From assembly GCA_022703505.1 (NCBI GenBank), contig JAKLDN010000001.1, positions 219,389 to 283,388 on the forward strand: a stretch of 64,000 nucleotides of DNA. Direction: 5' to 3'. This document shows, piece after piece, positions 1 through 64,000 of the stretch. The DNA is from Spirochaetota bacterium. Its GTDB lineage: Bacteria > Spirochaetota > Spirochaetia > Treponematales > UBA12059. Positions within the stretch are counted from its first letter, which is position 1, and every line of letters starts with the position of its first letter. A model generated the notes under the pieces. It was not told where the DNA came from. It worked only from the letters and a program-made list of their open reading frames with translations, and did not search any database. The translations under genes were made by a program, and so were the position numbers.

Positions 1-28
1 GCGTGTCTACCAGTTCCACCATCGCCGC
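1..28 (-). tRNA. 5' fragment of a class II tRNA (tRNA-Leu-like), truncated by the left window edge
   Basis: The reverse complement of 1-28 reads GCGGCGA-UG-GUG-G-AACUGGUAGA-CAC-GC. This gives a 7-nt acceptor arm, U8, A14, G18G19 and a UGGUAGAC D-loop with a 3-bp D-stem, as in bacterial tRNA-Leu. The anticodon lies outside the window. Confidence 0.55.
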
Positions 29-41
29 GCGGAACGGAGCT

Positions 42-71
42 TTTATACCCCGTCGGGGCCGCGAACGTCAA
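42..71 (-). promoter_or_regulatory. sigma70-like promoter for the edge tRNA
   Basis: The minus strand reads TTGACG (71-66), an 18-nt spacer, then TATAAA (47-42). It ends 13 nt upstream of the predicted tRNA 5' end. Confidence 0.45.
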
Positions 72-118
72 GCGCCGGATGGAGTCCCAAATGACGCGAA
101 GACATTGAAATCTGCCTT

Positions 119-1900
119 CTATTTGGGCAATCTGATCCCCTTCGGCCCCACCGGAAGCCTCTCCGCGGCCGCGGCTTCGGCTTTCGCCTCGCTGTCCGCC
201 TTGGCGGCGGCCAGGATGCTCGCCGCCCGAGCCAGGGCGGCGTCGATGTCCGGCAGGATGTTTTCGACCCCGATCGCCTCCACCAGGCCGAAGGACTCCA
301 GGGCTTTCCGGGGCTGGTCCCGAACCCCGGACAGGATGAGGGTCGTCCCGTGCCTGCGGCAGTACTTGTGGAAGGACGCGAGGGCGTTGAGACCCGTGGC
401 GTCCACGGCGGGCGCCTTGCGCAGTCGGAGTATGAAGGTCCTGGGGGGCTTTTCCAGGTCCGTCAGGGTGTCCTGGAGCAGGTCCGCGGTCCCGAAGAAG
501 AAGGGTCCCTCGATCTCGAACACCTCACAGCCCGCCGGCACGGTCTTGCGCCCCATGGCCTCGGGATCGTCGGGGGTGTCGGAATCCTCGGACTCCAGGA
601 TCTCCCGGATGGAGCTGACGCTGGAGGTCTCCGAGGTGCGGCGCAGGAAGAGGAAGACCGCCAGGAGCAGACCCACCTGGACGGCCACGGTCAGGTCGAT
701 GGCCACGGTCAGGACGAAGGTGGTCAGCATGACCGCCAGGTCGCTCTTCGGGGCCTTGCGCATCCCCAGGAACCGGGGCAGCTCGCTCATGTCCCAGGCC
801 ACCACCAGAAGGACCGCGGAAAGGCCCGCCAGGGGTATGGCCGAGGCGGCCTTCGATAGGAACAGGGCGAAGGCCAGGAGGACCAGGGAGTGGATGATCG
901 CGGAGACCGGGGACCGGGCCCCGTTCTTGATGTTCGTGGCGGTCCGGGCGATGGCCCCGGTGGCGGGGATGCCGCCGAAGAAGGCCACGGCGATGTTGCC
1001 GATCCCCTGGGCGGTCAATTCGGTGCCGGCGTTGTGCCGGTCCCCGGTCATGCCGTCCGCGACCACCGCGGACAGCAGGGACTCGATGGCCCCCAGGAGG
1101 GCGATGGTCAGGGCGCTGGGGAAGACCGCCCGGATGGTGGCCAGCCGGAGGTCCGGCAGGATCGGGCCGGGGAAGCCCCCCGGGAGCTCCCCGTACTTGG
1201 AGCCGACGGTCTCGACGGGGATCCGGAAGATCCAGACCGCCGCCGCCCCCAGGGCCACGGCGGTCACCGCCGCGGGCACCCGGGGTGCCAGCTTCCGGAT
1301 CAGGATGATGGCCGTGAGGGTTCCGGCCCCCACGCCCACGGTGGCGGGGGACAGGGTGGAGCCGTACTCGATCACCTCCCCGATCCGCTCGAAAAACTCC
1401 GCGTGGGGGTCCGGCACGGAAAGTCCCAGGAAATCCTTGAGCTGGCCTCCGGCTATGATGAGCCCGATACCGGTGGTGAATCCCGTGGTCACGGGATAAG
1501 GGATATATTTGATGAGCTTCCCGAGCCCGGACACCCCCAGGATCACCAAGATGATCCCGGCCAGGAGGGTCGCCGTGACAAGGCCACCCATCCCGTGCCG
1601 CACGATGACCCCCGCGATGATGACCACGAAGGCTCCGGTCGGACCGGAGACCTGGTAGCGGGAACCGCCCAACACGGCCATGAGGAAGCCGGCGATGACG
1701 GCGGTGTACAGGCCCTGGGCGGGGCTGGCCCCGGCCCCGATGGCGAAGGCCATGGCCAGGGGCAGGGCCACCACGCCCACGGTCAGGCCGGCGGTCAGGT
1801 CCTTGAAGAACATCTCCCGGGTGTACCCGGATCTAAGCACATGGAAAAGCTTCGGGGAGAAGGCCCCCCGCAGGAGGGATGAGAAGGATGATGGACTCAT
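119..1900 (-). CDS. SulP-family anion transporter with C-terminal STAS domain
   Basis: The 593-aa ORF has many TM segments (GLTVGVVALPLAMAFAIGAGASP, SRYQVSGPTGAFVVII). Its C-terminal STAS-like tail reads FILRLRKAPAVDATGLNAL. Confidence 0.9.
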   Translation of the reverse strand: MSPSSFSSLLRGAFSPKLFHVLRSGYTREMFFKDLTAGLTVGVVALPLAMAFAIGAGASPAQGLYTAVIAGFLMAVLGGSRYQVSGPTGAFVVIIAGVIVRHGMGGLVTATLLAGIILVILGVSGLGKLIKYIPYPVTTGFTTGIGLIIAGGQLKDFLGLSVPDPHAEFFERIGEVIEYGSTLSPATVGVGAGTLTAIILIRKLAPRVPAAVTAVALGAAAVWIFRIPVETVGSKYGELPGGFPGPILPDLRLATIRAVFPSALTIALLGAIESLLSAVVADGMTGDRHNAGTELTAQGIGNIAVAFFGGIPATGAIARTATNIKNGARSPVSAIIHSLVLLAFALFLSKAASAIPLAGLSAVLLVVAWDMSELPRFLGMRKAPKSDLAVMLTTFVLTVAIDLTVAVQVGLLLAVFLFLRRTSETSSVSSIREILESEDSDTPDDPEAMGRKTVPAGCEVFEIEGPFFFGTADLLQDTLTDLEKPPRTFILRLRKAPAVDATGLNALASFHKYCRRHGTTLILSGVRDQPRKALESFGLVEAIGVENILPDIDAALARAASILAAAKADSEAKAEAAAAERLPVGPKGIRLPK

Positions 1901-1935
1901 GATCCCTTAGCTGTACCCCCGCCGGGCTACCGGGG

Positions 1936-2490
1936 TCAAGTCCCCGGTATCGGCGGAAAATAGAGGTAATCCCGGAACGCGCCCCCGGGGTTCCTGTCTC
2001 CGTAGGGGTGGGAGGAGTTGGCGTTGGCGTGGCAGGCCTGGCAGAAGTTCGTCGTGATCACGGTTTCCTTCCCGGAAGCCATGTCCTTCACCAACCAGAG
2101 CCACCCCCCCCGGGCGTCGGGATCCCCGGGAGCCTTGACCATCACGTCCAGGGTCACGGGTTTTTCCCCGGGGGCGGGGCTGCCGGAGGCGTAGATCTCC
2201 TTGACCACCACGGTGCCTTCGGGGAACTCGAGGCGGCCTGAACCCGCCCCGCCCGCGTACTCCCAGCCCGGGGCGTTCACGTAGATCACCCGGGCCTTGT
2301 CCCCGTGTCCCGGGATCGTGTAGTTCAGAACCCGGTCCACGGGCTTGCGCCAGGAGGTCCAATCCGCGGGTACCCGGGACTTCGGGGTCGCGGGCCCGCA
2401 GGCCGAAAGGACCGCCAGGACCGCCAGGATCGTTGCGCAGGCGGGCAGGATCGCCGCGGCCGCGGCAGGAACGTGTCGGGCAGTCCTCAT
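1936..2490 (-). CDS. cytochrome P460-family heme-binding lipoprotein
   Basis: This 184-aa protein is read from an internal ATG of track ORF 1936..4002. It has a signal peptide with a lipobox (LAVLSAC) and a C-terminal CQACH heme-c motif. Its ATG overlaps the upstream stop (ATGA at 2487-2490). Confidence 0.7.
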   Translation of the reverse strand: MRTARHVPAAAAAILPACATILAVLAVLSACGPATPKSRVPADWTSWRKPVDRVLNYTIPGHGDKARVIYVNAPGWEYAGGAGSGRLEFPEGTVVVKEIYASGSPAPGEKPVTLDVMVKAPGDPDARGGWLWLVKDMASGKETVITTNFCQACHANANSSHPYGDRNPGGAFRDYLYFPPIPGT

Positions 2491-3932
2491 GAAGCGTCTC
2501 CTTCGGGTTCGAGAAGGTAGATCACGCTGGGGCCCTCGACCCCCTTCAGGGCCGTCTTGAAGGGACCCCGGAACGAGAACCCCGGCGGCGTGCCGGCCGC
2601 GTCCCGGGCGTCCCGGGCCACCAGGATCTGTCCCGGCTTGGCCAGGCCGCAGAGCCGGGCGGCTATGTTGACCGAGGCTCCGATGACGGTGAAGTCCGCC
2701 CGGCGGGCCGAGCCGATCATGCCCTGGATCACCTCTCCGCAGGCGATGCCCGCCCCCAGGGCCAGGCCGTCGTAGGCTTCTCCGCCTTTCCGGGCCGCGG
2801 CCATGATGGCAAGGGCGGCGGAGCAGGCCCGGGCGGGGCTGTCCTCCCCCGAGAAGACCGCCACCACCTCGTCCCCCACGAACTTGTCCACGTCCCCCTG
2901 GTGCTCGTGGATGATCCGGGACTGCTCCTCCAGGAGCTTGTTGAGGATTCCGACCACCCGTTCCGGGTCGTGGGAACCCGTATAAGAGGTGAAGCCCCGG
3001 ACGTCCGTGAAGAGCAGGGTCTTCCGGACCCGCTTGGGCTCCTGGGAATCCTGGATCGCCCCGAGGGTGCCCGCGGAGACGTACTTGGTCAGTTCGGAGC
3101 GCTCCCGGAGTCCCCGGACCATGTCGTTCACCTGCCGTCCCAGCCGGGCGATCTCGTCGTTTCCCCGGACGCTGACGACTCCTCCGAAGTCCCCCTGGGC
3201 CACCCGTTCGCAGACCTTTCCGATGGCCGCGACGGGGGCGGCTACTCCCCGGTTCATGATGCTCCCCAGCGCCGCGGCCAGGATGATGGTCAGGACCAGG
3301 AAGCCCGCGCCGCCGGAGGCCAGGGCGAGATTTTCGGACCGGACGAAGGAACTGACGTCGAACTGGACCCCGATGACTCCGCGGATGGTGTGGTCGGAGC
3401 CGTGGCAGGCCGTACACCGGGGAAGGTTGATGAGGGGCCGGTAGATCTTGATGTAGACCGCCGCATCGTCCTCCTGGCGGAAGAACACGTCCTGGGGGGG
3501 CATGGACACCGCCTTGGGAAAGTGGACGCTGTCCGCGGGCATCTGCATCTCCAGGGCCGGGGACGATCGGGGGGCGAACTTTTCCCTGCGGATGTTCGCG
3601 TTGACCTCCTGGATGGTCCGGTTGTCGGAGAAGGCAATCTCCCCGTTCCGCCGGAACAGGGAGATCCGGACCTTGGGGTTGGCGCCCTCGATCTCCCGGA
3701 AGAACTGCACCGCGATCGGGGCCTCCCCGGGAAGCATGAAGTTCTCGATGGCGGTCTGGAGCATGGCCGCTTCCTGGTTCAGGCTCTCCCGGGTGACCTC
3801 CTGCCGGGAACTCGTGAGCACCAGGCCGAACATCAGGGCCGCTATCCCGAGGCCGACCGTCAGGGCAATCACGAGGATCCGGATGATCTTGGCCGCCAGG
3901 GTCGTCGTGCGGTGAGGGCGCATCGTTTCCAT
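2487..3932 (-). CDS. membrane adenylate/guanylate cyclase: heme-c (CTACH, DUF3365/Tll0287-like) periplasmic sensor, HAMP, class III cyclase domain
   Basis: This 481-aa ORF has two TM segments flanking a domain with a CTACH motif. A HAMP domain follows (APVAAIGKVCERVAQGDFGG), then a cyclase core (LLFTDVRGFTSY, FVGDEVVAVF, TVIGASVNIAARL). Confidence 0.85.
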   Translation of the reverse strand: METMRPHRTTTLAAKIIRILVIALTVGLGIAALMFGLVLTSSRQEVTRESLNQEAAMLQTAIENFMLPGEAPIAVQFFREIEGANPKVRISLFRRNGEIAFSDNRTIQEVNANIRREKFAPRSSPALEMQMPADSVHFPKAVSMPPQDVFFRQEDDAAVYIKIYRPLINLPRCTACHGSDHTIRGVIGVQFDVSSFVRSENLALASGGAGFLVLTIILAAALGSIMNRGVAAPVAAIGKVCERVAQGDFGGVVSVRGNDEIARLGRQVNDMVRGLRERSELTKYVSAGTLGAIQDSQEPKRVRKTLLFTDVRGFTSYTGSHDPERVVGILNKLLEEQSRIIHEHQGDVDKFVGDEVVAVFSGEDSPARACSAALAIMAAARKGGEAYDGLALGAGIACGEVIQGMIGSARRADFTVIGASVNIAARLCGLAKPGQILVARDARDAAGTPPGFSFRGPFKTALKGVEGPSVIYLLEPEGDAS

Positions 3933-3968
3933 GTATACAGCCTAGAGACCTGGGGTCTAGAATGCAAT

Positions 3969-4775
3969 ATGCCCTTGAAAAGGAACGGCGGGATCGACGC
4001 ATATTCGGGGCTCGTCCGAGCCTATGAGGAACTCTTCCCGGTCCACCCCGGCACCGTGGGCTATCTGGCCCGGGCGGGCCTGGCTAACGGTGCCCGGGTC
4101 CTGGACGTCGGCTGCGCCTCCGGGGCCCACCCCCGGGCCTTCGCCGCCGCGGGGTACAGGGTCGTGGGGATCGACCCCTCGGAGGCCATGATCGAGGCCG
4201 CACGGGCTTCGGCCGCACGGGCGCCGACGCACCGCAAACCGGAGTCCGGTCCGTCTTCCGGCCCGAAGGGCCGTCCGGAAGCCCCGCGGTTCGAGACCGC
4301 AGGCATGCTCGACCTGGAGCGGCTTTTCCCGGCGAGGACTAGGGACGCGGTCACCTGCCTGGGGAACACCCTCCCCCACCTCCGGGACGAGGCCGAGGCG
4401 GAGGACTTCCTGCGGCAGGCCCGGTCCGTCCTGGCCCCGGGGGGCTTCCTGGTGCTTCAGGTCCTGAACTACCGCCGGATCCTGGCCGAACGGCCGGAAA
4501 GCCTGCCCCGTCTGGAGGCCGGGGCCTGGGTCTTCGAGCGGTCCTATCGGTACGGGGACGGCTTCGTCGAATTCCACACCCGGCTCATAGACCGGAGCCA
4601 TCGTACCCTCTCCGAAGGACGGACCCGCCTTTTGCCCATCTTCCCGGAGAGGATCGCGGACCTGGCGGCGGGCCGGGGCTTCCGGAGCGCCGCCCTGGAG
4701 TCCGGCTGGGACGGGGAGCCCTTCGACCCGGAGACCTCAACCCTGGCGGTTCTGCGGCTTAGCATCCCGGCTTGA
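3969..4775 (+). CDS. class I SAM-dependent methyltransferase
   Basis: Read from the internal ATG at 3969 of track ORF 2901..4775. It carries a SAM-binding motif VLDVGCASGAH and GFLVLQVLN. Confidence 0.8.
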   Translation: MPLKRNGGIDAYSGLVRAYEELFPVHPGTVGYLARAGLANGARVLDVGCASGAHPRAFAAAGYRVVGIDPSEAMIEAARASAARAPTHRKPESGPSSGPKGRPEAPRFETAGMLDLERLFPARTRDAVTCLGNTLPHLRDEAEAEDFLRQARSVLAPGGFLVLQVLNYRRILAERPESLPRLEAGAWVFERSYRYGDGFVEFHTRLIDRSHRTLSEGRTRLLPIFPERIADLAAGRGFRSAALESGWDGEPFDPETSTLAVLRLSIPA

Positions 4776-4783
4776 ATGCCGAA

Positions 4784-4988
4784 GGCGCGGATTATCCGGG
4801 GCAGCCGGTCGCGCTGCCGCGCGACCGATCAACCGTGGCGCGCCGCAGGCGCGGATTATCCGGGGCAGCCGGTCGCGCTGCCGCGCGACCGATCAACCGT
4901 GGCGCGCCGCAGGCGCGGATTATCCGGGGCAGCCGGTCGCGCTGCCGCGCGACCGATCTACCGTGGCGCGCCGCAGGCGCGCCACGGT
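4784..4988. repeat. 64-bp tandem repeat, 3.1 copies, ending in a 12-bp-stem hairpin
   Basis: Units at 4784-4847 and 4848-4911 are identical. The unit at 4912-4975 differs by one base (A>T at 4959). Each unit contains the hairpin CGGTCGCGC-TGCC-GCGCGACCG. The terminal hairpin ACCGTGGCGCGC-CGCAG-GCGCGCCACGGT spans 4960-4988. Confidence 0.95.
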
Positions 4989-7102
4989 TAGAACTCCTCA
5001 AATTCCGAATCCTCCGCGTCCCGGGGCTGTTTCAGGGTGATGCCCGTGGCGGCTGATCGGCTTTGCCGATCAGCCGGCGCCGAAGCAAGCTTCGGCGATT
5101 GTCCGGATCCGCCTTCCGGAGACGGCGCGGAAGTCTTCGCGCCCTTTGCCGCGGTCCGGGACGGTTTGGTAGAAGGGCTTCCCTGGACCGCCGGCCTGCT
5201 TCCCGCGGGAGGGGCGAGCCTCCGGGGACCCGCCGATGGGCGGACGGAGGGCTCCGAGGACCGGGAGGTCCGAACCGCCGACGCGCCGTCCAGCTTGAAG
5301 AAGGACACGGTGTCCGCCATGAGCTCCGCCTGGGAGGCGAGCTCCTCGCTCGTCCCCGCGAGCTCCTCGCTGGCCGAGGCGTTCTGCTGGACCACCATGT
5401 CCATCTGGGTGATGCCCTTGGCGATCTGCTCCGCCCCGCTGGACTGCTCGTTGGAGGCGGCGCTGATCTCCAGGATCAGGTCCGCGGTCTTCTTGATGTC
5501 CGGGACCAGTTCCGCCAGGAGCTTTCCGGCCTCCTGGGCCACCGACACGGAATCCCGGGAAAGGCCGTTGATCTCCTGGGCGGCCTTCTGGCTCCGCTCC
5601 GCGAGCTTGCGGACCTCGCTGGCGACCACGGCGAAACCCTTTCCGGCGTCCCCGGCCCGGGCCGCCTCGATGGCGGCGTTCAAGGCCAGGAGGTTGGTCT
5701 GCCGGGCGATCTCCTCGATGATGGAGATCCGGGAGGCGATCTCCCCCATGCTGTCCGAGGTCTTGGCCACGGCCTTGCCGGAGTCCTCGGCGTTCCGCGC
5801 CACCCGCTGGGCCAGGGAGTCCGCCTGGGAGGTGTTCTCCGCGTTTTGCCGTATCGTGGAGGCAAGCTCCTCCACGGACGCCGAGAGCTCCTCCACGCTG
5901 GCGGCCTGCTCGGTGGCGCCCTGGGAAAGGCCCTGGGCCGTGCTGGAGAGCTCCTGGGAACCCGTGGAAACCTGGCCGGAGGCCTGGCGGATGTCCGTGG
6001 CGATCCGGACCAGGGCCTCGATCATGTCGTTGATGGCCACCGCGATGGCCCCGACCTCGTCCCCCCGCTCCAGGACCTTGCGGGAATAGTCCGAGACCAG
6101 GCGGGCCTTGCCGAGCTCGCCCTGGGCCACGTGCTCCACCGAGACGCGGACATGGTCCACGGGCTTGGCCACGCTGCGGGCCACAAGTACGGAGATCAGG
6201 ATGGACAGGACCAGGGCCACGACGACTGTCACGGCCAGGACCTGGATGAGCTCCGTGGCTGTCTGGCGGATCTCCCGGGTCTCCTGGGTCAGGGCCAAGG
6301 CCCAGCCCGGACTGCTCGGGACCTTCACGAAGAAGGTGGTCACGTCCCGCCCGTCCGGGGTGCTGTAGTGACCCAGGCCGGATTCCTCGGCCAGGAAGCG
6401 GCGCCCGAGCTCCGACAGCCCCTTGTACCCCTTGGCGTCCGTCTCCGAGAGCACGAGGCTCATGGCCACGTCCTTGTTGGGGTGGGCGATCACCAGGCCG
6501 TCCTTGTCCGCGATCCAGCCGTACCCGGTGTGCCCGGACTTCATGGACAGGGCGATCTGGGACAGCTTGCCCAGGTCGATCTGGATGCCTACCAGGCCTC
6601 GCCGTCCCCCCGCGGGATCCAGGACCTCGTGGGCCATCAGGACCACCGGGAGGTTCGTGGCACGGGAGATCACGGCCTTGGAGATGAAGAACCGCTGGGT
6701 TCCGACCACCACGGCCTGGAAATAGTCCCGGTCCTTGACGTTCACCCGGGTCCCCAGGGAGGTGACCGCCTCCCCGTCCAGACCCGCGTAGAAGATCATG
6801 TCGATATCCTCGGAGACCTGGGCCCTTAAGGCCTTCATGAGCTCCTCGATGCGGTCTAGGTCCGCGGTCCGGACCTGGTCCCGGAAGGCCACCATGCGGG
6901 CGGTGGCCTCCATCTTCTTGATGAATTCCGCCATCTGGTCGCCCCGGGCCCGGGTCATCTGCCCCTGGAGCTCCGTCGTGAGTTCCGTGACACGACCGTC
7001 CACCAGGAGGGCGGTTATGATTCCCGTGGCCGCGAAGGCCGCGGCGATGAACACGCTGAAGATGAAGGCGATGCGGAAGGATAGGGAGCGTTTGCGGGCC
7101 AT
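4988..7102 (-). CDS. methyl-accepting chemotaxis protein (Cache-type sensor, HAMP, MA domain) with long C-terminal tail ending EFEEF
   Basis: The MA domain has the highly conserved hairpin ([41 protein letters not shown]). The start is placed at ATG 7102, which has a GGAGG 7-8 nt upstream. Confidence 0.9.
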
Positions 7103-7261
7103 TGGCACCTCCAAAAAAGTAGAGCCGTACACGTTCGGGTTTCACCCTGGCTTTTTGAAACGGTGCTGAATGGGAGGGCTCGGCTCCTGACATATACTCC
7201 GAATATGTCAGACATCACCGTCCTCAATTGAATTTTAGTGATTACCGGGGAAAAAGCAAAC

Positions 7262-7290
7262 AAAAAAAGGGGCCGGCCTGAGCCGGCCCC
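7262..7290 (-). terminator. rho-independent terminator downstream of the ABC ATPase gene
   Basis: The minus strand reads GGGGCCGGC-TCAG-GCCGGCCCC followed by TTTTTTT. Confidence 0.8.
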
Positions 7291-7322
7291 CGAGGGGTCG
7301 TCGCAACGGATCGGGCGGCGCC

Positions 7323-8438
<1,116 letters not shown>

Positions 8439-8471
8439 ACTTCCTCCGGATCGGGGTATCTTATGGAAGGC

Positions 8472-8500
8472 ATTGTACGGCGGATTTCCGGGTATGTCAA
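8472..8500 (-). promoter_or_regulatory. consensus sigma70 promoter for the ABC ATPase gene
   Basis: The minus strand reads TTGACA (8500-8495), a 17-nt spacer, then TACAAT (8477-8472). Confidence 0.6.
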
Positions 8501-8533
8501 AAAAAAGAGGGGGCGGCCGTCCAAAAAGCCGGC

Positions 8534-9304
8534 CTAGCTTCCTGGACGGCCGCGGAACCATGCCCGGGCGGCGATCCCGAAGGCCACCCCCAGGTTGAGG
8601 CTGGCCTTGGCTCCCCCCATGGGGATCGACACCCGGTATCGGCACCGGGCCAGGAGGTCCGGGGAAAGCCCGAGCTCCTCGGAACCCACGGCCAGGATCC
8701 CCCGTTCCGGGAAGGTAAAGCCATCCAGGGGCTCCCCGCCCAGCTCCAGGGCCACCAGGGGGCCCAGGCCGTCCAGGTCCGCGAGGGCCGCGCGGCGCCA
8801 GGGTACGGTCCGGGTGGTGCCCATGGCCGACCTCTCGGCCCGGGGATGGCCGGGATCGGCGCAGAAGGGGGACAGGAGGATCTCCGCCACCCCGAAGGCC
8901 TCGGCGCTCCGGAACACGGAACCCACGTTGAAGGGACTCCGCACGTCCTGGAGGTAGACCCGGAAGCCCGGCAGGACCCGGCGGGTCTCCGAGGAAAGCC
9001 CCGAGGCGTCCAGAAAGTCCCAGTCCGCGGCGTCCTTCCCGGTCAATCGGAGCATGTGGTGCCGGGCCTCGTTGCAGGCGCGCCGGGGGTCCTCCTCGAG
9101 CCGCAGGGCCAGGCGGCCCAGGTCCGAGCGTACCTCGGAGGGGACGGCCTCGTCCCGGGCAAGCAGATCTAAAAGGCCCCGGGCGTAGCGCCCGTCGATG
9201 TTCCCCCCGGCGCCCAGGGTCTCCTCCAGGGCCCGGAACTCCAGGGCGGCCTTCCGCAGCCGGTGGGAGGGGGTGAGGGTGGAGAGCTTGTGGAGGGGGA
9301 TCAT
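8534..9304 (-). CDS. SpoU/TrmH-family RNA 2'-O-methyltransferase
   Basis: SPOUT C-terminal motifs are present: ILAVGSEELGLSPDLL and IPMGGAKASLNLGVAFGIA. Confidence 0.8.
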   Translation of the reverse strand: MIPLHKLSTLTPSHRLRKAALEFRALEETLGAGGNIDGRYARGLLDLLARDEAVPSEVRSDLGRLALRLEEDPRRACNEARHHMLRLTGKDAADWDFLDASGLSSETRRVLPGFRVYLQDVRSPFNVGSVFRSAEAFGVAEILLSPFCADPGHPRAERSAMGTTRTVPWRRAALADLDGLGPLVALELGGEPLDGFTFPERGILAVGSEELGLSPDLLARCRYRVSIPMGGAKASLNLGVAFGIAARAWFRGRPGS

Positions 9305-9311
9305 GGGAGAA

Positions 9312-9445
9312 GGTGAACAGTGAATAGTGAATAGTGAATAGGTGACTCGATCGTCCTGGTTGATCTTCTCACCATAGCAAGAAGTCTTTCTCCATGCCTT
9401 AAATCAGTTCCACTATTCACCAATTTACCCATTCACCAATTCACG
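9312..9445. repeat. inverted GTGAAT hepta/octamer arrays (locus A)
   Basis: The left arm at 9312-9346 reads GGTGAACAGTGAATAGTGAATAGTGAATAGGTGAC. The right arm at 9408-9445 is its approximate reverse complement (CACTATTCACCAATTTACCCATTCACCAATTCACG). Confidence 0.85.
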
Positions 9446-9451
9446 TTCCCA

Positions 9452-10603
9452 TCAATACGCCGTCTTCATCATGTCGAACACGTCGTCGGTGGACACGGTG
9501 CGGGGCAGGTGGTTGGTCATGTCCAGGGTGCGGGCGTGCTCCGCGGTCTCCACCAGGCGCTCCAGTTCCAGGTCGAAGTCCTTGAGGCGGCTGGGGATCT
9601 TGAGGAGCCCCAATCGGGTGCGCACGGACTCCACGGCCTTGACCGCGGACTCGGCGGTGGTAAGTTCGGACACGTCCTCTCCCAGGAGGGGGGCCAGGGC
9701 GGCCACCTTCTCCAGCCGGCTCTTGGAGGCCCATTCCAGCATGTAGGGCAGGACCACCGCGGCCAGGCTGGCCTTGGGCACCTGGAACCGGGCGTTCAGG
9801 GCCAGGACCACCGCGGTCCCCAGGCCCAGGGAGCTGGAGGCCAGGCCGGCCCCGGTCAGGAAGGAGGCCCGGAGGGCGTCCGCCCGGACCGCCGGATCGT
9901 CCGGCCGGGTCTGGAAGGCGTCCACGCAGGAGGCGGCCAGGGCCACCGCCCGCTCCAGGAGCACGTCGGAGTAGAAGTTGGCCCGGGCGGACACGAAGCC
10001 CTCGATGGCCTGGAGCAGGACGTCCAGCATGCAGGCCGCCGCGGCCTTGGGGAAGAGCCCCGTGGACATCGAGGGGTCGAGGATCACGGCCCGGGTCGTC
10101 CCGGGAGAGGCGGCCAGGACCCGGGCCCGCCGGCCCCGGGCGTCCGTCAGGGCGCACTCGTCGGTGAGTAGGAAGGGATCCCGGTAGGTGGTGGGTACGG
10201 AGATGTACGGAAGCGGGCGGCAGGTCGGGGGAGTTCCGTCGATCCAGTCGTCCAGGGAGGCCGTCCCTGCGGCCGAGGCGGCCACCGCCCGGGCCGCGGA
10301 CAGGACTCGGACCCCGCCCAGGCCCACGACCCCGTTGGCCCGGGCCCCCCGGGCCAGGCGGAGGATGTCCTCCGCGGAGGCGGTGGTGGCGCCGTCCGGG
10401 ATTTCGTCGAACAGGATGGCCTTGGAGCCCCGATCCTCCAGGAGGGCCAGGACCCGGTCCACCGCCCGGGCCTCGTGGAGCATGGGATCCGCGACCACCA
10501 GGACGCGGTCCGAGCCGTAGGACGCAAGCAGGCTGGGAAGCTTGAGTAGGGTGTCCGGCCCCATGTAGGTTTCCGCGGGGACACGGAATCGGAAGTCTGC
10601 CAT
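9452..10603 (-). CDS. iron-containing (group III) alcohol dehydrogenase family protein
   Basis: This 383-aa ORF has the family layout: VLVVADP, GLGGVRVLSAARAV, and a C-terminal helical domain. Confidence 0.75.
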   Translation of the reverse strand: MADFRFRVPAETYMGPDTLLKLPSLLASYGSDRVLVVADPMLHEARAVDRVLALLEDRGSKAILFDEIPDGATTASAEDILRLARGARANGVVGLGGVRVLSAARAVAASAAGTASLDDWIDGTPPTCRPLPYISVPTTYRDPFLLTDECALTDARGRRARVLAASPGTTRAVILDPSMSTGLFPKAAAACMLDVLLQAIEGFVSARANFYSDVLLERAVALAASCVDAFQTRPDDPAVRADALRASFLTGAGLASSSLGLGTAVVLALNARFQVPKASLAAVVLPYMLEWASKSRLEKVAALAPLLGEDVSELTTAESAVKAVESVRTRLGLLKIPSRLKDFDLELERLVETAEHARTLDMTNHLPRTVSTDDVFDMMKTAY

Positions 10604-10632
10604 CTCGCTCGCCTCCGGAGGGGCATGTACGT

Positions 10633-10660
10633 AAAAAAGGCGGAAGACTCGCTTCCGCCT
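10633..10660 (-). terminator. rho-independent terminator downstream of flgM
   Basis: The minus strand reads GGCGGAAG-CGAGT-CTTCCGCC followed by TTTTTT. Confidence 0.8.
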
Positions 10661-10684
10661 GTGTTTCTCGCCGTGAACCGGACC

Positions 10685-10966
10685 TTACAGGAGCTGGTCG
10701 AGTATCCGGTCCGCCGTCGCGGCCAGGAGGGTCTCGTCCAGGTAGGCGGGGTCGTCGATCTTGGCCTTGAGCTCCGCGATCCGGTCCGCACGGACGTCCG
10801 GCGCGGCCTTGACCATCTCGATGACGCGGAAGAGTTCCGCCTTCTCCATCGCCTCGGAGGATACGGCGATGGAATCGCCCTTGGAGCCCTTGTCCGCCCG
10901 ATGGGGGCCGTCGGACTTCCGGGGGTTCTGTATCGGGTCGATAGGATGTAGTCGGTCGATCGTCAT
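10685..10966 (-). CDS. flgM: anti-sigma-28 factor FlgM
   Basis: The 93-aa ORF has a C-terminal FlgM signature: VRADRIAELKAKIDDPAYLDETLLAATADRIL. Confidence 0.8.
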   Translation of the reverse strand: MTIDRLHPIDPIQNPRKSDGPHRADKGSKGDSIAVSSEAMEKAELFRVIEMVKAAPDVRADRIAELKAKIDDPAYLDETLLAATADRILDQLL

Positions 10967-11019
10967 CGGGAAACCCCTGCCTTTCTCATCATGAGTATCG
11001 GCATCGATCCACGAATAGT

Positions 11020-11700
11020 TTATGCGTTTTTACCGCCGTATACAAGTACCGAGAACTCCCCCTGCACCTTTTCCCGGGATTCCAGGGCCGAACAGACCTC
11101 CCCGGGCGTCCCGGCCATGTACTCCTCGAAGGCCTTGGTCATCTCCCGGCCGGCGAAGACCCGGCACTCCGGATCCAGGTCGGCCAGGTCCAAAAGGAGT
11201 TTCAGGATCCGGTGGGGGGACTCGTAGACCACGAAGGCCTCCCCCCGGGCCAGGAGCTCCGCCAGCCGGGAGCGCCGTCGGCCCGGCTTCGGGGAGAGGA
11301 AGCCCTCGAAGAGGACGGATTTCACGGGAAGCCCCGAGGCGGACAGGAGGCAGGCGAAGGCCGAGGGCCCCGGTACGGGGACTACGTCGTGCCCCCCCTC
11401 CCGGGCCAGGGCGGCCGCCCGGGCCCCGGGATCGCTCAGGGCGGGAGTCCCCGCGTCGGAGCAGTAGGCCACGTCCTTGCCGGAGTCCAGGAGCCCCAGG
11501 ATCCTGCGGGCCCCCTTCTCCTCCTCGTAGGCGTAGCACGCGACCAGGGGCTTGCGTATCCCGAAATGGGTCAGGAGCTTCAGGGTGTGGCGGGTGTCCT
11601 CGCAGGCCACGGTATCCACGGACTTGAGGACCTCCAGGGCCCGGAGGGTGATGTCCTGGAGGTTACCGATGGGGGTGGCCACCATGTACAGCGTCGCCAT
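11020..11700 (-). CDS. rsmI: 16S rRNA (cytidine1402-2'-O)-methyltransferase RsmI
   Basis: The start MATLYMVATPIGNLQDITLRALEVL is the tetrapyrrole-methylase-fold RsmI N-terminus. The ATG at 11700 is chosen because the track ORF extension translates the repeat array. Confidence 0.9.
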   Translation of the reverse strand: MATLYMVATPIGNLQDITLRALEVLKSVDTVACEDTRHTLKLLTHFGIRKPLVACYAYEEEKGARRILGLLDSGKDVAYCSDAGTPALSDPGARAAALAREGGHDVVPVPGPSAFACLLSASGLPVKSVLFEGFLSPKPGRRRSRLAELLARGEAFVVYESPHRILKLLLDLADLDPECRVFAGREMTKAFEEYMAGTPGEVCSALESREKVQGEFSVLVYGGKNA

Positions 11701-11723
11701 GGGGGGAGTATAGCGGTTGGAAA

Positions 11724-11828
11724 GGTGAATAGTGAATAGTGAATAGGTGAATAGAGGGGCCACCCATTCACCCATTCACCCATTCACCCATTCACCCATT
11801 CACCCATTTACCTATTCACCTATTCACC
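11724..11828. repeat. inverted GTGAAT hepta/octamer arrays (locus B) between divergent genes
   Basis: The left arm at 11724-11754 has 4 units of GTGAATAG. The loop is AGGGGC. The right arm at 11761-11828 has 8 units of CCCATTCA / CCTATTCA, the reverse complement motif. Confidence 0.95.
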
Positions 11829-11849
11829 TTCCACGATATACTTCCCCCG

Positions 11850-12248
11850 ATGGACATCCTCCTGCGCGCCACCATCTACATCTCGGTCGCCGTCATCCTG
11901 CTGTGGATGTTCCTGGGCCTCTTCGGCCCGTACCGGCGGCGCCGGACCCTCCTCAAGGCGGGGGACAAGGCCGCGACGGAGGACCTGCCCCGGACCTGCC
12001 CCCTCTGCGGCGAGGTCCTGTCGCCGGGGCAGAGGGTCAAGACCCGGGTGAACCCGGGCCAAGGGGACAAGCTCATGCAGATCTTCGGCTGTCCCCACTG
12101 CTACCCCCCCAACATTGAATGCAAGCGGATCTGTCCGGTCTGCGAGAAGGAAGTCCCCCGGCAGGGCTACGTGATCGCCCGGCTCTTCGAGCATCCCGGC
12201 CGCAAGCACGTCCACGTCCTGGGGTGCTCGGGCTGCCGGAACACGTGA
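11850..12248 (+). CDS. small membrane-anchored Cys-rich (4x CxxC) zinc-ribbon protein, function unknown
   Basis: The 132-aa ORF has an N-terminal TM segment (IYISVAVILLWMFLGLF) followed by CPLC, CPHC, CPVC and CSGC. Confidence 0.6.
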   Translation: MDILLRATIYISVAVILLWMFLGLFGPYRRRRTLLKAGDKAATEDLPRTCPLCGEVLSPGQRVKTRVNPGQGDKLMQIFGCPHCYPPNIECKRICPVCEKEVPRQGYVIARLFEHPGRKHVHVLGCSGCRNT

Positions 12249-12276
12249 AATCCGGAAGACGGACGAAGGCGATACT

Positions 12277-13515
12277 ATGAAGGGCAAGCAAGTACAGAGA
12301 CTCCTCTTCCTGGCGGTGTTCCTCTTCCTGTTCCTGTTCGTGGCGCGGCTGTTCTCCCCCTTCTTCAGCATCCTGCTCTGGGCGGGACTCCTGTACGTCA
12401 TAACCTTTCCCTTCTACGACCGGGCGACCCGCTCGATCCCCGACAAGCCCCTGGGACGCTTCGCGCGCAAGCTGCTGGCGGGAGGCTTCGCCCTGGGCTC
12501 CGTCCTGGCCGCGGTCATCCCCCTGGTTTTTCTGGGCTCCACGTTGCTGGGCCAGGCCCGGGAGCTCGTCCACTCGATCGACGAGTTCCTGGAACGGAAT
12601 CCGGACTTCTTCCGGACCCTGGACACGGGCGGCCTGGCCATGCGCCTGCGGGACACCTCCGGAGGCCTCATAGACCTGACCGGGATGGACCTGATGTCGG
12701 AACTGTCCGCGGCGGTCACCCGCGGTGCGGAGACCTTCCTGACCGTCTCGGCGACCCTCCTCCGGGACACCGCGGGGTTCGTCGTCTCCCTGGCCTTCCT
12801 GACCTTCACCCTCTACTTCTTCTACGTGGACGGCAAGGATCTGATCCGTACCTTCGTGAACGCCGTGCCCATCGAGAACGCCTACACCGCCGCCTTCCTG
12901 CGAAGGTTCGGGGAGGTCGGTAAACACCTCTTCCGGGGCTACCTGCTCGTGGCCCTCTACCAGGGAACCGCGGCCTTCCTCATATTCCTGCTCTTCGGCG
13001 TGAAGGGCCCCCTGCCCCTGGGGTTCTTGACGGCCATAGCCTCCTTCGTGCCCATGGTGGGGACCACCCTGGTCTGGGGACCCGTCGGGGTCGCGCGCAT
13101 CGTATCCGGGGATCCGACGGCCGGATTCGCCATCCTGATCCTCTCCTTCATCCTGGTTTCCGGGGTGGACAACCTTCTACGGCCCCTCCTGCTCACGGAG
13201 CGCATCAAGATCCACCCCCTGCTGGTCTTCTTCTCCATCATGGGGGGCCTCCAGCTCTTCGGTCTGAACGGCCTCATCCTGGGGCCCATGATGCTGATGC
13301 TCTTCTTCACCGGGGTGGACCTCTTCGAGCAGGCCTACGGGACCCGGAAGTCCGGGCGCGGCGGAGGGGAATCCGACACCGCGGGGTCCCCGGCGGGGGT
13401 CGACGGGGATGCGGATGCCGGGACGGGCCCGGACGCCGGGGAGGGGGAAACCGAGGCGGCCCCCGAGCCTCCCGGAGTCAACGGTCCAGGGCCTCCAGGT
13501 ACGAGTCCGCGATAG
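12277..13515 (+). CDS. AI-2E family transporter (PerM/UPF0118)
   Basis: The 412-aa polytopic membrane protein has the typical family layout. Its C-terminal tail is Gly/Pro/Asp-rich. Confidence 0.8.
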   Translation: MKGKQVQRLLFLAVFLFLFLFVARLFSPFFSILLWAGLLYVITFPFYDRATRSIPDKPLGRFARKLLAGGFALGSVLAAVIPLVFLGSTLLGQARELVHSIDEFLERNPDFFRTLDTGGLAMRLRDTSGGLIDLTGMDLMSELSAAVTRGAETFLTVSATLLRDTAGFVVSLAFLTFTLYFFYVDGKDLIRTFVNAVPIENAYTAAFLRRFGEVGKHLFRGYLLVALYQGTAAFLIFLLFGVKGPLPLGFLTAIASFVPMVGTTLVWGPVGVARIVSGDPTAGFAILILSFILVSGVDNLLRPLLLTERIKIHPLLVFFSIMGGLQLFGLNGLILGPMMLMLFFTGVDLFEQAYGTRKSGRGGGESDTAGSPAGVDGDADAGTGPDAGEGETEAAPEPPGVNGPGPPGTSPR

Positions 13516-14305
13516 GCCGGTCCCCCGCCGTGTAGCCCAGGCGCCGGTCCGGCCGGTTGGCGCCGTGGAAGTCGCTGCCCGCGGTCACCCGGAAGCCCAG
13601 GTCCCGGGCCATCTTCTCCAGGCGCTGGCAGTGCCCCGGCCGGGCGGTCGGGTGCCAGGCCTCGATCCCCGCGATCCCCAGCTCCTTCCATTCCAGGAAG
13701 AGGGACCCCAGGCGGGACCAGGACACGAAGAGGGACAGGGGATGGGCCACGATGGGCAGGCCCCCGGCCTCGTAGATCACCCGGACCGCCTCCTTCAGTT
13801 CCAGGCATTCCTTGGCCACGTAGAAGGGCCGGCCCTTGCCCAGGTACTTGTCGAAGGCGTCCTGCTTCTTACGGACCACCTTCCGGGCGATCAGGAAATC
13901 CGCGATGTGGGGCCGGCCGATCATGCCCCCCGCGGCGGCCTCCCGGAGTTCCCCGTAGTCTCCCTCGATCCCCGCGGCCCGCATCCGCTCGAAGATCCGC
14001 TCGTTGCGCTCATCCCGGGACCGGGCCAGGCGTCCCACCGCCTCCCGGATGGCCCCCTCGGTATCCCGGAGGTCCAGGCCCAGGAGGTGGAACTCCCCGG
14101 GTGAGAAGGCCACCTCGATCTCCACCCCCGGGATGAAGCGGAGGCCCCTCCGCAGGGCTTCCGCCCGGGCCTCCGCCAGGCCCGAGAGGGAGTCGTGGTC
14201 CGTGAGGGCCAGGGCCGTGAGCTTGCGGTCCGCGGCCAGATCTGCCAGGGCCTCGGGATCGTAGGTCCCGTCGGAGGCGGTGGAGTGGGTGTGCAGGTCG
14301 ATCAC
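13478..14305 (-). CDS. PHP-domain phosphoesterase (TrpH/YciV-like)
   Basis: The N-terminus VIDLHTHSTASDGTY is followed by ALTDHDS. The GTG start at 14305 has a GGGGAG 8 nt upstream and overlaps the upstream stop (GTGA). Confidence 0.8.
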   Translation of the reverse strand: MIDLHTHSTASDGTYDPEALADLAADRKLTALALTDHDSLSGLAEARAEALRRGLRFIPGVEIEVAFSPGEFHLLGLDLRDTEGAIREAVGRLARSRDERNERIFERMRAAGIEGDYGELREAAAGGMIGRPHIADFLIARKVVRKKQDAFDKYLGKGRPFYVAKECLELKEAVRVIYEAGGLPIVAHPLSLFVSWSRLGSLFLEWKELGIAGIEAWHPTARPGHCQRLEKMARDLGFRVTAGSDFHGANRPDRRLGYTAGDRPIADSYLEALDR

Positions 14306-15108
14306 CGTGAAAGCTCCCCGGTGCGGCCGAAGACCCGGACCGGAACCCCCGGGGCGCGGCGGGACACGAGGTCCGCGGCGGCCGAAAGATCGGCTTCCGG
14401 CAGGGGGGAGGTCCGGCCCTCCGGGGAGGGACGGGCCTGGGTATAGAGGTGGATCTCCAGGAACCGGGCCCCCCGGCCGAGGACGTCCTCCACCAGCCCG
14501 GCGTAGTCGGCGAGGTCCGCGTCCGAGGGTCCCCGGCCGTCCAGGGTGCAGAGCATGGTCTGGACGATCACGGCATGGGCCGAGGAAAAGGACAGGATCC
14601 CCTCCACGACATCCCGGAAGGGGACGCGGCTGCGGCTCATCCGGCCGTACCACTCCTCGTTCCCCCCGTCCAGCTTGGCCCAGATACGGAGGCCCGCCTC
14701 GTCCACGCAGCGCCCCAGGAGGGCCGCGGTTTCCGGATGCCCCAGGGTGGTGGAATTGGTGATCAACACCAGATCCGCCCCGGGAGCCCAGCGGTCCCGG
14801 GCGGTCCGGATCGAGGCCAGGGCGGATCCCAGGTGGGGCGACAGGGTGGGCTCCCCGCTCCCGCTCAGGGTGAGGTCCCGGAGGGGAAGGTCCGGGGGGA
14901 AGGAGGGGTAGTCCACCTCGAAGAACTCAGCGAGCTCCCTGTCGAGATCCTCCGGCCGGAAGGGGGGCTCCCCGGGAAACGGGAAAATCTCGCAGTAGGG
15001 ACAGTCGAAGTTGCAGGTCTTGCGGTCCGGAAAGAGATCCACCCCCAGGGACAGGCCCCCGGCTCGGCGGGAGACCACGGGGTAGATCAGCTCCAGGGGA
15101 GTGAACAT
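14302..15108 (-). CDS. radical SAM domain protein
   Basis: A CNFDCPYC (CxxxCxxC) cluster motif lies near the N-terminus, followed by GSGEPTL. Confidence 0.8.
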   Translation of the reverse strand: MFTPLELIYPVVSRRAGGLSLGVDLFPDRKTCNFDCPYCEIFPFPGEPPFRPEDLDRELAEFFEVDYPSFPPDLPLRDLTLSGSGEPTLSPHLGSALASIRTARDRWAPGADLVLITNSTTLGHPETAALLGRCVDEAGLRIWAKLDGGNEEWYGRMSRSRVPFRDVVEGILSFSSAHAVIVQTMLCTLDGRGPSDADLADYAGLVEDVLGRGARFLEIHLYTQARPSPEGRTSPLPEADLSAAADLVSRRAPGVPVRVFGRTGELSR

Positions 15109-15237
15109 GGATATAGACTAACTCCGTAGCCGGGGACGGAGCAAGGAGGAGGTCCGGAGGATCTTCACAAGCCTCGTACTGCCGGCGCGGGAGGTACCTC
15201 TTGACAGGTACGCCGCGAGTGTGTTTCTATGCAAAGT

Positions 15238-15321
15238 ATGATTACCCTGGGTACGGGAAACATCAATCGCCTCCATCATCACGGGCACCACGGGTCGCGG
15301 TCGCGGCACGGCGGGAGGTAG
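15238..15321 (+). CDS. hisL: his operon leader peptide (27 aa, MITLGTGNINRLHHHGHHGSRSRHGGR)
   Basis: This small ORF is not in the track. Six of its 27 codons are His, five of them in HHHGHH at 15274-15291. It lies directly upstream of two terminator hairpins and hisG. Confidence 0.6.
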   Translation: MITLGTGNINRLHHHGHHGSRSRHGGR

Positions 15322-15356
15322 GATCGTACCGAGAGGTGCATCGAACCGAACGACGG

Positions 15357-15389
15357 GGCGCCGACCGCGAGGTCGGCGCCTTTATTTTT
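15357..15389 (+). terminator. attenuator terminator T1
   Basis: GGCGCCGACC-GCGA-GGTCGGCGCC followed by TTTATTTTT. Confidence 0.75.
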
Positions 15390-15390
15390 A

Positions 15391-15429
15391 GGGGCGCCGG
15401 CCGTAGTGGACCGGCGCCCCCGTTTTTTT
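15391..15429 (+). terminator. attenuator terminator T2
   Basis: GGGGCGCCGG-(10-nt loop)-CCGGCGCCCC followed by CGTTTTTTT. It ends 18 nt before the hisG ATG. Confidence 0.75.
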
Positions 15430-15447
15430 CGACGCGAGAGGACGGAT

Positions 15448-16314
15448 ATGGACGAAGCGAAGGTCTTGAAGATCGCCCTGCCCAAGGGGCGCATGCAGGA
15501 AGGGGTGTTCCGCCTCCTTTCGGACGCGGGCCTGCCCATCAAGGGGGACGAGCGGGACTACCGGCCCCGCCTCCCCTCCCCGGACCTGGACGCCAAGATC
15601 CTGAAACCCCGGAACACCCTGGAGATGCTCCACGCGGGCACCCGGGACCTGGGATTCGCGGGCTCCGACTGGGTGGAAGAGCTGGGGGTCGAGCTGACGG
15701 ACATGCTGGACACGGGGCTGGACCCCGTGCGCCTGGTGGCCGCGGCCCCGGTGGCCATCCTGGAGGACGGCCGCCTGCCCCGCCGCCCCCTGGTGGTGGC
15801 CAGCGAGTACGAGAACATCGCCCGCCGCTGGATCGCCGGCCGGGACCTGGACGCCACATTCGTCCGTTCCTACGGGGCCACCGAGGTCTTCCCCCCGGAC
15901 GACGCGGACTGCATCGTGGACAACACCGCCACGGGCTCGACCCTCCGGGCCAACGGCCTCGAGATCGTGGACGAGCTCCTGCGGAGCTCGACCCGCCTCT
16001 ACGCCAACCCCCGGTCCCTGGAGGACCCCTGGAAGCGGGACACCATCGAGGCCATCGTCCTCCTTTTGCGGAGCGTCCTGACCGCCCGCAGCCGGGTCAT
16101 GCTGGAGCTGAACGTGGACACCTACAAGCTGGACTCGGTCATCGCCATCCTGCCCTGCATGCGGGAGCCTACGGTCTCCCCCCTCCGGGGTGGGGACGGG
16201 TACGCGGTCAAGGTGGCGGCGCCCCGGGACTCCCTGGCGGCCCTGATCCCGGAGATCCGGAGGCGGGGCGGGACGGACATCATCGTCACCCAGCCCATGA
16301 GGATCGTGCCGTGA
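15448..16314 (+). CDS. hisG: ATP phosphoribosyltransferase, long form with C-terminal regulatory domain
   Basis: The start MDEAKVLKIALPKGRM and the motifs DLGFAGSDWV and DNTATGSTLRANGL are present. The C-terminal HisG_C-like domain implies no HisZ is needed. Confidence 0.9.
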   Translation: MDEAKVLKIALPKGRMQEGVFRLLSDAGLPIKGDERDYRPRLPSPDLDAKILKPRNTLEMLHAGTRDLGFAGSDWVEELGVELTDMLDTGLDPVRLVAAAPVAILEDGRLPRRPLVVASEYENIARRWIAGRDLDATFVRSYGATEVFPPDDADCIVDNTATGSTLRANGLEIVDELLRSSTRLYANPRSLEDPWKRDTIEAIVLLLRSVLTARSRVMLELNVDTYKLDSVIAILPCMREPTVSPLRGGDGYAVKVAAPRDSLAALIPEIRRRGGTDIIVTQPMRIVP

Positions 16315-17405
16315 ATACCGCGGACGAGCGGGACGGGTACCGGGCCCAGGAACGGCCGGTCGTAGGCTACGTCCCTCCCGCCCGGGACCCCCGGATCCGG
16401 TGGTTCCTGGACGCCAACGAGGGCCGCCCCTCCCGGGCCGCCCTGGCCGCCCTGGCGGGAGCGGCGACGATGGAAACCTCCCGCCGCTACCCCCGCACCG
16501 CGGAACTGGAGGCGGTCATAGCGGCCCGGCCCAAGGCGGGGTACGAGCCCCTTTCCCCCTCCCGGGTCCTGGTGACCGCGGGAGGGGACGATGCCATCGC
16601 CCGGGCCTGCCGGGTCTTCCTCAAGCCCGGGGACACCCTGGTGGTCTTCGAACCGGCCTTCGAAATGTACTCCATCGGCGCCCGCCTTTCGGGCGCCCGG
16701 ACCGTCGGGGTGCCCTGGCCCCCGGGGGAGCCCTTCCCCCTGGAAGCCGCGATCGAGACGGCCCGATCCTGCCGGGCCGCCGCTGTGGCCCTGGTCAATC
16801 CCGCCAACCCCGCGGGGGGACTGGCCTCCCCGGAGGTAACAGAGGAGCTGATGGACGCCCTCCCGGATACGAGCGTCTGGGTGGACGGGGCCTACGCGGA
16901 CTTCTCGCGGACCGATTCCCTGGCCGCGGCCCTGTCCCGGCCCAACGGCCTGGCCCTGCGGTCCTTCTCCAAGACCTACGGACTCGCGGGCCTGCGGGTG
17001 GGCTGGGCCGCGGGCACTCCGGAGACCATCGCGGCCCTGCGCGCCGCGGGGGATCCCTTTCCCGTGGCGGGCCCCTCCCTGGCCGCGGCCCTGGCCGCCC
17101 GGAGCCCCGAGGGGGAGGCGGAGACTTCCCGCATCGTGACCCGGCTGGTCCGGGAACGGGAGACCCTGTACCGCCTGCTCGGGGACCTCGGTGCCCGGCC
17201 CTATCCGTCGGAGACGAACTTCGTCCTGGCCCGGGTGAAGGATCCCTCGGGCCTCAAGGAAGCCCTGGCCTCTCGGGGCGTCGCCATCCGGGCCTATCCG
17301 GGGCGTCCGGGCCTCGAGGCGATGATCCGCATCAGCGGCCCCGCGGACCGGGAGGGCTTCGGAGTCCTGGCCCGGGCCCTGCGGGAATCGAAGGAGTACC
17401 TATGA
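16311..17405 (+). CDS. hisC: histidinol-phosphate aminotransferase
   Basis: The GTG start overlaps the hisG stop (GTGA). The PLP-lysine motif RSFSKTYGLAGLRVGW and NPANPAG are present. Confidence 0.85.
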   Translation: MNTADERDGYRAQERPVVGYVPPARDPRIRWFLDANEGRPSRAALAALAGAATMETSRRYPRTAELEAVIAARPKAGYEPLSPSRVLVTAGGDDAIARACRVFLKPGDTLVVFEPAFEMYSIGARLSGARTVGVPWPPGEPFPLEAAIETARSCRAAAVALVNPANPAGGLASPEVTEELMDALPDTSVWVDGAYADFSRTDSLAAALSRPNGLALRSFSKTYGLAGLRVGWAAGTPETIAALRAAGDPFPVAGPSLAAALAARSPEGEAETSRIVTRLVRERETLYRLLGDLGARPYPSETNFVLARVKDPSGLKEALASRGVAIRAYPGRPGLEAMIRISGPADREGFGVLARALRESKEYL

Positions 17406-18010
17406 GCGACACGATCTCCGTTCCGGCCCTTCGGAGGGCGTCCCTGCGTCGGGAGACCCGGGAAACCCGGATCGAGGCCTCCCTGGACCTCGCGCCCGGG
17501 GAGGTGAAGGTGGACACGGGCATCGGCTTCCTGGACCACCTCCTCTCGTCCCTGGCCTTCCACGGGGGATTCTCCCTGGCCCTGGCCTGCCGGGGGGACC
17601 TGGCCGTGGACGACCACCACACGGCGGAGGACTGCGGCCTCGTGCTGGGGGACCTCGTGCGCCAGGCCCTGGGGGACCGCTCGGGGATCCGCCGCTTCGC
17701 CTCCGCCTACGCCCCCCTGGACGAGGCCCTGGCCCGGGCGGTGGTGGACATCTCCGGCCGGCCATTCGCCCGTGTCGACCTGAAGCTGGCCCGGGACTCC
17801 GTCGGGACCCTGGCCTGCGAGAACATCCCCCACGTCGTCGCGAGCTTCGCGACCCGGGCGGGGATCACGGTCCACCTGGAGGTCCTGTACGGGGACAACG
17901 ACCACCACAAGGCCGAGGCGGCCTTCAAAGCCCTGGCCCTGGCCCTCCGGGAGGCCTGGGCCCTCTCGGGCTCCGGCGCGGTGCCCAGCGCCAAGGGGGT
18001 CCTGGCATGA
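17402..18010 (+). CDS. hisB: imidazoleglycerol-phosphate dehydratase
   Basis: There is an ATGA overlap with hisC. Motifs are GIGFLDHLL, DDHHTAEDCGL and GDNDHHKAEAAFKA. Confidence 0.9.
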   Translation: MSDTISVPALRRASLRRETRETRIEASLDLAPGEVKVDTGIGFLDHLLSSLAFHGGFSLALACRGDLAVDDHHTAEDCGLVLGDLVRQALGDRSGIRRFASAYAPLDEALARAVVDISGRPFARVDLKLARDSVGTLACENIPHVVASFATRAGITVHLEVLYGDNDHHKAEAAFKALALALREAWALSGSGAVPSAKGVLA

Positions 18011-19485
18011 GGACGGCCGTCGTCCGCACCGGCACCGCCAACCTGGCCTCCGTCCTGGCGGGGCTCCGGAGGGCCGGGGCCGAGCCCTACGTCACCGAGG
18101 ATCCCGGGGATGTCCTGCGGGAGGGCCGGGTGATCCTGCCCGGGGTGGGCTCCTTCGGGGCGGCCCTGGCCGAGCTCCGCTCCCGGGGCCTGGACCGGGC
18201 CCTGGCGGAGCGCTTCCGGGCCGGCAGGCCCCTGGCGGGGTTCTGCCTGGGCATGCAGCTCTTTTTCGAGGCCAGCGAGGAGAGCCCCGGGGTCCGGGGC
18301 CTGGCCCTCCTTCCCGGGACGATCCGGAAGTACCCCGACACCGTGCGCACCCCCCGGCTGGGCTGGGGGGCCGTCCTTCCCGACCCCGGCTCGGGCTGCC
18401 TGGAGCCCGGGTGGGCGGCCTTCGCCAACTCCTACCGCCTGGTCGAGCCGCCCCCGGGCCTGCGCACCGCCTGGGCGGATTACGCGGGCCCCTTCGCGGC
18501 CGCCCTGGAGAGGCCGGGCCTCCTCCTCTGCCAGTTCCACCCGGAGCTCTCCGGGGCCTGGGGGAAGGCCCTCCTTTCCCGGTGGCTCGAGGGAGCCGGG
18601 GCGGCGGACGGATTGACGGCCGAGGGCCCCGGGGCCCGGGTATCCCGCCCCCCCGCCGAGCCCCTGTCGGGCACCCGGTCCGTCCGGGTCATCCCCTGCC
18701 TGGACGTGGACGCGGGCCGCGTGGTCAAGGGCACCCGGTTCCTGGACCTCAAGGACGCGGGGGATCCCGCCGAGCTGGCCGCCCGGTACGAGGGCGAGGG
18801 GGCGGACGAGATCGTGCTATTGGACATCACCGCGGGGCTCGAGGGCCGGGCCACCCGGGCGGACACGGTCCGCCGGGTCCGGGCCGCCCTGGGCATCCCC
18901 CTGACCGTGGGGGGAGGGATCGGATCCGTGGCGGACGCGGCGGTCCTCTTCGAGGCGGGGGCGGACAAGGTATCCGTGAACTCCAAGGCCGTCCGGGATC
19001 CCGCCATCCTGACGGAACTGGCGGAGCGCTTCGGGGTCCAGGCGGTGGTGATCGCCGTGGACGCCGCGAGGCGACCGGACGCCGCAAGGCGACCGGACGC
19101 GGCCGGACGCCTGTCCGGCGCCAGGCCGGAAGGCGCCTCCCCCTGGGAGGTGACGGTGGACGCGGGGCGGACCCGGACGGGCCTGGACCCCGCGGCCTGG
19201 GCCCGCCGGGCCGTCGAGGCGGGGGCCGGGGAGGTCCTCCTGACCGGACGGGACCGGGACGGCACGGGGCTGGGCTACGACCTGGACCTGGTGTCCGAGG
19301 TGGCCCGGGCGGTGCCCGTGCCCGTGGTGGCCTCCGGGGGAGCGGAAACCCCCCGGCAGATGTACGAGGGTGTCGCGGCCGGGGCGGCCGCGGTCCTGGC
19401 GGCCGGGACCTTCCATTTCGGGCGCCGCACGATACACGAGGTCAAGGCATACTTGGCCGAAAGACAGGTGGAGGTAAGACCATGA
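18007..19485 (+). CDS. hisHF: fused imidazole glycerol phosphate synthase (HisH glutaminase fused to HisF cyclase)
   Basis: A single 492-aa ORF. The N-terminal half has GFCLGMQL and QFHPE (the triad glutaminase). A linker of about 30 aa follows, then the HisF half with RVIPCLDV and GADKVSVNS. Confidence 0.85.
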   Translation: MRTAVVRTGTANLASVLAGLRRAGAEPYVTEDPGDVLREGRVILPGVGSFGAALAELRSRGLDRALAERFRAGRPLAGFCLGMQLFFEASEESPGVRGLALLPGTIRKYPDTVRTPRLGWGAVLPDPGSGCLEPGWAAFANSYRLVEPPPGLRTAWADYAGPFAAALERPGLLLCQFHPELSGAWGKALLSRWLEGAGAADGLTAEGPGARVSRPPAEPLSGTRSVRVIPCLDVDAGRVVKGTRFLDLKDAGDPAELAARYEGEGADEIVLLDITAGLEGRATRADTVRRVRAALGIPLTVGGGIGSVADAAVLFEAGADKVSVNSKAVRDPAILTELAERFGVQAVVIAVDAARRPDAARRPDAAGRLSGARPEGASPWEVTVDAGRTRTGLDPAAWARRAVEAGAGEVLLTGRDRDGTGLGYDLDLVSEVARAVPVPVVASGGAETPRQMYEGVAAGAAAVLAAGTFHFGRRTIHEVKAYLAERQVEVRP

Positions 19486-20792
19486 TCGTTCCTTCCATAG
19501 ACCTGATGGGCGGCCGGGCCGTCCAGCTCGAGGGCGGAGAGACCCTCAGGATCGACGCCGGGGACCCCCGGCCCAAGGCCGCGGAGTTCTCCCGGGTCGG
19601 GGAGCTCGCCGTGATCGACCTGGACGCGGCCCGGGGGGAGGGGGACAACCGCCGCCTGGTGGAGGACCTCGTCTCGGCCTATCCCTGCCGGGTGGGCGGG
19701 GGCATCCGGGACTACGAGACCGCGGTCCGCCTCCTGGACGCGGGGGCCCGGAAGGTTATCCTGGGGACCGCGGCCCGGCCGGACCTCCTTTCGCGCCTGC
19801 CCCGGGACCGGGTGATCGCCGCCCTGGACGCCCGGAACGGGGAAGTTGTGGTGGAGGGTTGGCGAACCCGCACGGGGGCCTCCGTGGCGGACCGGATCCG
19901 GGAGTTGGCCCCCTACGTCGGGGGCTTCCTGGTGACCACCGTGGAACGGGAGGGACGGATGGCCGGGGCGGACCTGGCCGCGGCGGCGGACGTCGTCCGC
20001 ATAGCCCGGGAATGCCGGGAGGACCTCCGGATCACCTGGGCCGGAGGCGTCACGTCGGCCGAGGAAGTGGCCGAACTGGACCGCCTGGGGGCGGACGCCC
20101 AGGTCGGGATGGCCCTGTACTCCGGCAGGCTCTCCCTGGCGGAAGCCTTCACGGCCCCCCTGGCTTCGGACCGCCCCGACGGGCTCTGGCCCGTGGTGGT
20201 CTGCGACGAAGCCGGGATCGCCCTGGGCCTCGTGTGGGGCGACCGGGAGAGCGTGGCGGAATCCCTGAAGCGCGGCCGGGGGGTCTACCGGTCCCGGACT
20301 CGGGGGCTCTGGGAAAAGGGTGCCTCCTCGGGGAACACCCAGGACCTGGTCCGCATCGAGGTCGACTGCGACCGGGACGCCCTCCGCTACGTGGTCCGCC
20401 AGAACGGCGGCGGGTTCTGTCACCTGGGCACCCGCACCTGCTTCGGCCCCGACCAAGGCCTGGGGGCCCTGGACCGGACCATCCGGGGCCGCCAGGAATC
20501 CTCCCCCCCGGGTTCCTACACCCACCGGCTTTTCACGGAACCGGGCCTCCTGTCCGCCAAGATCCGGGAGGAGGCCGCGGAACTCGCGGAGGCGGAGGGA
20601 CCCGTCCGGGCCGCCGAGGAAGCCGCGGACCTCGTCTACTTCGCCCTGGTGAAGCTCCGGGCCGAGGGGGCGTCCCTGGCGGATGTGGAACGCATCCTGG
20701 ACCGGCGGGCCCTGAAGGTTGTGCGGCGCCCGGGGAACGCCAAGCCGGCGTTCCAGGAGGAGGGAGGCACCCGGTGGACCGGAATCCACTGA
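19482..20792 (+). CDS. hisA-hisIE: fused ProFAR isomerase / PR-AMP cyclohydrolase / PR-ATP pyrophosphatase (HisA-HisI-HisE)
   Basis: A single 436-aa ORF. The HisA part has MIVPSIDLMGGRAV and VIDLDAA. The HisI part has SRTRGLWEKGASSGNTQ, DCDRDAL and CHLGTRTCF. The HisE part has GSYTHRLF and EEAADLVYFALV. There is an ATGA overlap with hisHF. Confidence 0.85.
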   Translation: MIVPSIDLMGGRAVQLEGGETLRIDAGDPRPKAAEFSRVGELAVIDLDAARGEGDNRRLVEDLVSAYPCRVGGGIRDYETAVRLLDAGARKVILGTAARPDLLSRLPRDRVIAALDARNGEVVVEGWRTRTGASVADRIRELAPYVGGFLVTTVEREGRMAGADLAAAADVVRIARECREDLRITWAGGVTSAEEVAELDRLGADAQVGMALYSGRLSLAEAFTAPLASDRPDGLWPVVVCDEAGIALGLVWGDRESVAESLKRGRGVYRSRTRGLWEKGASSGNTQDLVRIEVDCDRDALRYVVRQNGGGFCHLGTRTCFGPDQGLGALDRTIRGRQESSPPGSYTHRLFTEPGLLSAKIREEAAELAEAEGPVRAAEEAADLVYFALVKLRAEGASLADVERILDRRALKVVRRPGNAKPAFQEEGGTRWTGIH

Positions 20793-22081
20793 GGCTCCGG
20801 CGCCTCCGTGCTGCGGACCTGGAACGGAAACCCGCCTCCATCCCCGACCCCGTGACGGCGGACCGGGCGGCGGCCATCGTGGCGGACGTTCGGGAGCGCG
20901 GGGAGGCGGCCCTCCTCGGGTACGCCCGGGAACTGGACGGCCTGGGGGAGGGGCCCCTGTACCTCGGTCCCCGGGACTTCCGGAAGGCATTGGACGCCCT
21001 GCCCCGGGATTCCCGGGAACTCCTGGAGCGGGCGGGGGCCCGGATCGGGGCCTTCGCCAAGGCACAAGCCGCCAGCCTCTCGGCCCTGGAGGTACCCGTG
21101 CCCGGGGGCTTCGCGGGCCACGAGGTCCTGCCCGTGGAGACCGCGGGCTGCTACGCCCCGGGGGGCCGGTATCCCCTGCCCTCCAGCGTCCTCATGACCG
21201 CCCTGACCGCCAAGGCCGCAGGGGTCGGGACAGTCTGGACCGCGAGTCCCCGGCCCGCCCGGGAAACCCTGGCGGCCTGCGCCGTGGCCGGGGCGGACGG
21301 CCTTTTGGCCGCCGGGGGTGCCCAGGCGATCGCCGCCCTGGCCTACGGGGCGGGGCCGGTTCCTCCCTGCGCCCGGGTGGTGGGCCCCGGCAACCGCTGG
21401 GTGGCCGCGGCCAAGCGCCTGGTGGCGGGGGACACGGTCATCGAGTCCGTGGCGGGCCCCAGCGAGCTCCTGGTCCTGGCGGACGACGGGGCCGATCCCG
21501 AGATCGCCGCCGCGGACCTCCTGGCCCAGGCGGAACACGACCCCGATGCGGTCCCCGTCCTTGCCTGCCGTACCGAGGCCTTCGCCGCCCGGGTGGAGGA
21601 AGCCCTGGAGCGCCGCCTGGCGGATCTCCCGACCGGGGAGGTCGCCCGACGTGCCCTGGACAACGGGGGGGTCCTGGTGGACCCGGACCTGAAGACTCTT
21701 GTCCGCGCGGCGGACGCCTTCGCCCCGGAGCACCTGGAGATCCTGTGCGAGGAACCGGAGGCCCTGGCCCGGAAGATCCGCAACGCCGGCGCCGTCTTCC
21801 TGGGCGCCGGGACCGCGGAGGTCCTGGGGGACTACGGGACCGGTCCCAACCACGTCCTTCCCACGGGCGCCCACGCCCGCCTGGCCGGGGGCCTCTCGGC
21901 CCTGTCCTTCCTGCGGGTACGGACCTGGATCCGGATCGACGACCCCGCCGACGCTTCGGAGCTCTACCGGGACGCCGCCGCCTTCGCACGGATGGAAGGG
22001 CTGGAAGCCCATGCCCGGGCGGGGGAAGTACGGGGTCGGCGGCCGGTGGACAGCGGACGTAAAGCGCCTGCGGGCGCGTAG
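20774..22081 (+). CDS. hisD: histidinol dehydrogenase
   Basis: The GTG start lies 6 nt after AGGAGGAGGGAGG. Motifs are GCYAPGGRYPLPSSVLM, GGAQAIAALAYG, AGPSELLVLAD, AQAEHD and NHVLPT. Confidence 0.85.
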   Translation: MDRNPLRLRRLRAADLERKPASIPDPVTADRAAAIVADVRERGEAALLGYARELDGLGEGPLYLGPRDFRKALDALPRDSRELLERAGARIGAFAKAQAASLSALEVPVPGGFAGHEVLPVETAGCYAPGGRYPLPSSVLMTALTAKAAGVGTVWTASPRPARETLAACAVAGADGLLAAGGAQAIAALAYGAGPVPPCARVVGPGNRWVAAAKRLVAGDTVIESVAGPSELLVLADDGADPEIAAADLLAQAEHDPDAVPVLACRTEAFAARVEEALERRLADLPTGEVARRALDNGGVLVDPDLKTLVRAADAFAPEHLEILCEEPEALARKIRNAGAVFLGAGTAEVLGDYGTGPNHVLPTGAHARLAGGLSALSFLRVRTWIRIDDPADASELYRDAAAFARMEGLEAHARAGEVRGRRPVDSGRKAPAGA

Positions 22082-22123
22082 TCGCCCGGAGACGCGCGGC
22101 GGCGGGCGGGGCTACGGGTTCAG

Positions 22124-22564
22124 TTACTTCCCGGAAACCGCTGCGGCCAGGTTCCTTCCCGCCTCCGCCAGGGCCACAATGTCCGAGGCGGAGGGCGTCA
22201 GGTTCACGATGAACCCGCCGCCCGCCAGGGCTGCGCCGGCCTTCCTCATGCGCTCTTCCCAATCCCGCATCCACTGCCCGTCCCCCCAGTCGTAGGAGCC
22301 GAACAGGAGGACCGGCTTGCCCTCGAGTCCTGCGGATTCGAGGCTTCGCACGAAGGGCTCCATCTCCTCCTCTTCGAGGGTCTCGGCCCCCATGGAGGGG
22401 CAGCCCAGGGCAGCCGCGTCGGCCGCCAGTACGGACCGGACGTCCGCGGACCCGACTTCGGACAGTTCCGCCTCGGCCCCCGCGGATCGGGCACCCTCGG
22501 CCACGGCTTCCGCCATGGCCTTGGTGTTTCCCGTACCGCTCCAGTACACGACTCGTATGGTCAT
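22124..22564 (-). CDS. short-chain flavodoxin
   Basis: The 146-aa ORF has the N-terminal FMN phosphate loop VVYWSGTGNTKAMAE. Confidence 0.9.
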   Translation of the reverse strand: MTIRVVYWSGTGNTKAMAEAVAEGARSAGAEAELSEVGSADVRSVLAADAAALGCPSMGAETLEEEEMEPFVRSLESAGLEGKPVLLFGSYDWGDGQWMRDWEERMRKAGAALAGGGFIVNLTPSASDIVALAEAGRNLAAAVSGK

Positions 22565-22647
22565 GGGACATACCTCCCTGAATAGTTAGCTAATTATAAC
22601 TTACCCCTTCGAGGGTCCTATTTCAAGCCTCCGGTACCTCTCCTATC

Positions 22648-22685
22648 CCGTTCACTTTCCACTGTCCACCGTCCACAGTCCACGG
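22648..22685. repeat. GTCCAC/TTCAC heptamer array (locus E) abutting a TATACT -10 box upstream of hppA
   Basis: The sequence CCGTTCACTTTCCACTGTCCACCGTCCACAGTCCACGG is immediately followed by TATACT at 22686-22691. Confidence 0.8.
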
Positions 22686-22751
22686 TATACTACCCCCGCG
22701 CCCGGGGAAGTCGACTCCGGGGCGATACACCAACGACGAAGGAGAGAAGCC

Positions 22752-24827
<2,076 letters not shown>

Positions 24828-24847
24828 ACATAGATAAGGAGACGAAC

Positions 24848-25633
24848 ATGGCAGACGAGAAACACCTGTACCTCATCATCCATCCCAACCATTCCCTGAT
24901 CGCCAGCGGCCTGGAGCCCGAGCACTTCGCCAAGCACTACGTCCAGGGCTCCACCCGGTACTTCGAGGGACGGCTGATCTTCGTGGAGATCGACCCGGCC
25001 TTCCGGCATCCCTACTTCGACATCGACTCCGCCTTTTCCCAGCTCGTCCCCCACGAGGACGGCCGGCCCAAGGCCACCAAGTTCATCAAGAGCTACCGGA
25101 CCCTGGAGCACGTGGACTACTCGGCCCTGGGCCAGCTGTTCATCTGCAATTCCCTGGGGGAGTTCGTGGCCCTGGAATCCTCGGAGTACGATCCCAAGGT
25201 GGAGGGGGACGACCTGTCCATCATCCTGGAGATCAACCCCATCAAGATGATGGTCCTCACGAAGTTCAACTTCATCGAATACTCCCGGTACATCACGGAT
25301 CCCCACCAGCCCAAGGGCGCCCCGTGCATGTTCTACACCCAGCTGGACTTCAACGCCGACGACTTCCTGGCGGAGTTCGACGAGAATCCCTTCATCCGCT
25401 GCTTCGTGCCGGGCATCCATCCCGCCCGTCTGCGGGCCGCCATCCAGGAGGTCCGGACCACACCGGGCAAGAACGTGAAGGGGCTGTCCCTGGACTGCCC
25501 CTACGACAAGATCTCCTACAAGTTCCTGCGCCACGGCTTCATGTTCGCGGCCCAGTCCGGGTACAAGTACTACCCCCTGAAATCCCTGGAGGACGTGGAG
25601 AGGGACTGGTACAAGTTCTGGAAGAACCTGTAG
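24848..25633 (+). CDS. hypothetical protein (no motif recognised), apparently co-transcribed with hppA
   Basis: The 261-aa ORF has an AAGGAG 7 nt upstream of its ATG and starts 20 nt after the hppA stop. Its residue composition is protein-like and non-repetitive. Confidence 0.65.
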
Positions 25634-25661
25634 ACCGGGGTTCCGGGCGGGGGACCGGCGC

Positions 25662-26288
25662 TTGAACGTGTTCCGGGAGCCGATCGAAAAGGGTGACATC
25701 ACCTCGGAAGCCGGCCTCAAACGGACTTTCCGCGCCCTGGCCCTCCGCCTTCACCCGGACACCTGCCTGGCCGGCGACGCCGCCGAGCGGTTCCTTCGGC
25801 TCCGACGGGACTACGACGAAGCCCTCCGGGAGCGGGGCTGGCACCGGCCCGCCCCCGCCCCGGGGGAGCCCTTCTCCTTCGAGGCTTGCGTCGACCTATT
25901 CGGGGAGCTCGTGGGGGGAAACTTCCCCGCGGATCCCCGGGTGGGCCGGACGAACCGGGCTTATCGTCAGCGGGCGGAACGGCTGGACACCCTTTTAGGG
26001 AGCCTGGGGGGCGATTACGTCGGCCTGTTCCGGAAGGCCGAGGGGGAGCTCGAAACCCTGCGGGGGGACGACATAGTAGACAACCCGGACTTCAACCTCG
26101 TGAAGATCTTCCTGTGCAACCTCTACGACTGGCTCTCGTCCCGGCACCGGTTCTCGGGTCACTACGTGCGGACGGCCTATCCCCGGGTCCGGGAGATCCT
26201 GGACCGCCGGGGCTGCCCCGCCTCGGCCCGGTTCCTGGAGTTCCTCCTGGCCGGGGGAGCGCGGCGCGCGGGGGCGTCCCGGGACTAG
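25662..26288 (+). CDS. J-domain-like protein (HPD motif)
   Basis: [15 protein letters not shown] followed by [14 protein letters not shown] resembles J-domain helices II and III. The start is a non-ATG codon (TTG at 25662 or GTG at 25668). The stop TAG lies inside a CTAG hairpin element. Confidence 0.55.
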
Positions 26289-26432
26289 GAGTTTGTCGGG
26301 CTTGTCCACCTAAATAGTAAAAAAATCGCATTTGTGCGATTTTTCTACCTTGCAAACTCCAAAGGAGCCGTATAATCGGGATTTTTAGCGCCTATCGGCG
26401 CTAAAAATCCACAAGTCCGACAGGCTCCCTAG
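26285..26432. mobile_element. composite of two CTAG-bounded hairpin elements (subfamily 2 forward, subfamily 1 reverse), MITE/REP-like
   Basis: 26285-26360 has GGAGTTTG...CAAACTCC outer pairing and an AAAATCGCA-TTTG-TGCGATTTT core. 26364-26432 is the reverse complement of the element seen at 44511 and 62045. Confidence 0.8.
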
Positions 26433-27061
26433 GGACGCTGGATATAGTCCGCTGCGCCGAAGAGCCCCAGGGTGCCGGTCCGCCACTCCTCGTGGGCCTC
26501 CATCACCAGGCGCTCCACCTCGGACCAGGATTCCGCCCGGGGGGGCGGCAGGTGGCGGTTCGTGGAATTCCCGAACACGATGGTACGGCAGCCCTGGGCC
26601 CGGAGGTTCTCCACGTTGGAGGGTGAGTCGTCGATGTAGACGTGGGCTCCCACGGCCCCCTTGTCCTTCATGAAGCAGAGGTCCCAGTAGGGGATGGCGT
26701 GGGCGTCCAGCCAGTCGATGGTCTGGGCTATTGCTTCCTTGTGGAAGTATTTCAGGAAGAGCCGGTGGGTGATGATGCGGATGCGGATCCCACGCTCGGA
26801 CAGCTTGCGCAGGGTGGCCGAGGCGCCCTTCACGGGGGGCAGGATCCGGAAGAGGTCCCGCTGGGTCACGGCGAAACGGTGGAGCTTCTCGTAGCCCCCG
26901 AACTCGTCCAGCCCCCACTCGGAAAGGCCGAAGGACACGTCTGTGGCCAGGGACTCGACCGGCCGGTCCAGCCACTCCGCCGCGATCTGCCGCATGCTGG
27001 TGTAGAAGTCCCCCACCACCCCGTCCAGGTCCACGCCCAGGATGAAACTGCTCTCGTCCAT
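26429..27061 (-). CDS. HAD-superfamily 5'(3')-deoxyribonucleotidase-like hydrolase
   Basis: The HAD motif I is GVDLDGVVGDF. The start is taken at MDESSFILG (27061); the track ORF extends to 27175. Confidence 0.7.
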   Translation of the reverse strand: MDESSFILGVDLDGVVGDFYTSMRQIAAEWLDRPVESLATDVSFGLSEWGLDEFGGYEKLHRFAVTQRDLFRILPPVKGASATLRKLSERGIRIRIITHRLFLKYFHKEAIAQTIDWLDAHAIPYWDLCFMKDKGAVGAHVYIDDSPSNVENLRAQGCRTIVFGNSTNRHLPPPRAESWSEVERLVMEAHEEWRTGTLGLFGAADYIQRP

Positions 27062-27197
27062 ACCCGCCAGTATGGCGCGCCCGCCGCCGTCCGTCCACTC
27101 CTCCTTGGCCCCACCAAAATCGCCTAAGCTAAACTTCGACGCGCACTCGCCGAAGGAGGCGCGGAATGCTACCATGGGCTTCCATCAGGAGGCTCCC

Positions 27198-27827
27198 ATG
27201 AACCTGAACCGGCCGGAACTGACCACCCAGGCGCTCTCGATCCTCCGGAACCCCGAGACCTTCCAGTGGTATTTCATTCCCTTGCTGGCCTTCACGGTCT
27301 ACGTCTACTTCAACGAGATCCAGAAAAAAAACTGGAAGGGAGTGGCCGCGGGGCTCTCGCTCTACATGGTCCACTGGCTCTACGAGATCGCCAACGCCAT
27401 GATCCAGCACTTCACGGGTCACGCACTCTGGACCGTCCCGGGCGGGACCTCCTTCCTGCTCCTGGTCGGAGTCGGCTGGGAACTCTCCCTGATGTTCGCC
27501 GTGGCGGGGCTCATCTTCTCCAAGATCCTGCCCGAGGACCCGAAGCTCAAGCTTTTCGGGATCAACAACCGGATCCTCTTCGCGGTCCTGAACGCGGGCT
27601 TCTTCTCGGTCTTCGAAATCTTCCTGGCCGCGACCCCCGCCTTCCATTGGGTTTACCCCTGGTGGGGGGCCTTCCCGGTCTTCGTCACCGTCTACATCCC
27701 CTTCTTCCTGGCCGCCAACCTCTGCCACGACTGGCCCCCGGTCAGGCAGCGGCGGTTCATCGGATCCCTGGCCCTGGTGAACGCGGTCCTGCTCCTGGTC
27801 TTCGCGGGCATGCTGGGGTGGATCTAG
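27198..27827 (+). CDS. integral membrane protein, function unknown
   Basis: It has 5-6 predicted TM segments. The start at ATG 27198 has an AGGAGG 5 nt upstream; the track ORF starts at 27042. Confidence 0.6.
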   Translation: MNLNRPELTTQALSILRNPETFQWYFIPLLAFTVYVYFNEIQKKNWKGVAAGLSLYMVHWLYEIANAMIQHFTGHALWTVPGGTSFLLLVGVGWELSLMFAVAGLIFSKILPEDPKLKLFGINNRILFAVLNAGFFSVFEIFLAATPAFHWVYPWWGAFPVFVTVYIPFFLAANLCHDWPPVRQRRFIGSLALVNAVLLLVFAGMLGWI

Positions 27828-27831
27828 GGCG

Positions 27832-28623
27832 ATGGGCCCCCTCTCCCTCCTGAAGACGGCCCGGCGACGCCGGATCCTGGAGCGGTCCCCGATCCCGGAG
27901 GAACTCTGGGACTGGGCGCTCAAGGAACACCGGATCTTCCGGAGTCTGGACCCGGAAGACTCCGCCCGCCTCCGGGAGCTCTCCACGATCTTCCTGGCGG
28001 AAAAGGAATTCCGCCCCCTGCCGGGCGCGGTGCTGGACGACCGCACCCGGGTTTCCATAGCCGCCCAGGCCTGCCTGCCCCTGGTCGGACTGGACATCGA
28101 CTGGTATTCCGACTGGACCACCATCCTGGTCACCCCCCGGGAGTACGAGGTCACCCGGCGGGACGTGGACGAGGCCGGGGTGGTCACGGAGTACGACGAC
28201 GAGCTGGCGGGGGAGGTACTCCACCTGGGCCCCGTGGTCCTGTCCCTCGAGGACGTGGAGGACTCGGGCTGGGGGGACGGTTTCAACGTGGTGATCCACG
28301 AGATGGCCCACAAGCTGGACGGCCGGGACGGTTCCTTCGACGGCTGTCCGCCCCTGCGGCGGGACATGGACGGCGAGGCCTGGCGCCTCGCCTTCACGGA
28401 GGCCTACGAGGACCTGCGAGCCAAGGTCGCCCGGGCACCCCGCCGGAGATCCCGGAGGCGGGGACCGCGCATCGACCCCTATGCCGCGGAGTCCCCGGAC
28501 GAGTTCTTCGCCGTGGCCTGCGAGTACTTCTTCGAGAAGCCGATCCTCCTGAAGTCCGAATACCCGGAGGTCTACGGCCAGCTCGTCCGGTTCTTCCGCA
28601 GGGACCCGCTGTCCCGGGATTGA
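27832..28623 (+). CDS. mtfA: MtfA-like zinc peptidase (M90 / DUF980)
   Basis: The motif VVIHEMAHKLD (HExxH) is present, with EFFAVACEYFFEKP at the C-terminus. Confidence 0.8.
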   Translation: MGPLSLLKTARRRRILERSPIPEELWDWALKEHRIFRSLDPEDSARLRELSTIFLAEKEFRPLPGAVLDDRTRVSIAAQACLPLVGLDIDWYSDWTTILVTPREYEVTRRDVDEAGVVTEYDDELAGEVLHLGPVVLSLEDVEDSGWGDGFNVVIHEMAHKLDGRDGSFDGCPPLRRDMDGEAWRLAFTEAYEDLRAKVARAPRRRSRRRGPRIDPYAAESPDEFFAVACEYFFEKPILLKSEYPEVYGQLVRFFRRDPLSRD

Positions 28624-28668
28624 ATCGTGCGGTCCTAGGCCGTCAGCGTAAGGTCCGGCCTCCTTCCG

Positions 28669-29190
28669 TCAGGATTCGGCCGGCGCCCGTATGAACCCCA
28701 GGGCCTGGCGCAGGGCTCCCAGGTGCCAGGCCGTGTGGGCCACGAGGCCGAAGATCCCCGTGGCGAACATCTCGTCCTCCAGAGGCTTCCCGCCCTCGAT
28801 GTACCGACGCAGGTCCGCGATCTCGGACTCCAGGGAGGCCACCAAGTCCGCCCATTCCCCGTCCGTCACGGACCGGACGGCCCAGCTGGAGGCCCAGTCC
28901 GCGGTCGGGTAGGGATTCTCGCCCCGGGAGGCCCGGTTGGCCAGGGACAGGGCGAAGCGCACGTGGTCGACATGGGAGGCGGCCGTCAGGGGATCCCCCG
29001 GGGCCAGGGGCCGGGAGGCCTCCCCGGCGGAGAGGCCCGCGACGGTTCCCAGGAGGCCGCACTCCGGGTCGTTGTCCACGTACCAGGTTCCGGCTCCCCG
29101 GGCCCCCCGGAACCCCTCGTCGAACAGGGCCAGGAGGGCCCTCGTCCAAGCCTCGCGCCCGATGATCGTTCGGTCCGTCGCTCCGTCCAT
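28669..29190 (-). CDS. DinB-family protein
   Basis: The 173-aa ORF has a DinB-like His pattern: SHVDHVRFAL and VAHTAWHLGALRQ. Confidence 0.65.
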   Translation of the reverse strand: MDGATDRTIIGREAWTRALLALFDEGFRGARGAGTWYVDNDPECGLLGTVAGLSAGEASRPLAPGDPLTAASHVDHVRFALSLANRASRGENPYPTADWASSWAVRSVTDGEWADLVASLESEIADLRRYIEGGKPLEDEMFATGIFGLVAHTAWHLGALRQALGFIRAPAES

Positions 29191-29229
29191 TCTCGCACCT
29201 CCCCGTTCCCTGTCTTACGGTTCCGGGGG

Positions 29230-30174
29230 CTAGGCCCCCGTCCGCTCCGTATTCGTAGCCGCCGCGCCGACCCCGGCCGAGGCCGGCGCCGTCCGCTCCG
29301 GGGCGTTCGTGATCCAGAGCCCCGCCAGGATCGCCGCGGCCCCGGCCGCCTTCGGAAGGCTCACGGGCTCCCCGCGGACGAGCACCCCCGCGGCCAGGGC
29401 GATCAGGGGCGTGAGGGCCCCGAAGACCGAGGCCTGGGCGGCCCGGAGCCGCGACAGGCTCAGGTTGACCAGGAAGAAGGCGAGCACCGAGGACAGGATC
29501 CCCAGGTACGCGACCGCGGCCCACGCCTCGGCGCCGGGCCGGATGCCCGGGGCCGCGGGACCGACCGCCAGCCGCTCGGCCAGGGCCGCCAGGCCGAAGA
29601 AGCCGGCCCCGGAGGCCATCATCGCCAGGGTGATCTCCACGGGGCCGTAGAACCGGCTGGCCCGGCGGGAAAACACGTTGTAGAAGGCGGCGCTGGCCAG
29701 GGCGCCCAGGACCAGGAGGACCCCGCCCGGTTCGTCGGCCCCTCCTCCCCCCCCGGCCGCGGCCACCAGGGAGACCCCCGCCACGGACAGGGCCAGCCCG
29801 GCGGTCCGGGCCCCGGAGAGCCTCTCCCGGAGCATCGGCACGGAAAGGGCCGCCACCGCGGCGGGCAGGGCCCCCAGGATCAGGCCCGCGGTGCTCGTCG
29901 AGGTCTCCCGGACCCCGAAGGTCTCGGAGGTGAAGTACAGGATCGGCTGGAAGAGGCACACCAGGACCAGGATGCCCCGGGGCTTGCCCCGGAAGTCGGG
30001 TTTCAGGATCCCGGCCGCGGACAGGGCCAGCAGGGCCGCGGTCGCCAGCCCGAAGCGCAGGGCCAGCAGGGTGAAGGGCGAGAAGGCCTCCAGGGCCGAC
30101 TTGGTCACCAGGAAGGAAAGGCCGAATATCGTGGACCAGGCGATACCGGCGGCATAGGCCGCTCGACTGTTCAT
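29230..30174 (-). CDS. EamA/DMT-family transporter
   Basis: The 314-aa ORF has 10 predicted TM segments arranged as two EamA-like halves. Confidence 0.8.
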   Translation of the reverse strand: MNSRAAYAAGIAWSTIFGLSFLVTKSALEAFSPFTLLALRFGLATAALLALSAAGILKPDFRGKPRGILVLVCLFQPILYFTSETFGVRETSTSTAGLILGALPAAVAALSVPMLRERLSGARTAGLALSVAGVSLVAAAGGGGGADEPGGVLLVLGALASAAFYNVFSRRASRFYGPVEITLAMMASGAGFFGLAALAERLAVGPAAPGIRPGAEAWAAVAYLGILSSVLAFFLVNLSLSRLRAAQASVFGALTPLIALAAGVLVRGEPVSLPKAAGAAAILAGLWITNAPERTAPASAGVGAAATNTERTGA

Positions 30175-30245
30175 GGAAAACCTCCCGACTCGGAGGTGAA
30201 CATACTATCCGACCGTGTCAGGATATGTCATACTTTTCGGGAATC

Positions 30246-31274
30246 ATGAACCGCCTGGACCGCGTCCTGTCCCTCCTCCAGCTCCTCCGGCAGGGGCGTC
30301 CCGTGTCCGCCTCCGTCCTGGCCCGGCGGTTCGGGGTATCCGTCCGCACGGTCTACCGGGACCTGGAGGCCCTGGCCGGACTGGGCCTTCCCGTCGAACC
30401 GGAGATGGGCAGGCGGGGCGGCTTTCGCCTCGGTCCGGGGTACTTCCTACCCCCTGTCACCCTCAACCCCGAGGAGGCGGTCAGCCTGCTCCTGGGCCTG
30501 TCCCTCGGCCGGGCTCTCCGGGTCCTCCCCTTCCCCGAGGGGACGGACGAGGCCGAGCGCAAACTGCTCGCGGTCCTCCCCGAGGAAACCCGACGGATCC
30601 TGGAGCGGGCGTCCCGGTTCATCGGCTTCGAGAAGGTCCCGCCGGACCTCCTGCATCCCGAGCGGGGCGCGCCGCAGTCCGTCGGCCAGGCCGTGGAGGA
30701 GGAGTCCCGGATCGTGGGCCGCTTCCTCCGGGCCGTCCTGTCCCGGTCCCGGCTCCGGATCTCCTACCGGTCCCCCTACCGGGACGGGACGGAACCCCTG
30801 CGGGAGATCGAGCCCCGGGGCATCCTGTGGGACCGGGACCGGTGGTACCTCGTGGGGGACGTCGAAGTCCGGTCCGGGGAACCCCGCCTGTGGCGGTCCG
30901 ACCGGGTCGTCGAGATGAGGCCCGGGCCGGCCATCCGGCCCACCTCCTCGGAGTTCGACGTGTCCGACCTGCTGGGACGGCGGTGGCTCGGAAAGGCCAT
31001 GGAACGGTGGCGGGCGGAACACCCGGTGCGGATAGCCCTGGGGGAGGCCCAGGCGGAGGCGCTGCGACGGGACTGGTACTACGGCCATGCCCTCTTCGAG
31101 GAGGGCCCGGACGGCCGGACCGTCCTGACCGTGGGGGAGGGGGAGTACGAGCGGATCGCTGCCTTCCTGCGCTGGCTGGGGCCCGGGGCCGAACTCCTGG
31201 AGCCCGCCGGCTGGCGCGACCGCTTCGCCGGGGAACTGGAGGCCATGGCGGAGGCCTACCGCCGGCCCGGCTGA
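30246..31274 (+). CDS. HTH-WYL domain transcriptional regulator (YafY family)
   Basis: MNRLDRVLSLLQLLRQGRPVSASVLARRFGVSVRTVYRDLEAL is a DeoR-type HTH. A downstream WYL-like segment reads RDRWYLVG. The track ORF starts 21 nt earlier, at 30225. Confidence 0.8.
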   Translation: MNRLDRVLSLLQLLRQGRPVSASVLARRFGVSVRTVYRDLEALAGLGLPVEPEMGRRGGFRLGPGYFLPPVTLNPEEAVSLLLGLSLGRALRVLPFPEGTDEAERKLLAVLPEETRRILERASRFIGFEKVPPDLLHPERGAPQSVGQAVEEESRIVGRFLRAVLSRSRLRISYRSPYRDGTEPLREIEPRGILWDRDRWYLVGDVEVRSGEPRLWRSDRVVEMRPGPAIRPTSSEFDVSDLLGRRWLGKAMERWRAEHPVRIALGEAQAEALRRDWYYGHALFEEGPDGRTVLTVGEGEYERIAAFLRWLGPGAELLEPAGWRDRFAGELEAMAEAYRRPG

Positions 31275-31337
31275 TGCCTCGGGATTTCCCCGGAACGCCC
31301 CTGGCCTGCCGCTCCCGAGAGAGATATACTCCCCGCC

Positions 31338-32417
31338 ATGGGCCTGGAATCCTGTTCCGTCGTCGTGAATCCCAGCCGGACGCCCCACCTGGTCCGGCGC
31401 CTCCTCGGGCTCCTGGAAAGGCACGGGGCCGGCCGGGTCGTCGTCACCCGGGACCGGGAACACTTCATCCGGGAGATCGAGGACTTCGCCGCGGGCCCCT
31501 TCCGGAACCTCATCGTCTGGGGCGGGGACGGATCGGCCCACGAGGCCCAGAACGCCCTGGTGAAGTCCGGCTGCTCCGGCAAGAACGTGGGGTTCCTCCG
31601 GGGAGGCTCCGGGAACGGGATCCAGGACTCCTACGAGGTGCCCTTCCCGATCGCCCGGCAGGTTGCCGCCTTCGCGGAGAGCGCGGTCATGGACTACCGC
31701 ATCGCCGTGGACCTCCTGGCCATCGACGACGGAAGCGGGGGCGCCCCCGTGTACGGCCAACTCTGCGGCCTGGGCTTCGACGTCCGGGTCCTGGAGCGCC
31801 GGGCGCGGCACCGGTCCCGGAAGACCGGGTCGGCCCGCCCGGGCCTGGCCAACTACGTCCGCTCGGGGCTCGGGCTCGTGGCCACGGAACCTCTCTCGGA
31901 CGGCCGGACCTACCGCCTGGACCTGGAGCGCGGCAAGTTCGCCCTGCGCGGCAAGCGCACCAACGCGGAGTTCCCCTTCGAGCGGCTTTCCCTGGACGCG
32001 GATCCCGTGATGATCGAGATGGGGACCCGGCCGTACTACGGGGGCCTGTTCAAGGTCTGCCCCGACGTGGTCTGCAACGACGGCTTCTTGGACCTCTACC
32101 TCTTCAATTTCCAGAACAAGCTGGACGTCCTGCGCAACGCGGTCTCCCTGTGGAACGGCTGGCACTCCCGGATCAATTCCCGCTTCGCCCGGAGATCCAA
32201 GCCCCTCATCGAGCGTTTCGAGATCAAGAGGGTATCCGTCTCCTCGTCGGAACCCTTCCTGTGGCACGTGGACGGGGAGGTACGGCTCTGCGAGCCCCGG
32301 AAGGACGGGCCGGCCCGGCTGGACATCGGCGTCCTCCCGGGGGCCTTGAGCTTCCTGGTGCCCGCGGGGTTCTGGCGCAAGTTCCACCCCTACGACGAAC
32401 GCCGCGATCCCTCCTGA
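31338..32417 (+). CDS. diacylglycerol-kinase catalytic-domain (YegS/LCB5-like) lipid kinase
   Basis: VVVNPSR, WGGDGSAHEA and GGSGNG are characteristic DAGK_cat motifs. Confidence 0.75.
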   Translation: MGLESCSVVVNPSRTPHLVRRLLGLLERHGAGRVVVTRDREHFIREIEDFAAGPFRNLIVWGGDGSAHEAQNALVKSGCSGKNVGFLRGGSGNGIQDSYEVPFPIARQVAAFAESAVMDYRIAVDLLAIDDGSGGAPVYGQLCGLGFDVRVLERRARHRSRKTGSARPGLANYVRSGLGLVATEPLSDGRTYRLDLERGKFALRGKRTNAEFPFERLSLDADPVMIEMGTRPYYGGLFKVCPDVVCNDGFLDLYLFNFQNKLDVLRNAVSLWNGWHSRINSRFARRSKPLIERFEIKRVSVSSSEPFLWHVDGEVRLCEPRKDGPARLDIGVLPGALSFLVPAGFWRKFHPYDERRDPS

Positions 32418-32491
32418 TTCCCCGTCGGCTTTCCGTCCCTCCGTCCACCGGTTTCCCTGCCCTCGCGCCCGCCTGGGATTCACGTCTCCGC

Positions 32492-32520
32492 TTGACCTTA
32501 TTTCGATATTTCGATATTAT
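32492..32520 (+). promoter_or_regulatory. sigma70 promoter with an overlapping AT-rich repeat/palindrome (candidate SdpR operator)
   Basis: TTGACC (32492-32497), a 17-nt spacer, then TATTAT (32515-32520). TTCGATAT occurs twice across the spacer and -10, and a TTCGAA palindrome follows at 32520-32525. Confidence 0.6.
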
Positions 32521-32550
32521 TCGAATTGTCGAACAATAGGAGGCGCCGTA

Positions 32551-32832
32551 GTGAACGACGTTTTCAAGGCCCTCTCCGATCCGACCCGGAGGGAGATCCT
32601 CCAGATGCTGAAGCGGCAAAGCCTGAGCGCGGGGCAGATAGCCTCCGCCTTCGACATCGGCAAGCCGGCCATCAGCCACCACCTGAGCCTTTTAAAGGCT
32701 TCGGACCTGGTGCAGGCGGAGCGGGACGGGCAGAACATCATCTATTCCCTCAACACCACCGTGTTCCAGGACGTGCTCGCCTGGGTATACGAGATGCGGG
32801 GAGCCAAGGAGAAAACCGATGAAGACGAGTAA
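32551..32832 (+). CDS. ArsR-family repressor, SdpR-like
   Basis: The GTG start follows AGGAGG. The wHTH reads FKALSDPTRREILQMLK ... GQIASAFDIGKPAISHHLSLLK. Confidence 0.85.
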   Translation: MNDVFKALSDPTRREILQMLKRQSLSAGQIASAFDIGKPAISHHLSLLKASDLVQAERDGQNIIYSLNTTVFQDVLAWVYEMRGAKEKTDEDE

Positions 32833-33520
32833 ATTCCTGCTGGCCATCGCGATCCTGTCCCTGGCCGGGACCGCCGTCGCCTATTTCTTCCTGCCGGAAA
32901 CCATCCCCATGCACTGGAACTTCCAGGGCGAGGTGGACTCCTGGGGGCCGCGGTGGAGCATCCTGGCCCTGGGCTGCCTGCCCCTGGGCGTCGCCCTCCT
33001 GATGGCCTGGCTCCCCCGGATCGACCCCCGGCGGGAAGCCTACGCCAAGCACGCGAAGACCTACGAGATCCTCCAGGTGATCCTCGTCCTCATGATGACG
33101 GGGCTGGTCTGGATCACCGTGGCCGCGGCCCTGGGCTCGACGCTGGACGTCAGCCTGGCCGTCCGCATCCTGATCGGGGCCCTCTTCATCGCGATGGGGA
33201 ACTACCTGGGCCGCCTCAAGCGCAACTACTTCGTGGGCATCAAGACCCCCTGGGCCCTGGCGGACGACGAGGTCTGGCGCCTCACCCACCGCCGGGGAGC
33301 CCTGGTCTTCGTGATCATGGGCGCTTCCTTCCTGCTCTCCCTGGCCTTCCGGCCGGGTTGGATCGTGGGAGCCGTGACCCTGGTTCCGACCATCCTGGGG
33401 GTCGCGTACGTGTTCGTGTACTCCTGGTGGGTCTGGAAAAAGCTGCGGGGGAACGAGAAGCCCGTCATCCCGGCGGCCTCCGGGCCCGAAGTCGGCAAGG
33501 ACAAGGAGGGATCCTCATGA
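32819..33520 (+). CDS. SdpI/YhfL-family membrane protein (DUF1648 plus SdpI)
   Basis: LPETIPMHWNFQGEVDSWGPRW and GNYLGRLKRNYFVGIKTPW are present. It overlaps the upstream gene by 14 nt. Confidence 0.8.
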   Translation: MKTSKFLLAIAILSLAGTAVAYFFLPETIPMHWNFQGEVDSWGPRWSILALGCLPLGVALLMAWLPRIDPRREAYAKHAKTYEILQVILVLMMTGLVWITVAAALGSTLDVSLAVRILIGALFIAMGNYLGRLKRNYFVGIKTPWALADDEVWRLTHRRGALVFVIMGASFLLSLAFRPGWIVGAVTLVPTILGVAYVFVYSWWVWKKLRGNEKPVIPAASGPEVGKDKEGSS

Positions 33521-34431
33521 GTCTGCACTTCACGAAGCGGGGCTGGGCCTACCTAGCCCTGGAGTTCGCGTTCGCGTGGGGAGCCTGCGGCATAGCCTGG
33601 GCCGCGGGCCTCCGCTCGGGCTCCCCGGCGTTCCTGGTGTTCGCGTCCTTCTTCATGCTGACCCCCCTCGCCACGGCGTTGATCGTATCGGCGGCGCGGC
33701 CTTCCGGCCTTCCCCTGAAGGAGGTCCTGGCCCTGCGGTTCCGGATGGGCTGGAAGAATTTCTTCCTTTCCTGGCTCCTCTTCCCGGCCCTGGCCCTGCT
33801 GACCCTGGGCATCTCCCTCCTCCTGCCCGGGGTCCGCTATGACCCTTCCATGTCCCAGCTGATCGAACGGCTGACCAAGGGCATGAGCCCCGAGAAGGTC
33901 GCGGAGCTCCGGGAGATGGCCGGGGCCGCGCCGCCCCTCCTCCTGACCCTGGTCCAGGGCCTCGCGGCGGGCATCTCGATCAACGCCGTCTTCGGGTTCG
34001 GGGAGGAGGCCGGGTGGAGGGGCTTCCTGGTGAAGGAACTCCGGGGTTCCTCCTTCTGGGGCGCATCGGTCTTCACCGGCGCCGTCTGGGGTCTCTGGCA
34101 CGCGCCGCTCATCCTGCAGGGGCACAATTACCCCGAGCACCGGGTCCTCGGGGTCTTCCTGATGATCCTGTTCTGCGTCCTGCTGTCCCCGGTCTTCCTG
34201 TACATCCGCCTCCGCTCGAAGTCCGCCGTGGCCGCCGCCGTCGCCCACGGGAGCATGAACGCCACGGCGGGCCTTTCCATCATGCCCCTGGCCGGCGGCA
34301 ACGACCTGACCGTCGGCATGACGGGCCTGGCGGGATTCGTCGCGGCCGCCGGCCTGCTGGCGGCGCTGTACCTCCTGGACCGAAGGGCGAAGGAGCCGCT
34401 GATGGCTTCCCGGCTCGGGGAGGACGCGTAG
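33517..34431 (+). CDS. CPBP (CAAX/Abi) family intramembrane metalloprotease
   Basis: There is an ATGA overlap with the SdpI gene. Motif 1 is GEEAGWRGF, motif 2 is WGLWH, and a distal His lies in AVAHGSMN. Confidence 0.8.
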   Translation: MSLHFTKRGWAYLALEFAFAWGACGIAWAAGLRSGSPAFLVFASFFMLTPLATALIVSAARPSGLPLKEVLALRFRMGWKNFFLSWLLFPALALLTLGISLLLPGVRYDPSMSQLIERLTKGMSPEKVAELREMAGAAPPLLLTLVQGLAAGISINAVFGFGEEAGWRGFLVKELRGSSFWGASVFTGAVWGLWHAPLILQGHNYPEHRVLGVFLMILFCVLLSPVFLYIRLRSKSAVAAAVAHGSMNATAGLSIMPLAGGNDLTVGMTGLAGFVAAAGLLAALYLLDRRAKEPLMASRLGEDA

Positions 34432-34538
34432 TCCGCCCCCGGAGCCCGGGCCGCGCCGAACCGGGCGGACGGGGCCGCTGCTCCGGGCCGTACCACCGTG
34501 CGGCGATGCAGGATGCCTGCATCCGACATCCGGCAATG

Positions 34539-34566
34539 TTGACAATTTAGATATAATTGCTACAAT
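34539..34566 (+). promoter_or_regulatory. near-consensus sigma70 promoter
   Basis: TTGACA (34539-34544), a 16-nt spacer, then TACAAT (34561-34566). It is followed by a 10-bp-stem 5'UTR hairpin ACGCCCGGTC-CC-GGACCGGGCGT. Confidence 0.6.
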
Positions 34567-34623
34567 GGAACGACGCCCGGTCCCGGACCGGGCGTACTCC
34601 TTAACCGCCGAGGCCGCCGAAGC

Positions 34624-36162
34624 ATGAAGGATCCAGGGGCCGTTTCCAAGGGAACCCGCGAGCAGGCCCTGCGCTATATCGACTACGCCTCCCTGCAGGA
34701 ACGCTTCGACGCCCTGGTGCGCGGCGGCTCGGACCTGAAGACCCGCCGGAAATTCATCACCGACGTCTTCCTGGCCAAGAACCGGGCCATCCGGGACCTG
34801 GATTTCCGCACCCTGGATCCCCGGTCCATCGAGGACGACTACCTCCGGCCCCGGAAGGACTTGAGCTCCTTCGTACTGCGGAACTGGGTGAACGGGGTCT
34901 TCCTCCCATCCCTGGAGCCGGACCTGACGGGGGGACTCTTCCTCTTCGGCCTGGGACGGATGTTCTCGGCGTACAACGACGTGGGGGTCCAGTCCTGTAC
35001 CGACGCGGACCTGAATTTCGTGATCCAGGACGAGGTGCCCCCGGCCGGACGGAAGGTCCTAGAGACGGAGCTCCGGAAACTCCGGAAGGAAGCCTTCGAC
35101 CAGTTCGGCATCCTCATCGAGATCCACCCGGAATACACCATCCAGGACGCGAGCGCCGTCTCCGCCTCCCTGACCCATCCGGATCCGGAGCGGCGTCTCG
35201 GAAGCGCCCTCTTCTACAAGAGCAACGAGAAGAGCATCTTCGTATTCAAGGACCACCCGGAGCTCCGGGCGCGGGTGTTTTCCAAGGTGAGCGCCTTGCC
35301 GGACTCCTGCCTCTTCGAGCACTTCCTGGGTCTCGGGAGCGCCAAGAACTCCTTCCTGAAGATCCGGATGGACCGGACCCCCCTCACGGTCCTGGAGGAA
35401 TACACCTGCGAGCAGATCCAGACCCGGGCCGTCATCGGATCCCGGGCCTTCGGCCAGTACTGCTTCAAGACCCTCCGGAAGGTCCCCTTCGCCTCCCCGC
35501 CGGTCTGGTACTTCTCCATGAAGTACTTCGTCAACCGGGTCTACGACTACGTCTGCGCCATGCGGAACATGGGGTACGGGCTCCCGCAGATCGGCTTCGA
35601 CTCCGAGGATTCCACGGGAAGCCCCGATCCGGACTACCTCTTCCTGCGCAACGCCCACAAGCTCATGCTCTATCTCCAGGAGCTCATCCAGCTGTCCATG
35701 GAGTCCTTCGGGATGGAGTGCGACTACTCCTACATCTCCCGGGCGAGGTTCCTGAAGTTCATGGAGATCGACGGGGACAAGTTCCGCAAGAATTTCCAGG
35801 AACTCGTGCTGGGAGGGAAGCTCCTGCCTCCGACAGCCCGGGAAAAGTTCCTGCGCCTCAAGCGCAAGATCGAGGAGAAGTCCCGGGACCGGATCGTGCA
35901 CTGCGACAAGAAGGACCTGGAAGCCTTCCCGGAGGGCTTCAAGTACGAGACGATCGACCGGGACTCCGCTCGCCGCAGGATCTGGGTGCCCTATTCCTGG
36001 GCGGACCTGGGATTCTTCGTGTTCAACGTGATCGCCGCCCGGATCGGCCAGATCGTGGACTCCCGGCTGGTGCCGCCCCTCGCGCGCTTGGACGCCCGGG
36101 CCGGCGCCCCGGAGCCCGAGGCCGGAAGTCCCGCCCGGAAACGCGCCCGGCGTTCGGCCTAG
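34624..36162 (+). CDS. putative nucleotidyltransferase (GlnE/GlnD/DUF294-like Pol-beta fold) with a large helical C-terminal region
   Basis: FGLGRMFSAYNDVGVQSCTDADLNFVI resembles the hG[GS]x(9-13)DxD NTase signature, as in GlnE (GKLGGRELNxxSDIDL). No other domain was recognised. Confidence 0.6.
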   Translation: MKDPGAVSKGTREQALRYIDYASLQERFDALVRGGSDLKTRRKFITDVFLAKNRAIRDLDFRTLDPRSIEDDYLRPRKDLSSFVLRNWVNGVFLPSLEPDLTGGLFLFGLGRMFSAYNDVGVQSCTDADLNFVIQDEVPPAGRKVLETELRKLRKEAFDQFGILIEIHPEYTIQDASAVSASLTHPDPERRLGSALFYKSNEKSIFVFKDHPELRARVFSKVSALPDSCLFEHFLGLGSAKNSFLKIRMDRTPLTVLEEYTCEQIQTRAVIGSRAFGQYCFKTLRKVPFASPPVWYFSMKYFVNRVYDYVCAMRNMGYGLPQIGFDSEDSTGSPDPDYLFLRNAHKLMLYLQELIQLSMESFGMECDYSYISRARFLKFMEIDGDKFRKNFQELVLGGKLLPPTAREKFLRLKRKIEEKSRDRIVHCDKKDLEAFPEGFKYETIDRDSARRRIWVPYSWADLGFFVFNVIAARIGQIVDSRLVPPLARLDARAGAPEPEAGSPARKRARRSA

Positions 36163-36182
36163 GAGCCTGTCGGACCTGCTAG
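36159..36182. mobile_element. remnant of a CTAG hairpin element (16 nt between two CTAGs)
   Basis: CTAG-GAGCCTGTCGGACCTG-CTAG matches the first 20 nt of the 62045 element. Both CTAGs serve as stop codons of the convergent genes. Confidence 0.7.
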
Positions 36183-36964
36183 GGCAACCGGGCCTCGAGT
36201 TCCCCCTCCCCGTCGAAGGACCAGGACAGGGCTCGCAGCGCCTCCAGGGGCAGGGCGGGACTCCGGACCGTCCGCAGGGAAACCCAGCCGACGGAGAACT
36301 CCCTCCCTTCCAGCACCCCCGTCAGGGGCCCCGGCTTCCGGGGGAAGTCCAGCAGTCCGCCCCCGCCGCCTCCGGTCAGCCGCGAGAGCCGATACCTCCG
36401 AGGGCCGAAGAGGGGGGCGAGAGGGCCGGCCAGGTCCAGGACCCGGGCTTCCAGGGCGCAGTCCGATCCCTCCACCCGCACCCGGGACAGCACGGGCACG
36501 GCGTTCCGGTCCGGCACGGCCAGGTCGCCGGAAGCCCCCGCCGCGGTCGCCTCGTAGGGCACCAGGCGGGCGACTTCCCGGCCGGGCACCAAGGGGTGCC
36601 AGACCGAGGTCTCCCCCGCGGCCAGGCCCAGGAAGGAGAGGACCAGCACGGCCAGGGGAATTCCGGCCCGGCCCGGGAAGAACGCGGACAGGCATCCCAG
36701 GGCCCCCCAGGCGCCCGCCCAGATCCAGAGCGTCCGGTCCGCGAGCAGGGGTTTGGGCGGAAGGATGAGGAGCGCCGCCAGGCAGGCGACCGCCGCCGCG
36801 AGCCCCAGGGAAACCCCGCTGAGAACCCGTCGGGGTTTGCCCCCCCGGCCTGACCGGCCGGCGCTCAGGGCGAGCAGGCAGAAGGCCGCCGCCGCCCCCA
36901 GGGAAAGCCCCCCGAGGGCCGCAGCGGCCCAGCCGGCGCCCGCGGCGGCCAGCTCAGAATCCAT
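36179..36964 (-). CDS. hypothetical membrane protein
   Basis: The 261-aa ORF has 3-4 N-terminal TM segments followed by a soluble domain. Its start overlaps the upstream carboxypeptidase stop by 11 nt. Confidence 0.5.
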   Translation of the reverse strand: MDSELAAAGAGWAAAALGGLSLGAAAAFCLLALSAGRSGRGGKPRRVLSGVSLGLAAAVACLAALLILPPKPLLADRTLWIWAGAWGALGCLSAFFPGRAGIPLAVLVLSFLGLAAGETSVWHPLVPGREVARLVPYEATAAGASGDLAVPDRNAVPVLSRVRVEGSDCALEARVLDLAGPLAPLFGPRRYRLSRLTGGGGGGLLDFPRKPGPLTGVLEGREFSVGWVSLRTVRSPALPLEALRALSWSFDGEGELEARLP

Positions 36965-38471
36965 AGATCTCCGCGTACTTGCGGTTCAGGTAGTCCACGA
37001 AATGAGCGGCGTCCAGGGGCTTGCCCGTCACCCGCTCGCAGAGCTCGTTCGGGAGCAGGGCCGCCCCGGGCGCGTGGATGTGCTTCCTAAGCCAGCCGAG
37101 CACCGAGGCGTAGTCTCCCTCCCGGAGGCGGCCGTCCAGGTCCAGGTCCTTCCGCAGGGCCTGGACGAACTGGGCGGCGTAGAGGTTGCCCAGGGAATAG
37201 CTGGGGAAGTAGCCGAAGAGCCCCGCGGACCAGTGGACGTCCTGGAGGCAGCCCTTGGCGTCGCTGGGCGGCTCGATCCCCAGGAGGTCCCGGGTCTTGG
37301 CGTTCCATGCCGCCGGGACGTCCTGGACGGCCAGGCGGCCCGAAAGGAGGTCCGCCTCCATCTCGAAGCGCAGGATGATATGGAGCCCGTAGGTGACCTC
37401 GTCCGCCTCGGTCCGGATCAGGGAGGGCTCCACCTTGTTGATCCCCCGCAGGAAGGCGTCCAGGGAGACCCCGGACAGGACCTCCCCCAGGACGGCCCGC
37501 AGGGCGGGATACTCGCGGCTCCAGAAGGGGCGGCTGCGGCCGACCACGTTCTCCCACATCCGGGACTGGGACTCGTGGATCCCCATGGACGCCCCGTCGG
37601 CCAGGCAGGTCCCCGCGTACTCCGCCGGGGGGTTCACCCCCTGCTCGTAGAGGGCGTGGCCGGTCTCGTGGATCGTGGAGAAGAGGCTGGAGAGGAAGTA
37701 CCCCTCGTCGTAGCGGGTGGTGATGCGGACGTCCGCCCGGCCCACGGTGGTGGTGAAGGGATGGGCGGTGACGTCCAGCCGGCCGCGGTCGAGGTCGTAG
37801 CCCAGGAGCTCCATGAAGTACCGGCTGGCCGCGGTCTGGGCGTCCTTGGGGCAGGGTTTACGCAGGAAGGAGTCGTCCACCTGGGGCCTGGACCGGATCC
37901 GGGCCAGCAGGGAGGAGAGGTCCTTCCGCAGGGGGTCGAAGACCCGGCGGACCTGCGCCTCGTCGCTCCCGGGCTCGAAGAGGTCCAGGAGTACGTCGTA
38001 GGGCTTCTTGGCCGGGTCCAGGCAGGCCGCGGCCCGGCGCTTGAGGTCCAGGATGCGCTCCAGGTGGGGCCGGAAGGCGGAAAAGTCGTTCTCGGAGCGG
38101 GCCCGGACCCAGGCGGACTGGCCGAGGCTCTGGGCCTTCGCGGTCTCGGTGACGAGGTCCGCGGGGAGCTTCACCTCCCGGGCGTAGGTCCGGTACAGGA
38201 CCCGCAGGAAGGCGCGGGCGTCGGGATCCAGGGACGGGTCCCCCCCGGGGTTGGAGTCCGAGCAGCCCAGGGCGGCCAGGTGTTCGCCGATCCGGGGGTC
38301 GACGGCCTTCTCGTGGGCCGATCCCTCCAGCCAGGCCAGCTGCTCCGCGCGTTCCTCCTCCGCCCCGGGGGGCATGTGGGTCTCCTGGTCCCAGGCCAGA
38401 AGGGACGCGATGTGGGCGACCAGGACGCGTTCCCGGTCCAGGTCGATCAGATTCTGCAATTCCGGTTTCAT
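36954..38471 (-). CDS. M32 carboxypeptidase (Taq type)
   Basis: HETGHALYEQG (HExxH), HPFTT and the IRTEADEVTY motif are present. The start is taken at MKPELQNL (38471). Confidence 0.9.
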   Translation of the reverse strand: MKPELQNLIDLDRERVLVAHIASLLAWDQETHMPPGAEEERAEQLAWLEGSAHEKAVDPRIGEHLAALGCSDSNPGGDPSLDPDARAFLRVLYRTYAREVKLPADLVTETAKAQSLGQSAWVRARSENDFSAFRPHLERILDLKRRAAACLDPAKKPYDVLLDLFEPGSDEAQVRRVFDPLRKDLSSLLARIRSRPQVDDSFLRKPCPKDAQTAASRYFMELLGYDLDRGRLDVTAHPFTTTVGRADVRITTRYDEGYFLSSLFSTIHETGHALYEQGVNPPAEYAGTCLADGASMGIHESQSRMWENVVGRSRPFWSREYPALRAVLGEVLSGVSLDAFLRGINKVEPSLIRTEADEVTYGLHIILRFEMEADLLSGRLAVQDVPAAWNAKTRDLLGIEPPSDAKGCLQDVHWSAGLFGYFPSYSLGNLYAAQFVQALRKDLDLDGRLREGDYASVLGWLRKHIHAPGAALLPNELCERVTGKPLDAAHFVDYLNRKYAEIYGF

Positions 38472-38564
38472 GGAATCCACCTCGTGGTCGTGCGAATGTC
38501 GCCCGGGGGACGGCGCGGGCCCCGGTCGGGTCGGGGCGGAGGAAATCCTACCACCCCCCGGACG

Positions 38565-38593
38565 TTGACGCAAGGCTGGAATCCCGCCACAAT
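38565..38593 (+). promoter_or_regulatory. sigma70-like promoter
   Basis: TTGACG, a 17-nt spacer, then CACAAT. GAAGGAG follows, then the GTG at 38612. Confidence 0.45.
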
Positions 38594-38611
38594 ACCCCGA
38601 AGGAGCGCCCC

Positions 38612-41257
38612 GTGAGCGACACCCCCGCGAAGAAACCCCGCACGTTCCTCCGTATCCTCGGGATCCTCCTGGCCCTGGTCCTGCTGGCGATCGCGGTCCT
38701 GTCGGCCGTTTCCTTCCTGGATCGGCAGCCGATCACGGACCTCGTCCCGGACGGATTTTCCGCCTACGTCCGGGTCGCCTCGGCCGGGAAATTCTTCGAA
38801 TCCCTCCTGGCCCTGGAAACCGCGGACGCCCTCCTGGCCGCCCCCGAGGCCGCCGGGGTCCGGGCCCTGGTGGACGCCCTGCGGCGGGATCCCTTCCTGC
38901 GGAGCCGGGCCTTCCGGATCCTCGCGGACGTGAGGATGGACGGGGCCCTGTACGGCCCGGCCTACCTGGCCGCGGTGGACCTGGGGATCCGCTCCGCCCT
39001 GACCCGGACCGCCCCCTTCTGGGGGCCCTGGCTGAGCATCCCGGGCCTGACCTACAGCCGCTCCTCCGGGACCTCCCGCTTCCTCTACCGGGCCGGGGAT
39101 ACGGTGATCCACGCCGCGGTCCGGAAAAACCTGCTTGTCCTCGCTGGGGACGAGGGGCTCCTGGAGCGCGCCCTGGCGTCGGGAGGAGCGGGACGGGACG
39201 CCGAGACCGCGGAGCTCCTGGCCGGCCGCGCCCCCCGGGACCTCCGCATCCTCCTGCGGACCGCGGAGCTCCTGGCCGGCTTCCGGGGCGATGCCGATCC
39301 GGCGGGCAGATTCCTGGCGGACCTCAAGCTTCCCGGGTTCGCCGCTGTGGACCTGAGCCTCTCGAACGCGGCCGTGCAGCTGACCCTGGAGCTTCCGGTC
39401 TCCTCGGACCGGGCCGCCCTGGCGGCCCTGATTTCCGCCCGCTCCCGGCCGCCGGCGGTCCTCTCCGTCCTTCCCGAGTCCTCCCGGTACTTTTCCGTCC
39501 TGGCCGCGGGAAGCCTGGAGCAGGTCCGGGACGCGGCCCTCCCCCTCCTGGGGGCCGAGGAAACCTGGAGGCAGGCGGATGCCGCATCCAAGGCCGCCCT
39601 GGGCATGGGCCTGGAGGACCTGCTCCTGTCCTGGTCCGGGGACGAGTTGGGGGCCTTCGGCCTTTCGGACCGGACCGAGCCCGTGTTCTTCCTGAAGGTC
39701 CGGGACGAGGCCCGAAGGCGCAGGGTCTTCCAGGAGGCCTTCCAGAGCGGCACCCTGGGGGAAGACTCCGCCGCGGTCCTGGACGGGATCCGGGTGCCCC
39801 GGATCGTCTTCCCCTGGTACATCCGGGCCCTCCTCGACGCCGCGGGCGCGGACGTCCCCCAGCCCTACTTCCTCGTGGAGGACGGCTACCTCCTCGTCTC
39901 GACCTCCGCGGAATCCCTGGTCTCCGCGGCCCGGGAAGCCCGGGCGGGGAAGACCCTGCCCCGGACGGATTCCTGGCGCCGGGTCTCCGCCGGGATCCCC
40001 GCGGACGCCGCGGCCATGATCTACTATTCCCTGGACCGGAGCGTCCCCTTCTTTCTCCGGGGAACGGGCCCCCTGGCGGAATTCCTCCGCCGCTACGGCG
40101 AGGGCACGGCCTCGATCCGCTTCGGGGACGGCCGGATGAAGCTGGCCCTCTCCGCGGTCGCCCTGGGCGGCCGGGGCACCCGGGACCTCCCCGGCTTCCC
40201 CCTCCGGACGGAACGGCGCCCCGTCGGGGGCATGGAGGCCGGCCGGGGCCCGGACCGCAGGGTCCGGCTCTACTGGATGGAGGAGGGCGGCACCCTGGTT
40301 TCCTACCTCCCCGCCTCGGGGATCCGGAAGGCCCTGAGCCTGGACGACTCGGGCCACTTCGTCCTGGAGACCCTGCCGGACGGCACCGTGGCGGCGGTAT
40401 GGGCGGTCTCCCGCAGGGGCACCGTCTGGAGGCTGGACCCGGATCTCGCGGCCTCGGAGGGCTTCCCGCGAGCCACCGGGGCCCGGCCGGCTGCGGCCCC
40501 GACCCTGGCCCCGGATCCCGAGGCCAAGGGCACCTCCCCGGCCCTCCGGCTCCTCGTCCCCCTCCGGGACGGGGGGATCCTCACCGTATCCTCCTCCGGG
40601 ACCGAGGGCTCCCTGCCGGTCACCTTCGAGGATCCCGTGTCCGTCCCGATCTCCCGCTGGAACGGATTCCTTGGAATCTACCCCAAGAGCTTCGACGGGA
40701 CCCTCTGGATCCTGGACTCCGGCGGCCAGGCCCTCCCGGGCTGGCCCGTCGCCCTCCCCGGGATCGGATACGGATCCCCGGTGCTCGCCCCCCTGGGATC
40801 CTCCTTCCGGGCCGCCTTCCTGACCCAGGCCGGCACTCTCTCCTGCTGGAACGACCGGGGCGAGCCCGTCCCGGGATTCCCCGTCGACCTGGAGGGAGTC
40901 TTCTACGGCACCCCGATCTTCGCGGCGGACGCCTACTGGGCGGTCTCCGAGTCGGGGACCCTCTACCGGGTGGGCCTGGACGGACGCCGGACCCGGACCG
41001 ACGTCCGGGGCCTGGGAAGCCGGGAACCCGTGCTCGCGGCGCGTGACGTGGACGGGGACGGACGGCCGGAAATCTTCGTGTCCGGGGACGGCAACGCCCT
41101 GTACGGCTTCGATGCGGACCTGGAGCCCCTGACGGGGTTCCCCGTCCAGGGAACGGGACGGCCCGCCTTCGCGGACCTGAACGGGGACGGCCGCCCGGAA
41201 CTGGTTTCCGCGGGGGTGGACGGAACCGTCCGGGCCGTCACCTTCCAAGCTCCCTGA
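38612..41257 (+). CDS. large N-terminally anchored exported protein with C-terminal FG-GAP/beta-propeller-like repeats
   Basis: The 881-aa ORF has an N-terminal TM segment. C-terminal repeats read PGWPV, PGFPV, TGFPV, DVDGDGRPEIFV and DLNGDGRPELV. Confidence 0.7.
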   Translation: MSDTPAKKPRTFLRILGILLALVLLAIAVLSAVSFLDRQPITDLVPDGFSAYVRVASAGKFFESLLALETADALLAAPEAAGVRALVDALRRDPFLRSRAFRILADVRMDGALYGPAYLAAVDLGIRSALTRTAPFWGPWLSIPGLTYSRSSGTSRFLYRAGDTVIHAAVRKNLLVLAGDEGLLERALASGGAGRDAETAELLAGRAPRDLRILLRTAELLAGFRGDADPAGRFLADLKLPGFAAVDLSLSNAAVQLTLELPVSSDRAALAALISARSRPPAVLSVLPESSRYFSVLAAGSLEQVRDAALPLLGAEETWRQADAASKAALGMGLEDLLLSWSGDELGAFGLSDRTEPVFFLKVRDEARRRRVFQEAFQSGTLGEDSAAVLDGIRVPRIVFPWYIRALLDAAGADVPQPYFLVEDGYLLVSTSAESLVSAAREARAGKTLPRTDSWRRVSAGIPADAAAMIYYSLDRSVPFFLRGTGPLAEFLRRYGEGTASIRFGDGRMKLALSAVALGGRGTRDLPGFPLRTERRPVGGMEAGRGPDRRVRLYWMEEGGTLVSYLPASGIRKALSLDDSGHFVLETLPDGTVAAVWAVSRRGTVWRLDPDLAASEGFPRATGARPAAAPTLAPDPEAKGTSPALRLLVPLRDGGILTVSSSGTEGSLPVTFEDPVSVPISRWNGFLGIYPKSFDGTLWILDSGGQALPGWPVALPGIGYGSPVLAPLGSSFRAAFLTQAGTLSCWNDRGEPVPGFPVDLEGVFYGTPIFAADAYWAVSESGTLYRVGLDGRRTRTDVRGLGSREPVLAARDVDGDGRPEIFVSGDGNALYGFDADLEPLTGFPVQGTGRPAFADLNGDGRPELVSAGVDGTVRAVTFQAP

Positions 41258-41273
41258 TCCCTAGGAGGCCCCC

Positions 41274-42416
41274 ATGAGCCCTGCCCGAACCACGGCCCGC
41301 CCGACCCGTCGGCCTTCCCGCACCTGTCCGGGGGCACCCGCTCCGCAGTCTTTCCCGGCCGCCCTGCGGGCCTGTCTGGCGGCCCTGGCCGCCGGGGCCC
41401 TGCTGGCCTCCTGCGCGACGGTCCAGAGGGACCTGACCGTGGAGCGCTTGCCCGAGGACGGATACGCCGTCCTGGATTCCCATGAACGGGATCTGGTGCT
41501 CCTGGAAGCCCAACCGGATCGGGCGGCCCTGGATGCCCTCCGGTCCCGCCTGGCCGAGACCGGCTCCCGCCCCGTCCTGGAGCGGACCTGGTCGGCGCGT
41601 CTGGCCGCCCTGGCCGGCCGGGCCGCCCTGCTGGCCCAGGACCGGCCCGTCGCGGACCGGGAACTCCGGAAGGCCCTCTCCCTGAACCCCGCGGACGAGG
41701 TCGCCCGGGTCCTGGAGATCCGGCTTGAGCGAAATGCCGACAAGCGGAAGGCCCTCCTGGAGGAGGCCCTGAAGACCGCGGAGACCCAGGTCCGCCTCCG
41801 GGCCGAGCTGGGCCGGATCCTCCTGGCCGAGGGGCGGTACGCCGAAGCCCTGGCCGCTTTCGACGCCTCCCTGCCCTTCCTCCCGGAGCCCTACGAAGCG
41901 GTCTACGGGGCGGAGCGTCGCCGGGCCCTGGCCCTCCGGGACGCCTCGGCGCCCGCGGGATCGGCCCTGCTCTCCGACCGGCCCGTATCCCTCCAGGACC
42001 TGGCCGCCCTGGTCCAGGCGGAGAGTTCCCTGGTCGACTTCCTGACCGGCGGCAAGGACTGGGCCCCCGGCATCCTCTTCGAGCGCCTTCGGGCCGGAGG
42101 TTTCTACCCCGATCCCGCGGCCCCGGGTACCGCGGCCGCGCGCCGGGGGGAGGCGGCCTTCCTGCTCTGGCACCTGGCGGCGAACCGGAGGAACGACCGA
42201 TCCCTCCTGCGCAGGTATTCCGACCGGTACCGGGCTCGGCCGAACCCCGCGAGCCCTGTCCCGGACGTGCCCCTGGAGGCCCCCTGGTTCGACTCGGTCC
42301 TGGGCTGCGTGGAGCGGGAGATCATGGAACTGCCGGACGGCCGGAACTTCCGCCCCCTGGATCCGGTCTCCGGTCTCGAGTTCTACCGCTGGCTCCGCCG
42401 AGCCGCGGACCTTTGA
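41274..42416 (+). CDS. lipoprotein with helical (TPR-like) repeats
   Basis: A signal peptide with lipobox (ALLASC) is followed by Ala/Leu-rich helical repeats. Confidence 0.6.
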   Translation: MSPARTTARPTRRPSRTCPGAPAPQSFPAALRACLAALAAGALLASCATVQRDLTVERLPEDGYAVLDSHERDLVLLEAQPDRAALDALRSRLAETGSRPVLERTWSARLAALAGRAALLAQDRPVADRELRKALSLNPADEVARVLEIRLERNADKRKALLEEALKTAETQVRLRAELGRILLAEGRYAEALAAFDASLPFLPEPYEAVYGAERRRALALRDASAPAGSALLSDRPVSLQDLAALVQAESSLVDFLTGGKDWAPGILFERLRAGGFYPDPAAPGTAAARRGEAAFLLWHLAANRRNDRSLLRRYSDRYRARPNPASPVPDVPLEAPWFDSVLGCVEREIMELPDGRNFRPLDPVSGLEFYRWLRRAADL

Positions 42417-42438
42417 TCCGGAGAGAGGGAAGGCGGCC

Positions 42439-44514
42439 GTGTACCTGCGGGAACTGACCCAGAGCGTGTCCGCCCTGAAGGGGGCGGGTCCTTCGGTCTG
42501 CGCCCGGCTGGCCCGGCTGGGGGTGTACACCGTGGCGGACCTCCTTCTCAGGGCGCCCCGGGCCTACGAGGACCGCTCCCGGGCCGTGCCCTTCCGGGAG
42601 GCCCTGCGGACCGGCCTCCCGGCGAACACGGTGGGGGTGGTGACCGCCCACGACTGGTTCGGCTACGGCCGGACCCGGACCCTCAAGATCCTGGTGGACG
42701 ACGGGACCGCCGTCGCCGCCCTGGTCTGCTTCAACCGGGCCTTCCTGGCGGACCGCCACCCCGTGGGCTCCCGGTCCCGGGTCACCGGAAACCTGGCCCT
42801 CCGGTTCAACGAGCTCCAGGCCGCCTCCTTCGAAATAGAGGCGGCCGCGGAGGGACAGGGCCCCGAGGCGGGGGTCCTTCCCGTCTACCCCCTCACGGAC
42901 GGCTTGGCCCAAGGTACCGTCCGGAAGCTCGCGGCCCGGGCCCTGGCCGAGTACGGCCGCCGGGTGGAGGACGAGGTGCCGGTCCGGATCCGGGAGCTCC
43001 GGGGCCTGCCGCCCAAGGCCCGGGCCTTGGAGGACCTGCACGCCCCGGGCGACCCGGAGGCCGCGGAGCACGCCCTCCGTGCCCTGGCCTACGAGGAGCT
43101 CTTCTACCTCCAGGTCCTGGTGCGCCGCAGGGCCGCCGCCCGGGCGGAGCGCCCCGCGGACCGGTCCGCGGGCCCCCCGGCCCGGGCGGGGCTCCGCCCC
43201 CGGCTCCTGGAGCGCCTCCCCTTCCGCCTTACCGCGGACCAGGAGAAGGTGGCCGCCGAGATCGCCGCGGACATGGAAAAGCCCCGCCCCATGGCGCGCC
43301 TCTTGCAGGGGGACGTGGGCTCGGGTAAGACCCTGGTCGCCTTCCTGGCGGCCCTGAAGGCCGTCGAGTCCGGGGGGCAGGCGGCCCTGATGGCCCCCAC
43401 GGAGCTCCTGGCCCGGCAGCACGCCCAGACCGCCGCCCGGCTCCTGGAGCCCCTGGGGGTGCGCCTGGCCTTCCTGACCGGCAACCTCCGGGACGCCTCC
43501 CGCCGTCCCCTCCTGGCGGCCCTGGCCGCGGGGGAGGTGGACTTCGTCCTGGGGACCCACGCCCTCTTCTCGGAGGACGTGGAGTACCGGCGCCTGGCCC
43601 TGGCGATCGTGGACGAGCAGCACCGCTTCGGGGTGCTCCAGCGCCTGGCCCTGTCCCGCAAGGGCGGCGCACCGGACCTGCTCATGATGACCGCCACTCC
43701 CATACCGCGGACCCTGGCCCTGACGGTCTACGGGGACCTGGAGGTTTCCACCATCCGGACGATGCCTCCGGGCCGGAAGCCCGTGGTCACCCACCTGGCC
43801 CGGCACGGCAACGAGGCCAAGGTCTACGAGTTCGTTCGGAAGGAGCTGACGGAGGGACGGCAGGCCTACTTCGTCTACCCCCTGATCTCCGGCAGCGAGG
43901 CCGGGTCGCTCAAGGACGCCGAGGCCATGGCCCGGCACCTGGCCGAGGAGGTCTATCCCGGGATTCCCGGAGGCCTCATCCATTCGAGGTTGCCGGACGA
44001 GGAGAAACGCTCCGTCATGGAGGCCTTCACCCGGGGCGGGCTGCGGTACCTGGTCGCCACCAGCGTGGTCGAGGTGGGCGTGGACGTGGCTGCGGCCACC
44101 TGCATGGTGGTCGAGCACGCGGAGCGCTTCGGCCTGGCGGCCCTGCACCAGCTCCGGGGCCGGGTGGGCCGGAGCGAGGCCCAGTCCTACTGCTTCCTGG
44201 TCTATTCCCGGGACCTCTCGGAGGAGGGAAAGCGCCGTCTCAAGGCCATGAAGGAGACCACGGACGGGTTCGCCCTGGCGGAGGAAGACCTGCGCATCCG
44301 GGGTCCCGGCGAGATCGCGGGCATCGCCCAGTCGGGCTCCCTGCGGCTGGCCTTCGCGGATCCGGTCCGGGACGCGGACCTCCTGGAAACCGCCCGCCTG
44401 GACGCCGCCGGGATCGTGGACCGGGATCCGGGCCTTTTGGAGCCGGAGCACCGGGTGATCCGGGAGGTCCTGGATCGGGCCAACCCCTTCCCTGCGGAGA
44501 GCTCCGGAGCCTAG
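42439..44514 (+). CDS. recG: ATP-dependent DNA helicase RecG
   Basis: There is an N-terminal wedge/OB region. Helicase motifs are GDVGSGKT, DEQHRFG and TATPIPRTL, followed by the TRG-region motif QLRGRVGR. The start is GTG. Confidence 0.95.
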   Translation: MYLRELTQSVSALKGAGPSVCARLARLGVYTVADLLLRAPRAYEDRSRAVPFREALRTGLPANTVGVVTAHDWFGYGRTRTLKILVDDGTAVAALVCFNRAFLADRHPVGSRSRVTGNLALRFNELQAASFEIEAAAEGQGPEAGVLPVYPLTDGLAQGTVRKLAARALAEYGRRVEDEVPVRIRELRGLPPKARALEDLHAPGDPEAAEHALRALAYEELFYLQVLVRRRAAARAERPADRSAGPPARAGLRPRLLERLPFRLTADQEKVAAEIAADMEKPRPMARLLQGDVGSGKTLVAFLAALKAVESGGQAALMAPTELLARQHAQTAARLLEPLGVRLAFLTGNLRDASRRPLLAALAAGEVDFVLGTHALFSEDVEYRRLALAIVDEQHRFGVLQRLALSRKGGAPDLLMMTATPIPRTLALTVYGDLEVSTIRTMPPGRKPVVTHLARHGNEAKVYEFVRKELTEGRQAYFVYPLISGSEAGSLKDAEAMARHLAEEVYPGIPGGLIHSRLPDEEKRSVMEAFTRGGLRYLVATSVVEVGVDVAAATCMVVEHAERFGLAALHQLRGRVGRSEAQSYCFLVYSRDLSEEGKRRLKAMKETTDGFALAEEDLRIRGPGEIAGIAQSGSLRLAFADPVRDADLLETARLDAAGIVDRDPGLLEPEHRVIREVLDRANPFPAESSGA

Positions 44515-44581
44515 GAGCCTGTCGGACTTGTGGATTTTTAGCACCGATAGGCGCTAAAAATCCCGATTATTCGGCTCCTAG
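44511..44581. mobile_element. CTAG-bounded hairpin element (subfamily 1), followed by a 5' fragment of subfamily 2 (44578-44597)
   Basis: CTAG-GAGCCTGTCGGACTTGTGGATTTTTAGCACC-GATA-GGCGCTAAAAATCCCGATTATTCGGCTC-CTAG. The first CTAG contains the recG stop. Confidence 0.8.
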
Positions 44582-44608
44582 GAGTTTGTCGCGGGCGCCG
44601 ACTCGGGC

Positions 44609-45832
44609 TTATCCCTCCCGGCGGTACACCAGGCCCGAGAAGCCGTCCCGTTTCCGCTCGAAGGCTCGGGTCCAGCCCGAAGGCTTGCGGCGGTCGAAGC
44701 GCCCGGCCTCGGTGGGGCGGCCGACCATCACGAAGGCCGACCCGGGGGCGGCGGACCGGGAAGCCCGTTCCCAGATAGGACCGATCCAATCGAACTCGGG
44801 GACCGGGTCCGGGAACTCCACGATCAGGTCGAAACCGCCCTCGAACGATTCCCCGGTTTCCAGTCCGTCGGATTCCGAGAGCTCCGGGGAAAAGCCCGCG
44901 GCGGCCAGGTTCCGGCGGGTCGCGGCGGTCTGCAGGCAGTCCCGGGAGACCAGCCGGAGTCTCTCGACCCCGAATCTTCCGCAGAGGTACAGGGCGAGAT
45001 GGCCCGGTCCGGGATTCCCGATCGACACGCGCCGGATCACGGCATCCCCGGCGGCACGGGCGCAGAGCCCCGCGGCCAGGACCGCGGCGTAGGAGGGGGT
45101 ATCGAAGTCCGGAAGCCCCCAGTACCCGGACAGAGGGTACCGGATCCCCGCCAGCTCGAAGGCCGAGCGGCAGCGCTCGTACACGGCCAGCTCGTCGGCC
45201 GCGGGGGGAAGCTCCGTCCCCCGGCCCCCGGCGATCACCGTATGCCCGGGTCCCGCCTCCTCCTCATGGATCTCCGCCCCCGAGGCCAGGGCCGCTGCCC
45301 GGACCGCCGGGGCGATGGGATTCACCACCACCAGGGCGAAACGGCCGTCCTCGGAGAGAGCGGACGGGAGGCGCCGCACGAAGTCCTCGATGACCGGGGG
45401 CCCGGCCTTGGCCGGAACGTTGGAGACGATCCGGTCGAAGCGGCGGCCCGCCAGGCCGGCCAGGGTCAGGCCCGTCCCCCAGGACGCGGGCTCAAGGCCG
45501 TTGGCCCGGGCGTTGCGCGCCGCGAAGGCCGCGGCCAGGGCGTCCCGGTCCCGGAAATGGATCTCCGAGCCCGGCGACGCCGAGCCCAGGGCGATCCCCA
45601 GGATCCCGACCCCGCAGCCCAGGTCCAGGAGTGACCGGGCGCCCTCCGCGAACCTCGAGCGTGCCAGGACCTTGAGCAGGAGCCTCGTTCCCCGGTCGAT
45701 GTCGAAGGAGCTGAACAGGGCGTGGGACAGGTCCAGCCTGAGCTCCCGGCCGGAATAGCGGAAGGAGACGGATTTATGGATGTAGGGGTCGAGGGAAGGG
45801 AGTCGGGCGGGGGACGCGAACGGTTCAATCAT
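44609..45832 (-). CDS. SAM-dependent methyltransferase with two MTS-like halves (RsmC/RlmG-like)
   Basis: LLDLGCGVGILGIAL and VSNVPAKAG are present. The start is ATG 45832, or alternatively TTG 45838. Confidence 0.7.
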   Translation of the reverse strand: MIEPFASPARLPSLDPYIHKSVSFRYSGRELRLDLSHALFSSFDIDRGTRLLLKVLARSRFAEGARSLLDLGCGVGILGIALGSASPGSEIHFRDRDALAAAFAARNARANGLEPASWGTGLTLAGLAGRRFDRIVSNVPAKAGPPVIEDFVRRLPSALSEDGRFALVVVNPIAPAVRAAALASGAEIHEEEAGPGHTVIAGGRGTELPPAADELAVYERCRSAFELAGIRYPLSGYWGLPDFDTPSYAAVLAAGLCARAAGDAVIRRVSIGNPGPGHLALYLCGRFGVERLRLVSRDCLQTAATRRNLAAAGFSPELSESDGLETGESFEGGFDLIVEFPDPVPEFDWIGPIWERASRSAAPGSAFVMVGRPTEAGRFDRRKPSGWTRAFERKRDGFSGLVYRREG

Positions 45833-45856
45833 GTCCAAGGGCTATTTCGGTATTCC

Positions 45857-45988
45857 GTGAATTGGTGAATTGTGAATAGGTGAATGGGAATGAAAGGTTG
45901 AGGAGCGAAGCCATGTCCGGGCATGCCTTCTGCCTGTCCAACCCCATTCACCCATTTACATATTCACCTATTCACCTAAGTATTCACC
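45857..45988. repeat. inverted GTGAAT hepta/octamer arrays (locus C)
   Basis: The left arm at 45857-45895 reads GTGAATTGGTGAATTGTGAATAGGTGAATGGGAATGAAA. The right arm at 45943-45988 reads CCCATTCACCCATTTACATATTCACCTATTCACC..TATTCACC and overlaps the efp stop. Confidence 0.85.
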
Positions 45989-46539
45989 CTCTCCTGGTAC
46001 TCGTTGGTCTCGGTGTTGACCAGGATCTTCTCGCCCTGCTTGATGAACAGGGGAACCCGCACCACCAGGCCCGTCTCGCAGACCACGGGCTTGGTCGCCC
46101 CGGAGACGGTGTCGCCCCGGACGTAGTTCTCGCTTTCCGCCACGGTGAAGACCATCTTGTAGGGGATCTTGATGTCGATGGCCTCGCCCTCGTAGAAGAG
46201 GATCGAGTAGGTCTCCCCCTCCTGGAGGTAGAACTTCTTGTCCTCGTGGCCCGGGAAGGGGATGAAATACTGCTCGAAGGACTCGTTGTTCATAAATATG
46301 TAGTTTTCGGCGTCCGAGTACTGGTATTGGCAGTCGATCAGGTCGACCTGGGCGTCCTCGACCTCGTCCTGGGTCTTGATGGTCTGGGTGACCACGTTGC
46401 CGTTCCGCATGTTCTTGGCCTTGACCCGGGCGAAGGCGGCCCCCTTGCCCGGGTTGACGAACTCCCGGTCCACGACGATGTGGGGATGGCTGTTGATGAG
46501 CAGGACGCTGCCCTTGGCTATGTCTCCGCCTCGGATCAT
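45976..46539 (-). CDS. efp: elongation factor P
   Basis: The 187-aa protein is read from MIRGGDIAKG. The modification loop NPGKGAAFARVK is present, with a conserved Lys at about position 32. Confidence 0.95.
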   Translation of the reverse strand: MIRGGDIAKGSVLLINSHPHIVVDREFVNPGKGAAFARVKAKNMRNGNVVTQTIKTQDEVEDAQVDLIDCQYQYSDAENYIFMNNESFEQYFIPFPGHEDKKFYLQEGETYSILFYEGEAIDIKIPYKMVFTVAESENYVRGDTVSGATKPVVCETGLVVRVPLFIKQGEKILVNTETNEYQERVNT

Positions 46540-46695
46540 GATGTACCTCTCGGATTGCGGCTCCGGGCCTGCGGGAATTAGGACGGGGCCGGGTTTACAT
46601 GGGATGGACTGCCCACGGTCCCCGGCTCGGTGCCGGGATTCCACGGGGACACAGCACTATGGCAAATTCGCCCGGTTTTGTAAAGCCGGCTCCTG

Positions 46696-48300
46696 CTAGA
46701 GGGCCGCGGCGACCACCCGGTTCCTGCCGGCCTGTTTGGCCGCGTACAGGGCCTTGTCCGCGGCCCGGATCAGTTCGAAGGGTCCCAGGGCCGAGGGCAG
46801 CGCGCAGGAATACCCCAAACTGATGGTGACCCTAATCTCGACGCCTTCGTGCACGAAGGCGGTATCCTCCACAGCCTTCCGGATCCGCTCGCAGTAGGCC
46901 GCAGCCTCCCCGGAACTCCGGGCGTTCAGGATGACCGCGAACTCCTCCCCCCCGTAGCGCCCGACGATGTCGCCGTCCCGGCCGGAACGGAGGATCAGCC
47001 CCGCCGTCTCCTTCAGGACCGTATCCCCGGCCTGGTGTCCGAAGGTGTCGTTGACGGACTTGAAGTGGTCGATGTCCATCATGACGAAGCAGACGGGACG
47101 GTCGTCCCGCCGGCTCCTCCGGATCTCGAAGTCCAGGAACTCCTCGATCTTCGCGTGGTTATAGAGGCCCGTCAGGCTGTCCCGGGCCGCGCTCTCCTTC
47201 AGGAGGCCCTCCCGGTCCCTCACCGCCTTGGCCATCCGGTTGAAGGTGTCCACGAGGTTGTCCAGTTCGGTGTTCGTCCGGGGAGCCTGGACCTCCGGGT
47301 ACTCCCGCTCCTCCAGGGTTCCCGCGGCTTCGGCCAGGGCCCGGATGGGGCGTATCAGCCGGGCGCTCAAGGCGTAGGCCAGGACGAGCTGGAGCACCAG
47401 GAGCCCGGCGGCGAACTGGGCGAAGAACTCCAGGAGGCGGGTGATGGGCAGGTAGGCCTGGTCGCTGCGGAGCTCCACCACCATGCCCAGGTTCAGGCGG
47501 GGACACCAGCCGTAGGCTCCGATGACGGTCCGCCCCGACTCGCCGCGGTACTTGGCGACTCCCTCCCTCCGGGCGACGGCCTCCCGTACCGCGAGGTTGT
47601 CCAGCACGGGGCCCTCCTCCGCGGTATCCGCGGGGGATCGGAAATCCGCCTCGGACGAGGCGGCCACCAGCCTCCGCTCCGGATCGGTGATGTAGACGGA
47701 GCCCAGGCTGCCCAGCCCCATGCTCTCCACGATGCGGACCAGGTCGGCCAGAAGGACCGTCCCCGCCAGGACGCCCCGGATCTCCCCCCGATACCGCAGG
47801 GGACGGCTGACCGCGAAGGCGTACCTCCCCGTCAGGCGGTTGCGGAAGACCCCGGAGACGAAGGCCCTTCCCTCCCGGGCCGCCTGGAAGTAGTCCCGGT
47901 CCGCCAGGCTCACCTTCCGGGCCGGGGGGCCGGATCGCCCGAACACCACATTCCCCTCCAGGTCCAGGAGGAGGGCATCCGAGAAGGAGTCCTTGGCTTC
48001 CAGGAGAGCCTTGAAGCGGTCGTGCGCGTCCGGGGCCAGGGGGGTCCCGGCCCGCTCCGCGTCGGATTCCAGGATCGAGGCCATCCATGCTATGTCGCTC
48101 TCCCGCTCGGCCAGCCAATCCTGCAAAGCCAGCATGACCGCGTCCCGGTAGAACCCCGCAAGCCCCGTCTCCCGGGTCTCGATTGCGGACTTGGTCCGGA
48201 AGTAGATTCCCGCCACCATGAAGGCGAAGATGAAGACGGTGAGCACGGCGAGAACGAGGAACTGCTGCCGGAAGAGCCGGCTCCGGAACATCGATTTCAT
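46696..48300 (-). CDS. diguanylate cyclase with periplasmic Cache-like sensor and HAMP
   Basis: It has a TM segment, a sensor, a second TM segment and a HAMP domain. The GGDEF domain includes RYGGEEF and RVTISLGY. Its ATG overlaps the epmA stop (ATGA at 48297-48300). Confidence 0.9.
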   Translation of the reverse strand: MKSMFRSRLFRQQFLVLAVLTVFIFAFMVAGIYFRTKSAIETRETGLAGFYRDAVMLALQDWLAERESDIAWMASILESDAERAGTPLAPDAHDRFKALLEAKDSFSDALLLDLEGNVVFGRSGPPARKVSLADRDYFQAAREGRAFVSGVFRNRLTGRYAFAVSRPLRYRGEIRGVLAGTVLLADLVRIVESMGLGSLGSVYITDPERRLVAASSEADFRSPADTAEEGPVLDNLAVREAVARREGVAKYRGESGRTVIGAYGWCPRLNLGMVVELRSDQAYLPITRLLEFFAQFAAGLLVLQLVLAYALSARLIRPIRALAEAAGTLEEREYPEVQAPRTNTELDNLVDTFNRMAKAVRDREGLLKESAARDSLTGLYNHAKIEEFLDFEIRRSRRDDRPVCFVMMDIDHFKSVNDTFGHQAGDTVLKETAGLILRSGRDGDIVGRYGGEEFAVILNARSSGEAAAYCERIRKAVEDTAFVHEGVEIRVTISLGYSCALPSALGPFELIRAADKALYAAKQAGRNRVVAAAL

Positions 48301-49286
48301 GGCCTTCGCAGGGCTCCCTCGTTCTCCGCCAGGATATCCGCGAAGGGATAGGGCAGTAGCCGGGACAGGTCGCGCTCCCCGGTCAAGGCCAGGACGAAGC
48401 GGTCGAAGCCCATCGCCACCCCGGAACAGGGGGGGAAGCCCGAGAACAGGTCGGGATACCCCGCGTCCACCCGATGCGGCACACGGGCGGTCCGTTTCCG
48501 TTCCGACTCCCGCTCAAAGGAAGCCCGGACGGCCCCGGGATCGGAGGCCTCGGTGTAGCAGTTGCAGAGCTCCATCCCCCCCGCGTAGAGCTCCCACCGG
48601 TCCTTCCAGGGGGTTCCGGGTATGTCCGCGGCCAGGCACTCGATCTGCGCCGGATAGCGCTCCAGGACCAGGGGGGCGTCCGCGGGGAGGGAGGGCTCCA
48701 CCAGGCTCAGGAAGACCTGGTTGAAGGCGTCCTCCCAGGAGGCCTCGAGGGGGACCAGGAGTCCCTTGCCGCGTCCTGCCTCCACCAGGGCTCCCCGGTC
48801 CTGGAGGGCTTCCAGGTCCAGGCCCGCGAGCTCCCGAAAGGCCTCGGCCATGGTCATCCGGCGGAAGGGCGGACGCGCCCAGGCCGGCGTATCGGGACCG
48901 GCGCAGCGCCGGAACAGCTCCTCCGTGAGCTGTCGGGAATCCCCGGAATCCGCCCCGACGGTGTAGTACTCCAGCATCGTGAACTCCGGGTTGTGCAGGC
49001 GGCCCAGGGACTCGGAATTGCGGAAGCATTTGCACACCTGGAAGACGCTGCGCCGGAGCCGGGCGATCAGGGGCTTCATCCAGACTTCCGGGGAGGGGAC
49101 CAGCCAGAGGTCCATGCGACCCAGGAAGGGGTTGTCGTACTCGGTGCGGAAGACCTCCAGGCAGGATTCCGGGATCAGGGCCGGGGCGAGGGCCGGGGTA
49201 TCCGTCTCCAGGTAGCCGCGCCCGAGGAAGAAGGCCCGGGTTTCCGTGAGGATCCTCGAGCGTTCCTCGAGAAGTCTCGTGTCCAT
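48297..49286 (-). CDS. epmA: EF-P beta-lysyl transferase (GenX/PoxA, class II LysRS paralog)
   Basis: The 329-aa ORF has class II aaRS core motifs: FRNSESLGRLHNPEFTMLEYY and GVAMGFDRFV. It lacks an anticodon-binding domain. Confidence 0.85.
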   Translation of the reverse strand: MDTRLLEERSRILTETRAFFLGRGYLETDTPALAPALIPESCLEVFRTEYDNPFLGRMDLWLVPSPEVWMKPLIARLRRSVFQVCKCFRNSESLGRLHNPEFTMLEYYTVGADSGDSRQLTEELFRRCAGPDTPAWARPPFRRMTMAEAFRELAGLDLEALQDRGALVEAGRGKGLLVPLEASWEDAFNQVFLSLVEPSLPADAPLVLERYPAQIECLAADIPGTPWKDRWELYAGGMELCNCYTEASDPGAVRASFERESERKRTARVPHRVDAGYPDLFSGFPPCSGVAMGFDRFVLALTGERDLSRLLPYPFADILAENEGALRRP

Positions 49287-49315
49287 GCGTTCCGCCCCGG
49301 AGTCCCGAACCGCGG

Positions 49316-49807
49316 CTAGACGCCGGCGGCGGCGGGTTCCGCGGCGCGGAGGACTTCCATGTCCTCGGAGTTGAAGATCCGGTCGATGTCCAGGAGGATG
49401 ACGAAGCCCTCGTCCCGCTTGCCGACACCCCGTATGAACTCCGTGGCCAGCCGGGTCCCGAATTTCGGGGCGGGTTCCACGCTCCCGGCCTCGATCTCCA
49501 CGACCTCGTGGACCGCGTCCGCCAGGGCCCCCACGACGACGGGACCCTCCGGCCCCTCCACCTCCATCACGATGATGCTGGTGTCCTTGGTGACCGGGGT
49601 CTCGGGCATCCCGAACTTGAGGCGGAGGTCTATGACGGGAACTCCCATGCCGCGAAGGTTGATGAGGCCCTTCATGTACTCCGCGGTCTTGGGCAGTTTG
49701 GTGATCTTGGTGTGTTCCAGGACTTCCCGGACCTTGGCGACGCCGATGGCGTACTGCTCGCCTTCCAGGGTGAAGGTCAGGTACTGGTTGGCTGTGGTTC
49801 CTTCCAT
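49316..49807 (-). CDS. cheW: chemotaxis coupling protein CheW
   Basis: The 163-aa ORF has YLTFTLEGEQYAIGVAKVREV and GLINLRGMGVPVIDLR. Confidence 0.95.
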   Translation of the reverse strand: MEGTTANQYLTFTLEGEQYAIGVAKVREVLEHTKITKLPKTAEYMKGLINLRGMGVPVIDLRLKFGMPETPVTKDTSIIVMEVEGPEGPVVVGALADAVHEVVEIEAGSVEPAPKFGTRLATEFIRGVGKRDEGFVILLDIDRIFNSEDMEVLRAAEPAAAGV

Positions 49808-49855
49808 GACGGTTCGCCTCCTAATCTTAGAGTTTATCGGTACGGACCGGCGGAG

Positions 49856-50839
49856 TCAAACCTGACCGGACCCGTGCAGTTTTCCCCGGGAATCCCGGGC
49901 CAGTCGGGCATTCCTCCGGATCAGGCTCGGGCCGAGCCAGGAAAGCCCCAGGGCGGTCCCCCGGAACCGGGACTTCAGATCCGGATCCCGGGCCGCCAGG
50001 ATGGCCTCGGGCTCCAGGCCCCGGCCCAGGGGTCCCGCGGATGCCTCCCGCACGACCCCCGGCCGGAACCGGGGGCAAGCGGCCAGGCAGAGGTCGCACC
50101 CGTACAGGATGCCCCGCCAGGCTTCCGCGATCGCCGGGGGCACGGGTCCCTCCGCCCCGGCCCAGTGCTGCAGGCATAGGGATCGGTCGATGCCCCCTTC
50201 CCTGCGGACCGCCCCGGTCGGGCAGGCCCGGACGCACTCCTCGCAGCCCCCGCACTCGGAGCCGGGTTCCCCGGAAGCCGGGGAACCCGGATGCTTCGAC
50301 AGGGTTCCGGCGGAAGGGTCCGGCTCGAAGGGCAGGATGAGGACCCCCAGGACGCAGCCCGGTCCGGCCCGCCTCTCCAGGATCAGGGTGTTCCGGCCCA
50401 CGGGCCCCAGCCCCGCGGCGAGCGCCAGGGGTTTTTCCGGCAGACGGGAGTTCACCGCGATCCGGAAGGAGTTCCGGGTGCCGGCGGCCGCGAGCCCCGC
50501 GGCACGGCCGGCCGCGGCCAGGATGTCCGAGAGTTCCCGGTACCAGTGGGCCCGGGCGAACCAGCCCAGGGCCGCCAGGGGCCGGCCGTCCCGGTCCCGG
50601 AAATATTCTTCGTCCAGGGACCCCGAGGGGCTGCCCGTCGTGTCGTAGTGCAGGGCCGCGGCCAGGGCGCCCCGGGCGGAGTCCAGGCCGTAGGACCCCC
50701 GGACGGCGGCCGGCACACCCTCGAGGGCCCCGGCCAGGCGGATGCCGTCCAGGAAGCCGAAGGACAGGACGCCCCGGGTCACGAGGGTGTCGGCGAGGAC
50801 GCGGGTGAGGGCGCTGTCGGGACCGCCGGGGGCATTCAC
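49856..50839 (-). CDS. queG: epoxyqueuosine reductase
   Basis: Two 4Fe-4S motifs are present: CGGCEECVRACPTGA and CDLCLAACP. The N-terminal cobalamin-domain layout is also present. Confidence 0.8.
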   Translation of the reverse strand: MNAPGGPDSALTRVLADTLVTRGVLSFGFLDGIRLAGALEGVPAAVRGSYGLDSARGALAAALHYDTTGSPSGSLDEEYFRDRDGRPLAALGWFARAHWYRELSDILAAAGRAAGLAAAGTRNSFRIAVNSRLPEKPLALAAGLGPVGRNTLILERRAGPGCVLGVLILPFEPDPSAGTLSKHPGSPASGEPGSECGGCEECVRACPTGAVRREGGIDRSLCLQHWAGAEGPVPPAIAEAWRGILYGCDLCLAACPRFRPGVVREASAGPLGRGLEPEAILAARDPDLKSRFRGTALGLSWLGPSLIRRNARLARDSRGKLHGSGQV

Positions 50840-50858
50840 GGCCGGAGGGGGGGCCGGG

Positions 50859-52091
50859 TCAGCGGAGGGCCTGGGCGGCCTTCCGGGCCTTCTCGATCTT
50901 CTGCATCTTGCGGTAGTACTCGGTCTGCTTCTCCACCTCGGTCACGTCGGAAAGCTGGATCTTGTTGTCCGCCACCTTGACCTTGCTGTTCTCCAGGAGC
51001 TTGTGCATCACCATGTTGCCCTCCCCGAGGGGCAGGCCCACCATGTTGATCAGCTCCTTGGGTCCGAAGTCGAAGACGTAGGAGGCCCCGGGCTTCAGGG
51101 GCACCCGGTTCTTCTCCAGCTGGATGAGGAGGGCGTCGTACATCCGGCCCAGGGGATCCGCGATGAGGGTGTTGGCCAGCTGCTTGTAGATGAACCAGAT
51201 CCGCTCGGCCAGGAGGGTCGTCAGGCGGGTGACGATCTGGGGCTGGGTCTGGACCATCCGCTCGAAGTTGGCCTTGTTGACCGCCAGGAGGTAGGCGTCC
51301 TCGAAGGCGATGGCGCTGGCGCTGCGGGGCTTGTTCTCCAGGATGGCCATCTCCCCGAAGATGTCCCCGGTCTTGAGCACCGCGAGGAGGACCTCGTTGT
51401 TGTCCACGATCTTGGTGATCTTCACGGAACCCTTCTGGATGATGTAGAGCTCCGAGCCCGTCATCCCCTCGGAGAAGATCATGGTGTCCTTGGGGTAGAA
51501 GCGGTTGAACTCCTCGTTGGACCCGTCCAGGTAGACCGCCTTGGAGTAGGGGGCGATCTTGCCCATCCGCTCCCGGGCGACCGCCACGTGGGGACCGTTC
51601 GGGCAGAACTTGAGGTACTGGTGGTAGGCGTAGAAGGCCTGGTTGTACTGGCTCTGCTTGGCGTAGTACTCCGCCACCCGGAAGAGATGGGAGGGGTCCG
51701 CCTCCGCCGTATTCTTGAGGGTCAGGCGGGTCAGGGCCTCGTCCAGGTAGCGCATCCGCTTGGAGAAGGCCATGATGATCTTCATGGCCACGGGGGTGTT
51801 CTTCTCGATGAGGGTCCCGTACTGTTCCCGGGCCACGGAGATGAGGATGCAGTCGGTCACCGCCTGGGCGGTCTCGATGTGGCTGTGGTTGGACATGGTG
51901 GACACGACGCCGAAGAAGTCGCCGGGGCCGTAGATGTTGCCCCCCTCCTCCTCCACCACCTCCACGTCCTTGGACACCCGGACCTTGCCCTGACGGATGA
52001 TGTAGAAGCGGTCGGCGCTCTGCTTGCCTTCCACAACGATGTATGAGTCTTTTTTAAAACTTACGAATGTCAGCTGGAGAGGACTTTCCAT
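50859..52091 (-). CDS. protein with two cyclic-nucleotide-binding (CAP effector) domains
   Basis: The N-terminal domain has GDFFGVVS, the C-terminal domain has GDIFGEMAIL...RSASA, and a helical middle region separates them. Confidence 0.85.
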   Translation of the reverse strand: MESPLQLTFVSFKKDSYIVVEGKQSADRFYIIRQGKVRVSKDVEVVEEEGGNIYGPGDFFGVVSTMSNHSHIETAQAVTDCILISVAREQYGTLIEKNTPVAMKIIMAFSKRMRYLDEALTRLTLKNTAEADPSHLFRVAEYYAKQSQYNQAFYAYHQYLKFCPNGPHVAVARERMGKIAPYSKAVYLDGSNEEFNRFYPKDTMIFSEGMTGSELYIIQKGSVKITKIVDNNEVLLAVLKTGDIFGEMAILENKPRSASAIAFEDAYLLAVNKANFERMVQTQPQIVTRLTTLLAERIWFIYKQLANTLIADPLGRMYDALLIQLEKNRVPLKPGASYVFDFGPKELINMVGLPLGEGNMVMHKLLENSKVKVADNKIQLSDVTEVEKQTEYYRKMQKIEKARKAAQALR

Positions 52092-52125
52092 CCCGCCTTC
52101 CGTATGACTGAGCTGTCTGGGCTAA

Positions 52126-52154
52126 AGTATAGATACCCCCGAATGACCTGTCAA
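52126..52154 (-). promoter_or_regulatory. consensus sigma70 promoter for the cNMP-binding protein gene
   Basis: The minus strand reads TTGACA (52154-52149), a 17-nt spacer, then TATACT (52131-52126). Confidence 0.6.
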
Positions 52155-52236
52155 TTGCGCGAGGTGCCCGGGCGCAAGCGCCCGGACACCTCGCGGCAAC
52201 GAAGCCCTGCGGGCTTCGTCGAATTTCAGGTACGGG

Positions 52237-53535
<1,299 letters not shown>

Positions 53536-53577
53536 TCCTTTTTTAACGGGACCGCGCCGCCCCGGATCTCGCCGGGA

Positions 53578-55263
53578 TCAGTACACCCCCGTGACTTCCA
53601 AATCGCTCCAGAACGAGCTGTAGGCCTCCAGCTTGCCGGACGCCTCCTCGTACAGGTCCTGGAGGGCGTACTGCCTCTCCTTGACCGCCGTGCGTCCGCC
53701 GGGGGTCATGGGCGCCAGCTCGACGACCCCCCGCGATATCGCCAGCCTCCGGTTGTCCAGGTTCCCGAAGTACTTGGCCCTGTCCTCGATGGGCGCGTCG
53801 AAGCCCGGTATCTGGGCCCCGGATCCCAGAACCGGATCCACGGGCACCCAGCCCAGGCCGTACAGGTAGTACTCCGTCCAGAAATGCCGGAAAACCCTCC
53901 GGTCGTTCCCGATCAGGAATCCGGATACGGGCAGGGCGGGCACGCCCCCGGCACGGAGCAGGGCGCAGTACAGCATGGCCATGGAGTAGGCGTCCGCGGT
54001 CTTGTCCTTCCAGGCGTCCAGGGGGGCCTCGTGGACATGGTCGGCGGTGTACTTCACTTCCTTAAGGAGCATAGAATACAACGCTTCCGCGATCCTGTGG
54101 GGATTTCTTTCGCGCCCGATCGCCTTCCGGGCCGCCGCGGCCAGGGTCGGATCCCCGGACGGGATCCGTCCGTCCGGGGCGGTGTACCGGGCGTAGAGAG
54201 CCGGGGCGGGTTCCGGAGGCAACCGTACTGCGTCCGCCCGGACGTCCGTGCTCACGGCATAGACCTGGGCGATGTACCCTTGGGACACCGTCACCGGGAC
54301 GTCCGTCCGAAGGTCCCGGAGGCGGTAGATGGCCACCCCTCGGTAATCGGGAACTATGGGCACGTGGGACTGGGAGAGGACCCGGACCCCCCGCTGGCTG
54401 GCGGATTCCACGGGCCGGGGGATCCAGAGGTAGAGCTCGTTCTCCCCCGAAGCCTTCACCTTGGTCAGGCTCACGAAGTAGGAGACCGCGTAGGTCCTCC
54501 GGTCGTGGAAGACCTTGGTCCCCGGCCCCCCCTCCACCCGGAAGAAGACGGCGTCGCTGGCTCCCTTTTCCGTCAGGACCCGGACCCCGCCGGAGGCGGC
54601 CCCGTCCGGGACCCGAACCCGGATCTCCTTGTCGGTCCAGGATTCGTAGGCCAGGGAGAGCTCCTCCGCCCGGGCGAAGGCGGAAACCTGCTCGGGTCCC
54701 GGATTGGAGAAGCCCGAATCCCCGGTCCAGGCGAATTCCACCCTGCCCTCGCCCCGGTTGGCCCCGAAGTTGAGGCCCGAGATCGTGAGCAGGGAGCCCA
54801 CGGTCCCCTGGGCCGCGGACAGTCCCTCGATCGCGGGACCGGACTTGGACGCCAGGAGCCCCTGGGGGCGGAGAGGAAGCCGGTCCCGGTTCATGAACAG
54901 CCGGGGGCGGCTGCGACCGCTCCGGGTCTGCACGTACACGAGCCCGGAGCTCACGGTCACCGGCACCCGCAGTTCGACCAGCCGATCGTTCCAGGACAGG
55001 TAGGAGGAGGCCGTGGGCGCCACCCCCGCGATCTCGACCCGGCTCTCCCCCCGCTCCTGCCCGAAGTTGCGCCCCACGACCCGCACCACGCCGCCGGGCT
55101 CCCCGATCGAGGGATCCAGAGCGACGATCACGGGCCGGGACCGCTCCGCGAGCAGGAGTTTCAGGGCGACGCCGGCCCCCGCGGCCAGGACGGCCGCCAG
55201 GGCAAGGGTTACCAGGCGCGCGCCCCGCTTGCGGTCGAGGCCGGCCGGGGAGGGCTTGCTCAT
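53578..55263 (-). CDS. membrane-anchored IPT/TIG-repeat protein with a C-terminal transglutaminase-like core
   Basis: The start MSKPSPAG at 55263 overlaps the upstream stop (ATGA). TIG-like repeats read GGVVRVVGRNFG and LLTISGLNFG. The TGase triad context is YCALLRAGGVPA and HFWTEYY..GWVPVDP. Confidence 0.75.
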   Translation of the reverse strand: MSKPSPAGLDRKRGARLVTLALAAVLAAGAGVALKLLLAERSRPVIVALDPSIGEPGGVVRVVGRNFGQERGESRVEIAGVAPTASSYLSWNDRLVELRVPVTVSSGLVYVQTRSGRSRPRLFMNRDRLPLRPQGLLASKSGPAIEGLSAAQGTVGSLLTISGLNFGANRGEGRVEFAWTGDSGFSNPGPEQVSAFARAEELSLAYESWTDKEIRVRVPDGAASGGVRVLTEKGASDAVFFRVEGGPGTKVFHDRRTYAVSYFVSLTKVKASGENELYLWIPRPVESASQRGVRVLSQSHVPIVPDYRGVAIYRLRDLRTDVPVTVSQGYIAQVYAVSTDVRADAVRLPPEPAPALYARYTAPDGRIPSGDPTLAAAARKAIGRERNPHRIAEALYSMLLKEVKYTADHVHEAPLDAWKDKTADAYSMAMLYCALLRAGGVPALPVSGFLIGNDRRVFRHFWTEYYLYGLGWVPVDPVLGSGAQIPGFDAPIEDRAKYFGNLDNRRLAISRGVVELAPMTPGGRTAVKERQYALQDLYEEASGKLEAYSSFWSDLEVTGVY

Positions 55264-55781
55264 GGAGTCTTGGGAGCTTCGGAAGCCTGGGCCGCGGGGG
55301 GGGCGGGCATCTGATACGGCTGGACGACGATGACCACCCTCAAGGGGGCCTTCCCCTTGCCCTCCCCGAGGGGATAGAAGGCCACGGGCTCCCCGAAGGC
55401 TACTTTGAGGGTATTGAGGGTCGTATGGTAGTGGACGGAATCCTTGTCCTTGATCCAGACCTGGGCCTGGGTCACCAGCATGAGCCCCTCCGGCCCCTGG
55501 TAGGGTGTCACGTGGATCAGGACGGCCAGGGATTCCCCGACCAGCTTGACGGACACCGCCGAGCCCGGGAGGGTCGACTTCACTTCCCGGGCTTCCCATG
55601 CGGGCGCCGTGGGGCTCTCGGGGACCTGGGTGTGCACCGTCACCGTGAGGGCCTTGTCCCGGAGGGCTTCCGGGATGCCCGGGGTCGATTGGGCGTGCAC
55701 GGAGGAGACGGCTACGCTCAGGGCCAGCATCGCCATGCCCGGGAAGGCGCCCCAGGCCGGCCGGGACCGGGGAAGGGTCAT
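55260..55781 (-). CDS. secreted hypothetical protein
   Basis: The 173-aa ORF has a signal peptide (AMLALSVAVSSVHAQ). ATGA overlaps occur at both ends. Confidence 0.6.
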   Translation of the reverse strand: MTLPRSRPAWGAFPGMAMLALSVAVSSVHAQSTPGIPEALRDKALTVTVHTQVPESPTAPAWEAREVKSTLPGSAVSVKLVGESLAVLIHVTPYQGPEGLMLVTQAQVWIKDKDSVHYHTTLNTLKVAFGEPVAFYPLGEGKGKAPLRVVIVVQPYQMPAPPAAQASEAPKTP

Positions 55782-56332
55782 TTTCCGCCCTCTAGGATCA
55801 TGGGAGCCAGGTCGGGGGCCTTCATGAAGACCGGTTTGCCGAAGGATTCCAGGCCCGCCCCCGGGGGAAGCTGGACGGTGACGGTGATGCGGGAATCCTG
55901 GGACTCCAGGAATTGCAGCACGGATTCCATGGCCGTGGCCTGGTTCGGCGCCGGGGTCAGTTCGGAGGCGGCGAAGACGGCCATCCGGAGGGCGGAGTTC
56001 TCGCGCCGGGAGGTGACGACCAGGGTGGAAAGGACCGCGAAGGCCAGCATCGCGGCGGCGGCCACGGGGAGGGGCACCGCGAACCGGGCCCTCCAGAGGG
56101 GATCGAATCGGCGGCGGCGGGAGGTTTCGACCAGGCGGCTCCAGACGGCCTCCCGGGCGGCATCGGGATCGGGGCCCTTCGTTTCGGACAGCCCGTCCGA
56201 AACGGACCGGTACTCCCGAACGATCCGGGAACACGGTTCGCAGGATTCAAGATGCTTCAGAACCTTCTCGTTCCACGGGGACGGAACCTCTCCGTCCGCG
56301 AACGCGGAGAGAATCTGGCGGTCAGGACACAT
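55778..56332 (-). CDS. anti-sigma factor (zf-HC2 type, single TM)
   Basis: The N-terminal H-x3-C-x2-C motif is HLESCEPC. A central TM segment follows. Confidence 0.8.
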   Translation of the reverse strand: MCPDRQILSAFADGEVPSPWNEKVLKHLESCEPCSRIVREYRSVSDGLSETKGPDPDAAREAVWSRLVETSRRRRFDPLWRARFAVPLPVAAAAMLAFAVLSTLVVTSRRENSALRMAVFAASELTPAPNQATAMESVLQFLESQDSRITVTVQLPPGAGLESFGKPVFMKAPDLAPMILEGGK

Positions 56333-56867
56333 CCCGGTTACCCTCCCGGAACAGGGAAAGGAGCGCTTCCCGGGCCCGGAACACCCGGACCTTCACGTTC
56401 CCCTCGCTGATACCCAATACCCTGCCGATTTCCTTGTAGTTCAACAGACCGTATTCCTTCAGTACGAGCACCATTCGGAGGTTCTCCGGCAGCATCTCGA
56501 GCTTTTCCTTCACTTCCTCCGCGGTGAACCGCCGGAGGGTCTCGTCTTCGGCGGACGAGGATTCCTCGTCGGACTCCCGGAAGTACCGCTCGTATGCCCT
56601 GGCTTCCCGCCCCTTCCGCTTGGCCCAATTGAGGGCGTTGTTCTTGACGACCCGGATGAGCCAGTACTTGGCGTCATCCTGGGAAGGGAAGGGAATACTC
56701 TTCTGCATCAGCCGTTCGAAAGAGTCGTGCACTACGTCCTGCGCGGCCTCCTCCGAACCGGTGATGCGGTACGCTATCCGGTAGAGCAGGGTGAACGCCG
56801 CGTCGTAGAGCGCGCGAATCCGCTCCGGGCCGAACCCTTCCTCCCTGTTAAACAAAACCCCGCTCAC
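56322..56867 (-). CDS. ECF-type sigma-70 family factor
   Basis: Region 2 reads AQDVVHDSFERL. Region 4 reads LKEYGLLNYKEIGRVLGISEGNVKVRVFRAREAL. Confidence 0.9.
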   Translation of the reverse strand: MSGVLFNREEGFGPERIRALYDAAFTLLYRIAYRITGSEEAAQDVVHDSFERLMQKSIPFPSQDDAKYWLIRVVKNNALNWAKRKGREARAYERYFRESDEESSSAEDETLRRFTAEEVKEKLEMLPENLRMVLVLKEYGLLNYKEIGRVLGISEGNVKVRVFRAREALLSLFREGNRDVS

Positions 56868-56883
56868 GATCGTTACAGGGCCT

Positions 56884-58314
56884 TCACGAGAGCTTCCAGG
56901 TGGTGCCGGAGGGGCCGTCCGTCAGGAGAACCCCCTCGGCCTTCAGTTCGTCCCGGATCGCGTCCGCCCGGGCCCAGTCCTTGGCCTTCTTGGCCGCGGC
57001 GCGCTCCGCGATGCGGCGCTCGATCTGGGCGGCCCGCTCGGGAGAGGCCGCCTTCTCCTCCGGGGCGGCTTCCGCGGCTTCCCGCAGCCCCAGGCCCAGG
57101 ACCCGGTCCATGTCATAGGCCCCGGCCAGGGCCTCCGGGGGGGTAACTTCGGGGTCCCGGAGAAGCCCCCACAGGTCCGCCAGGGCCCGGGGAAGGGCCA
57201 GGTCCTCGGCAAGGTGATCCGCGAAGGCGTCCAGCCAGACCCGGGCCTTGCCGTCCGCGGGGACGGCCGGCGCCGGCTCGGCCTGGGACCGGAGGGTCCG
57301 GAGGCGCTCGCCCAGGGAGCGGCGGGAGGCCCGGGCGGAGTCCAGGGCCTCGAAGGAGAACTGGAGCTGGGACCGGTAGTGGCCACCCAGGCAGAAGTAC
57401 CGGTAGTCCAGGGGCTCGTATCCCGCGTCCGTCAGGGACCGGAGGGTCAGGAAGCTCCCGGAGGACTTGGACATCTTGCCTTTGCCCATCACAAGGAACT
57501 CCCCGTGGAGCCAGTACTTGACCCAGGGCTTACCGGTGGCGGACTCGGACTGGGCTATCTCGTTGGTGTGGTGGATGGGGATGTGGTCGATCCCGCCCGC
57601 GTGGATATCGATGCTCTCGCCCAGGTACTTCATGCTCATGGCGGAGCACTCGATGTGCCAGCCCGGGTACCCGCTTCCCCAGGGGCTGTCCCAGACCAGG
57701 GCCTGGTTCTCGAACTTGCCCTTCGTGAACCAGAGCACGAAGTCGTAGGGATTGCGCTTGTTGGCGTCCACCTCGATCCGGGCCCCGGCCTTGAGGTCCT
57801 CCAGGTTGAGGAGGGCGAGCCGGCCGTAACCGGGGAACCGGGACACGTCGAAGTAGAGGTTGCCCCCTGCGAAATAGGTGTACCCGTTGGCCTCGATGCG
57901 CCGGATGAGATCGATCATGTCGGCCACATGCTCGGTCGCCTTGCAGACCACGTCGGGGCGCCGGATGTTGAGGAGCCCGGTGTCCCGGAAGAAGGCGTCC
58001 GTATAGAACCGGGCGATCTCCAGGACGCTCTGGCCCCGCTCCCGGGCGCTCTTCACCATCTTGTCGTCCCCGGAGTCGTCGTCCCCGGTGAGGTGCCCCA
58101 CGTCCGTGATGTTCATCACGTGCCGAACCTCGTATCCCAGGTACCGGAGGGCCCGGGCCAGGGTGTCCTCGAAGACGTACATGCGGAGGTTGCCGATGTG
58201 GGCGAAGTTGTAGACCGTGGGCCCGCAGCCGTAGAAGCCGACCTTTCCGGGATGTACGGGTTGGAACTCCTGGAGTTCCCTGCCGAGGGTGTTGAACAGC
58301 CGGATCGGGTGCAC
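56884..58314 (-). CDS. cysS: cysteinyl-tRNA synthetase
   Basis: HIGN (HIGH), KMSKS and the Zn-ligand context are present. The start is probably GTG 58314, which has an AGGAGG 7 nt upstream; the track start is TTG 58320. Confidence 0.95.
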   Translation of the reverse strand: MHPIRLFNTLGRELQEFQPVHPGKVGFYGCGPTVYNFAHIGNLRMYVFEDTLARALRYLGYEVRHVMNITDVGHLTGDDDSGDDKMVKSARERGQSVLEIARFYTDAFFRDTGLLNIRRPDVVCKATEHVADMIDLIRRIEANGYTYFAGGNLYFDVSRFPGYGRLALLNLEDLKAGARIEVDANKRNPYDFVLWFTKGKFENQALVWDSPWGSGYPGWHIECSAMSMKYLGESIDIHAGGIDHIPIHHTNEIAQSESATGKPWVKYWLHGEFLVMGKGKMSKSSGSFLTLRSLTDAGYEPLDYRYFCLGGHYRSQLQFSFEALDSARASRRSLGERLRTLRSQAEPAPAVPADGKARVWLDAFADHLAEDLALPRALADLWGLLRDPEVTPPEALAGAYDMDRVLGLGLREAAEAAPEEKAASPERAAQIERRIAERAAAKKAKDWARADAIRDELKAEGVLLTDGPSGTTWKLS

Positions 58315-58349
58315 GGGCAAGCCTCCTGGCGGCGCCGGGAACGGCCTCG

Positions 58350-58379
58350 TTGCGGGCCGTGAACGATTTCCTGTACAAT
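58350..58379 (+). promoter_or_regulatory. promoter placing the murB ATG at the transcription start (leaderless candidate)
   Basis: TTGCGG, an 18-nt spacer, then TACAAT (58374-58379). Seven nt follow before the ATG at 58387, with no SD. Confidence 0.45.
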
Positions 58380-58386
58380 TCGGGAC

Positions 58387-59310
58387 ATGCCTACGGTACG
58401 GGAATTCCTGGAAAAAATCAAGTTCGACGGCCCGGTGAGCTACGGCGAGCCCATGTCGGGGCGCACGACCTTCCGGATCGGGGGCCCCGCGGACGCCCTC
58501 GCCGAGCCCCGGACCCGGGAATCCCTGGCCGCCCTGCTCTCCGCCGCCCGCTCGGAGGGCCTGCCCGTCTTCCTCCTGGGGGGCGGGGCCAACCTCCTGG
58601 TTCGGGACGGAGGGATCCGGGGCCTCGTGGTCTCGACCCGGGGGCTGGCGGGGCTTCGGATCACGGAGGCGGGGATCGAGGCGGAGGCCGGGGTGCCCGT
58701 CACGGACCTCGTAGGCGCGGCCGCGGAGGCGGGCCTGTCGGGCCTGGAGTTCGCGGCGGGCCTGCCGGGTTCCGTGGGAGGGGCCGTCTACATGAACGCC
58801 CGGTGCTACGAGCGGGAGTTCGCGGACCTCATGACCCGGGTGGACTACCTGGACTCTCGGGGGAATTTAGGCTCCCTGGTCCCGGCCAAGGGCGAATGGG
58901 CCTACAAGAGCACCCCCTTCATGCCGGGCGGGCTCCAGTCCGGCTCCGTGGTCCTGGGCGCGGAATTCCGCCTGAGACCCGGGGAAAAACCCGCCATCCT
59001 CTCCCGGATGCGGGAACTGGAGGCGGACCGGGCCGCCAAGGGGCACTTCGACTTCCCCTGCGCAGGCAGCGTCTTCAAGAACGACCGCCGCTTCGGCCGG
59101 CCCACGGGCAGGATCCTGGACGAGCTGGGCTTCCGGGGCCGCGCCTTGGGCACCGCGGCGGTCTCGGAAAAGCACGCCAACATCTTCGTGAATCCCGGCT
59201 CCGCCACCGCCGCGGACATGCTCGCCCTTATTGAGCAGGCCCGCCGGGAAGCCCGGGAGCGGTACGGTTACGAGCTGGAGACGGAGGTGGTCATAGTCGG
59301 TGAACCGTGA
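58387..59310 (+). CDS. murB: UDP-N-acetylenolpyruvoylglucosamine reductase
   Basis: The FAD-binding PCMH domain has TFRIGGPA and LGGGANLL. The C-terminal part has AGSVFKN. Confidence 0.9.
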   Translation: MPTVREFLEKIKFDGPVSYGEPMSGRTTFRIGGPADALAEPRTRESLAALLSAARSEGLPVFLLGGGANLLVRDGGIRGLVVSTRGLAGLRITEAGIEAEAGVPVTDLVGAAAEAGLSGLEFAAGLPGSVGGAVYMNARCYEREFADLMTRVDYLDSRGNLGSLVPAKGEWAYKSTPFMPGGLQSGSVVLGAEFRLRPGEKPAILSRMRELEADRAAKGHFDFPCAGSVFKNDRRFGRPTGRILDELGFRGRALGTAAVSEKHANIFVNPGSATAADMLALIEQARREARERYGYELETEVVIVGEP

Positions 59311-59435
59311 ACGGTGAACATAGGACAGTGGACGGGAAGGTGCGACCGTAACCCGCCGCATTCCGCGCCGATGCGTGGAACTCGGCCGCGTTCGTGTGCC
59401 GCTTCCGTCCACTGACCACCGTCCACCGTTTACAG
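59299..59435. repeat. inverted GTGAAC/GTGGAC heptamer arrays (locus D)
   Basis: The left arm at 59299-59336 reads GGTGAACCGTGAACGGTGAACATAGGACAGTGGACGG and overlaps the murB stop. The right arm at 59405-59435 reads CCGTCCACTGACCACCGTCCACCGTTTACAG. Confidence 0.8.
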
Positions 59436-59471
59436 CTTGCGTTCCCCGCTATCTCGCATTAGCATATACAT

Positions 59472-62048
59472 ATGGACCTCACGCTTCCCGTCACCGACCC
59501 GGTCGGCGTCTTTTTTATTCTCTTCGCCGCCCTCTTCGCGGCCCCCATCCTGGCGGAACTGGTCCGACTGCCCGGACTGGTGGGGACGGTGCTCGCGGGA
59601 ATGCTCCTGGGACCCCACGCCCTGGGACTGCTCGACGCCGGCGCCTTCCTGGAAACCCTGGGAGGCTTCGGCCTTCTGTACATCTTCTTCACCGCGGGAC
59701 TGGAGCTCGACCTCCGCAAGCTTCGCCGGAAATCCGCCGACGCCGTCGTCTTCGGGGGGCTGACCTTCCTGATCCCCCTCGGGCTGGGGTACGCGGCGGG
59801 GATCCTGGTGTTCGGCCTGCCCGTGGTGCCCGCCGTCCTGTTCGGAAGCCTCTTCGCCTCCCACACGATGCTGCCCTATCCCATCGTCCAGGCGATGGGC
59901 CTGTCCGGAAGCCGGGCGGTGTACGCCTCCGTCGGGGCCACGACGATAACGGACATCCTGGCCATGTTGGCCCTGGCCCTCACGACCGCCGGTTCCGGTC
60001 CGGGCTGGGAGTTCTGGCTCAAGACCCTGGGGATCCTCACCGCCTGGACCGTCGGGGCGGCCCTGCTCCTGCCGCCGCTCATCAGCCGGTTCTTCCGGCG
60101 GATCAAGTCCGGTGGGTCTTCTGAGTTCCTCTTCGCCCTGGCGGTGGCCTTCTTCTGCTCCGCCGCCGCGGCCCTGGCCGGGATCGAGCCGGCCGTGGGA
60201 GCCTTCGCCGCGGGCATCCTCCTGAACCGCCACATTCCCGAGCGCAGCGGCCTCATGTCCCTGCTCAAGTTCGCCGGGGATGCCCTGTTCATCCCCCTGT
60301 GCGTGCTGTACATAGGCGTCCTCACCGATGCGAGGGCCCTGCTCACGGACGGGCGCATGGCCGCCCTCGCCGCGGTCATGCTGGGGGTGGTGCTGGTCTC
60401 CAAGTACGCCTCCTCCCTCTTCCTCAAGCCCCTGTTCGGCTTCTCCCTGGGGGAGGTGAACATCTCCTTCGGGCTTTCCGTCAACCAGACGGCGTCCACC
60501 CTGGCCGCCGCCCTGGTCGGGTATCGGCTGGGACTGCTCGGGGAGGCCGTCTTGAACGGGACGGTGGTCATGTTCATCGTGACCTGCGCCCTGGGACCCT
60601 TCGTCACCCGAAGGGCCGCGTCCGCCCTGGCGGTGGAATCCACCCGGGGGCAGGCGGGACCCGGGCTCACGGGGGAGCGGATCCTGATCGCGGTCTCCAA
60701 TCCCGGCACCCTCCGCCCCTTGACGGACTTCGCGTTCCTGATGCGGGACCCGAAGTCTCCGGAGCCGGTCCTGCCGGTCTGCGTGGTCCAGGACTCGCCC
60801 AACGCGGACCGGGACCTGGAGCAGGCCGAGACGGTCCTGGCCCAGGCCATCGCCCAGGGCGTGGCCGAGGGAGTCCCGGTCAAGCCCTCCACCCGGGTCA
60901 GCCTCAACGCGGCGGAAGGCATCCTGCAGGCCGCCGAGGACCAGGAGGCCACGACGGTGCTGGTGGGATGGAACCGCCCGCCCCGGCCGTCGGGGGCCAT
61001 CTTCGGGGACGTCATCGACCAGGTGGTGGCGGGAGGCCGCCACCTGACCGTCGTGGCCCGCCTGCGCAGGCCCCTGCCGGAGTCACCTTCCCTGGTCCTG
61101 GTGGTCCCGCCCTTCGCGGAGAGGAATCCCGGAGCGGCCCGGGCCTACGCCCTCATGCGGCGGATCCTGGGCGGCGTTCCCGCCAAGCTCACGGTGTTGA
61201 CCCTGGCCTCCGACTCCTCCGGGGTCCGCGATTCCCTGCGGCGCATCCGGGGAGCGGCTCCCCACATCCAGGAGCTGGAATCCTGGAAGGAATTCTCCGG
61301 TGCGATCGCCAAGCAGCCCGAGGGAACCGCCTTCCTCTTCCTCTGTCCCCGGCCGGGACGCCTGGCCTGGCATCCCTACCTGGAACAGCTGCCCCGGGAC
61401 GCGGCCGAGGCCTTCCCGGACTCGACCCTGATGGTGACCTACCTTCCGGACGAAGGAGGCGGCGCGGAGAACTACCCGGCCGCGGCCGCGGAGTCCGTCT
61501 CGGGTCCGGCCGGGGAGGCGGCCGGCCCCGCTGCGGAAGGCACGACGCCCGCGCCGGCTCCGGCCGCCGAGGGGATACCCGAGCCCGCTGCTCCTCCCGA
61601 CTCCTCGGACCTCTTCTATCGGACCCTGGCCGGGTCCGGCCGGGTCATCCCCGACTTGCCCGCGGCGGCCGTGGTGGACGCCGTCCGGATCCTCCTGGAA
61701 CGGGGGTTCCCGGGCGACCGGAGGAGCGTGAACCGCCTGACCGGGATCTACGCGGAGATAGCCCAGAAACAGCCCATCGAGCTGGCCCCCGGAGTCCTCC
61801 TCCTGCACGCCCACGTGGACAATATCGAGGAGCCCCGCATCCTGATCGGAGCCAAGCCCGCGGGACTCCGTCTGCTGGCCCTGGAGGAGCCCATCCGGAT
61901 CGTGGTCCTGCTCTGCGCGCCGAGTTCCCAGTCCCCGGAGGACCACCTCCGGACCCTTTCCCTGATCGCCCAGGCCCTGAAGCGCCCGGAACGGGTGGCC
62001 CGGATCCTGGCCGCCAAGACCGAGGAGGATCTCCGGGAAGACTCCTAG
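59472..62048 (+). CDS. CPA2-family cation:proton antiporter fused to a Usp-like region and a C-terminal PTS EIIA(type 2) domain
   Basis: The N-terminal 380 aa or so form a Na_H_exchanger-type membrane domain. The C-terminal part has LLLHAHV and IRIVVLLCAP, characteristic of EIIA-Ntr/Fru-type domains. Confidence 0.85.
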   Translation: MDLTLPVTDPVGVFFILFAALFAAPILAELVRLPGLVGTVLAGMLLGPHALGLLDAGAFLETLGGFGLLYIFFTAGLELDLRKLRRKSADAVVFGGLTFLIPLGLGYAAGILVFGLPVVPAVLFGSLFASHTMLPYPIVQAMGLSGSRAVYASVGATTITDILAMLALALTTAGSGPGWEFWLKTLGILTAWTVGAALLLPPLISRFFRRIKSGGSSEFLFALAVAFFCSAAAALAGIEPAVGAFAAGILLNRHIPERSGLMSLLKFAGDALFIPLCVLYIGVLTDARALLTDGRMAALAAVMLGVVLVSKYASSLFLKPLFGFSLGEVNISFGLSVNQTASTLAAALVGYRLGLLGEAVLNGTVVMFIVTCALGPFVTRRAASALAVESTRGQAGPGLTGERILIAVSNPGTLRPLTDFAFLMRDPKSPEPVLPVCVVQDSPNADRDLEQAETVLAQAIAQGVAEGVPVKPSTRVSLNAAEGILQAAEDQEATTVLVGWNRPPRPSGAIFGDVIDQVVAGGRHLTVVARLRRPLPESPSLVLVVPPFAERNPGAARAYALMRRILGGVPAKLTVLTLASDSSGVRDSLRRIRGAAPHIQELESWKEFSGAIAKQPEGTAFLFLCPRPGRLAWHPYLEQLPRDAAEAFPDSTLMVTYLPDEGGGAENYPAAAAESVSGPAGEAAGPAAEGTTPAPAPAAEGIPEPAAPPDSSDLFYRTLAGSGRVIPDLPAAAVVDAVRILLERGFPGDRRSVNRLTGIYAEIAQKQPIELAPGVLLLHAHVDNIEEPRILIGAKPAGLRLLALEEPIRIVVLLCAPSSQSPEDHLRTLSLIAQALKRPERVARILAAKTEEDLREDS

Positions 62049-62115
62049 GAGCCTGTCGGACCTGTAGATCTTTAGCGCCTATCGGCGCTAAAGATTCCGA
62101 TTATCCGCCTCCTAG
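62045..62115. mobile_element. CTAG-bounded hairpin element (subfamily 1)
   Basis: CTAG-GAGCCTGTCGGACCTGTAGATCTTTAGCGCC-TATC-GGCGCTAAAGATTCCGATTATCCGCCTC-CTAG. The first CTAG contains the antiporter stop. Confidence 0.8.
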
Positions 62116-62123
62116 TCCCGCCC

Positions 62124-63974
62124 CTATTCCGCCATGGACACCACGGCCAGGGCGCCCCGTCCGGCGTTCAGGGCGATGACCGAGGAGATCTCCATGACGT
62201 ACTCCGGGGGGAAGCCCAGGGCCGCCTCCAGACGCCGGACCAGGTCCTGCGCCCCCTCCGGGTCGTGGGCGTGCACCACCGCGTAGTTCCGGAGCTTCCC
62301 GGACCGGTGCTTGGCCAGGGTCATATCCAGGATCCTTTTCAGGTTGGCCTCCACACTGAAGGCCTTGCCGTACAGTTTCGAGGAGCCGTCCCTCTCCAGG
62401 GACACGATGGGCTTGAGGTTCAGGATCTTCGCGGCCAGGCCCTGGAGGGGGCTGACCCGGCCGCCCCGGACCATGTAGCGCAGGGTCCGCACGGAGACCA
62501 GGATGTCCGCCTTGTCGGACCAGGCCGGAAGGTCCGCCAGGATGCGGTCGTGGGACCGGCCCTCCGCCACGGCCCGGGCGGTCCGGAGGACCACGAGGCC
62601 CAGGGAGCCGGACAGGTGTCGGGAATCCACGACGTCGATGCGCTTCCCGGTCTCCGCCGCGACCTGTTCCGCCGCGCGCCGGCTGGCCTCCAGGGTGCCG
62701 GAAAGCTTTCCCGCAAGATGCACCGCGATGATCGAATCGTAACGTTCCGCCAGGAACCGGTAGGTCCGGAGGAAGACGGCCCCCGAGGGCTGGGAGGACT
62801 TGGGGAAGGACGGGGCCCTGTCCGCGAGCTCGTAGAAACGCTCCGGGGAGAGGGTCCTGCGGTCCAGGTATTCCACCTCCCCCACCCGGATATGGAGGGG
62901 CACGACGTGGACCTGGTATTCCTCCAGGAGCGCCGCGGGAAGGTCGCAGCCCGAATCCGTGACCACGGCGATGGGGTATTTACGGACATGGGCGGTCAGG
63001 AACTGCTCCTTCATGTCGTCCACCTTCTGCTGGAGGACGTCCCCCCGGGCGGACAGGCGTTCGATCAGGTCCGCCGGACGGTCCGTGTGGATATGGATCC
63101 GGAGCTTCCTGCGGTTCCCGGCCACGATCAGGGAATCCCCCAGGTCGGAGACCTCCGACCGTATGGATTCCGGGTCCAGGTCCCGGCCCACCACCAGGGC
63201 TTCCGTGCAGTACCGGTGTCTGAGTTCCGAAAGGTCGTGGAGGTCCGGGGCTTCCCCTCCCGGATCCAGGTCCGAGATGTCCAGGGCTTCGTCCGCATCC
63301 TCTCCGCCTTCCACGTAGGAGTGGGCCCCCGCCACAAAGGCGACGAAGCCGGAAGCCCCCGCGTCCACGACCCCGGCGGCCTTGAGCTCCGCCAGGCGGT
63401 TGGGGGTGTCGGCCAGGGAGCTGTGCAGGGCCGGAAGGGTGCCCCCCAGGAGTTCCCGGAAATTCCGTGCCCGGCCGAGCTCGGCCCGCAGGGCGGCCGC
63501 CCAGTCCCCGATCAGGGACAGGATGGTGCCGTCCCGGGGGTTGGAGATGGCGGAACGGGCCCGGGAATAGGCGTTTTCCACCGCGGCCACGAACTTCTCC
63601 ATGCTGATGGTGGCCGCGTCCGTGAGGGCCTCGTAGAATCCCGAGATGAACTGGGCGAAGATGACCCCCGAGTTCCCCCGGGCCCCGGCCAAAGCCGCGT
63701 CGGCTATGTTCTCCATGGTCTTGCCGGCGGAATCCGTGGGCCGGGAACTCTCCACCGCGGAGGCCAGGGTGGCGGCCAGGTTGGTACCGGTATCGCCGTC
63801 GGGCACGGGAAAGACGTTGATCCGGTCCAGCTCCTTGCGGACTCCCAGTACGCGCCGGGCCCCCGCCCGGAATACCCGGTAGATCTGATGTCCGTCGAGT
63901 TCGTGCATCGGTCCTCCACGTTCGGCTGAAACCGCCGGTGCCTCATCGCGAATCCAAGGATACTGGTTCGACAC
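62124..63974 (-). CDS. DAK2 (DhaL-like) domain fused to a DegV fatty-acid-binding domain
   Basis: The N-terminal part has PDGDTGTNL and ARGNSG (DhaL/FakA-N type). The C-terminal part has IAVVTDSGCDLP and the DegV layout. The true start may be ATG 63908 (MHELDG). Confidence 0.8.
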   Translation of the reverse strand: MSNQYPWIRDEAPAVSAERGGPMHELDGHQIYRVFRAGARRVLGVRKELDRINVFPVPDGDTGTNLAATLASAVESSRPTDSAGKTMENIADAALAGARGNSGVIFAQFISGFYEALTDAATISMEKFVAAVENAYSRARSAISNPRDGTILSLIGDWAAALRAELGRARNFRELLGGTLPALHSSLADTPNRLAELKAAGVVDAGASGFVAFVAGAHSYVEGGEDADEALDISDLDPGGEAPDLHDLSELRHRYCTEALVVGRDLDPESIRSEVSDLGDSLIVAGNRRKLRIHIHTDRPADLIERLSARGDVLQQKVDDMKEQFLTAHVRKYPIAVVTDSGCDLPAALLEEYQVHVVPLHIRVGEVEYLDRRTLSPERFYELADRAPSFPKSSQPSGAVFLRTYRFLAERYDSIIAVHLAGKLSGTLEASRRAAEQVAAETGKRIDVVDSRHLSGSLGLVVLRTARAVAEGRSHDRILADLPAWSDKADILVSVRTLRYMVRGGRVSPLQGLAAKILNLKPIVSLERDGSSKLYGKAFSVEANLKRILDMTLAKHRSGKLRNYAVVHAHDPEGAQDLVRRLEAALGFPPEYVMEISSVIALNAGRGALAVVSMAE

Positions 63975-64000
63975 CCCCGCGGCAATAAAAATTGCAGGAA

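Follow-up and report, generated by a model that had tools for sequence, protein, structure and literature searches.

Tandem heptanucleotide repeats have been on record in bacteria since about 1990, and to our knowledge there is no agreed account of their origin or function. Cyanobacterial genomes carry the STRR heptamers CCCCAGT, TTGGTCA, and CAACAGT, which are also cited in PMC4692102. Runs of heptads are also bound by a protein in the inc18 plasmids, where the omega (ribbon-helix-helix) repressor recognizes WATCACW units in direct and converging order. We likewise know of no account of how 23S rRNA intervening sequences (IVSs) arose and spread. The closest published parallel to the elements described here is found in Xanthomonas, in which GGGAATC heptamers form inverted pairs (Rehm et al. 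2015; PMC4692102); that paper also notes that inverted heptamer pairs are few in Nostoc and, at second hand, an over-representation of heptamer SSRs in bacteria. In Coxiella, RNase III cuts the stem of the IVS, in which GACAGAT heptamers are repeated (PMC4990558). The loci that we describe are members of a widespread and known class of palindromic intergenic repeat, of which the GTGRAY version is new.

In the window (the whole 64-kb stretch of spirochaete DNA that was analyzed), phased GTGRAY arrays, sought as GTGAAYN{1,2}GTGRAYN{1,2}GTGRAY, gave 10 matches, compared to a mean of 0.00 over 100 dinucleotide-preserving shuffles. Tandem Repeats Finder called period-7 or period-8 arrays of 2.9 to 8.5 copies at each arm. 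Four inverted pairs are present, at 9313-9445 (locus A), 11725-11828 (locus B), 45857-45987 (locus C), and 59299-59435 (locus D), together with one array that has no partner (Table 1). In each pair the 5′ arm consists of GTGRAYN(N) units and the 3′ arm of their complement, and the arms, which are 79 to 92% complementary over 12 to 29 nt without gaps and thus form terminal inverted repeats, enclose a centre of about 10 to 71 nt. At A, C, and D, the two arms and a partly palindromic centre span the whole intergenic gap of 140 to 160 nt. On a rough gene map of the window, arrays occupy 5 of the ~12 intergenic gaps longer than 100 nt, and none lies inside a gene save over the final codons of efp and murB. 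None of the units GTGAAT, GTGAAC, and GTGGAC has a run of three G. The host genome is that of a high-GC spirochaete, and the array arms are AT rich. No further arrays were found in 20 kb outside the window, and a search of the window with Rfam at gathering thresholds returned no rRNA or other known RNA family.

An earlier note on this DNA had described inverted arrays of GTGAAT, GTGAAC, and GTGGAC units with 7- to 8-nt periodicity at A, C, and D. The coordinates and sequences hold, as do the period, the flanking genes that it named (Fe-ADH, SpoU/TrmH methylase, EF-P, MTS-type methyltransferase, MurB, and Na/H exchanger), and the overlap of arms with the last codons of efp and murB. Its proposal of a dispersed, STRR-like family of short tandem repeats in inverted arrays agrees with the five intergenic loci in 64 kb and with their recurrence in relatives and in many phyla, and the comparison with relatives that it suggested found arrays at the same sites with differing units. 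Its description of the centres as nonrepetitive does not stand, since they are partly palindromic, with pairing at D that reaches almost to a 4-nt loop. The right-arm-like segment that it placed at 32433-32451 is not an array, because it holds a single GTCCAC and two imperfect 8-mers and received no Tandem Repeats Finder call.

Table 1. Positions and composition of the heptamer-array features in the window.
Feature	Position	Strand	Units	Remarks
Locus A (Fe-ADH/trmH), left arm	9313-9346		GTGAACA, GTGAATA x3, G GTGAC	period 7, 4.1 copies, 95% matches
Locus A, centre	9347-9407			61 nt, partly self-pairing
Locus A, right arm	9408-9445		RTYCAC sense: ATTCACCA, ATTTACCC, ATTCACCA, ATTCAC	period 8, 3.8 copies
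Locus B, GTGAAT arm	11725-11754		4 units	
Locus B, ATTCAC arm	11761-11828		8.5 units of CACCCATT	
Single array, no partner	22650-22683	+	GTTCACT, TTCCACT, GTCCACC, GTCCACA, GTCCAC	period 7, 4.4 copies
Locus C (efp/methyltransferase), left arm	45857-45890		GTGAAT, 4 units	period 7-8
Locus C, centre	45891-45942			52 nt, internal palindrome GAAGCCATG..CATGCCTTC
Locus C, right arm	45943-45987		ATTCAC sense	
Locus D (murB/antiporter), left arm	59299-59336		GTGAAC x3 + GTGGAC	
Locus D, centre	59337-59404			68 nt, almost wholly self-pairing
Locus D, right arm	59405-59435		GTCCAC, GACCAC, GTCCAC, GTTTAC	

The left arm of locus A, read on the minus strand, consists of RTTCAC units that point to the trmH start (9304) from a distance of 8 nt, while the Fe-ADH stop codon (9452-9454, minus strand) lies 6 nt past the end of the right arm. 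At locus C, the left arm reads on the minus strand as ATTCAC units pointing to the methyltransferase start (45832), the efp stop (45976-45978, minus strand) falls inside the right arm, and a pair of native efp codons (Val-Asn) makes up the last unit of that arm (45982-45987). Similarly, in the left arm of D the first unit is made of native murB codons (Gly-Glu-Pro), and the stop codon of that gene, TGA (59308-59310), lies within the array. The EF-P C terminus, ERVN, is conserved in 120 homologues, and the MurB C terminus, VGEP, is conserved in its homologues; we therefore consider the GTGAAY sequences at the ends of these two genes to be native.

At locus B, the array unit supplies the predicted -35 hexamer of two divergent TATACT promoters. 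The GTGAAT arm yields, on the minus strand, TTCACT-18-TATACT at 11736-11707, which precedes the leaderless start of a TP_methylase gene (ATG 11700). The ATTCAC arm yields TTCACC-16-TATACT at 11815-11842, in front of a 132-aa gene whose start (ATG 11850) is likewise leaderless. Among the window loci scanned, an array unit forms a consensus-like -35 box only here. Both of the apparent leaderless transcription starts lie downstream of locus B, which may itself go untranscribed. The single array is followed directly by TATACT (22686-22691), upstream of an H+-pyrophosphatase gene, and in two relatives (L127 and L128) locus B is, as at 22650, a single array that adjoins TATAC(T). Since locus B in relatives and the 22650 array are single armed and form no hairpin, pairing of arms is not obligatory. 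By inspection, a conserved promoter-like sequence, TTGCGT-N17-TAGCAT-N6-ATG, lies ~10 nt downstream of the right arm of D, its ATG being that of the antiporter gene (59472).

In the predicted folds, the arms of the inverted pairs pair with each other, and the resulting hairpins have free energies of -43 to -81 kcal/mol and z scores of -3.7 to -7.6 on both strands. Behind ADH, efp, and murB they begin 0 to 7 nt past the stop codon. Folding favors the sense strand at A and the antisense strand at D and is equal for both at C, so that there is no consistent sense-strand advantage that would point specifically to RNA-level selection; an argument for such selection from a G-U bias finds no footing in these folding energies. 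No T-run follows an arm or hairpin at any array in the window, and no terminator-like site coincides with an array. The elements are thus not intrinsic (Rho-independent) terminators, because no arm precedes a T-run, the arms being AT rich and succeeded by coding or promoter sequence. The terminator role that the earlier note had offered for the stem is therefore not supported, and the processing site that it had named as an alternative is plausible. Its further suggestion, that the distal arm serves as promoter of the downstream gene, survives in part: it is supported at B, which is not among the three loci for which it was made, and the arm of D lies ~10 nt from a promoter-like site, but no -10 element is visible between arm and start codon at A (8 nt) or C, nor at the locus in L127 (5 nt). 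Under the criteria of a promoter scan, C, D, and 22650 contain no promoter-like site. In the comparison across phyla, genes end at the outer flank of an array about as frequently as they start there; accordingly, there is no general rule of orientation relative to gene starts, a relationship for which the earlier note had suggested a check.

Comparison with sister species revealed turnover. At the site of locus A, one relative (L127; ADH 91% identical at the amino acid level) has GTGGAC/GTCCAC units in both arms and another (L128) has (AGGACTC)x10, and the flanking DNA of species with GTGAAT, GTGGAC, or AGGACTC at this one site is only about 13% diverged. L129 lacks locus C and has in its place a 32-nt spacer after an EF-P gene whose product is 90% identical. 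Locus D is retained in L132 and L133 with 4 to 6 units and hairpin z scores of -4.3 and -5.7, and has decayed in L134 (z score of +1.0). Within the species of the window, six samples are identical at D and do not vary in copy number. The centre of D is inverted relative to the orthologous centres of L132 and L133: local alignment to the reverse complement scores 29 and 31, compared to 9 and 16 in the same orientation and a null maximum of 13 to 17. Loci A, C, and D have centres unrelated to each other (P > 0.3), and that of A is unrelated also to its counterpart in L127. The L127 element resembles a D-type element (centre score of 15, P of about 0.005 before correction for 15 comparisons; whole-element score of 41), a likeness that is only suggestive. 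Between sister species, then, the two arms change in concert in the sequence and number of their units, a whole element can be present in one species and missing from another, and centres are inverted or replaced.

Beyond these relatives, the order of the arms is constant. Across phyla, the order GTGAAT..ATTCAC was found at 23 loci and the reverse at 1. Counted by exact hexamers among the matches listed, the polarity was 18:1 for genomes and 20:1 for viral contigs, while the control hexamer CATCTA gave no pairs in the same comparison of genomes and viral contigs, again among the matches listed. Control hexamers also give many tandem arrays in viral contigs among the matches listed, and for one of them, ACTTAC, as for GTGAAT, the number of matches is at least that listed; it is the comparison of pairing and polarity that is informative here. 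Two loci (L085 and L079) show nesting, in mirror-image order, of arrays built from different heptamers; in the latter, an acidobacterial locus, STRR2-like TTTGGTC units are nested in GTGAAT arms. In one other lineage (L147, L150, and L196), multicopy elements have GTGAATG arms around a centre that is conserved in both orientations. A hairpin alone does not explain the fixed polarity. We considered built-in stop codons as its cause, given that GTGAATN arrays have TGA in all three frames, and rejected them as not general because GGGAATC (PMC4692102) and several units of PF05635 cassettes contain no stops. A resemblance to the DnaA box (TATTCAC versus TTATNCACA) was dismissed as well, the loci being too many and the period wrong.

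Inverted arrays of 7- to 8-nt units were found to flank every one of the 12 PF05635 (23S rRNA IVS protein) genes examined, comprising those at L025 and L026 and 10 of 10 plasmid-borne genes from four phyla. At L025, GTGAAT arms surround a PF05635 open reading frame (ORF) (E value of 1.5e-33). Each PF05635 cassette has its own unit, and the cassettes sit inside transcription units, as in the case of insertion between cas6 and cas4. Among 120 cross-phylum loci, only L025 and L026 have PF05635 ORFs, and a profile built from 10 family members detected none in the window, in the 20 kb beyond it, or at the relatives' loci; the window elements are therefore not gene cassettes. In our coverage of the literature, which was incomplete and is no proof of novelty, we found nothing explicit on PF05635 genes with flanking heptamer arrays beyond the Coxiella IVS paper. 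We can only speculate that the gene-less arrays might be the nonautonomous form of a cross-phylum mobile hairpin cassette, whose full form, the 23S rRNA IVS, carries a PF05635 (S23p/Avd-like four-helix-bundle) gene, and we regard this as doubtful. If it were true, STRR-type heptamers, IVSs, and the scattered "four helix bundle protein" genes of operons would be one phenomenon, its spread would depend on the heptamer arms, and an RNA or hairpin intermediate together with an Avd-like protein might account for the fixed arm polarity.

We interpret the elements as gene-less, evolutionarily mobile palindromic heptamer arrays with possible RNA-duplex and promoter roles, and we assign this reading a probability of roughly 0.5. 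Mobility in this genome rests on the comparison between species and on one modest sequence similarity (P of about 0.005, uncorrected for 15 comparisons). Elements of this kind may spread, or replace one another, by copy-and-paste or ectopic conversion, with the arrays supplying homology, and the GTGAAY codons native to the efp and murB ends may be landing sites or seeds. Strand slippage would alter the length of the arrays, and the complementarity of the arms could be upheld by pairing within the element, through template switching at a hairpin or cruciform or through recombination, a process that would also flip the centre. Loci A, C, and D would be read through from the upstream gene into an RNA with a 30- to 45-bp imperfect duplex starting 0 to 7 nt past the stop codon. 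By analogy with the heptamer-repeat stem of the Coxiella IVS, for which cutting has been shown experimentally, such a duplex would be a likely substrate of RNase III, with a role in 3′-end processing or stability and not in termination. Transcribed elements probably act in this way, as double-stranded RNA sites of processing or stability. Where arms adjoin promoters (B, 22650, and D), we infer that some elements have been co-opted as promoter-upstream DNA, their outward-reading RTYCAC units serving as -35 boxes or as DNA farther upstream.

Much of the turnover between sister species could also be expected if the arrays were neutral, nonmobile microsatellites without function, left in AT-rich intergenic DNA by slippage during replication and by repair templated on hairpins, and kept only because such DNA tolerates them. 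The rapid change of unit sequence and number, the loss of elements without visible consequence (L129 and L134), the lack of a sense-strand folding bias, the many tandem arrays of control hexamers in viral contigs, and the over-representation of heptamer SSRs in bacteria, as cited in PMC4692102, are all consistent with this explanation. We nevertheless find it unlikely, since it leaves unexplained the strong polarity (18:1 and 20:1, among the matches listed), the joint change of both arms at locus A, the retention of D and its hairpin in three species, the multicopy elements with a conserved centre in another lineage, the arrays at 12 of 12 PF05635 genes, and the tight packing of elements against stop and start codons.

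Two further explanations assign the arrays a regulatory function. Contiguous units with a 7- to 8-bp period might be operators or centromere-like sites for a heptad-reading protein of the omega type that regulates adjacent promoters. ATTCACT is one position away from AATCACT, the two divergent promoters of B have their -35 regions under the arrays, lone arrays adjoin TATAC(T) at 22650 and, in L127 and L128, at locus B, unit types are common to the loci of one genome, and an oriented binding site agrees with a fixed polarity. However, GTGAAT, GTGGAC, or AGGACTC is found at the same site in species with flanks ~13% diverged, GTGAAT and GTGGAC are both used in one genome, and half of the arms face the 3′ ends of genes, where no promoter is needed. 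The mirrored nesting of unrelated heptamers and the separate unit of each PF05635 cassette, furthermore, fit pairing and not one binding specificity, and altogether we judge such operators to be quite improbable. The model of the earlier note, in which the upstream transcript is terminated or processed at the stem and the downstream gene has the distal arm as its promoter, gains from the hairpins 0 to 7 nt past the ADH, efp, and murB stops, from the consensus-like -35 boxes formed by array units at B, and from the conserved promoter-like sequence after the D arm. As a joint account of the loci it is very improbable, given stems that lack a T-run and arrays that lack a terminator-like site, the missing -10 element in the 8 nt at A and the 5 nt in L127, the negative promoter scan at C, D, and 22650, and the absence, across phyla, of any preference for gene starts over gene ends.

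The window provides a clean and small case of this repeat class, with few and well-delimited elements; at the same sites in sister species, elements have been replaced, lost, or changed in unit, and a centre has been inverted. The link to PF05635 and the strict polarity of the arms turn a vague "repeat class" into specific, testable questions. For genome annotation, it matters that stop codons, -35 boxes, and long stems of double-stranded RNA at the boundaries of genes can come from arrays of this kind.

Like miniature inverted-repeat elements (MITEs) and REP/BIME sequences, the window elements are small, noncoding, palindromic, and intergenic, and they are present or absent between relatives. 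Multiple MITE-like copies with a conserved centre were found in one lineage (L147, L150, and L196) and not in the window, where the copies share no centre and no transposase was found among them. The arms are tandem arrays and not a unique terminal inverted repeat as in MITEs, and they are AT rich, whereas REPs are GC rich. Inspection of the 10 to 12 nt outside the arms at A, C, and D revealed no target-site duplication; the flanks at A and B continue the inverted repeat. With omega operators the elements share contiguous 7-bp units that lie over promoters (B) in direct and converging order and that differ from WATCACW by one base. They differ from these operators in that their arms are 10 to 70 nt apart, occur also at the 3′ ends of genes, and have a unit that is not conserved between sister species.

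STRR heptamers resemble the window arrays as short tandem units scattered in intergenic DNA, and differ in having other unit sequences and in forming mainly direct arrays. The IVS/PF05635 cassette has in common with the window elements a long stem formed by inverted termini with tandem heptamers; unlike the window elements, it contains an ORF, and IVSs are inserted in helix 25 or 45 of 23S rRNA instead of between protein-coding genes. The Xanthomonas arrays differ in unit, and since GTGRAY has no G-tract, the G-quadruplex reading proposed for them is not applicable here; moreover, the host of the window elements is a high-GC spirochaete, and at one and the same site sister species have different units. 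In most other respects the two agree. Both consist of tandem 7-nt intergenic units at many loci per genome (five in 64 kb here), and in both a large share of the arrays form convergent inverted pairs, at 70 to 75 of about 185 sites in Xanthomonas (PMC4692102) and as four pairs in the window. In both, the position of an array is kept between related species while its length and sequence vary.

The three inverted loci described in the earlier note, lying between the Fe-ADH (ADH) gene and trmH (locus A), efp and a methyltransferase gene (locus C), and murB and an antiporter gene (locus D), read as described, and the flanking genes it named were confirmed, MurB included. A further inverted pair (locus B) and a single array without a partner are also present, while the segment at 32433-32451, listed earlier as a solitary arm, holds one GTCCAC and two imperfect 8-mers and is not counted as an array. 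Tandem Repeats Finder called period-7 or period-8 arrays at every arm, and the pattern GTGAAYN{1,2}GTGRAYN{1,2}GTGRAY matched 10 times in the window, whereas 100 dinucleotide-preserving shuffles averaged 0.00 matches. The elements are 42 to 48% G+C in a window of 69%, and on a rough gene map of the window arrays occupy 5 of about 12 intergenic gaps longer than 100 nt. The GTGRAY arm precedes the RTYCAC arm in all four pairs, so that RTYCAC units point outward on both strands. Each pair also has in its right arm a variant unit with T for C (ATTTAC or GTTTAC), irrespective of the direction of neighboring genes; these variants may reflect a strand-specific C-to-T mutation bias.

Arrays, promoter elements, and other repeats in the window
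Feature	Position	Sequence or remark
Locus A left arm	9313-9346	GTGAACA then GTGAATA x3
Locus A right arm	9408-9445	ATTCACCA / ATTTACCC / ATTCACCA / ATTCAC
Locus B arms	11725-11754 / 11761-11828	Inverted pair; separates divergent genes
Locus C left arm	45857-45890	GTGAAT units x4
Locus C right arm	45943-45987	RTTYAC units x5
Locus D left arm	59299-59336	GTGAAC x3 + GTGGAC
Locus D right arm	59405-59435	GTCCAC / GACCAC / GTCCAC / GTTTAC
Single array	22650-22683	No partner
T-for-C variant units	9424-9429, 11806-11811, 45954-45959, 59428-59433	+ strand
Locus B promoters		TTCACT-18-TATACT; TTCACC-16-TATACT
-10 boxes of apparently leaderless genes	11707-11712, 11837-11842, 22686-22691, 59457-59462	
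Copies of the TTTAGCGCCTATCGGCGCTAAA hairpin repeat	26350-26422, 44519-44594, 62062-62107	

Each whole element folds on either strand into one long imperfect hairpin (dG -43 to -81 kcal/mol, z -3.7 to -7.6). The "non-repetitive centre" described earlier is not an inert spacer: at D, pairing continues nearly down to a 4-nt loop, and C has an internal palindrome. The sense strand folds better at A and the antisense strand at D, with the two equal at C; the transcribed strand is thus not favored, and folding gives no pointer to selection specifically on RNA. The elements abut their neighboring genes closely: at A, 6 nt separate one arm from the ADH stop and 8 nt separate the second arm from the trmH start. 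The reported overlap of arms with gene ends was borne out, since the efp and murB stop codons both fall inside arrays. The outermost unit is native coding sequence in efp (GTG AAT, Val-Asn) and murB (GGT GAA C, Gly-Glu-Pro), and homologues, among them those of relatives without the element, conserve the corresponding C-termini (ERVN and VGEP).

The earlier note suggested that the stem could terminate or process the upstream transcript, with the distal arm serving the downstream promoter. No T-run follows any array or hairpin in the window and no array holds a terminator-like site, so the terminator part falls. The promoter part stands only at B, which has the only consensus-like promoters, with an array unit serving as -35 hexamer on both sides and each TATACT 6 to 7 nt ahead of an ATG. 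This spacing implies leaderless mRNAs, in which case both transcripts would begin downstream of B, which may itself go untranscribed. The array at 22650 passes directly into GTATACT, and an arm of D ends about 10 nt ahead of TTGCGT-N17-TAGCAT-N6-ATG, a site better conserved among relatives than the D element; at A and C, no -10 element was seen in the stretch separating the arm from the start codon. A number of genes are apparently leaderless, with a TATACT or TAGCAT box 6 to 7 nt ahead of ATG and often a C-run behind it (TATACT-NCCCCC-ATG), and the mirror symmetry of the two B promoters extends as far as the start codons (11701-11715 against 11834-11848).

Two NCBI MAGs and anaerobic-digester metagenomes contain genes identical to those of the window, and by the names of its closest EF-P and MurB homologues the organism belongs to Spirochaetota, near Rectinemataceae and Treponema. 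The D element was identical in six samples of this species. Comparisons between species were made among relatives with about 87% identity in flanking DNA. At locus A, the relative L127 has GTGGAC/GTCCAC units in both arms around an unrelated centre, while the relative L128 has at least 10 perfect AGGACTC heptamers in the ADH-trmH gap (L128:3145-3222), beginning 1 nt past the ADH stop; its contig ends soon after, with the partner-arm region outside the sequence. At locus B, both carry a single GTGGAC array abutting the -10 element, with one unit opposite and no hairpin. The C element is absent from two relatives, L129 (where the spacer is 32 nt) and L130, whereas D is kept with different unit numbers in L132 and L133 (hairpin z -4.3 and -5.7) and decayed in L134 (z +1.0). 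The D centre of the window (59337-59404) is inverted relative to L132:6785-6850 and L133:10941-11008 while the arms stay in place: local alignment scores were 29 and 31 as reverse complement against 9 and 16 in the same orientation (null maximum 13 to 17), and BLAST aligned 61 nt to the opposite strand at 90% identity. Overall, sites are stable within species, but from one species to another what they contain is gained or lost, replaced, resized, or flipped, with both arms changing together. The L127 locus-A element also resembles a D-type element (centre score 15, p ~0.005; whole-element score 41), a likeness that is only suggestive given that 15 pairs were compared and that whole-element scores are inflated by the arms.

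Scanning one genome per species for three ATTCAC units with 1- to 2-nt spacers recovered arrays at at least 120 loci, the matches listed including Bacteroidota, Acidobacteriota, Chloroflexota, Cyanobacteria, Proteobacteria, Planctomycetota, Nitrospirota, and others. Among the matches listed, GTGAAT preceded ATTCAC within 600 nt at 23 loci, against one reversed, under a loose unit definition; the ratio for exact hexamers was 18:1 among genomes and 20:1 among viral contigs. With the composition-matched control CATCTA there were 72 arrays, none of them paired; for the control ACTTAC, the matches listed included arrays and a single repeated family whose pairs occurred in either order. These controls indicate that tandem arrays are common as such and that fixed-polarity pairing belongs to particular units. 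Different heptamers can be nested in mirror order, with GACGTGAG outside GTGAATA in segment L085 and TTTGGTC/AAAGACC inside GTGAATN in L079, which argues for pairing over one protein's binding site. In three segments from one low-GC lineage (L147, L150, L196), each contig has several copies with GTGAATG arms and with a conserved centre, about 70 to 75 nt long, that occurs in both orientations, even within one contig (L150 copy 1 versus copy 2); these copies form a MITE-like family. A long ORF ends in or at the GTGRAY-sense arm for 40% of arrays across phyla, against a 6% background, among the matches listed. The orientation toward gene starts raised earlier did not emerge in the same matches, where gene starts and gene ends were about equally frequent at the outer flank of an array.

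Arrays also surround genes of PF05635, the 23S rRNA intervening-sequence (IVS) protein family. In Mesorhizobium (L025:1098-1546), GTGAAT/ATTCAC arms flank an ORF matching PF05635 (E 1.5e-33), and in a Terriglobia MAG (L026:3100-3700) a PF05635 gene lies between GGTCCTT and AAGGACC arrays. Arrays of 7- to 8-nt units likewise flank 10 of 10 plasmid PF05635 genes (L135-L144) from Cyanobacteria, Gemmatimonadota, Alphaproteobacteria, and Bacteroidota. In nine, the upstream and downstream arrays are simply complementary; the exception (L138) has a direct array downstream, its complementary array being located farther upstream. Of the PF05635 genes ("four helix bundle / S23 ribosomal") examined, all 12 were array-flanked, with a unit that differs per gene (e.g., GGGTGTG, GACAGGT, AAGGGAA, GGAGATAA, GGGCAGGA), and several sit within cas operons (cas6-cas4, cas10-cmr3). 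Their upstream arm is usually purine-rich and Shine-Dalgarno-like. The Coxiella 23S rRNA IVS carries a PF05635 ORF and a stem with tandem GACAGAT heptamers, which RNase III cuts at the first repeat (PMC4990558). Within our incomplete literature coverage, we found no statement of a general PF05635-heptamer-array association. Searches of the window, of the 20 kb past it, and of the relatives' loci found no PF05635 ORF, and thus the window elements have the layout of these cassettes without their gene.

A second, unrelated repeat in the window has the hairpin TTTAGCGCCTATCGGCGCTAAA at its core, bordered by conserved sequence (GGATTTTTAGCGCC...AAAAATCC and ACAAGTCCGACA), and has no Rfam match; its copies at 26350 and 44519 are mutually reverse-complementary, and the former is preceded by a promoter-like TTGCAA-N17-TATAAT. 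The intergenic gap at 4778-4981 holds 3.2 copies of a 64-bp unit at 98% identity, in place of which an NCBI MAG copy (L457:6898-7001) has a run of N, indicating that this repeat is difficult to assemble. Just past the window's left end, genes for a phage integrase, capsid protein, and prohead protease (L457:12225-17952) suggest that a prophage or phage remnant adjoins the sulfate-transporter gene.

Given the fixed polarity, co-varying arms, mirrored nesting, and flipped centres, together with presence/absence between relatives, replacement at one site, and multi-copy families elsewhere, we read the window arrays as gene-less palindromic heptamer-array elements, evolutionarily mobile or exchangeable and kept up by arm-arm interaction, with putative spread and RNA and promoter roles. 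We give this package a probability of about 0.5, most of the weight falling on element identity and less on RNA function. The elements would spread by copy-and-paste or ectopic conversion with the arrays as homology; slippage would alter array length, and hairpin-templated exchange could hold the arms complementary and flip the centre. Read through from the upstream gene, A, C, and D would form a 30- to 45-bp imperfect duplex; going by the Coxiella IVS, this duplex would probably be cut by RNase III or stabilize the 3' end. At B, 22650, and D, the arm that reads outward may have been recruited into promoters, as -35 or upstream DNA.

Neutral, immobile products of slippage only would also account for fast turnover and absent strand bias, but they fit neither the polarity and arm co-variation nor the multi-copy families and PF05635 association, and we consider this explanation unlikely. 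That the arrays are omega-like operators of a heptad-binding protein is quite improbable: units differ at one site between sister species and arms also occur at gene 3' ends, even though the period fits, the unit is a near-match to WATCACW, and promoters are overlapped at B. With its promoter holding at B only and its terminator failing, the combined terminator-promoter model is very improbable.

The closest described systems are the Xanthomonas GGGAATC pairs, cyanobacterial STRR heptamers, and IVS stems. Inverted GGGAATC heptamers occupy about 185 sites in Xanthomonas and form 70 to 75 pairs, conserved in position and variable in length (PMC4692102). For the window family, we rejected a MITE in the usual sense (neither a target duplication nor a shared core was found), a terminator, and an IVS (no ORF and not in rRNA). 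The family belongs to the same class as the Xanthomonas, STRR, and IVS-stem arrays but in a new phylum, and its unit cannot form G-quadruplexes. Beyond the literature that we found are the strict cross-phylum arm polarity, the replacement of unit type at orthologous sites, and the arrays flanking every PF05635 gene examined.

Follow-up and report, generated by a model that had tools for sequence, protein, structure and literature searches.

To our knowledge, dispersed repeats with short units of 7-8 nt have been recorded since 1990, and no function has been assigned to them. In Xanthomonas, about 186 arrays of the unit GGGAATC are present per genome, 89-93% of them intergenic (Rehm et al., 2015; PMC4692102). 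About 70 of these are arranged in convergent pairs, between-species variation is extensive, and the function of the repeats is not known (PMC4692102). Arrays upstream of genes lie no more than 0-50 bp from the start codon with the purine-rich strand non-coding, and arrays downstream carry it on the coding strand, often over the stop codon (PMC4692102). The units were given as (GGGAATC)n or (GGGANTN)n for Xanthomonas and GGGGA(C/T)T for Nostoc, and G-quadruplex (G4) formation by the Xanthomonas repeats was shown in vitro (Rehm et al., 2015; PMC4692102).

Two further kinds of short repeat occur beside gene starts. In Beggiatoaceae, TAACTGA heptamers stand directly upstream of starts that lack a Shine-Dalgarno (SD) sequence; nearly all sets are direct and in a single orientation, with one indirect repeat among 169, and they are thought to lie in 5' untranslated regions (MacGregor, 2015; PMC4679880). 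In Moraxella, the poly-G and AGAT repeats of uspA1/uspA2 are phase-variable promoter repeats (summarized in PMC4679880). A third comparison is offered by the 23S rRNA intervening sequences (IVS) of Coxiella and Leptospira, which carry an S23p/PF05635 open reading frame (Warrier et al., 2016; PMC4990558). The PF05635 family resembles Avd, a protein of diversity-generating retroelements (DGR) (PMC10053308).

Anatomy of the rsmI locus and its place among known repeats

The locus described here is the 149-bp gap between two divergent genes, rsmI and a gene for a small Cys-rich membrane protein, in a 64-kb window, which is the whole stretch of Spirochaetota DNA that was analysed. Its features are as follows.

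11020..11700, minus strand: rsmI (ATG at 11700), 226 aa, 16S rRNA (cytidine1402-2'-O)-methyltransferase, Pfam TP_methylase with E = 1e-32
11707..11712, minus strand: -10 box TATACT of rsmI, from the promoter scan, 6 nt from the ATG
11725..11754, plus strand: left array, units GTGAATA, GTGAATA, GTGAATAG and GTGAATAG; TRF period 7, 4.1 copies
11731..11736, minus strand: -35-like hexamer TTCACT on the rsmI side, supplied by an array unit, 18 nt from the -10 box
11755..11763: centre AGGGGCCAC, 8-9 nt depending on phase, from which the ancestral central motif discussed below is gone
11764..11827, plus strand: right array of eight octamers, five CCATTCAC, one CCATTTAC and two CTATTCAC; TRF period 8, 8.5 copies, 95% matches
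11815..11820, plus strand: -35-like hexamer TTCACC on the Cys-rich side, supplied by an array unit, 16 nt from the -10 box in the window allele
11837..11842, plus strand: -10 box TATACT of the Cys-rich gene, from the promoter scan, 7 nt from the ATG
11850..12248, plus strand: gene for the Cys-rich small membrane protein (ATG at 11850), 132 aa

The name RsmI is also given by the source annotation, and the rsmI start codon is the same in all orthologues. The 132-aa protein matched no Pfam family, and its homologues were found only in Spirochaetota. The right array, which has six GGG tracts on its minus strand, is the length-variable part of the locus. GC content over the arrays is 0.51-0.57, against about 0.7 around them, and the two-unit pattern has 17 matches in the 64-kb window, against 0.23 expected from shuffles. 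Exactly two sites came out of a promoter scan of positions 9200-12300, where shuffled sequence gave 0.2: on the minus strand TTCACT-18-TATACT, and on the plus strand TTCACC-16-TATACT. Folded as a single strand, the locus reaches -23.4 kcal/mol, compared with -9.3 +/- 2.2 for shuffled versions (z = -6.3).

An earlier, sequence-only reading of this DNA had described four left units, a 6-nt centre and eight right octamers. The unit counts stand, but two of the four left units are 7 rather than 8 nt long and the centre has 8-9 nt. The TATACT boxes that it placed 6-7 nt ahead of each ATG, with no SD sequence before either gene, are present exactly as quoted on both sides, and the promoter scan likewise found the TTCAC(C/T) hexamers that it had assigned to repeat units at -35 distance. 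The fold energy supports hairpin or cruciform potential, of which it had suggested the latter. Three further copies of the same layout in the window had escaped it.

The window arrays fit the known, unexplained heptamer/octamer class represented by Xanthomonas GGGAATC and the cyanobacterial STRR, including its convergent-pair layout. Members of that class have head-to-tail units, mostly of 7 nt but ranging over 5-11 nt, with 2-4 copies or more; the window arrays are likewise tandem, with periods of 7 and 8 nt, and occur at multiple loci, here four in 64 kb. They are intergenic near the ends of open reading frames and obey a strand rule at four of four loci, form convergent pairs at all four, and vary in length and sequence. 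With the Xanthomonas and Nostoc heptamers in particular they share tandem units of the 7-nt class, a GAAT-type core, dispersed copies, rules of position and strand, and convergent pairing. They differ in the unit itself, GTGAATA(G) of 7-8 nt, in their host, a Spirochaetia metagenome-assembled genome (MAG), and in having a G4 motif in only one of eight arms. Further, Xanthomonas repeats are under-represented between divergent promoters, whereas the rsmI/Cys-rich copy sits exactly there (PMC4692102).

The marine Beggiatoaceae TAACTGA, STRR and long-SSR repeats are similar in that short units lie a few nucleotides before SD-less starts of genes with unrelated functions, with a patchy phylogenetic distribution. 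In contrast to TAACTGA, the window arrays are inverted pairs, and at the rsmI/Cys-rich locus they would lie upstream of the transcription starts deduced below.

Ancestral promoters and array alleles

Leaderless-mRNA promoters, in which a -10 box lies about 7 nt before the AUG, are common in Actinobacteria and Deinococcus-Thermus. The rsmI/Cys-rich promoters show no difference from that kind, with TANNNT 6-7 nt before an ATG, no SD sequence, and recurrence at several window genes; the kind is not well documented for Spirochaetia. Sites of the form TANNNT-N6/7-ATG number 10 on the two strands of the window, and seven of them are the exact starts of long, high-GC3 genes, four of the seven being array-free. 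Leaderless starts thus look like a habit of the host genome, and both promoters may be taken as ordinary members of the leaderless kind, real in the comparative sense.

This comparison drew on orthologous loci. Look-ups with the exact proteins led to many independent assemblies, and homologue look-ups led to relatives whose Cys-rich protein is 93, 82, 81 and 76% identical; the sources of matching proteins are Spirochaetia/Spirochaetales MAGs, and gene order is kept among the relatives. The 76-82% relatives have a shorter gap, of 81-93 bp, which is array-free, and both TATACT boxes are present in them, 6-7 nt (rsmI side) and 7-10 nt (Cys-rich side) from ATGs that are themselves kept. Boxes and spacing are kept in L130, L131 and L132, all three array-free, and in L135, L136 and L233-236. 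TATACT at 6-10 nt from a kept ATG is therefore found at every orthologous locus down to 76% protein identity, in support of the leaderless promoters that the sequence-only reading had proposed. In the same scan, the relatives' rsmI-side -35-like hexamer is TTCCCA, TTCTCA or TTTCCA, 17 nt from the -10 box, and that of the Cys-rich side is CTTACA, at 18 nt. These hexamers score 9/12, the same as those supplied by the arrays in the window, and they make up a kept central motif, GAACCG..GTACTTAC, that the window has lost. Since the promoters are kept in array-free relatives with equally scoring -35 hexamers, the divergent leaderless promoters are judged ancestral and the arrays a later addition. 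On this evidence, the arrays are a recent, unstable member of a known repeat class that replaced the old -35 region and did not create the promoters, which do not need them.

The arrays differ among closely related assemblies as follows.

Window and four assemblies: gap 149 bp, 4 left units, 8 right units
L002: gap 172 bp, 4 left units, 11 right units
L234: gap 147 bp, 5 left units, 7 right units
L233: gap 125 bp, 5 left units, 4 right units
L236: gap 108 bp, 4 left units, 3 right units

Two more assemblies, L235 and L136 (gaps of 146 and 154 bp), keep the ancestral centre, flanked by 1-2 left units and 5-6 heptamers of the GTCCAC type; such centre-retaining alleles look like an intermediate state. 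With right arms of 3, 4, 7, 8 or 11 octamers and the centre-retaining type, at least six array allele types occur at this locus, their lengths being those of short-read assemblies rather than raw reads, with several contigs ending inside the array. As unit counts vary between identical flanks, the instability predicted by the earlier reading is borne out at the level of assemblies. On the Cys-rich side, TTCACC lies 16 nt from the -10 box in two alleles (window and L233) and 15 nt from it in three (L002, L234 and L236); L235 and L136 lack it. On the rsmI side, TTCAC(T/C) is a constant 18 nt from the -10 box in every ATTCAC-type allele. The variable units are distal to the -35 position, and the proximal spacing is fixed within each junction type; unit number thus leaves the -35/-10 spacing unchanged, which weighs against the suggestion that it sets promoter strength.

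The short heterogeneous arrays at the three other loci of the window (loci 1, 3 and 4 below) show no variation across 3, 10 and 6 assemblies, respectively, while the long homogeneous right arm at the rsmI/Cys-rich locus (locus 2) varies, which matches the prediction of slippage. Like Moraxella-type contingency repeats, the arrays at locus 2 are simple repeats beside a promoter with a copy number that is polymorphic in populations, as judged from assembly-derived alleles. Unlike them, they lie neither between -35 and -10 nor in an open reading frame. Their variable part is upstream of the -35 position, so that spacing and frame are unaffected, and the adjoining genes are housekeeping genes or genes of unknown function, not surface antigens.

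The reading that we favour, with a probability of about 0.6, is that of slippage-prone, hairpin-capable repeat DNA with only an incidental effect on ancestral leaderless promoters. Two layers would be superimposed. The older would consist of two back-to-back sigma-70-type promoters; with TATACT 6-7 nt upstream of the ATGs, transcription from each would begin at or next to the start codon and give leaderless rsmI and Cys-rich mRNAs. The younger layer, recent and lineage-specific, would be the convergent inverted 7/8-nt arrays, (GTGAATA/G)n ... (CNATTCAC)n, grown between the -10 boxes and overwriting the former shared -35/central region. Units would be gained and lost by slipped-strand mispairing, most of all in the long homogeneous right arm, and the arrays could form a hairpin or cruciform. 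The promoter-proximal unit would offer TTCAC(C/T) by chance, no better than the hexamer that it displaced, and the arrays would push the promoters 25-90 bp further apart and make an AT-rich island. The effect on the promoters is judged incidental, although the constant 18-nt spacing on the rsmI side would also fit selection for a -35 element.

The locus offers a natural test bed, with 0 (in the relatives), 3, 4, 7, 8 or 11 units between two conserved, simple leaderless promoters. Since near-identical strains carry graded unit numbers, the effect of the array on transcription and DNA structure is directly measurable. It also calls for caution in annotation, as what strikes the eye as a symmetric "module" may turn out to be an ancestral pair of promoters that repeat DNA has overrun.

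Such a module is what the sequence-only reading had proposed. In that view, the arrays were selected as a bidirectional promoter device, a phased series of -35 or regulator sites whose unit number tunes both genes. The two promoter sites in the gap are indeed the sole promoter-like matches in a 3-kb stretch, the rsmI-side spacing is constant in all ATTCAC-type alleles, an arm adjoins a gene start at four of four loci, and co-evolution with a DNA-binding protein could explain why loci of one genome share a unit that changes in concert between species. However, the relatives' promoters do as well by score with -35-like hexamers of their own. The Cys-rich-side spacing falls to 15 nt in three alleles, any TTCAC is missing from two allele types, and unit number does not alter the -35/-10 spacing in any case. 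Elsewhere in the window, four of seven leaderless starts have no arrays, and at two of the four array loci (1 and 3) the arms adjoin starts without a -10 box; other arms adjoin or overlap stop codons, which the repeat class adjoins as often as starts. Further, a period of 7-8 bp would place successive sites on different faces of the helix, and scrambled octamers form arrays about as often (see below), as they would not if the unit were a conserved recognition sequence. We consider a selected promoter module unlikely.

Further copies in the window and the origin of the arrays

The three other copies are located as follows.

Locus 1, 9313..9444: (GTGAAYA)5, a 67-nt spacer and (ATTCACCN)4, between the stop codon of an Fe-ADH gene (9452) and the ATG of a SpoU-methylase gene (9304), both on the minus strand
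Locus 3, 45857..45987: between the EF-P stop codon (45976, inside the array) and the ATG of an MTS-methyltransferase gene (45832)
Locus 4, 59300..59433: GTGAAC/GTCCAC units, from the murB stop codon (inside the left arm) to a point upstream of the promoter of a Na/H-exchanger gene (ATG at 59472)

At all four window loci, a GTGAAT-type array is followed by a spacer and then by an ATTCAC-type array. The start-adjoining arms lie 8-41 nt from the ATG at all four and read ATTCACC-like in the sense direction of the gene. The stop-adjoining arms read GGTGAAT-like; those at EF-P and murB overlap the stop codon, and the ADH stop is 7 nt before its arm. The spacers are 9-87 nt long and ORF-free, and those of loci 1, 3 and 4 are unrelated (40% column identity).

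How the arrays arise is a matter on which the evidence is mixed, insertion-like at locus 1 and suggestive of growth in place at loci 2 and 4. At locus 1, arrays are absent from the relatives, in which the ADH and SpoU genes overlap (TATTGATC), and the window carries 147 extra bp, possibly with a duplication of TGAT (TTGAT/ATGAT) seen at this locus only. This looks like a discrete insertion between once-overlapping genes, and would fit mobility better than growth in place. At locus 4, in contrast, the gap is 143-167 bp in all relatives, all of which keep the promoter TTGCGT-17-TAGCAT-6-ATG, and a 77% relative has vestigial units only; the constant gap length suggests that the arrays were built up where they stand. 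Inverted arrays occur at locus 3 in the 78% relatives too, but there they consist of GTGAACG/CGTCCAC heptamers, so that one orthologous site has different unit types in different species. A unit common to several loci and changing in concert between species hints that local slippage alone is insufficient, and that a trans-acting factor or copying between loci takes part.

Several other accounts of the layout were set aside. A MITE with a conserved core is at odds with the unrelated spacers of the window copies and their lack of shared termini; no consistent terminal sequence or duplication was found at loci 2, 3 and 4. Juxtaposition of stop and start by a hairpin would suit locus 1 only, where the stem base is 7 and 8 nt away from them, as against 24 and 38 nt at loci 3 and 4. 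Growth of the arrays around an older palindrome was rejected, since shuffled sequence folds as well as the relatives' centres and the L136 element do (z about 0).

PF05635 genes, nucleic acid structure and wider distribution

Another account of the arrays starts from mobility. They would be arms that remain of a mobile, IVS-like cassette after loss of its gene. The complete cassette would consist of inverted short-unit arrays around a gene for a PF05635 protein (an S23p/Avd-like four-helix bundle), would spread by insertion, and would give, where transcribed, a long stem that RNase III could process. Both L129 and L049 have PF05635 genes between or beside arrays of the GTGAAT or GTGAGT type. 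The L129 example has a 425-nt spacer flanked by GTGAGT-type arrays, and the protein encoded there belongs to PF05635 (E = 2e-39). Arrays with other units surround such genes in inverted orientation in L023 and in five of eight plasmid records sampled, a sixth having an array on one side. These records come from cyanobacteria, Bacteroidota and Alphaproteobacteria, and the purine-rich arm is always upstream.

Similarly, the Coxiella 23S IVS has terminal inverted repeats that are cut by RNase III, and strain-variable GACAGAT heptamers upstream of S23p (PMC4990558). The rsmI/Cys-rich copy resembles the 23S rRNA IVS in its terminal inverted repeats, which form a long stem in the predicted fold, and in its strain-variable tandem heptamers, and elsewhere such arrays bracket PF05635 genes; it differs in having no open reading frame between the arms and in lying outside rRNA. 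Locus 1, with its 147-bp gain between once-overlapping genes and a possible 4-5-bp duplication, adds to the case. Against it, phmmer found no PF05635 gene in the window or in those contigs of the species that were examined, the spacers of the four copies are unrelated, and there is no consistent terminal sequence or duplication outside locus 1. Neither locus 4, grown in place, nor locus 2, with an intermediate allele that has arrays on both sides of the ancestral centre, resembles a single insertion. Moreover, the locus 2 arrays, lying upstream of the deduced starts, would stay untranscribed. An origin of the window arrays from such a cassette is therefore improbable in our judgement.

A broader form of the idea is tentative and rather doubtful. 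A single class of selfish cassettes spanning phyla could have left the window arrays and the cyanobacterial and Xanthomonas heptamers as its arms or footprints; in its full form, the cassette would hold a PF05635 gene between a purine-rich array and its complement. The 23S IVS would be the case that landed in rRNA, and the Avd-like protein or a partner would make, copy or homogenize the arrays. Homogenization by such a protein would explain the single unit per genome and the concerted change between species. Should a systematic survey confirm the bracketing of PF05635 genes, it would link the heptamer repeats to rRNA intervening sequences and to stand-alone Avd-like proteins, all three of them poorly understood.

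Non-B DNA or RNA structure formed by the arrays, whether a G-quadruplex, an i-motif, a cruciform or an intercistronic RNA hairpin, is very unlikely to set transcription, termination or mRNA stability. In favour of such a role, the right-arm minus strand, with its six GGG tracts and 5-nt loops, is a canonical G4 motif, the hairpin potential is strong (z = -6.3) and the related Xanthomonas repeats form G4 in vitro (PMC4692102). Against it, four or more G3 tracts occur in only one of eight window arms (the other seven have 0-3), short alleles of the rsmI/Cys-rich right arm are down to 1-2 tracts, the sense strand is not consistently preferred in RNA fold energies, neither a T-run terminator nor an Rfam match was found, and unequal arms and A-C mismatches disfavour cruciform extrusion. 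The same lack of consistent preference between sense and antisense fold energies led us to reject an RNA-level function deduced from G-U versus A-C asymmetry.

Likenesses of the unit to a DnaA box, a NarL heptamer, a parS half-site and SD or anti-SD sequences were dropped, as the unit varies by strain and species and none of them matches consistently. Literature searches for the exact octamers gave only primer-type matches, and Rfam gave none over the whole window at gathering thresholds. When each species was represented by one genome, a scan for three or more units of GTGAATNG gave at least 120 loci, spread over many phyla. In a viral collection, however, scrambled octamers gave 2, 13 and 35 loci, compared with 12 for the real unit. 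As scrambled octamers form arrays about as often, GTGAATNG was rejected as a conserved cross-phylum motif: the unit is not special, and it is the layout that recurs, not the sequence. Among close pairs across phyla, the order GTGAAT-then-ATTCAC was found 25 times and the reverse 0 times. One unrelated scrambled viral unit followed the same order (57:3), but another had the opposite order (0:11) at a single locus type, which reduces the polarity from a universal rule to a strong tendency.

Divergent promoters and leaderless starts

A central motif, GAACCG..GTACTTAC(A)C, is conserved between the promoters of rsmI and the Cys-rich gene in relatives that lack the octamer arrays at this gap. It contains both of the back-to-back -35-like hexamers and could also serve as a regulator site. 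The motif is gone from the window, and its occurrences are as follows.

Central motif between the rsmI and Cys-rich gene promoters
L130 (array-free relative), 2940-2975
L131 (array-free relative), 2945-2972
L235 and L136 (alleles keeping the ancestral centre), at the centre

Leaderless starts seem to be common in the source spirochaete, because a TANNNT box was found 6-7 nt before the start of five further genes in the window (3932, 15108, 31338, 58387 and 59472), as exemplified by the start at 31338, which reads GATATACT-CCCCGCC-ATG.

Array element between the Fe-ADH and SpoU-methylase genes

Between the Fe-ADH stop and the SpoU-methylase start lies a 147-bp array element (window 9305-9451), whereas in three relatives (L130-L132) the two genes overlap at TATTGATC, with a TGA stop and a TTG start. 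TGAT is present on each side of the gained 147 bp. In the window, the SpoU-methylase start is ATG instead of the TTG of the relatives, and this ATG lacks both an SD and a -10 box. A 64-bp unit, repeated 3.2 times with 98% identity (TRF score 394), occupies an intergenic position at window 4778-4981 and is unrelated to the octamer arrays.

PF05635 genes bracketed by inverted arrays

PF05635 comprises four-helix-bundle, 23S rRNA IVS or Avd-like proteins. At eight loci from other genomes and plasmids, genes of this family lie between two inverted tandem arrays whose units are 7-8 nt long, with the purine-rich arm upstream.

PF05635 genes bracketed by arrays
L129, 5986-6718
L049, 40-564
L023, 4330-4760
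L163, L165, L167, L169 and L170

The unit differs at every locus (GTGAGTCG, GTGAATGG, AGAACAA, GGGAAAA, GGCAGAA, GGGGAGA, AAGGTTY and GGACRGA). No description of array-bracketed PF05635 genes as a general pattern was found in the literature searched. In a Pseudanabaena plasmid (L166; NZ_CP112875.1, 46268-46627), long (AAAGCTA)15 / (AAAGCCA)n arrays accompany a PF05635 gene that has cas6 on one side and cas4 on the other, within a CRISPR-Cas locus. A CbiN/PDGLE-like ORF has (AAGTTCA)n and (CCATTCAC)n arrays within its predicted 5' end (L023 3980-4130), which means either that the ORF has been called too long or that its product begins with a repetitive N-terminus encoded by the arrays.

Inverted arrays in viral contigs and a further MAG

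A dispersed viral element was encountered by chance through a shuffled octamer unit searched as a control.

Dispersed viral element
L198 (viral contig), 3627-3725, 5456-5554 and 6894-6992

Also present in L199, L200 and L202 (IMG/VR sample 3300045988), it consists, in this order, of (AGTTGAAG)3-5, a conserved 39-nt core, GAGGTCGCTTTTAAGAGTTGGRCAAGCAGAGGTNACTTC, and (CTTCAACT)3-5. The element is multicopy, with many copies per contig, and its core occurs in both orientations. A second viral pair, (ATCCTA)3, approximately 291 nt and (TAGGAT)3, is kept in 11 related contigs (L186-L197); it is inverted with opposite polarity, i.e. the pyrimidine-rich arm comes first. In a Thermodesulfovibrionales MAG (L022 6376-6643), inverted arrays of three different octamers are nested, with GTGAATTG outside, then GGCTGAAG, and TTGGGAAA/ATCTCCC at the centre.

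What the first reader, a model, noticed from the sequence alone, without database searches (positions are those of the whole stretch)
15201..15447. His-codon leader peptide and two tandem terminators upstream of hisG: a classical ribosome-mediated attenuator
**Seen in the sequence.**
- An unannotated 27-codon ORF at 15238-15321 encodes MITLGTGNINRLHHHGHHGSRSRHGGR. Five of six consecutive codons at 15274-15291 are His.
- Two intrinsic terminators follow: T1 at 15357-15389 and T2 at 15391-15429. The hisG ATG is at 15448.

**Mutually exclusive pairings, found by hand.**
- UCGCGGUCG (15295-15303, inside the leader ORF just 3' of the His run) is the exact complement of CGACCGCGA (15362-15370, the T1 5' arm plus loop).
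- The T1 3' arm GGUCGGCGCC (15371-15380) can pair with GGCGCCGGCC (15393-15402, the T2 5' arm) with one G.U pair.

**Inference.**
- If the ribosome stalls at the His codons, pairings 1:2 and 3:4 form, neither terminator forms, and transcription reads through.
- If the ribosome reaches the stop codon it masks region 1, so T1 forms, with T2 as a backup.

This is the enterobacterial hisL logic in a compositionally very different genome. A TTGACA at 15201-15206 may drive it. No SD precedes the leader ATG, so the leader may be translated from a leaderless transcript.
Basis: partly seen in the sequence, partly recalled or inferred. Interest (0 to 1): 0.72.

Follow-up and report, generated by a model that had tools for sequence, protein, structure and literature searches.

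The report
Histidine leader attenuator upstream of hisG
A 27-codon histidine-rich mini-gene followed by two transcription stop signals sits in front of the histidine-synthesis operon of this spirochaete; it is a real, conserved ribosome-sensed switch, but of a kind known since the 1970s.

Summary
The ORF is at 15238-15321 (MITLGTGNINRLHHHGHHGSRSRHGGR). It is followed by T1 (15355-15382 plus U tract) and T2 (15391-15420 plus U7), then hisG at 15448.

It is not chance. About 0.003 windows with at least 5 His in 6 codons are expected in the 64 kb. All 31 distinct spirochaete relatives collected also carry a His-run ORF, the invariant segment GCGGTCGCG after it, and T1.

With a ribosome placed on His codons 1-3, it is the predicted fold in 31 of 31.

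It is present wherever a second terminator exists.

The -35 box lies 34-38 nt before the ATG in 30 of 31, and no Shine-Dalgarno motif was seen, which supports leaderless translation.

The element matches no Rfam family. A profile built from it does find hisG leaders in other phyla that share the terminator core and the promoter-to-ATG spacing.

Verdict: a genuine His-responsive leader-peptide attenuator, and a new member of a known kind. Nothing here is experimental.

The parts
15201..15206 (+). -35 box TTGACA of the leader/his operon promoter
   Evidence: TTGAC[A/G/C/T] ends up 34-38 nt (mode 37) upstream of the leader ATG in 30 of 31 spirochaete leaders. In other phyla a -35-like hexamer lies 35-39 nt upstream in 30 of 35 leaders.
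15224..15231 (+). Presumed -10 region (TTTCTATG), poor match to consensus
   Evidence: Sits 17-18 nt after the -35 box. Relatives have TATACA, TATATG, TATTGT or TAGTGT at the same place, 6-8 nt before the ATG. The promoter scan finds no consensus site in the window. No start-site data.
15238..15321 (+). Leader ORF, 27 codons plus TAG, probably translated from a leaderless or nearly leaderless mRNA
   Evidence: The ORF with a His run is kept in all 31 relatives. This ATG, not the one at 15229, is the one that is conserved and lies at the fixed distance from the -35 box.
15274..15291 (+). Regulatory His codons CAT CAT CAC GGG CAC CAC
   Evidence: 0.0027 such windows expected by chance. The first two codons are CAT, which accounts for 1 of the 12 His codons in hisG, hisC, hisB and hisHF. 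CTCCATCATCAY is nearly invariant.
15295..15305 (+). R1, the 5' strand of the antiterminator (UCGCGGUCGCG)
   Evidence: The core GCGGTCG is invariant in 29 of 29 sequences although it is read in different frames in the two subgroups. It pairs with 15359-15370 in the folds with a stalled ribosome. The 7-bp core is paired in 100% of cells.
15322..15342 (+). Hairpin H2 directly after the stop codon; tip of the antiterminator stem
   Evidence: Local fold -9.2 kcal/mol. A hairpin of different sequence is predicted at this position in all 31 relatives.
15242..15257 (+). 5' part of the ORF, complementary to H2 (15324-15340); possible anti-antiterminator
   Evidence: Pairs with H2 in the ribosome-free minimum-energy fold. 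The complementarity is kept by four different sequence pairs in the window's subgroup: GGUACG/CGUACC, ACAGGA/UCCUGU, UCGGAA/UUCCGA, UUCCGGAA/UUCCGGAA. Weak or absent in the other subgroup.
15355..15389 (+). Terminator T1: stem 15355-15366/15371-15382, loop GCGA, U tract to 15389
   Evidence: Found by the scan. -25.5 kcal/mol. 94.5% of cells paired and 3 pairs with changes on both sides across 29 sequences. It is the only consensus helix RNAalifold predicts.
15359..15370 (+). 3' strand of the antiterminator (T1 5' arm plus the loop)
   Evidence: The first two loop bases (GC, 15367-15368) are invariant in 29 of 29 sequences. That is expected if they pair with R1 and not if they are only a loop.
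15391..15429 (+). Terminator T2: stem 15391-15402/15408-15420, then CG and U7 (15423-15429)
   Evidence: -27.8 kcal/mol. The only T run of at least 7 on the + strand of the window. A U-tailed T2 is present in the close relatives and in some distant ones.
15371..15402 (+). Alternative hairpin: T1 3' arm (15371-15384) with T2 5' arm (15389-15402)
   Evidence: -27.3 kcal/mol as a local hairpin. The duplex scores z = -4.9 against shuffles. 7-9 of 9 positions are complementary (8-9 in all but L008) in every lineage with a T1-like second hairpin, and 6-8 of 9 (mostly 7) elsewhere.
15437..15450 (+). hisG Shine-Dalgarno (GAGAGGA) and start codon (15448)
   Evidence: Only 18 nt separate the T2 U tract from the hisG ATG, which leaves no room for a separate promoter.

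Best explanation
**What it is.** A histidine-responsive, ribosome-mediated transcription attenuator of the operon hisG-hisC-hisB-hisHF-hisAIE.

**Start of the transcript.** Transcription starts at or within a couple of bases of the ATG at 15238. A ribosome probably begins translating the 27-codon leader directly at the 5' end.

**When His-tRNA is scarce.**
- The ribosome stalls on the first His codons (15274-15282) and covers roughly 15259-15292.
- Segment R1 (15295-15305) stays free. It pairs with the T1 5' arm and loop (15359-15370) as soon as these are made.
- The result is a long antiterminator stem with hairpin H2 at its tip, so T1 cannot form.
- The unpaired T1 3' arm (15371-15380) then captures the near-identical T2 5' arm (15393-15402), so T2 cannot form either.
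- RNA polymerase runs into hisG.

**When His-tRNA is plentiful.**
- The ribosome runs over R1 and on to the stop codon (15319), melting R1 and then the inner strand and H2.
- T1 folds and transcription ends at 15381-15389.
- Polymerases that escape meet T2 at 15423-15429.

**What is shown.** The sequence features, their conservation, the complementarities, and the predicted folds.

**What is inferred.**
- That the leader is translated.
- Where transcription starts.
- That the choice between the folds is kinetic.
- That read-through responds to histidine.
- That the relay to T2 operates.
For: **Position**
- The upstream gene is divergent, and only 18 nt separate T2 from the hisG ATG. hisG can therefore be transcribed only through T1 and T2.

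**Not chance**
- 0.0027 such His windows are expected in the window.

**Conservation**
- Every spirochaete relative examined has a His-run ORF before hisG, across HisG identities of 59-100%.
- The ORF, its stop and the hairpin after the stop are kept while the non-His codons vary.

**RNA-level constraint on R1**
- GCGGTCGCG is invariant, yet it is read as S-R-S-R in one subgroup and as A-V-A in the other.

**Antiterminator**
- The 7-bp core is paired in 29 of 29 sequences. The only change is U:A to U:G, and the A-to-G change is matched by U-to-C in the T1 3' arm.
- The first two T1 loop bases are invariant.
- In transcripts cut before the T1 3' arm, with a ribosome on His codon 1, 2 or 3, R1:T1a is the predicted pairing in 31 of 31 sequences. 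It weakens at His 4-5.
- In other phyla the equivalent strand co-varies with the terminator's upper stem and loop: L013, L015, L038, L064, L040.

**Energies for the whole window leader**

| Ribosome position | T1+T2 (kcal/mol) | Antiterminator + T1b:T2a (kcal/mol) |
|---|---|---|
| Stalled at His 1-2 | -85 to -86 | -82.3 |
| At the stop codon | -71.2 | -64.8 |

**T1**
- Found by the scan, with compensatory changes at 3 pairs.

**Relay to T2**
- The T1b:T2a hairpin is -27.3 kcal/mol and the duplex scores z = -4.9.
- T2a matches T1b at 7-9 of 9 positions (8-9 in all but L008) wherever a T1-like second hairpin exists.
- In L039 and L128 a C-to-U change in T1b faces a G-to-A change in T2a.

**Promoter and leaderless start**
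- The -35 box lies 34-38 nt from the ATG in 30 of 31 sequences.
Against: - There is no experimental evidence of any kind: no start site, no 3' ends, no ribosome footprints, no histidine response.
- At equilibrium T1 forms under every ribosome position modelled, with probability 0.86-0.94 in the window. The mechanism therefore rests on an assumed kinetic order of folding.
- Within the spirochaetes R1 never varies, so the antiterminator has no change on both sides.
- 12 of the 31 distinct leaders (10 of the 29 aligned) were fetched with a pattern that fixed the His codons and GCGGTCG. That inflates the apparent invariance. The rest, fetched through HisG alone, show the same.
- R1 ends 16 nt before the stop codon. 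A ribosome waiting at the stop would not cover R1, and the folding model still lets the 9-bp helix form in that state.
- In the window's subgroup the ribosome-free truncated transcript also folds into the antiterminator. Default termination without translation is therefore not predicted, unless the pairing of the 5' part of the ORF with H2 intervenes.
- The -10 region is poor.
- The similarity of T2 to T1 could be a simple duplication. In that case T1b:T2a complementarity comes for free and does not prove selection for a relay.
Confidence: 0.85

Rival explanations
1. The two hairpins are ordinary constitutive terminators, or insulators, of a separate small transcript (a small-protein gene or small RNA). 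hisG is expressed from elsewhere.
For: T1 and T2 look like strong intrinsic terminators. At equilibrium T1 always forms.
Against: - Only 18 nt lie between the T2 U tract and the hisG ATG, and the upstream gene is divergent. No other promoter position is available.
- The small ORF, the His run and the terminator are found specifically in front of hisG in spirochaetes and in other phyla.
- R1 and the T1 loop bases are conserved and complementary.
Confidence: 0.04
2. It is an attenuator, but the sensor is not a translating ribosome. A protein, an uncharged tRNA (T-box-like) or a metabolite binds the leader RNA, and the His codons are incidental.
For: - The nucleotide sequence of the His-codon block and of R1 is conserved even at synonymous positions, which could mark a binding site.
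- His T-boxes exist in Firmicutes and Actinobacteria (PMC9413887).
Against: - No T-box or riboswitch model matches, even at E up to 10.
- An intact ATG-to-stop frame with 4-7 His codons is kept in about 65 leaders whose other codons, and even the sequence around the His run, differ between phyla.
- The promoter-to-ATG spacing that would expose the ATG at the 5' end is conserved.
Confidence: 0.04
3. It is a ribosome-mediated attenuator at T1 only. T2 is a recent duplicate acting as a fixed extra terminator or a stability element, and the T1 3' arm:T2 5' arm pairing has no regulatory role.
For: - T2a is nearly a copy of T1a, so complementarity to T1b follows from duplication alone.
- Many relatives and most other phyla manage with one terminator.
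- In several relatives the T2 hairpin has no U tract.
Against: - A 12-bp G+C stem followed by U7 that could not be bypassed would cap operon expression.
- T2a tracks T1b through lineage-specific changes: L014/L100 with A/U, L039 and L128 with U facing A.
- The T1b:T2a hairpin (-27.3) is as stable as T2 itself (-27.8) and is synthesised first.
Confidence: 0.25
4. The main control is on hisG translation or mRNA stability rather than on transcription termination.
For: - The T2 U tract can pair weakly with the purine-rich hisG Shine-Dalgarno.
- Relatives without a U-tailed T2 have further hairpins, one of which can sequester the Shine-Dalgarno: L001 GUCCUUUC...GAAAGGAC.
Against: - T1 with a U tract is present in nearly all spirochaete leaders (L005's tail is weak) and in 23 of 35 other leaders.
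- The U-tract:Shine-Dalgarno helix is made largely of G-U pairs, worth about -6 kcal/mol.
Confidence: 0.05

Closest known systems
Enterobacterial his operon leader (hisL; Rfam His_leader RF00514)
   Same: - A short ORF with a run of His codons lies between the promoter and hisG.
- A chain of mutually exclusive hairpins ends in an intrinsic terminator.
- Read-through occurs when the ribosome stalls for lack of His-tRNA.
   Different: - No sequence or structure match to the Rfam model.
- 5 His in 6 codons rather than 7 in a row (the E. coli count is from my own knowledge).
- No Shine-Dalgarno; the start is probably leaderless.
- The stop codon lies 16 nt beyond the antiterminator strand.
- Two tandem terminators.
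- About 69% G+C.
E. coli trp leader, the classical 1:2 / 2:3 / 3:4 model (Yanofsky 1981, as summarised in PMC4007540 and PMC1183508)
   Same: - The antiterminator shares the 5' arm of the terminator.
- The decision depends on where the ribosome is when that arm emerges.
- The terminator is the more stable fold, so the choice is kinetic.
   Different: - In the window's subgroup no clear region 1 pairs with the antiterminator strand.
- The ribosome-free truncated transcript folds into the antiterminator.
- A pairing between the 5' part of the ORF and hairpin H2 may take the place of region 1.
- The sister subgroup and other phyla do have the classical His-codon:region 2 hairpin.
Leaderless leader-peptide attenuators: Corynebacterium ilvB (PMC5784534, PMC11857589), 14 predicted in Deinococcus deserti (PMC4007540), mycobacterial poly-Cys short ORFs (10.1101/834739)
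   Same: The leader ORF starts at the 5' end of the transcript with no Shine-Dalgarno. Regulatory codons are followed by alternative structures.
   Different: - Different phyla and, in the examples read, different amino acids.
- In those cases the start site was mapped. Here the leaderless start is inferred only from promoter spacing.
His leader peptides upstream of hisZ/hisS in Firmicutes (PMC2965389)
   Same: A His-codon short ORF plus terminator outside Proteobacteria, found by comparative analysis.
   Different: A different downstream gene. No sequence similarity is expected, and this was not tested here.
Unnamed cross-phylum hisG leaders seen here (Planctomycetota, Acidobacteriota, Myxococcota, Bdellovibrionota and others; L013-L086)
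   Same: - His-run ORF before long-form hisG.
- The same terminator core, CGCCGGCC..GGCCGGCG followed by UUUCGUU.
- A -35-like box 35-39 nt before the ATG.
- The antiterminator strand is complementary to the terminator's 5' arm and loop.
   Different: - In those leaders the ORF ends in ..VAG*/..RAG*, with the stop codon inside the antiterminator strand (GUGGCCGGGUGAUGGUG).
- That strand also pairs with the His codons.
- Most have a single terminator.
- In the spirochaetes the ORF runs 5-8 codons further.

Membership tests
Ribosome-mediated (leader-peptide) transcription attenuator | Short ORF between the promoter and the first biosynthetic gene, enriched in codons for the pathway's end product | tested here: met
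   27-codon ORF with 5 His in 6 codons, directly upstream of hisG. 0.0027 such windows expected by chance.
Ribosome-mediated (leader-peptide) transcription attenuator | Intrinsic terminator between the leader ORF and the structural gene, on the same strand | tested here: met
   T1 found by the scan, -25.5 kcal/mol, with compensatory changes across 29 sequences. T2 -27.8 kcal/mol followed by U7.
Ribosome-mediated (leader-peptide) transcription attenuator | Alternative antiterminator pairing that uses the terminator's 5' arm, with its other strand just downstream of the regulatory codons | tested here: met
   15295-15305 pairs with 15359-15370. The core is paired in 29 of 29 sequences. It is the predicted fold in 31 of 31 with a stalled ribosome. 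The equivalent pairing co-varies in other phyla.
Ribosome-mediated (leader-peptide) transcription attenuator | The outcome depends on ribosome position (stalled at regulatory codons versus at the stop codon) | tested here: inconclusive
   Only modelled. The antiterminator state is within 3-4 kcal/mol of T1+T2 when the ribosome is stalled at His 1-2, and 6.4 kcal/mol worse at the stop. At equilibrium T1 forms in all states, and the kinetics cannot be computed with these tools.
Ribosome-mediated (leader-peptide) transcription attenuator | Read-through rises when the cognate amino acid or charged tRNA is limiting | not testable with these tools
   Needs Term-seq, reporters or in vitro coupled transcription-translation.
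Ribosome-mediated (leader-peptide) transcription attenuator | The leader ORF is translated | not testable with these tools
   Indirect support only: the frame, start and stop are kept in 31 spirochaete and 35 other leaders while other codons vary.
Rfam His_leader (RF00514, enterobacterial hisL) | Covariance-model score at or above the family's gathering threshold | tested here: not met
   No His_leader match in 14900-15700 even at E up to 10. No Rfam family at gathering score in 20 related loci.
T-box leader (tRNA-sensing attenuator of his genes in Firmicutes and Actinobacteria) | T-box covariance-model match, with specifier loop and T-box sequence | tested here: not met
   No T-box hit at E up to 10.
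Leaderless leader-ORF attenuators (Corynebacterium, Deinococcus, Mycobacterium type) | Transcription start at, or 1-2 nt before, the leader start codon, with no Shine-Dalgarno | tested here: inconclusive
   The -35 box lies 34-38 nt before the ATG in 30 of 31 sequences, and relatives have good -10 boxes 6-8 nt before the ATG. No purine-rich motif was seen before the ATG when reading the sequences; this was not scored formally. No start-site data, and the -10 in the window itself is poor.

The most novel reading that the evidence does not exclude
**A wider family.** The element may be one branch of a large, so far uncatalogued family of leaderless His-leader attenuators.
- The family accompanies long-form hisG across at least six phyla.
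- Its members share a nearly identical terminator core (CGCCGGCC..GGCCGGCG UUUCGUU), and the antiterminator strand co-varies with the terminator loop.
- This suggests either great age or horizontal spread of the leader together with hisG.

**A relay in this lineage.** Here the terminator has been duplicated.
- Because the copy's 5' arm is complementary to the first terminator's 3' arm, a single stalled ribosome would disarm both terminators through a relay of hairpins.
- That would give a multiplicative, steeper response.
Probability: 0.5. Interest if true: 0.5.

Novelty: new member of a known kind. Interest (0 to 1): 0.35.

Why it matters
**What it gives**
- A regulatory annotation for the his operon of an uncultured, high-G+C spirochaete lineage.
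- An extension of leader-peptide attenuation to a phylum for which I found no such report in the paper library. As of 2010 it was documented only for Proteobacteria, Actinobacteria and Firmicutes (PMC2965389).

**Wider points**
- The same leader design, with a promoter-to-ATG spacing that implies a leaderless start, recurs before long-form hisG in many phyla and is absent from Rfam 15. A curated model could annotate hundreds of genomes.
- A duplicated terminator that stays under control through arm-to-arm complementarity is a simple, testable way of stacking attenuators.

None of this changes how attenuation is understood.

Tried and rejected
**Tests that turned out uninformative**
- Equilibrium folding of the complete leader, with the ribosome masked at each His codon or at the stop: T1 forms in every case. 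This says nothing about a kinetic switch, so I replaced it with folds of transcripts cut before the T1 3' arm.
- RNAalifold on the 29-sequence alignment returns only T1.

**Searches that found nothing**
- Rfam at a permissive threshold gives only chance-level hits, such as a viral frameshift hairpin at E 0.12 on the T1 stem.
- Rfam at gathering scores finds nothing in 20 related loci.
- The sigma-70 scan finds no promoter.

**Leads dropped**
- The metagenome pattern scan returned 45 loci. 24 of them are chance matches inside coding DNA and were discarded.
- A first constrained fold used the wrong register for T2 ('T1+T2 forced -70.0'). It was redone.
- A second His-rich window (about 52.87 kb, minus strand) was checked as a possible second leader. 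It is an out-of-frame reading inside a gene.
- GCCUCC (15269-15274) pairing with GGAGGU (14-19 of 153xx) was considered as a classical region 1:2. It appears in the minimum-energy fold, but more distant relatives carry a mismatch and show no compensation, so I do not rely on it.
- The pairing of the 5' part of the ORF with H2 is supported only in the window's subgroup. The mean z over all 31 sequences is -1.3.

**Literature**
- Searches found no description of a spirochaete His leader.
- Subscription-journal papers, for example the comparative surveys of attenuators by Vitreschak and by Lopatovskaya and colleagues that I recall, are not in the library and could not be checked.
Full report
**1. 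The observation**

- TTGACA lies at 15201-15206 and the ATG at 15238. There is also an in-frame ATG at 15229, which is the start that the ORF list reports.
- CTC CAT CAT CAC GGG CAC CAC spans 15271-15291, and TAG lies at 15319-15321.
- T1 is the stem GGGGCGCCGACC/GGUCGGCGCCUU (15355-15366 with 15371-15382), with loop GCGA and a U tract running to 15389.
- T2 is 15391-15402 with 15408-15420, followed by CG and U7 (15423-15429).
- The hisG ATG is at 15448, behind GAGAGGA.
- Both hand-found complementarities are exact as stated.

Independent checks agree.
- The terminator scan finds T1 on its own.
- The scan misses T2, probably because of its larger bulged loop. T2 still folds to -27.8 kcal/mol and carries the only T run of at least 7 on the + strand of the window.
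- The 219-nt region folds better than all 200 shuffles, z = -3.6.
- His codons are 2% of codons over all six frames, so 0.0027 windows with at least 5 His in 6 codons are expected in 64 kb.
- The only other such window is an out-of-frame reading of an ACC repeat inside a gene.

**2. Context**

- The DNA is 69% G+C.
- HisG is identical to a protein from a 'Spirochaetia bacterium' assembly.
- hisG (long form, HisG + HisG_C) is followed by hisC, hisB, a fused hisH-hisF and a fused hisA-hisI-hisE.
- The gene upstream (14302-15108) is a radical-SAM protein on the opposite strand.
- The 339-nt spacer is therefore a divergent promoter region, and the + strand hairpins cannot terminate anything upstream.
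- Only 18 nt separate the T2 U tract from the hisG ATG. The operon can therefore be transcribed only through T1 and T2. That alone requires a way to read through them.

**3. Relatives**

I gathered hisG loci in three ways.
- Exact-protein look-ups gave L001-L006.
- A genome scan with a HisG alignment gave 80 genomes.
- A metagenome scan used a DNA pattern built on the leader. Of its 45 loci, 21 proved to be true hisG leaders and the rest were chance hits inside genes.

This gave 31 distinct spirochaete-type leaders, with HisG identity from 59 to 100%. All have a short ORF with a His run.

Two subgroups exist.
- **Group A** contains the window. Its peptide ends ..LHHHGHHGSRSRxGGR.
- **Group B** has the peptide MSNxxxxQxxHLHHHGHAxAVAMIVxx.

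Caveat: 12 of the 31 were fetched with a pattern that fixes CTCCATCATCAY and GCGGTCG. Their invariance at those positions is partly imposed. The 19 fetched through HisG alone show the same invariance.

**4. Promoter and start**

- TTGAC[A/G/C/T] lies 34-38 nt (mode 37) before the leader ATG in 30 of 31 sequences.
- Relatives have recognisable -10 boxes (TATACA, TATATG, TATTGT, TAGTGT) that end 6-8 nt before the ATG.
- No purine-rich ribosome-binding motif was seen before the ATG.
- This geometry puts the start site at, or 1-2 nt before, the ATG at 15238.
- It remains unproven. In the window's own lineage the -10 (TTTCTA/TTCTAT) is poor, and the scan calls no promoter.
- The ATG at 15229 falls inside the presumed -10 and is not conserved outside the closest relatives.

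**5. The antiterminator**

GCGGTCGCG, directly after the His run (R1; 15297-15305 in the window), is invariant in 29 of 29 aligned sequences. It is read in different frames in the two groups: TCG CGG TCG CG. in A and GCG GTC GCG in B. The constraint is therefore on the RNA, not on the peptide.

R1 is complementary to the upper half of the T1 5' arm plus the first loop bases.
- The 7-bp core is paired in 100% of cells.
- The single variable pair is U:A in 14 sequences and U:G in 15. The A-to-G change is matched by U-to-C in the T1 3' arm (A-U 14, G-C 15).
- The first two 'loop' bases of T1 (GC, 15367-15368) are invariant. A loop has no reason to be conserved, but a strand of an alternative helix does.
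- Because R1 never varies, there is no two-sided covariation for this helix within the spirochaetes.

T1 itself is 94.5% paired, with three pairs changed on both sides. It is the only helix in the RNAalifold consensus.

**6. Folding with a ribosome**

With the complete T1 present, T1 forms at equilibrium wherever the ribosome is placed. Its probability is 0.86-0.94 in the window. This is also true of the classical attenuators and only shows that the switch must be kinetic.

I therefore folded transcripts that end after the T1 loop, and masked A-site -15 to +12 for each ribosome position.
- With the ribosome on His codon 1, 2 or 3, R1 pairs with the T1 5' arm in 31 of 31 sequences.
- In the window the helix runs 15295-15305 with 15359-15370 and continues inward through short helices to hairpin H2 (15322-15342). 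It covers the whole T1 5' arm. Locally this structure is worth -41.8 kcal/mol.
- On His codons 4-5 the mask reaches R1 and the pairing fades.

The window values, in kcal/mol:

| Ribosome position | T1+T2 | Antiterminator + T1b:T2a |
|---|---|---|
| Stalled at His 1-2 | -86 to -85 | -82.3 |
| None | -92.0 | -87.2 |
| At the stop codon | -71.2 | -64.8 |

The alternative state is thus competitive, and it is penalised most when the ribosome has reached the stop. There the ribosome melts the inner strand and H2, leaving only the outer 9-bp helix.

A ribosome at the stop codon covers about 15304-15331 and does not cover R1. R1 is hidden only while it is being translated.

**7. What holds R1 when nobody stalls**

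- **Group B and other phyla.** The bases after R1 (GAUGAUCGU, or GGGUGAUGGUG elsewhere) are complementary to the His codons (AUCAUC). This gives the textbook 1:2 hairpin. Ribosome-free truncated transcripts of several group B members then leave the T1 arm unpaired with R1.
- **The window's group.** This hairpin is missing, and the ribosome-free truncated transcript folds into the antiterminator.
- **A possible substitute.** The 5' part of the ORF (15242-15257) is complementary to H2 (15324-15340) and pairs with it in the full-length minimum-energy folds.
  - The complementarity is kept by four different sequence pairs within group A.
  - It may act as an anti-antiterminator.
  - I rate this as plausible but unproven, and it is weak in group B.

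**8. T2 and the relay**

- T2's 5' arm (GGGGCGCCGGCC) is almost a copy of T1's (GGGGCGCCGACC). The T1 3' arm can therefore pair with it.
- As a hairpin, 15371-15402 is worth -27.3 kcal/mol, against -27.8 for T2. The duplex has z = -4.9 against shuffles.
- Across relatives, T2a complements T1b at 7-9 of 9 positions (8-9 in all but L008) in all group A members and in the group B members that have a T1-like second hairpin. It complements at 6-8 of 9 (mostly 7) where there is no such hairpin.
- T2 follows T1 through lineage-specific changes.
  - L014/L100 have A/U in both terminators.
  - In L039 and L128 a C-to-U change in T1b faces a G-to-A change in T2a, while T1a keeps G.
- A plain duplication would give the same complementarity for free, so this is moderate evidence only.
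- The logical argument is stronger. A 12-bp G+C stem with U7 that could not be bypassed would throttle the operon.
- In some relatives the T2 hairpin lacks a U tract. Its role there is unknown.

**9. Beyond spirochaetes**

- In the HisG-based genome sample, roughly 55 of the 80 genomes had a His-run ORF upstream of hisG; 35 of these, with an ATG-initiated His-run ORF, lie outside the spirochaetes.
- They include Planctomycetota, Acidobacteriota, Myxococcota, Bdellovibrionota, Krumholzibacteria and others.
- A sequence profile of the spirochaete leaders finds the region just upstream of hisG in about 25 of these loci, with E down to 3e-8.
- 23 of the 35 have a detectable terminator, nearly always with the same core: CGCCGGCC..GGCCGGCG followed by UUUCGUU.
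- Their ORFs tend to end in VAG*/RAG* (GUGGCCGGGUGA). This strand is complementary both to the His codons and to the terminator's 5' arm and loop.
- It co-varies with the loop: L013 ACG/CGU, L015 UCG/CGA, L038 GCA/UGC, L064 GAGCC/GGCUC, L040 GGAGAGAG/CUCUUUCU.
- 30 of the 35 have a -35-like hexamer 35-39 nt before the ATG, and only 6 have a Shine-Dalgarno-like motif.
- The window's element is thus a diverged branch of a broad family. In this branch the ORF was lengthened by 5-8 codons past the antiterminator strand.
- No Rfam family matches any of 20 such loci.

**10. Comparison with what is known**

- The logic is that of enterobacterial hisL and of the trp leader. Membership in Rfam His_leader was tested and not met.
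- Leader peptides had been documented in Proteobacteria and Actinobacteria, and were then found in Firmicutes (PMC2965389).
- Leaderless leader ORFs are described for Corynebacterium ilvB (PMC5784534, PMC11857589), for 14 predicted cases in Deinococcus deserti (PMC4007540) and for mycobacterial poly-Cys ORFs (10.1101/834739).
- I found no report for spirochaetes. Relevant subscription-journal surveys are outside the library.

**11. Verdict**

This is a genuine attenuator, correctly read by the first stage.
- It is a new member of a known kind.
- Its variant traits are a probably leaderless start, a stop codon displaced beyond the antiterminator strand, and two terminators linked by a relay.
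- It belongs to an uncatalogued cross-phylum family.
- Confidence that it is a His-responsive ribosome-mediated transcription attenuator is about 0.85.
- Confidence in the relay to T2 is about 0.6-0.7, and in the pairing of the 5' ORF with H2 about 0.4.
- Interest is moderate to low, at 0.35.

Noticed in passing
L013-L086 (for example L013 about 1240-1500, L033, L050, L064, L079): His-run leader ORFs lie upstream of long-form hisG in many phyla. They share the terminator core CGCCGGCC..GGCCGGCG UUUCGUU and a peptide end ..VAG*/..RAG*. Their promoter-to-ATG spacing implies a leaderless start. They appear to form one RNA family that is absent from Rfam 15.
   Followed up: partly
window 18007-19485 and 19482-20792: The his operon encodes a fused HisH-HisF (GATase + His_biosynth, 492 aa) and a triple fusion HisA-HisI-HisE (His_biosynth + PRA-CH + PRA-PH, 436 aa). 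No hisD lies between hisG and hisC.
   Followed up: partly
window 15448-19485: The his enzymes are poor in histidine. hisG has 1 His codon and hisC has none. Of the 12 His codons in four genes, 11 are CAC. The leader nevertheless begins its His run with two CAT codons, and these are conserved in nearly all relatives.
   Followed up: no
window 15422-15445: In the local fold, the U7 tract of T2 can pair with the purine-rich hisG Shine-Dalgarno (GUUUUUUUC with GAGAGGAC, mostly G-U pairs, about -6 kcal/mol). The same is predicted in L008, L103 and L107. This may be incidental.
   Followed up: no
L001 about 2940-3000; also L011, L002, L012, L105: Relatives whose T2 hairpin lacks a U tract carry a third G+C-rich hairpin (GGGGCGGGCCGG..CCCGCCCC). 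L001 also has a hairpin that can sequester the hisG Shine-Dalgarno (GUCCUUUC...GAAAGGAC).
   Followed up: no
L007 and L010, between T2 and hisG: About 65 extra nucleotides form three further perfect hairpins (GCCGGGUGCGGACCAUCCGGC, CGACGAAGC..GCUUCGUCG, GUCGCGGCC..GGCCGCGAC). They are absent from the window and look like an inserted repeat element.
   Followed up: no
window 15355-15420: In the complete leader the overall minimum-energy fold is neither T1+T2 nor the antiterminator. It is a nested structure, with T1 5' arm:T2 3' arm enclosing T1 3' arm:T2 5' arm (-95.9 against -92.0 kcal/mol). It can form only after T2 has been fully transcribed.
   Followed up: no
window about 52859-52876, minus strand: A second window with 5 His in 6 codons is a false positive: an out-of-frame reading of ACC repeats in a gene encoding ..[16 protein letters not shown].., which is serine hydroxymethyltransferase-like from my own knowledge.
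   Followed up: yes
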